From: Dehalococcoidia bacterium
Lineage (GTDB): Bacteria > Chloroflexota > Dehalococcoidia > Bin125
Assembly: GCA_963555985.3 (NCBI GenBank)
Contig: CAUVXV020000004.1
Location: forward strand, 1 to 13,644
DNA: 13,644 nt
Direction of reading: 5' to 3'
Shown: positions 1 through 13,644 of the stretch, in pieces
Position numbering within the stretch: the first letter of the stretch is position 1
Layout: each line of letters opens with the position of its first letter
Position numbers and translations under genes: made by a program
The notes under the pieces: model-generated
The model's input: the letters and a program-made list of their open reading frames with translations, nothing else
Databases searched by the model: none
What the model was told of the DNA's origin: nothing

Positions 1-42
1 TCTCTAGGAGGTGCCGCTCCCCTTCCCGTCTCCCCCCAAGCG

Positions 43-259
43 GAGATTGATGCATAACTCTCTCCGCCGTCATTCCCGCAAACGGAGGCCTTTGCAAAAC
101 TCCCATTTCCGTCATTCCCGCGAACGGAGGCCTTTGCAAAACCCCTATATCCGTCATTCCCGCGAACGCGGGAATCCATGCGGCGCCTCGAGTGGCATAT
201 GAATTCCCATCTGCGAGGGAATGACGAGCTCAGCCGATCGCGGGTTATGCATCTCCCCC
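43..259. mobile_element. MITE-like element copy 1 (type A ends) carrying two 42-bp type B left-end units; right terminus degenerate
   Basis: Left end GAGATTGATGCATAAC (43-58), right end GGGTTATGCATC (242-253) then degenerate. Core 152-253 is nearly identical to copy 5757-5889. 217 bp minus 2x42 = 133 bp. Flanks AAGCG (38-42) and CAGCG (260-264). Confidence 0.75.
68..177 (+). repeat. 42-bp tandem repeat (CGTCATTCCCG-N6-GAGGCCTTTGCAAAA-N10), two units then a complete hairpin
   Basis: Units start at 68, 110 and 152; GAGGCCTTTGCAAAA at 85-99 and 127-141; hairpin ATTCCCGC-GAAC-GCGGGAAT at the third start. Confidence 0.9.
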
Positions 260-298
260 CAGCGGGGAGAGATACCCACGAGCACTACGGAGGCTCCC

Positions 299-1624
299 GT
301 GCCCCAATCCGCCGGCGTCCACCTCATCAACCCGATCTCCCTCACCGAGCAGCTCGCCGCGACTCGCTCCGGCGCTCTGTCCCTAGACGAGCTGATCGAA
401 CAGGCACTGCGGCGTCTCGATCAAGTGAACCCGCTCGTTCGCGCGATGTTGCCCGACATCCGCCAGCGCGAACGCCTCGCCTCCGAAGCCCGAACCATCT
501 CCGAGCGCTGGCCCGATCCGGACGACCGCCCGCCCCTCTACGGCGCGCTCGTCGCCGTCAAAGACATCTTCAACGTCGACCGGATGCCGACCCGCGCCGG
601 ATCGGCCGTGCCGCCTGAGTCGTTCAGCGGCCGCGAAGCCGATGTCGTCGCCCGCCTGCGCGACGCCGGAGCGCTCGTGCTCGGCAAAGCGGTCACGACC
701 GAGTTCGCCTACTTCGCCTCCGGCGCAACTGCCAATCCCCACAACCGCAACCACACCCCCGGAGGCTCCAGCAGCGGTTCCGCCGCCGCGATCGCCGCCG
801 GCATCGCCCCGTTGGCGTTGGGCTCCCAGACCGTCGGTTCCGTCGTCCGCCCAGCCTCCTTCTGCGGCGTCATCGGCTTCAAGCCCTCCTACGACCGCAT
901 TCCCACGGGTGGGACGCTCTACTATTCGCCATCGGTCGATACGATCGGCTACTTCGTCAGTTCGGCTGCCGATGCCGCTCTGGTCGCGCCGTCGCTGCTC
1001 CTCGGCTGGCGCGAGGGCGAGGACGCAGAAGCCCCGGCGCCGCGAATCGGCATCCCCACAGGCGCGTTCCTCGATCAGGCCGGCCCGGAGATGCGCGGCT
1101 CCCTGGACGCCGCCGCAGATCGGTTGCGCAATGCCGGCATCAGCGTCGAACCGGCGCCGACCCTTCACGACATTGCCGACATCAATACCCGACACCGCAA
1201 TCTCACCACCTACGAGTTCGCCGAAACCCACCACGAGCGCTACGCCAAGTACGGCGCGATGTTCCGCCCGGAGAGTGCGCAACTGTACGAAGCGGGATTA
1301 GCCATCGCAGCCGAGGATGCCGAAGCAGGACGCGCCAGCCGAATCGCCCTCCGCCAGCGTCTGCACGAACGCATGGATCGCGCTGGGATCGACGCCTGGC
1401 TTGCCCCCTCCGCCGTCGGCCCTGCCCCCGACAGCCTGCGCACCACCGGCGATCCTGCCATGAACCTGCCCTGGACCCACGCCGGTATGCCCGTGATCTC
1501 GCTGCCCTTCGGCGATGTCGATGGACTCCCGCTCGGCCTCTCCCTAGTCGGACGCTTCGGCCACGACGAGACCTTGTTGGGGCAGGCCGCAATGGTGGAG
1601 TCAGCGCTGGCCGCTGACAGGTGA
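299..1624 (+). CDS. Amidase signature family protein (GatA-like amidase), about 441 aa
   Basis: VAVKD, GKAVTTEFA, PGGSSSGS, GSQTVGS-RPASFCG and GLPLGL motifs. GTG at 299 has GGAGG 5 nt upstream. The ORF-track start at 221 lies inside the repeat element. Confidence 0.92.
   Translation: MPQSAGVHLINPISLTEQLAATRSGALSLDELIEQALRRLDQVNPLVRAMLPDIRQRERLASEARTISERWPDPDDRPPLYGALVAVKDIFNVDRMPTRAGSAVPPESFSGREADVVARLRDAGALVLGKAVTTEFAYFASGATANPHNRNHTPGGSSSGSAAAIAAGIAPLALGSQTVGSVVRPASFCGVIGFKPSYDRIPTGGTLYYSPSVDTIGYFVSSAADAALVAPSLLLGWREGEDAEAPAPRIGIPTGAFLDQAGPEMRGSLDAAADRLRNAGISVEPAPTLHDIADINTRHRNLTTYEFAETHHERYAKYGAMFRPESAQLYEAGLAIAAEDAEAGRASRIALRQRLHERMDRAGIDAWLAPSAVGPAPDSLRTTGDPAMNLPWTHAGMPVISLPFGDVDGLPLGLSLVGRFGHDETLLGQAAMVESALAADR
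1536..1624 (+). repeat. Direct repeat copy 1: amidase 3' end
   Basis: Ungapped match to 2418-2506, 70 of the first 82 nt identical. Confidence 0.9.
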
Positions 1625-1727
1625 CCGCAACGGATAATTCAGCATTCGCATCAACGACCAATACCGCATCTGCTTCGTCTGGGCCGATGCTGGTCCCCAC
1701 CAAGTCGAGATCACTGACTATCACTAG
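1611..1727 (+). pseudogene. higB: C-terminal remnant of HigB/RelE-type toxin (5' half missing, internal stop)
   Basis: Not in ORF track. Translates [37 protein letters not shown], the typical HigB C-terminus (SIRINDQxRICF...VEIxDYH). TAA at 1635-1637. Lies upstream of higA. Confidence 0.88.
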
Positions 1728-1729
1728 AA

Positions 1730-2085
1730 GAGACTGATGCATAACTCCCGCCGCCGCCATTCCCGCGTTCGGAGGCCTTTGCAAAATCTCCATCTCCGTC
1801 ATTCCCGCGCAGGGAGGCCGTTGCAAAACTCCCATTTCCGTCATTCCCGCGTTCGGAGGCCTTTGCAGAACCCCCATATCCGTCATTCCCGCGCACGCGG
1901 GAATCCATGCGGCGTATCGAGCGAGACGTGGATTCTCACGTTCGCAAGAATGACGAAACGCTCAGATCGAGGATTCTGCAAAGGCCTCCGTTCGCGGGAA
2001 TCCAGTCTCCCTATCTGCTCAGCACTGGGTGCCTCGTTGAGTCGGAATGGCGGAAATGCGGCATCATGGGTTATGCATTGGTCTC
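1730..2085. mobile_element. MITE-like element copy 2 (type A ends, TAGAA duplication) with nested type B insertions
   Basis: TIRs GAGACTGATGCATAAC (1730-1745) and GTTATGCATTGGTCTC (2070-2085), 14/16. TAGAA at 1725-1729 and 2086-2090. Type B left ends at 1772, 1814 and 1856 (42-bp period). Removing 1772-1994 leaves 133 bp. Confidence 0.9.
1856..1988. mobile_element. Nested complete type B MITE, 133 bp
   Basis: Perfect 15-bp TIR GAGGCCTTTGCAGAA / TTCTGCAAAGGCCTC. CGTTCG at 1850-1855 and 1989-1994. Excision restores the hairpin ATTCCCGC-GTTC-GCGGGAAT. Confidence 0.9.
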
Positions 2086-2102
2086 TAGAAAGGAGAGCAG
2101 AA

Positions 2103-2417
2103 ATGGTGCGCATTCCGACCAGCCGGGAGCCGACTCACCCGGGTTCGATGCTGCTGTACGAGTTCCTGCAGCCCATGGAGTTGACCCAGCGCGAGTTGGC
2201 CACTGCGATCCACGTGCCATTTCAGCGCGTGAACGAGGTGGTTCGGGGCAGACGCGGCATAACGCCGAGTACGGCGCTGCGGCTCGCTAGGTACTTCGGC
2301 ACGACTCCCGACTTTTGGATGAATCTCCAATTGCGCTGGGACCTCTATCACGCGCAGCAGGCCGAAGCAGCAGAAATCGAGACCATCCAGCCATTGCAAC
2401 CCGTGAACGCTAGATAA
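2103..2417 (+). CDS. higA: HigA/VapI family antitoxin (HTH-XRE), 104 aa
   Basis: PTHPG-LxxEFLxP, LTQRELA, RGITPSTALRLARYFGTTPDFWMNLQ motifs. AGGAG at 2091-2095 precedes the ATG at 2103. Confidence 0.93.
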   Translation: MVRIPTSREPTHPGSMLLYEFLQPMELTQRELATAIHVPFQRVNEVVRGRRGITPSTALRLARYFGTTPDFWMNLQLRWDLYHAQQAEAAEIETIQPLQPVNAR

Positions 2418-2506
2418 GCCTCTCCCTGGCCGGCTGCTTCGGCCACGACGAGACCTTGTTGGGTCAGGCCGCGATGGTTGAGAAAGCTCTGGCGACTGAG
2501 CAATAG
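2418..2506 (+). repeat. Direct repeat copy 2: detached amidase 3' end
   Basis: Encodes LSLAGCFGHDETLLGQAAMVEKALATEQ* versus LSLVGRFGHDETLLGQAAMVESALAADR* in the gene. Starts immediately after the higA stop. Confidence 0.9.
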
Positions 2507-2661
2507 CGACACGCCCGCAGAGACTCGGCCTGCTCTTCGGCTGGTGCGCCCTCATGAGCGGACTTCCACATTCCCAACGACAGAGATGCCGTCTGTTCGG
2601 GCGGTAGCCTGCCGATGGCAGCATCCACCCATCTTGAGGCCTGAAACGCGAACGCTTTCCG

Positions 2662-3726
2662 ATGCGGACTCTCAACACACTCCGCGGCGTCTTCGTTGGG
2701 TTGATTGCCTTTGCGGCCGCGCAAGTACTCTCGCTGCTTCCTCAAGAGTTCACCCTCCGTCTGCTGGAACGGAACCTTGCCAGACGCCGGACACGTGATG
2801 CTCTGGCTGAGCGGCCGGACGGCATTCACGTCTTACTCTGCGGGGCCGGCGGCCCGCTCACGGACATCAAGCGTTCCGGCCCCTGCGTGGCCGTCCAGGC
2901 CGGAGCGCACCTGTATGTGATCGACGCAGGCACCAATGGCGCGCGCAATATGGGACGGTTCTCGGTCAATCCGGGACGAGTCGAGGCGGTCTTCCTGACC
3001 CACGCGCACTCGGATCACGTTGACGGCCTGGGCGAACTCGGCATGTTGCGCTGGATCGGCAGCGGCAGCGAGCGACCGCTGCCCGTTCATGGCCCGCCGC
3101 CGGTCAGCGCTGTCGCCGCCGGTTTCAATCAGGCATACGCGGCGGACTTCGGCTACCGGACTGCCCACCACGGCTCCGAGATCGCGCCGCCGAGCGGGGC
3201 CGGACTGGAGGCCTTGCCGTTCCCGTTGCCTGGCGATGGTGAACTCCACGCCGTGCTTGAGACCGAGGACGGCGTTCGAGTCAGCGCCTTCTCCGTGTCG
3301 CACGCGCCCGTCTGCGAGGCCGTGGGCTATCGGATCGACTACCGGGGACGCTCGATCGTAGTGAGCGGCGACACCGCGTACTCCGCCAATCTGATTCAAC
3401 ATGCGCGCGGCGCCGACCTGCTCGTGCACGATGCGCTAGCGAGCAGGCTGACCGAGCGGATCGCCGCCGCTGCGGAGTCGGCTGGCAACCGGCGCGCGGC
3501 CAAGGTGCTGCGCGACGTGCCCTCGTACCACGCCACCCCGGTGGAGGCTGCCGAGGCCGCAGCCGCGGCCGGCGCGAAACAGTTGCTGCTCTATCACATC
3601 GTCCCGCCGCTGCCGACGTCTGCGCTGGAACGAGTCTTCCTCAGCGGGATCGCCGATGTCTACGAGGGCAGAGTCACTCTCGGTCGAGACGGGACGCTCA
3701 TTTCGCTAGACGAAGGGTCGCAATAG
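2662..3726 (+). CDS. MBL-fold metallo-hydrolase, RNase Z/ElaC/AtsA-like, with N-terminal hydrophobic segment
   Basis: IDAG, THAHSDH, VSH-PV, SGDT, ADLLVHD, YHATP and LYHIVP motifs. Confidence 0.9.
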   Translation: MRTLNTLRGVFVGLIAFAAAQVLSLLPQEFTLRLLERNLARRRTRDALAERPDGIHVLLCGAGGPLTDIKRSGPCVAVQAGAHLYVIDAGTNGARNMGRFSVNPGRVEAVFLTHAHSDHVDGLGELGMLRWIGSGSERPLPVHGPPPVSAVAAGFNQAYAADFGYRTAHHGSEIAPPSGAGLEALPFPLPGDGELHAVLETEDGVRVSAFSVSHAPVCEAVGYRIDYRGRSIVVSGDTAYSANLIQHARGADLLVHDALASRLTERIAAAAESAGNRRAAKVLRDVPSYHATPVEAAEAAAAAGAKQLLLYHIVPPLPTSALERVFLSGIADVYEGRVTLGRDGTLISLDEGSQ

Positions 3727-3759
3727 CGTCCTGGCGGGCCCGACCAAGCAGTCTCGAAC

Positions 3760-3833
3760 TGGTCCCCCCGGGAGGATTCGAACCTCCGCGCGCGGTTTAG
3801 GAAACCGGTGCTCTCTCCCTGAGCTACGGGGGG
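3760..3833 (-). tRNA. tRNA-Arg (anticodon CCT), 74 nt, CCA encoded
   Basis: Reverse complement folds CCCCCCG TA GCTC AGGGAGA GAGC A CCGGT TTCCTAA ACCGC GCGC GGAGG TTCGAAT CCTCC CGGGGGG A CCA. Confidence 0.95.
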
Positions 3834-3840
3834 CCGCTCG

Positions 3841-3849
3841 AATGTATCA
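3841..3849 (-). promoter_or_regulatory. Putative extended -10 promoter of tRNA-Arg
   Basis: TGA-TACATT on the minus strand, ending 7 nt upstream of the tRNA 5' end. Confidence 0.45.
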
Positions 3850-3913
3850 GCGCGGTTGCGTAACCTGCGCCTCAGTCCCTCCTGCCGCGATCCAGCACAC
3901 CGAGAGTTCTCTC

Positions 3914-4165
3914 ATGCCGCTCTACGAGTACTACTGCCGCGCCTGCAACGAGAAGTTCACCAAGCTCCGCCCGATGAGCGCCGCCGCCGAACCCTACGAC
4001 CACGACTGCGGCCAGACCGCCCAGAAAGTCCTCACCGCCGCCGTCGTCACCGTCGCCGGACAGTTTGCCGAGGCCGAGGCGGCCGAAGCCGCTCCGGTCG
4101 GCGGCGGCTGCGCCTGTGGCCGAGGATCGTGCGGCTGCGGCGGCGGCATGGGCGCGTTGAACTAG
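3914..4165 (+). CDS. FmdB-family zinc-ribbon protein, 83 aa
   Basis: MPLYEYYCRACNEKF N-terminus, HDCG second knuckle, GGGCACGRGSCGC tail. Confidence 0.88.
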   Translation: MPLYEYYCRACNEKFTKLRPMSAAAEPYDHDCGQTAQKVLTAAVVTVAGQFAEAEAAEAAPVGGGCACGRGSCGCGGGMGALN

Positions 4166-4224
4166 CACGCCCTCCCGCCCCGCCGGACGCGACTGATTCC
4201 TATCCATCGGCGATTGGCTGAACG

Positions 4225-5706
4225 ATGAACCACCGCTTGCTGCTCCTGTCAGCGGGAACGCTGCTCACTGCCGTTGTCGTCGCTGCGACTCTGATCAGCG
4301 GTCTGATCCCGCTCGATTTCGCCGTCTCCGACAAGCACGGCGACAGCCAAATCGACATGCGCGTACAAGCCCGGCAAACGGAGAGCGGTCGAGTCGAGGT
4401 GCGGGCCCAATCCAGCGCCGGCAGCGGCGAATGGATCACTCACACGCCCGAGGCCCGCTTCCTCCCCGCCGAACCCCAGCCCGGCAGCTGGTACTCCAGC
4501 AATTCGTTCGCGGTGAGCGCCCCCGCTGCGGCGCCGGACAGCTCCGACGAAGCGCGCTACACCCAGTCCTTCGTCGAGCAGGCGATCGACTACTACGAAC
4601 ATCACGGCCGTGCGGCGACGATCGAGTACTACAGCACCCCCGGCAGCGCCGAGGGGCAGTGGTACATGTTCATCATCGATGAAGCGGATGTCATCATCGC
4701 CCATCAAAATCCGGATCTGATCGGAGCCCACGCCGACGACGTCAACGGCCCCGACGGCTACCCGGCCGGGCGCATGGTCGTCGCCTCCGCCACTGAGGAC
4801 GGCGCCTGGGTCGATTACCAGTTCACCAATCTCGCCAGCGGAGAAGCCGAGATCAAGCACTCCTGGGTCATCATCCACGACGGGCTGATCTTCGGTTCCG
4901 GCTGGTACGAAGAAGCGCCGTCGAAGATCCACGCGCCGGGCGCGTTCACACAGTCCTACGTGGCGCGAGCGCTCGAGCTGTACCGCGTGCTGGGCCGTGA
5001 GGCGACCCTCGAGTACTACAGCACGCCGGAAAGCGCCGACGGCCAGTGGTACATGTTCATCCACACGACCGAGGGCACGCGCGTCGCGCACGCCCACCGC
5101 GCGAACCGCCCCGGCTGGCTGGGCAGCAACGTCGGCGTGGGCGGCATCGACGTCACCGGCTACAACTACGGCCAGGACATGCTCACCATCGAGGATCGCG
5201 GCTGGGTCGCCTACGTCTTCGTCAACCCCGCCGACCAAGACCAGTACCAGCGCAAGCACAGCTGGATCGTCACCCACGACGGCCTCCAGTTCGGCTCCGG
5301 TTGGTACGACCGCCACTACGACCTTGCGGGCGAAGATCCGGCCGGCTACTCGAAGTTGCTCGTCCAGCAGGCGATTGACCTGTACGACGCCGAGGGACGC
5401 CAAGCGGCGCTCGACTACTACAGCTCGCTCGAGAGTGTGGACGGCGAGTGGTATGTGATCATCATCCACCCCGACGGCACGCGGCTGGCGCATCCCTTCC
5501 TGCCGCTGGGCGAGAACATTCTCGACAGCGGCCCCGACATCACCGGCTACGACTTCCGCCCGGACATCGTCGCGGTCGAAGACCGCGATTGGGTGAGCTA
5601 CGTGTTCGAGAATCCAGACACCGGAGAGCAGAACCAGAAGCACACCTGGATCGTGCGCCACGACGGACTGCTCTTCGCCGCCGGCTGGTACGAGAGGATT
5701 GAGTAG
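4225..5706 (+). CDS. Exported or membrane-anchored protein with three tandem Cache-like domains
   Basis: N-terminal hydrophobic helix, then three repeats of VxxAxxxY...G.W.Y.(F/I)I...AH...WVxYxFxN...KH(S/T)W...HDGLxFxxGWY starting near 4546, 4936 and 5338. Confidence 0.85.
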   Translation: MNHRLLLLSAGTLLTAVVVAATLISGLIPLDFAVSDKHGDSQIDMRVQARQTESGRVEVRAQSSAGSGEWITHTPEARFLPAEPQPGSWYSSNSFAVSAPAAAPDSSDEARYTQSFVEQAIDYYEHHGRAATIEYYSTPGSAEGQWYMFIIDEADVIIAHQNPDLIGAHADDVNGPDGYPAGRMVVASATEDGAWVDYQFTNLASGEAEIKHSWVIIHDGLIFGSGWYEEAPSKIHAPGAFTQSYVARALELYRVLGREATLEYYSTPESADGQWYMFIHTTEGTRVAHAHRANRPGWLGSNVGVGGIDVTGYNYGQDMLTIEDRGWVAYVFVNPADQDQYQRKHSWIVTHDGLQFGSGWYDRHYDLAGEDPAGYSKLLVQQAIDLYDAEGRQAALDYYSSLESVDGEWYVIIIHPDGTRLAHPFLPLGENILDSGPDITGYDFRPDIVAVEDRDWVSYVFENPDTGEQNQKHTWIVRHDGLLFAAGWYERIE

Positions 5707-5756
5707 GACGGCAATAACGGCAGGCAGGTCGCAGGCCGAGATCCGTTCCCCTCCTA

Positions 5757-5889
5757 GAGACCGATGCATAACCCTTGTTTCGTCATTCCCGCGAAAGCGG
5801 GAATCCATGTGGTGCCTCGAGTGGCGTCTGGACCCCCATCTGCGAGGGAATGACGAGCTCAGCCGATCGCGGGGTTATGCATCGGTCCC
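5757..5889. mobile_element. MITE-like element copy 3, simple 133-bp unit (type A ends, TCCTA duplication)
   Basis: TIRs GAGACCGATGCATAACCC / GGGTTATGCATCGGTCCC (17/18). TCCTA at 5752-5756 and 5890-5894. Internal hairpin ATTCCCGC-GAAA-GCGGGAAT. Lies between convergent genes. Confidence 0.92.
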
Positions 5890-5897
5890 TCCTACCC

Positions 5898-6584
5898 TCA
5901 CGCCCGGCGCAGGACCCACCAACTCACTCCGCTCAGCGCGGCCAACGGAACCAGAATCGCCGCGCCGATCAGCAGCGTCGTGTCGAAGAAGAAGCGCTGC
6001 GGGAAGAGCTGAATCAGCGCGTCGCGCGAACTGAGCTGCCAGAGATCGTTGGTGAAGAAGATCAGGTGGAAGCTGCGGAAGGCGGAGTCGAATCCGCTCA
6101 GCCCGAAGATCGCCAGCGCGACGAACGCGATCGCGACGATCCCGCAGGCGATCAGGACTGATCGCGCCAGGCTGCGCAGCGCGCGCTCGGCCCGCCAGAG
6201 CACGAAGGCGATGAAGGCGATGATGTAGCCCAGCGCGGCCCAGCCCGCGTCGTAGACCCGCGCCATCAGCCGCTTCACGTCGACCATGTGCAGCACTTCG
6301 CGCTCGGAGTAGAAGGGCGCGCCGCCGACGCTGACCGTCAGCAGTTCGTCGTCGTTGGAGAGGTAGTCGCGCGTTTCGGCTGCGACCCGATCCACTTCCT
6401 CCGGCGTCAGGCCGGTGCGCGAGACGGCGTCGTAGCGCTCGAAGCCGCGCTCCCACCAGGCGTCCGAGGTCGCGGCATAGCGCACCGCGAGCGCAATCGG
6501 CAGCACCAGCAGCGCCAGCGCCAGCGCCAGGTGCGCCAGCGTCCAGGCCAGGCGAGCCGCGATCAGCAGAGCGATAGGATTCAT
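5898..6584 (-). CDS. TIGR01906/DUF1461 family integral membrane protein, 228 aa
   Basis: YSEREVLHMVDVKRL, FxxFHLIFFTNDLW and LIQLFPQRFF motifs with several TM helices. The upstream part of the 587-aa track ORF is antisense to mazG. Confidence 0.9.
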   Translation of the reverse strand: MNPIALLIAARLAWTLAHLALALALLVLPIALAVRYAATSDAWWERGFERYDAVSRTGLTPEEVDRVAAETRDYLSNDDELLTVSVGGAPFYSEREVLHMVDVKRLMARVYDAGWAALGYIIAFIAFVLWRAERALRSLARSVLIACGIVAIAFVALAIFGLSGFDSAFRSFHLIFFTNDLWQLSSRDALIQLFPQRFFFDTTLLIGAAILVPLAALSGVSWWVLRRA

Positions 6585-6620
6585 GCGTCGCCTAGAGCCT
6601 ATCGAGTGCCGGAGTCTCAG

Positions 6621-7541
6621 ATGTTGCGGAACCTCGCCAAGATCATTGAACTCGCCGGACTCGAAGACGAAGCGACGCTCAGCGTCGTGCGCGCGTCCGC
6701 CGCCGAAGCGCCGCTCACGACGGGCGCGCTCGTGGTGCTGGTGGACGATGCCCTCGGCCTGGCGACCACGCTGCGCCGCTATCCGGCGGAACACGCCGTC
6801 CGCGTCGTAGGCCGCGACGAGCGCGTCAGCGCCTCCACTGTGGCCGAACTCTTGCAAGACAGCGAGCACGCCGCCGCGCTGATTCTCGAGCCGATCGATC
6901 CGTTCGAGCTGCGCAACGCGCCGGAGGGCGTGCGCGGCGTGATCGACCGCCTGCGCGATCCCGACGACGGCTGCCCCTGGGACAACGCGCAGACGCACCT
7001 GAGCCTGCGCCCGCATCTGCTCGAAGAGACCTACGAGGTGCTCGAAGCGATCGCCGGCGGCGACCCCGCCCACCTCTGCGAAGAGCTGGGCGATCTGCTG
7101 ATGCAGATCGTGCTGCACGCGAAGCTGGCCGAGCAGGACGGGCACTTCAGCCTCGACGACGTGGCCGAGGGCATTCGCGCCAAGCTGGTGCGCCGTCACC
7201 CTCATGTCTTCGGCGACGCCTCGGCCGACTCTGCCGCTTGGGTGGAAGGCGCTTGGGAGCGTCTGAAAGCGAGGGAGCGTCCCAACCGCGAGTCCGTGCT
7301 CGACGGCGTGCCCAAGACGCTGCCGGCGCTGGCGCGAGCCCAGTCCCTGCTCGGCCGCGCGGAGCGCAACGGCTTCCCTCGCCAAGCCGCTGAGAGCGAC
7401 GATCCGGGCGAGCGGGCGCTTGACCTGGTGCTGGAGGCGAGGGCGGCCGGGATCCAGCTTGAGGATGCGGTCCGGGATGCTCTGGATCGCTTTGAGCGGG
7501 GTGTTCGTGCGGTGGAGGCGGAGGGTCGGGGCGGGGGTTGA
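6621..7541 (+). CDS. mazG: MazG-family nucleoside triphosphate pyrophosphohydrolase, 306 aa
   Basis: GCPWD-QTH-SL, LLEETYEV, EELGDLL, KLVRRHPHVFG, WERLKARE and LPAL motifs. GGAG at 6611-6614 precedes the ATG at 6621. Confidence 0.92.
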   Translation: MLRNLAKIIELAGLEDEATLSVVRASAAEAPLTTGALVVLVDDALGLATTLRRYPAEHAVRVVGRDERVSASTVAELLQDSEHAAALILEPIDPFELRNAPEGVRGVIDRLRDPDDGCPWDNAQTHLSLRPHLLEETYEVLEAIAGGDPAHLCEELGDLLMQIVLHAKLAEQDGHFSLDDVAEGIRAKLVRRHPHVFGDASADSAAWVEGAWERLKARERPNRESVLDGVPKTLPALARAQSLLGRAERNGFPRQAAESDDPGERALDLVLEARAAGIQLEDAVRDALDRFERGVRAVEAEGRGGG

Positions 7542-7597
7542 GTGGTTTCGGTGGTTCGGGATTCTCGTCTGCGGGGAGGTTTGCGTATGGCAAAGAC

Positions 7598-7693
7598 CGT
7601 CATACCCGCGCTTGCCGCGGGTATCTCGCTGTTGTCTGCACGGTCGTCGCTCGCGCGGCAATGACGGAGCACGTCGGCTATTGCAAAGCTCTC
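7598..7693. repeat. Degenerate member of the hairpin MITE family
   Basis: CGTC-ATACCCGCG-CTTGC-CGCGGGTAT hairpin, CAATGACG motif, and type B-like right end TATTGCAAAGCTCTC (7679-7693). No clear left end. Confidence 0.6.
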
Positions 7694-7756
7694 CCCCCCT
7701 TGCGGGGGGAGATGCCGAAAGCCTGCCCCAGGCCTGAACTGGGGGCAGAGGGGGGG
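7689..7756. repeat. Second REP-like palindromic family, copy 1
   Basis: CTCTCCCCCCCTTGCGGGGGGAGATG...GCCTGCCCC...CAGAGGGGG; first 26 bp identical to 8893-8918. Confidence 0.85.
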
Positions 7757-7963
7757 TATCCCATTTGCACCGCCATCGGCGTCTGAACCAGCGCTTCTAT
7801 CCCATATGTGAACAGTCCCTAACGCCGGAAACTCACTCCAAAGAACACAAATTCCCACTCTGTCAACCAGACAACAACCCCAATCACCCCAATCACGACC
7901 AAACCATGTAACGTCGTCAGAACCTACGTATCGTACAAGCGTACTCGAAAGGAAGCCGCAACC

Positions 7964-8869
7964 ATGTACATCTCACCCCGCCGACGCCGCCGCATCCTCG
8001 AAGCCCACCGCCTCCGCCAGGAGGGACACTCCCTCCGCGCCATCGCCCAATTCCTCGACGTCTCCGCTGCCACCGTCCACGCCGACCTCAAACTGCTCGA
8101 AACCCACTGGAGCGACCTCGTCGAACAAGCCGCCGACGACCTCCTCCTCAACCAAATCAATCAGCTCGAACGTCGCCTCGTCAAAGTCCTCGAACGCAAC
8201 CCCTTCGACGTCTTCGACCGCTACCTCGTCAGCCTCGGCGAGGGCTACTTCCGCGCCTGGACCGACACCCTCTCCGCCACCGATATCGTCCGCGTCCAAC
8301 AGGCCCACACCGCCGAAATCGCACTCCTCTTCCGCGAAACCCGGCGTGCCATCCAGGACCTCCACCGCCGCGCCGGACAACGCCGCGACTTGGCCGCCCA
8401 ATCCGACTCCGACCGCGAACCCGACTACCCCGCCGAAGAACTCACCGATCCCCCGAGCCCCGGCGAAGAGCTCCTGATCCAACAACGCCGCGACGACCGC
8501 GCCCGAACCCAAGCCGAATTCCTCCCGGACGCCCCGGACTCGCTGAACATCCCTGAACACCCTGAACCCGCTTCAGCCCAGCCAGCAAAGGAAAACCTCC
8601 AAACCGGCCCGCCCGAAAAAATTTCCCCTGAACAACCTGAACACCCGCTCGGCGACGCCCCCGAAGACAGCCCCGAACACCTCCCCGTCGCCCCCAAAAC
8701 CATGCTCCAAGCCATCCACGACGAGATCGTCGCCGACAACCCCCTCCTCAAAAGCAAAAACGAGGACGAACTCATCGCCTTCCTCGACCAACTCGCCCTC
8801 CAACTCCAACCCGAAGACCTAACCGAACCCCCCATCCCCATCTACACCGACGCCGCCGCCGGCAGCTAA
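7964..8869 (+). CDS. Hypothetical protein with N-terminal helix-turn-helix and Pro/Glu-rich disordered C-terminal half
   Basis: GHSLRAIAQFLDVSAATVHADL HTH pattern, AAGGA upstream, 301 aa open frame. Confidence 0.8.
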   Translation: MYISPRRRRRILEAHRLRQEGHSLRAIAQFLDVSAATVHADLKLLETHWSDLVEQAADDLLLNQINQLERRLVKVLERNPFDVFDRYLVSLGEGYFRAWTDTLSATDIVRVQQAHTAEIALLFRETRRAIQDLHRRAGQRRDLAAQSDSDREPDYPAEELTDPPSPGEELLIQQRRDDRARTQAEFLPDAPDSLNIPEHPEPASAQPAKENLQTGPPEKISPEQPEHPLGDAPEDSPEHLPVAPKTMLQAIHDEIVADNPLLKSKNEDELIAFLDQLALQLQPEDLTEPPIPIYTDAAAGS

Positions 8870-8889
8870 GCAGAACCACTCCCAAAATT

Positions 8890-8961
8890 CCCCTCTCCCC
8901 CCCTTGCGGGGGGAGATGTCCCGTAGAGCCTGCCCCCGCGAAGGCGGGGGGACAGAGGGGG
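8890..8961. repeat. Second REP-like palindromic family, copy 2
   Basis: Same 26-bp hairpin plus GCCTGCCCCCGCGAAGGCGGGGG and CAGAGGGGG. Starts about 20 bp after the HTH gene stop, so it may also act as a terminator. Confidence 0.85.
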
Positions 8962-8994
8962 TCCGCACGCCTCTTCGGGAAGTCCGCACCCCAC

Positions 8995-9292
8995 CGTCAT
9001 TCCCGCGCCGGGAGACCGTTGCAAAATCCCCATATCCGTCATTCCCGCGAACGCGGGAATCCACGTCCCACTCGATACGCCGCATGGATTCCCGCCTGCG
9101 GAGGCTTTTGCAAAACTCCCATTTCCGTCATTCCAGGCTTGACCTGGAATCTCGTTCGGAGTTCGGTCTATCGGGTCAGGCGAGATTCCAGCTTTCGCTG
9201 GAATGACGAGAGCAGCGGGAATGCCAATTTGCAAAGGCCTCCCTGCGCGGGAATGACGAAACCAACCGATCGCGAAGCGATGTATCAACCTC
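8995..9292. mobile_element. Composite MITE cluster 4: half hairpin, element 9012-9292 and a nested type B copy
   Basis: Left end GAGACCGTTGCAAAA (9012-9026); degenerate type A-like right end GCGATGTATCAACCTC (9277-9292) at the homologous position. Removing the nested copy plus one duplication leaves 134 bp. Confidence 0.75.
9101..9241. mobile_element. Nested complete type B MITE, 141 bp, variant hairpins
   Basis: GAGGCTTTTGCAAA / TTTGCAAAGGCCTC ends. CCTGCG at 9095-9100 and 9242-9247. Excision restores GGATTCCCGC-CTGC-GCGGGAATGAC. Confidence 0.88.
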
Positions 9293-9344
9293 TGAGAGGC
9301 AAGAGGCGTCTGCACGATTATTCCCGAAGCCGCGCAAACAGACC

Positions 9345-11588
9345 CTAGCTCCGGGTCAGGTTTGCAATCGAGGCGAGCAGGCGCTTGACGCCCGTTTCCT
9401 CGAATCTGACCGTGACCTCGGCGTCGGATCCGATCGGGCGCAGGGAGACCACGACGCCCGCGCCGAAGGTCTCGTGGGAGACGCGGTCGCCCGGGTTGAG
9501 GCCGATCTGGACGGGTTCCGCCTGGGCGTCGTCGAAGCTGTCGAAGTCGTCCCAGCGGACGGTGCGGTTGCGCGCGGGGCGCACGTCCTGTCCGACCTGG
9601 GCGCTCGCGGCGCGATCGAGCTGCACCAGTTCGGCCGGCAGATCGAGCAGGAATCGGGAGGGGGAGTTGTGCCCGGAGCGGCCCTGATAGGCGCGGCGGA
9701 AGGCATAGAGCAGGTGCAGCTCGCGTTCGGCGCGGGTCATGCCGACATAACAGAGCCGCCGCTCTTCCTCCAACTGAGCGGGATCGTCCATCGACAACTG
9801 GTGCGGCAGCAGGTTCTCCTCCAGCCCCGCCATGAACACGACCGGGAACTCCAGCCCCTTGGACTGGTGCAGCGTGATCAGGGTGACCGCGTCGGGCGGG
9901 CCTTCGGGCAGGTCGTCCACGTCGGCGACCAGGGCGACATCTTCGAGAAAGGCGTCGAGCGCCGCGCCCGGCGCGATCTCGGCGTAGTTCTCGGTGACGG
10001 TGATCAGCTCCTGCACGTTTTCCCAACGGCTCTCGGCGTCGGTTTCGTTGTCCGCCTGACGCTCGAGGTAGTCGCGGTAGCGGGTCTTGAGCAAGATCGT
10101 GCGGAGCGCAGCGCCCAGCGGCTCGCGCGCGGCCTGGGCCCGCGCCTCCTCGATCAAACCGACGAAGGCGTGCAGCGTGCTCGCCGCTTTGCGCGACGCC
10201 GCTGGCGGCGCGACCTGACCGTTGAGCGCATCCGCGTCCCTGCCCGAAGCGGCCTCTGCCGCCTGCATCAAGGTGCGCCCGTGCATTGCCGCCCAGTCGG
10301 TCAGGTTTTGCACCGTTTTCGCGCCTACGCCCCGCGTGGGCACGTTGACCACGCGATTGAAGGCGACCGAGTCCGCCGGATTCCGGACCAGACGCAGGTA
10401 GGCGAGCAGATCGCGCACTTCGCGCCGGTCGTAGAAGCGAGTCGCGCCGACGAGTCGGTAGGGCAAGCCGTGCTGAACGAACGCCTCCTCGATCGGCCGC
10501 GACTGCGCGTTGGTGCGGTAGAGCACGGCCGCGTCGCCCGGGCGCATCGCGCCCTCCCGGATCCCGCCTTCGATCGCCGCCGCGATGTACTCCGCCTCAT
10601 CCTGTTCGCTGTAGGCCTCATGCACTCGCGGCAGGGGGCCGTCGTGGTTCTCCGTGATCAGCTGCCGCTCGATGCGATCGCGTCCGCGCGCGATCACCGC
10701 GTTGGCGACGTCCAGGATCTGCTGCGTGGAGCGGTAGTTGTTGTTCAGTTGCACTTCCGCAGCGGCGGCATGGTCGTTGATGAAGTAGCGCAGGTTGCGG
10801 ATATCGGCCGAGCGCCAGGAGTAGATCGACTGATCGGGGTCGCCCACGACGGTCAAGTTCTGGGTGCCTCCCGACCAGGCGCGGGCGAGCTGATACTGCA
10901 CCGTGGAGGTGTCCTGGAACTCGTCTACGAGCACGTGCTCGAATCGATCCTGGTAGTACTGCCGCACCTCGGCGAGCTCGAACAGTTGCAGTGTGCGCAG
11001 CAGCAGGTCGTCGAAGTCGAGCGCTTGGGCTTCGCGGAGCGCGGCGGCGTAGCGTTCCCAGACTCGCGCCGCTACTTCGTCGAAGTAGTTCCCGGTCGCC
11101 GCCGCGAAGTCCTCCAACGAGGTGCCTTCGCTCTTGCTGCGCGAGATTCGGCTCAACATCGCGCGGGGCGCATACTGTTTCGGATCGAGCTGGAGTTCCT
11201 TGAGCGCGGCGCGCACGATCTGCATCTGGTCGTCGTCGTCGAAGATCTGAAACTGCCGCGGCACCGCGATCGCTTCGCCGCGCGAGCGCAGCATCCGCAC
11301 GCAGATGCGGTGGAAGGTGCCCAGCCAGACCTGTTCGCTCTGCTCTTCGCCGATCAGCGCTTCCAGCCGTCCGCGCATCTCGCGCGCGGCGCGGTTGGTG
11401 AAGGTGACCGCCAGAATGCGCCAGGGCGCGACGCCCTGCTCGATCAGCCAGGCGATCCGGTGGGTGACGACGCGGGTCTTGCCCGAGCCGGGTCCAGCCA
11501 CGATCAGCAGCGGCCCGTCGGGATGCGTGACCGCTTCGCGCTGGGCGTCGTTGAGTTGTTCGAGCTGGAGGGGGGAACGAGTGGTCAT
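9345..11588 (-). CDS. pcrA: ATP-dependent DNA helicase PcrA/UvrD, about 747 aa
   Basis: AGPGSGKT, TFTNRAA, VDEFQD, VGDPDQSIYSWR, NYRST, YRTNAQSR, TLHQSKGLEF, EERRLCYVGMTRA and a C-terminal GDRVSHETFGAG Tudor-like domain. Alternative start at 11600. Confidence 0.96.
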   Translation of the reverse strand: MTTRSPLQLEQLNDAQREAVTHPDGPLLIVAGPGSGKTRVVTHRIAWLIEQGVAPWRILAVTFTNRAAREMRGRLEALIGEEQSEQVWLGTFHRICVRMLRSRGEAIAVPRQFQIFDDDDQMQIVRAALKELQLDPKQYAPRAMLSRISRSKSEGTSLEDFAAATGNYFDEVAARVWERYAAALREAQALDFDDLLLRTLQLFELAEVRQYYQDRFEHVLVDEFQDTSTVQYQLARAWSGGTQNLTVVGDPDQSIYSWRSADIRNLRYFINDHAAAAEVQLNNNYRSTQQILDVANAVIARGRDRIERQLITENHDGPLPRVHEAYSEQDEAEYIAAAIEGGIREGAMRPGDAAVLYRTNAQSRPIEEAFVQHGLPYRLVGATRFYDRREVRDLLAYLRLVRNPADSVAFNRVVNVPTRGVGAKTVQNLTDWAAMHGRTLMQAAEAASGRDADALNGQVAPPAASRKAASTLHAFVGLIEEARAQAAREPLGAALRTILLKTRYRDYLERQADNETDAESRWENVQELITVTENYAEIAPGAALDAFLEDVALVADVDDLPEGPPDAVTLITLHQSKGLEFPVVFMAGLEENLLPHQLSMDDPAQLEEERRLCYVGMTRAERELHLLYAFRRAYQGRSGHNSPSRFLLDLPAELVQLDRAASAQVGQDVRPARNRTVRWDDFDSFDDAQAEPVQIGLNPGDRVSHETFGAGVVVSLRPIGSDAEVTVRFEETGVKRLLASIANLTRS

Positions 11589-11595
11589 CGCAGCG

Positions 11596-11622
11596 AGCAT
11601 AGCTGCGAGATCGGGATATAGT
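11596..11622. promoter_or_regulatory. Putative back-to-back -10 elements for pcrA and the zinc-ribbon gene
   Basis: TATGCT on the minus strand (11601-11596), 7 nt before the pcrA ATG; TATAGT on the plus strand (11617-11622). Confidence 0.4.
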
Positions 11623-11675
11623 GGCAGCGCGGGTATCGGGGCGGGCGTCGGGCTGACGCGCTTGCGAGGCGGAAC

Positions 11676-12251
11676 ATGGTCGCTGCGGCGGCGGGCGGAT
11701 CGTTCGAGAGTTGGAGCGCTGCTGGGGTTGATTGGCCCGGCGGCAGTCCTGAGAACACCGGCCTGATCATCGCCATCATCGTGGGCGCGTATTTGGTGGC
11801 GCTGTGGATTTCGGCGGCGGTCTGGACGGCGCGCGACATTCGCAACCGGACGCACGATCCGGTGGCGCAGATCGTCTCGACCCTGATCGTGCTCGTGTTC
11901 AACTTCCCCGGGCTCGTGCTCTACCGCGTGCTGCGTCCGCCGCTGACCTTGCAGGAGGCGGAAGAGCATCAGTTGGAGACGGACGCGCTGACGCGCGAGC
12001 TCCAGCAGCACCCCAGCTGCCCGCGCTGCCAGGCCGAGATCCTGCCCGACTATCTCGCCTGTCCCCGCTGCGCGGCGCTTCTGCGGCGTCAGTGCGAGTC
12101 CTGCGCGCGCATCCTCGATCCGGCCTGGGTGATGTGTCCCTGGTGCGCGCATCGGGTTGAGACCGAAGCGGCGAATGGCACGTCCGAGTCTGCCGTACGA
12201 TCAGCTACGCCCGAAGCGAGCCCGAGCCAGGAGAGTGCGACCGATGGCTGA
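11676..12251 (+). CDS. Membrane protein with double zinc ribbon (DZR) domain
   Basis: Two TM helices, WxxRDIxxRT and YxxLRP motifs, then CPRC, CPRC, CESC and CPWC. Confidence 0.88.
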   Translation: MVAAAAGGSFESWSAAGVDWPGGSPENTGLIIAIIVGAYLVALWISAAVWTARDIRNRTHDPVAQIVSTLIVLVFNFPGLVLYRVLRPPLTLQEAEEHQLETDALTRELQQHPSCPRCQAEILPDYLACPRCAALLRRQCESCARILDPAWVMCPWCAHRVETEAANGTSESAVRSATPEASPSQESATDG

Positions 12252-13075
12252 GATTCGACACTCGCGGATCGAGATCAACGGGGTCTCGGCTCCGATCGCG
12301 GAGGCGGGACCCGACGGTTCGTCGGAGGCGGCGGTCTGTCTGCACTCGGTGCCGGGGCTCGGGCCGCGACTTTCAGTGGCTGCTGCCGGAAACGGGCGAA
12401 GTCGTGCGTTCGATTGCGCTGGATCTGCCCGGTTTCGGGCGGGCCGACAAGCCGCGCGACTTTCCCTACTCGATTCAGGGCTATCAAACCTGGTTCGCGC
12501 CCGCGCTGAACGAGTTGGGCGCGGAGCGGGTGCATCTGATCCTGCACAGCTTTCACGGGATGACCGGTCTGATGTGGGCGGCGATGAACCCGGACAAGTG
12601 CGCGTCGGTGACGCTGCTCGATTCGGGTGTCCTGGAGGACTACAAGGGCAACCTGGTGGCGAATATCTGGCGCACGCCGATCGCGGGGGAGATTCTCCAG
12701 TTCACGACGACTCGCCCGCTGTTCAAGCTGTTCATGCGCTGGGGCAATCCGCGCGGGCTGAATCCGCAATGGCTCGACGAGTTGATCACGGAGGACGATC
12801 GCGACACGCGCCGGGTCACGCTCGAGCTCTACCGCAACACCAACTTCGACGACGCGAGGATCTTGCGCGAGGCGCTGAGTCCGCGCGAACTTCCGGCGCT
12901 GGTGATCTATGGGAAGAAAGATCCATTCATCAGCTGGAAGTACGCCGAGCGTCAGCGGGAGACATTCCCCGAGGCGGAAGTGCACGTCTGGGAAGATTGC
13001 GGCCACTTCCCCCACGTCCAGCATCCAGAGCGGACGGCGGAGACCGTCTTGGCGTTTCTTAGGAGCCTAATCTGA
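12244..13075 (+). pseudogene. Alpha/beta-fold hydrolase split by a one-base frameshift (pseudogene or sequencing error)
   Basis: MAEIRH...VCLHSVPG in one frame, SGRDFQW...ALDLPGFG...GHFP in the next. Deleting one G from GGGG (12354-12357) gives a 276-aa ORF. The start overlaps the upstream stop (ATGGCTGA). Confidence 0.85.
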
Positions 13076-13644
13076 GTCGACTTTGGTCTGATAAGGATTA
13101 TGGGTTTCTTCTCTGAGACGTGCGGATGATCGCGGCATGCGACGCGTGGCTCGTTTGCGATCACAGGCTGGGCATTGGCAGGTGAGGTCTCGTGTCAGAT
13201 GCACGAGTCCGTGCAGCTTCCCATCGGCGTGATCGAACTTGTTCGCGACTGCGTTGAAATGCCGGGTGTGGCCGCCTGCGTAGCGACCATAGATCGCATT
13301 CGATATGAAGTCCGCCAGCTGGAGCAAGCGGGTGCTGCGGGCGAGCGCAAAGTAGGGAATGTCCGCCATGTTCCTCAGGTGCCCCCAGTAGTGTCCCTCC
13401 TCCCAGATTTCACGCGCGAGCCGTTCCAAGTTCTTTCGATGTTCACGCGCCTCCGCCACAACGACGAGTCCTCGTTGGGGATTGTTTTCTTGCAGATACA
13501 TGCGCTGGAGCATGAGATCGAATCGGTTGACGACTTCCTGAAATGCGCGGTCATACCGCGGCTCGTCCACGGCACCGCGATCGACGACTGCCGCGAAGAT
13601 ATGTGCTTGGGCCTGCGCGATCGTGCCGTACACCTGATCGAGGA
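13067..13644 (-). CDS. DUF3800-like protein, 5' end outside the window
   Basis: STRLLQLADFISNAIY motif, frame open to the window edge, C-terminal HGLVH...CQCPAC. Confidence 0.72.
   Translation of the reverse strand, partial: LDQVYGTIAQAQAHIFAAVVDRGAVDEPRYDRAFQEVVNRFDLMLQRMYLQENNPQRGLVVVAEAREHRKNLERLAREIWEEGHYWGHLRNMADIPYFALARSTRLLQLADFISNAIYGRYAGGHTRHFNAVANKFDHADGKLHGLVHLTRDLTCQCPACDRKRATRRMPRSSARLREETHNPYQTKVDSD

Follow-up and report, generated by a model that had tools for sequence, protein, structure and literature searches.

Nested repeats in the analysed window

The window (the whole analysed stretch of 13,644 nucleotides) contains short elements of types A and B, some of which lie inside others (Table 1). 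Type B elements have the ends GAGRCCKTTGCAAAA, are 133, 141 or 164 bp long and are MITE-like. They split hairpins, being located between the two arms, with direct repeats of the hairpin centre on either side. The unit at 1856-1988 lies between ATTCCCG+CGTTCG (1850-1855) and CGTTCG+CGGGAAT (1989-1994), and the element at 9101-9241 between GGATTCCCG+CCTGCG (9095-9100) and CCTGCG+CGGGAATGACG (9242-9247). This direct reading corroborates a preliminary description of the same DNA, which had placed both elements in a hairpin centre with these duplications; the left ends at 85, 127, 1772, 1814 and 9012 are, as it stated, all preceded by CATTCCCG-N6.

Table 1. Repeated elements of the window (positions in the window) and GIY-YIG genes of contig C1 (positions in C1)
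Feature	Position	Strand	Description
Composite element	43..254	+	type A left end, B left units 85-126 and 127-168, type A interior/right end
A' host element	1730..2085	+	ends GAGACTGATGCATAAC / GTTATGCATTGGTCTC; first hairpin interrupted by the B1 complex
B1 complex	1772..1988	+	stacked left units at 1772, 1814 and 1856, then one interior and one right end
Innermost B1 unit (limits of the preliminary description)	1856..1988	+	133 bp, ends GAGGCCTTTGCAGAA / TTCTGCAAAGGCCTC
Intact NTS-like hairpin CGTCATTCCCGCGCACGCGGGAATCCATG	1881..1909	+	cargo of B1, begins 25 nt behind the left end
Simple type A element	5757..5889	+	133 bp, ends GAGACCGATGCATAAC / GTTATGCATCGGTCCC
Isolated B-like end	7679..7693	-	3 mismatches, adjoins a CATTGCCGCG-type hairpin arm
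Host, repeat family D9	9012..9285	+	B-type left end, intact forward NTS hairpin at 9037-9063
B2 element	9101..9241	+	141 bp, ends equivalent to those of 1856..1988, inside the reverse NTS hairpin of host 9012..9285
Ssn-like GIY-YIG gene	C1 84724-85011		96 aa; PF01541, 60.1 bits; CGTCATTCCAGC...GCTGGAATC hairpins on both sides
Second small GIY-YIG gene	~C1 2090400-2090615

The A' host lies at a non-hairpin site, between two direct copies of the 5-bp repeat TAGAA (1725-1729 and 2086-2090). Its sister copy, likewise with a TAGAA duplication, is located at 1357085-1357440 of C1, the sister contig of the window (97.6% identical), in which the counts of type B elements were made. In each left unit of the B1 complex, the left end is followed by 25 nt and then by a 5' hairpin arm with its spacer; CGTTCG stands on both sides of the complex as a whole (array 5 in C1), at 1766-1771 and 1989-1994. 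The right end at 1988 was originally paired with the left end at 1856, which no longer seems the best assignment. In C1 CGCAGG, and not CGTTCG, stands in front of the innermost unit, whereas the outermost left end keeps CGTTCG in both contigs, so that, judging by this comparison, the right end at 1988 most likely pairs with the left end at 1772. The innermost unit is identical to three other B1 copies of C1 at 113-117 of 133 positions and, as single-stranded DNA, has a predicted fold of -38.1 kcal/mol (z -6.5). For the intact hairpin that it carries (1881-1909) an 8-bp stem with a 4-nt loop is predicted (-8 kcal/mol).

The host at 9012-9285 further comprises the interrupted reverse NTS hairpin and, on the right, a degenerate part of type A, and its C1 version has one extra 41-bp left unit at 9012. 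The B2 element within it, whose hairpins are of the CCAG type, is 90-97% identical to over 15 further copies in C1; its own C1 homologue (1364504-1364644) has a duplication matching at 6/6 positions. The preliminary description assigned two hairpins to every element, which applies to the host at 9012-9285 but not to the B1 unit at 1856-1988, where the second hairpin is degenerate (TTCTCACG/CGCAAGAA). Its length of 133 bp after removal of nested parts holds for 1730-2085 minus 1772-1994, but copy 1 comes to 128 bp with the boundaries used here. The composite element at 43-254 (array 4 in C1) has no B right end. The simple type A element is flanked by the 5-bp repeat TCCTA (5752-5756 and 5890-5894) at a site that is not a hairpin, and the isolated B-like end is probably a remnant.

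Target hairpins, duplications and cargo of type B elements

The flanks of type B ends were tabulated in C1. Scoring with up to two mismatches gave 132 ends, most of which (97/132) are preceded by CCYG-N6, compared with a fraction of 0.0115 of 200,000 random positions (approximately 1.1%); this strict flank is absent at 35 ends. The flank consensus over 136 ends is T-Y-CCCGC-N4-G, and in the same set positions 1-3, 5-6 and 9-15 of the ends, which form terminal inverted repeats, are conserved. The expected matching duplications at paired ends were also found: in 45 nearest-neighbour pairs of ends the 6-nt flanks were identical as direct repeats in 11 cases and matched at at least 5/6 positions in 23, whereas scoring of the same pairs as inverted repeats gave 0 at either level. 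When the right flanks were permuted, 11 identical direct repeats were reached in 0/10,000 trials, or in 13/10,000 when permutation was confined to loop classes. Exact duplications of 6-7 bp are present at 12 C1 elements, and one further element has an IS30-family insert. Simple elements of the above fixed lengths, without coding capacity, occur at many unrelated loci. Joined together, the two flanks of B elements make up a single NTS that is oriented and asymmetric (CGTCAT... at one flank and ...GGGAATCC at the opposite one), which is expected if insertion entered a pre-existing hairpin. These data support the conclusion that type B elements are MITE-like, insert into a hairpin and duplicate its centre.

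The target hairpin, at first compared with Neisseria dRS3 (83 matches in C1), corresponds more exactly to the longer NTS motif CGTCATTCCCGCGMAVGCGGGAATCYRG (PMC11893778), for which C1 contains 75 matches at up to one mismatch, one of them exact. Among the 81 intact CGTCATTCCCGC-N4-GCGGGAAT hairpins of C1, 44 sit 23-34 nt behind an element end (36 at exactly 25 nt), so insertions do provide new targets. Together with 18 stacked arrays in C1, this bears out the earlier claim that the elements carry target hairpins and nest mutually; the accompanying idea of an REP doublet captured between transposon ends is a guess. The region 2884161-2884440 of C1 measures 280 bp, i.e. a 133-bp B1, a 141-bp B2 and a 6-bp duplication, and its flanks agree with an intact B2 nested in a B1. 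A search of Rfam did not find a known RNA family on the repeats.

Another observation was connected with orientation. Insertions are strongly co-oriented with the target hairpin: left ends are situated at the 5' arm in 32 cases versus 5, and right ends at the 3' arm in 9 versus 1. As a counter-point, such a bias is not expected of a transposase that reads a symmetric palindrome; composites spreading as units could be an alternative cause.

Uninterrupted versions of the target were encountered as paralogues. One of the eight copies of the A' host family has an uninterrupted hairpin (loop CGAACG), and seven are interrupted at one same position, four with a B1 right end, two with a B3-type end and one with a complex junction containing a truncated B-like end. 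In L001 an intact target copy lies beside a filled paralogous one. An orthologous empty hairpin allele, also proposed for study in the preliminary description, was not found in the two strain contigs. Contigs C2-C11 are second versions of C1 regions (95-99% identical), and comparison of two 97-98% identical strain versions over approximately 190 kb revealed no difference in the presence or absence of B elements, the sole difference being one 41-bp unit. In public reads (four runs of one study), short-read contigs break at the repeats (e.g. at 215, 1850/1940, 8913 and 9199); over the window none of these contigs spans an element, and the joints listed connect different repeat copies.

An unexpected result was that duplications of 6, 7, 8 and 9 bp track the spacing of the CCCG/CGGG half-sites. 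Apparent duplications range overall from 5 to 9 bp according to the target, with no fixed short length of the IS5 type, and since their rims are always C...G or T...A, the true length may be 1-2 nt shorter. The typical duplication of the IS5 group is 4 bp. All cases are compatible with a cut adjoining the CCCG half-site. Loop variation had earlier been taken to imply structure-guided targeting, a conclusion that is not warranted, since recognition could rest on the sequence of the conserved CCCGC/GCGGG arms. Arm-anchored cutting is nevertheless indicated by separate evidence, namely the way in which duplications of 6-9 bp follow half-site spacing. A "loop plus two" rule for the duplication was also considered and rejected, as the CATACCCGCG-CTTGT-CGCGGGTATC hairpin gives 9 bp and not 7.

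Partner elements of the IS5 family in related genomes

No IS4/IS5 transposase was detected in this assembly, in which a 327-aa partner protein (see below) and PF01609 each gave 0 matches and the best tblastn E-value of the partner transposase was 0.086; at 96.4% completeness of the assembly, the lack of the gene is not proven. Pairs of ends 400-6000 bp apart yielded no autonomous copy in this genome, all being either unrelated or B elements with a 1.04-kb IS30-family insert, and the transposase ORF bounded by B ends that the preliminary description had envisaged was not found here. In this genome, type B elements are orphan MITEs.

Full-length IS5-family elements with matching ends (1.17-1.23 kb) were, however, identified in other Dehalococcoidia-labelled genomes (G041, G042, G043, G029, G022, G008 and G023). 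These autonomous elements occupy the same kind of hairpin, with duplications of 5-6 bp. The element of G042 (1234 bp, ends GAGACCTTTGAAAAACTC / GAGACCTTTGATTAACTC) has duplicated CTTGCG within the hairpin CTCCCCCC-TTGC-GGGGGGAG. Its 327-aa ORF matches Pfam DDE_Tnp_1 (PF01609, 5e-28) and DUF772 (PF05598, 2.4e-26), as well as the NCBIfam model NF033581 "IS5 family transposase" (262.8 bits, cut-off 140). The presence of this transposase between such ends supports the view that B ends belong to an IS5-family element; the preliminary description had suggested a resemblance to the termini of IS1106 of that family. Further full copies with exact duplications in hairpins were found in G042 (2/3), in G041 (2/3) and in G029, G022, G008 and G023 taken together (4/6 loci). 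The full-length copies of G043 have matching duplications in 0/6 cases (one 5/6), and several have common, shuffled flanks. Inter-copy recombination, to which the non-matching repeats of some REP-targeting IS copies have been ascribed in the available part of PMC1525189, may be the cause of these mismatches.

Homologues of the transposase are present in 7/24 same-family genomes searched. A scan of the genome collection for the end pattern gave 14 loci, of which four were real, all titled Dehalococcoidia; the other ten were discarded as chance matches within genes of unrelated phyla. The nearest annotated relatives of the transposase that were found are "IS5 family transposase" genes of rhizobial plasmids (45-46% identity), and a 46%-identical rhizobial relative has a 6-bp duplication, ATCATT, at a non-hairpin site. 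MITE families of the related genomes have the same ends, yet they carry and target quite different hairpins.

Several other candidates were rejected. The "GAGGCCTTTGCATAA" copies of G024 with an IS110-like ORF, considered as a partner, are 1324-bp derivatives of a 163-bp MITE with an internal IS110-family gene. Five GAGACCGTTGCGAAATCCCCACC-type ends were dismissed as IS termini, since the sequence upstream is also common to them and they are parts of a larger repeat. Repeat clustering by self-BLAST did not serve as a catalogue of IS elements, because it merged families.

Origin of the arrays and relation to known systems

In our opinion, type B elements are probably hairpin-targeting, self-nesting MITEs of the non-autonomous kind, moved in trans by IS5-family DDE transposases of one clade (DUF772 + DDE_Tnp_1). 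We infer that the transposase acts on the ends GAGRCCTTTGCA(A/T)AA and integrates them into GC-rich palindromes, each end being joined directly 3' of a YCCC(G/C) half-site on both strands, so that the whole spacer between the half-sites (loop and closing pairs) would be duplicated. This would amount to 6 bp in the NTS-type ATTCCCGC-N4-GCGGGAAT hairpin and to 5-9 bp elsewhere. The preferred target in this genome is the NTS / Ssn-related-motif hairpin. In most MITE subfamilies a single hairpin of this kind is present, precisely 25 nt in from one of the ends; every insertion thus adds a target, and the elements, by carrying copies of it, pile up inside each other, away from genes. The stacked 42-bp left units would be secondary, produced when nested co-oriented copies drop a right end by recombination between homologous interiors, and in some arrays the units may have arisen via local duplication. 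As no partner transposase is kept here, the family is probably immobile in this genome at present.

A further-reaching version of this mechanism, which we offer tentatively and regard as rather doubtful, is that the transposase clade lacks a fixed stagger and, in an extruded hairpin or cruciform, joins ends right behind the CCC(G/C) half-site of an arm, target geometry setting the 5-9 bp. In this version, hairpin-into-hairpin transposition would also be a main route of NTS/SRM multiplication and mosaic-array formation, because the MITEs carry Ssn-related hairpins. If true, it would suggest, in a form open to testing, how NIME-like arrays of other organisms, among them those of Neisseria, arose.

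The stacked 42-bp units were initially regarded as intact nested copies, but they are left ends without right ends. This would also suit ordinary tandem duplication, by slippage or by unequal crossing-over, of half a hairpin together with a left end, which would have no bearing on self-targeting. Adjacent units are identical at an average of 33.4/42 positions versus 29.3 between arrays, and in arrays 0, 13 and 17 neighbouring units are identical at 41-42/42, which indicates plain local duplication in these three. As an explanation of the arrays in general we consider tandem duplication unlikely, since it cannot yield the many arrays that join unlike units (a type A left with a B left, a B1 left with a complete B2, or a type A left with a B3 right end). 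Moreover, the boundary of every unit coincides exactly with the insertion junction CCCG-N6|GAG, and the flank of the outermost left end equals the flank of the sole right end.

Mosaic arrays might also result from recombination in the manner of NIMEs or BIMEs, the GAGGCCTTTGCAAAA blocks being spacer modules shuffled at hairpins, homologously or site-specifically, with no transposition. Chimeras such as window 43-254 do exist, the 41-bp unit differs between the strain contigs, the G043 copies have shuffled flanks, and NIME arrays are called dynamic and possibly recombination-built in the available text of PMC1797815. We nevertheless judge this origin quite improbable: the repeats of a variable spacer on either side of complete elements are direct and in no case inverted, many unrelated loci harbour simple elements whose length is fixed, and in other genomes a DDE transposase gene lies between identical ends that are flanked by the same duplications. 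Once inserted, the arrays are probably remodelled by recombination, which does not explain their origin.

The available part of PMC11893778 (Nat Commun 2025) describes the NTS / Ssn-related motif and SsnA. The hairpin studied here fits this motif, and GIY-YIG genes are hairpin-flanked here too: this genome contains a single-domain GIY-YIG gene (~95 aa class) flanked by the NTS motif, which is a putative Ssn, although no NCBIfam family exceeded its cut-off for the GIY-YIG ORFs. The same text remarks on the IS-like architecture of NTS-ssnA-NTS units, raises Ssn-driven spread by analogy and suggests that Ssn itself may have driven repeat expansion; in that part of it, MITEs carrying the motif and IS5-family insertions into it are not described, and Chloroflex- is not mentioned. 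In spite of this architecture and the two small GIY-YIG ORFs, it is very improbable that the hairpins and surrounding elements were spread by a hairpin-binding Ssn nuclease or a RAYT-like enzyme instead of a DDE transposase, because the boundaries are inverted repeats with target duplications, away from the reported Ssn cut site a few nt 5' of the hairpin, MITEs of related genomes combine the same ends with other hairpins, and Y1 (RAYT) transposases (PF01797) gave 0 matches in the genome, with 6/14 control genomes positive.

In REPIN/RAYT systems hairpin doublets act as mobile units; no RAYT was found here, and the mobiliser proposed is a DDE transposase. Plant MITEs also nest, by preferential insertion into other MITEs, whereas nesting here would occur via sequence-specific targeting of an element-borne motif.

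Closer parallels are provided by REP-targeting insertion sequences. According to the available part of Tobes and Pareja 2006 (PMC1525189), five IS families, including IS5, target REPs; examples are ISPsy8, ISPa11, ISPpu9/10, ISRm22 (with 6-bp direct repeats at the palindrome axis), ISRm19 and IS1397/ISKpn1. Like B elements, they have a fixed insertion point in a repeated extragenic palindrome, often its symmetry axis. The present system differs in that transposase-less MITEs (not described in that part of the paper) are involved, that they carry the target hairpin and that duplication length tracks half-site spacing. IS1106 / ISNm1106 resembles the partner elements in being of the IS5 family and associated with the same hairpin sequence family (dRS3/NTS, Neisseria), and ISNm1106 is linked to REP-bearing intergenic spaces in 4/7 copies (MC58) and 7/14 copies (Z2491; PMC1525189); its association is a "type 2" regional preference, whereas B elements insert at one position. 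NIMEs (dRS3-RS-dRS3), as presented in the available text of PMC1797815, similarly consist of 50-150 bp blocks alternating with ATTCCC-N8-GGGAAT hairpins, in arrays of strain-variable length. NIME blocks, however, lie between complete dRS3, while here a single hairpin is divided by the block, with an arm and a copy of the duplicated spacer to either side, and the block has terminal inverted repeats. Our literature search led to the REP-targeting IS and to the Ssn/NTS paper, and found no MITEs with NTS/SRM hairpins and no target-defined duplication length; the supplements of PMC11893778 (genome lists) and PMC1525189 (IS1106 flanks) may bear on this point.

To conclude, for genome annotation it should be borne in mind that 44 of the 81 intact NTS-like hairpins in C1 are transposon cargo and not free-standing regulatory or uptake signals. 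With the proposed mobilisation, REP-targeted transposition would extend to non-autonomous elements that nest within themselves, in an uncultured lineage of the Chloroflexota type. If the target does set the length of the duplication, as it appears to, this DDE transposase may be useful for studying how the enzyme grips its target DNA while integrating. The hairpin repeat characterised in 2025 as NTS / Ssn-related motif would thereby gain a concrete mechanism for multiplying and building mosaic arrays, by riding in MITEs whose transposase targets that very hairpin.

Hairpins as insertion sites of the B elements

The preliminary description, according to which small elements of type B occupy one recurrent hairpin, proved to be real and mostly well read. 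The B1 and B2 elements of the window each lie between the arms of the hairpin ATTCCCGC-N4-GCGGGAAT, and both their structure and the presence of CATTCCCG-N6 before the left ends at 85, 127, 1772, 1814 and 9012 are as described (Table).

The assembly (3.33 Mb; 65% G+C; 11 contigs; completeness 96.4%; estimated contamination 7.5%) comprises one large contig, C1 (3.15 Mb), and ten small ones, all of them alternative versions of parts of C1 at 95-99% identity; the window itself aligns to C1 1355357-1368442 at 97.6-98.1% identity. Judging from these alignments, the "genome" is therefore a mixture of two close strains, in which repeat counts across all contigs are inflated. For this reason, B ends were counted in C1 alone.

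In this contig CCYG-N6 precedes 97 of 132 B ends (at most two mismatches), compared with 1.1% of 200,000 random positions and only one of 28 ends of type A. The flank consensus of 136 B ends is T-Y-C-C-C-G-C-N4-G, with the CCYS block located 6 nt from the end in 99 cases, 5 nt in seven, 7 nt in two and 4 nt in two (absent in 26). When the 6-nt flanks of 45 nearest-neighbour end pairs are compared as direct repeats, 11 pairs are identical and 23 match at five or more positions, while the inverted-repeat reading of the same pairs gives none in either class. Permutation of the right flanks yielded a mean of 2.2 identical pairs (at least 11 in 0 of 10,000 trials), and permutation restricted to loop classes a mean of 4.8 (at least 11 in 13 of 10,000). 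Exact duplications of 6-7 bp flank twelve elements in C1. Moreover, paired flanks rejoin to a single oriented hairpin bordered by CGTCAT at one side and by GGGAATCC at the opposite side, which is predicted by insertion into a pre-existing hairpin, and not by an extended inverted repeat. Copies of B1 are approximately 85-88% alike and those of B2 90-97%.

Features of the window and of related loci
Feature	Location	Strand	Details
B1 element, 133 bp	1856-1988		ends of form GAGGCYTTTGCARAA; CGTTCG direct repeat on both sides
B2 element, 141 bp	9101-9241		ends of form GAGGCYTTTGCARAA; CCTGCG direct repeat on both sides
Toxin-antitoxin region	1630-1716; 2103-2400		
tRNA gene	3763-3833	-	Rfam RF00005, 60.1 bits
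GIY-YIG ORF, 96 aa	L007:1489-1776	+	PF01541, 60.1 bits
Second GIY-YIG ORF, about 95 aa	L008, C1 about 2090400-2090615	-	
IS30-family element, 1.04 kb, 338-aa ORF	L050:139-1181 (C1 about 3015338-3016380)		NF033563, 217 bits (cut-off 80)
163-bp MITE, genome G024			target CGTCATTCCCG-CGTAGG-CGGGAATC; duplication 6 bp
163-bp MITE, genome G024			target AGTTCCCG-CTTCACG-GCGGG; duplication 7 bp
163-bp MITE, genome G024			target GGTCCCCG-CTCGGGGG-CGGGGACG; duplication 8 bp
163-bp MITE, genome G024			target CGTCATACCCG-CGCTTGTCG-CGGGTATC; duplication 9 bp

Host elements and stacked arrays

The outer elements at 1730-2085 and 5757-5889 (a simple copy) have ends GAGACYGATGCATAAC, a variant of the B end, and 5-bp flanking repeats (TAGAA and TCCTA, with TCACA at a third copy) at sites that are not hairpins. 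Removal of 1772-1994 from the former leaves 133 bp, which reproduces the length reported earlier. Seven of the eight copies of this host subfamily in C1 are interrupted at the same position, four by a B1 right end, two by a B3-type end and one by a complex junction. The first hairpin of the eighth (C1 43887-44020) is uninterrupted, CATTCCCG-CGAACG-CGGGAATCC, and by its sequence this copy is a paralogous empty site. All seven inserts share one orientation, and the four B1-bearing copies may therefore represent a single composite that spread as a unit.

The last 82 bp (1536-1617) of the neighbouring amidase-like gene (300-1623) recur with 85% identity at 2418-2499, after a HigA-like antitoxin gene, and the MITE complex is preceded by a short HigB-like remnant. 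Both the MITEs and the toxin-antitoxin module seem to be situated inside a duplicated gene end. Elsewhere in the window, coding sequence at 4581-5693 contains a tandem array of three repeats (about 390-400 bp each; 68-87% identical) and probably encodes a protein with repeated domains.

The proposal that 1856-1988 is an element flanked by a CGTTCG duplication holds for the window as such, but the pairing of its ends probably does not. In the C1 homologue of the 1730-2085 complex the innermost unit is preceded by CGCAGG. In both strains it is the left end farthest out (window 1772, C1 1357127) that follows CGTTCG, the hexamer that also flanks the only right end. The right end at 1988 is thus most likely paired with 1772. 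Nor are the stacked units complete nested copies: those at 1814, 1856, 85 and 127 are 42-bp left units (left end, 25 nt, 5' arm and spacer), none of which has its own right end.

C1 contains 18 such arrays. Neighbouring units are on average identical at 33.4 of 42 positions, compared with 29.3 of 42 for units from different arrays, and near-identical neighbours in three arrays indicate local duplication. Duplication cannot account for the many arrays that combine unlike units, i.e. a type A left unit followed by a B left unit, a B1 left unit followed by a whole B2, or a type A left unit followed by a B3 right end. The simplest account of these would be co-oriented insertion, generating nests, followed by recombination between homologous interiors, which we infer to delete one right end. 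The flanks of the 280-bp segment C1 2884161-2884440 (133 + 141 + 6 bp) are compatible with an intact nest of B2 within B1. At window position 9012 a single 41-bp unit distinguishes the strains, which shows that arrays change without transposase.

Partner transposase and length of the duplication

The expected transposase ORF bounded by the same ends was not found in this genome, the only gene between paired B ends being that of an inserted IS30-family element; a protein query with P0001 (the 327-aa transposase described below), tblastn and the PF01609 profile gave no match in the assembly. Since there is also no B-element polymorphism between the two strain versions, the B family looks inactive here. 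The IS30-family element has nine nearly identical copies in C1 (eight besides that in the Table), all at the same point of the hairpin 3' arm (GCGG|GAA...); a 3-bp GAA duplication is the reading that fits all of them. It is a second, independent hairpin-targeting element.

An end-pattern scan of all species genomes gave real matches solely in genomes titled "Dehalococcoidia bacterium". Genome G042 contains a 1234-bp element with ends GAGACCTTTGAAAAACTC and GAGACCTTTGATTAACTC, which occupies the hairpin CTCCCCCC-TTGC-GGGGGGAG and is flanked by CTTGCG left and right. Its 327-aa ORF has the domains DUF772 and DDE_Tnp_1 and scores 262.8 bits (cut-off 140) with NCBIfam NF033581 "IS5 family transposase", which bears out the suspected IS5-family character of the ends. 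Among other full-length copies bounded by these ends, a hairpin site with an exact duplication was found for two of three in G042, for two of three in G041 (e.g. CGTCATTCCCG-CGAAGG-CGGGGACC; the third is truncated) and, with exact repeats of 5 or 6 bp, at four of six loci of same-family or same-class genomes. In G043 none of six full-length copies has matching repeats (one agrees at 5 of 6 positions) and several share common flanks. This resembles the pattern of ISRm22, whose non-matching repeats are put down to recombination between copies by Tobes and Pareja (PMC1525189).

Of 24 same-family genomes searched, seven contain homologues of the transposase; in G018 there are broken remnants only, and in G024, which carries the MITEs, the homologue search found none. 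The nearest annotated relatives found are "IS5 family transposase" genes of rhizobial plasmids (45-46% identity), one of which, with ends GGGCCTGTTGCGTAA, is flanked by ATCATT as a 6-bp repeat at a non-hairpin site. The window segment 8886-8964 holds a 76-bp block with hairpins CTCCCCCC-TTGC-GGGGGGAG and GCCCCCGC-GAAG-GCGGGGGG, which recurs with 100% identity at two sites of C1, 1000138 and 2838030. The block represents a further repeat family, one of the kind that serves as a target in G042.

The four G024 targets hold one single MITE family, and the length of the duplication differs by target. The 9-bp length recurs at two 1324-bp derivatives of this MITE; close to the occupied 8-bp target, the same locus has an intact copy of it. 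A 7-bp duplication with a 5-nt loop was seen once each in G018 and in this genome. Exact flanking repeats of at least 5 nt were found for 20 distinct end pairs (43 loci of other genomes): 5 nt in three, 6 in 11, 7 in two, 8 in one and 9 in three. The 5-nt cases, with poor arms, may be due to chance. The rule that fits all cases is that both strands are joined to the ends directly behind CCC(G/C), so that the whole spacer is duplicated; with C...G as invariable rim bases, the real duplications may be 1-2 nt shorter than they look. Such target-dependent length would not, judging from these few cases, be expected from a transpososome of fixed stagger acting on B-form DNA. Variable length would be expected if the target were held as an extruded hairpin or cruciform, or if it were contacted at two flexibly linked half-sites. 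Insert and target hairpin are strongly co-oriented (at 32 left ends versus 5, and at 9 right ends versus 1), which speaks against reading of the target as a symmetric site, unless composites spread as units.

An IS110-family (DEDD) transposase gene is present inside MITEs of G042 and G024 (L024:755-1885; L065:192-1515; L057:1501-2824). The 1324-bp MITE::IS110 composites have their own 9-bp duplication at each of several loci, as if moving on the MITE ends.

The hairpin as cargo and its known relatives

The preliminary likening of the hairpin to dRS3 is supported by 83 matches in C1, and the hairpin also fits the longer Neisseria Transformation Sequence (NTS), CGTCATTCCCGCGMAVGCGGGAATCYRG (75 matches with at most one mismatch). 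According to PMC11893778, the NTS extends the older dRS3 repeat and is one of the Ssn-related motifs, which are bound by small GIY-YIG nucleases; these cleave single-stranded DNA on the 5' side of the motif, at a distance of a few nucleotides. Two small single-domain GIY-YIG ORFs are present in the genome (Table), the 96-aa one with CGTCATTCCAGC...GCTGGAATC hairpins on both sides; CGTCAT-type hairpins of differing subtypes flank each ORF, in likeness to published NTS-ssnA-NTS units. No Y1 (RAYT) transposase was found in the genome. In a Dehalococcoidia genome (L011:3930-5172), two tandem DUF559-like endonuclease ORFs lie between CTCTCCCTTGATGGGAGAG hairpins, adjoining a B-type end.

C1 has 81 intact CGTCATTCCCGC-N4-GCGGGAAT hairpins, and 44 of these begin 23-34 nt inside an element end of type A or B, the distance being exactly 25 nt in 36. 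About half of the intact hairpins are therefore element cargo, and each insertion adds a target, as had been proposed.

Within a partial literature search, we found no description of MITEs that both target and carry the hairpin, of an Ssn-related motif as such a target, or of a duplication length set by the target. REP hairpins are, according to PMC1525189, established targets for five IS families, including IS5; ISRm22 inserts at the palindrome axis with 6-bp repeats, and ISNm1106 is linked to REP-bearing intergenic spaces of N. meningitidis. The B elements are thus a variation on the known theme of REP-targeting insertion sequences, not a separate kind of system.
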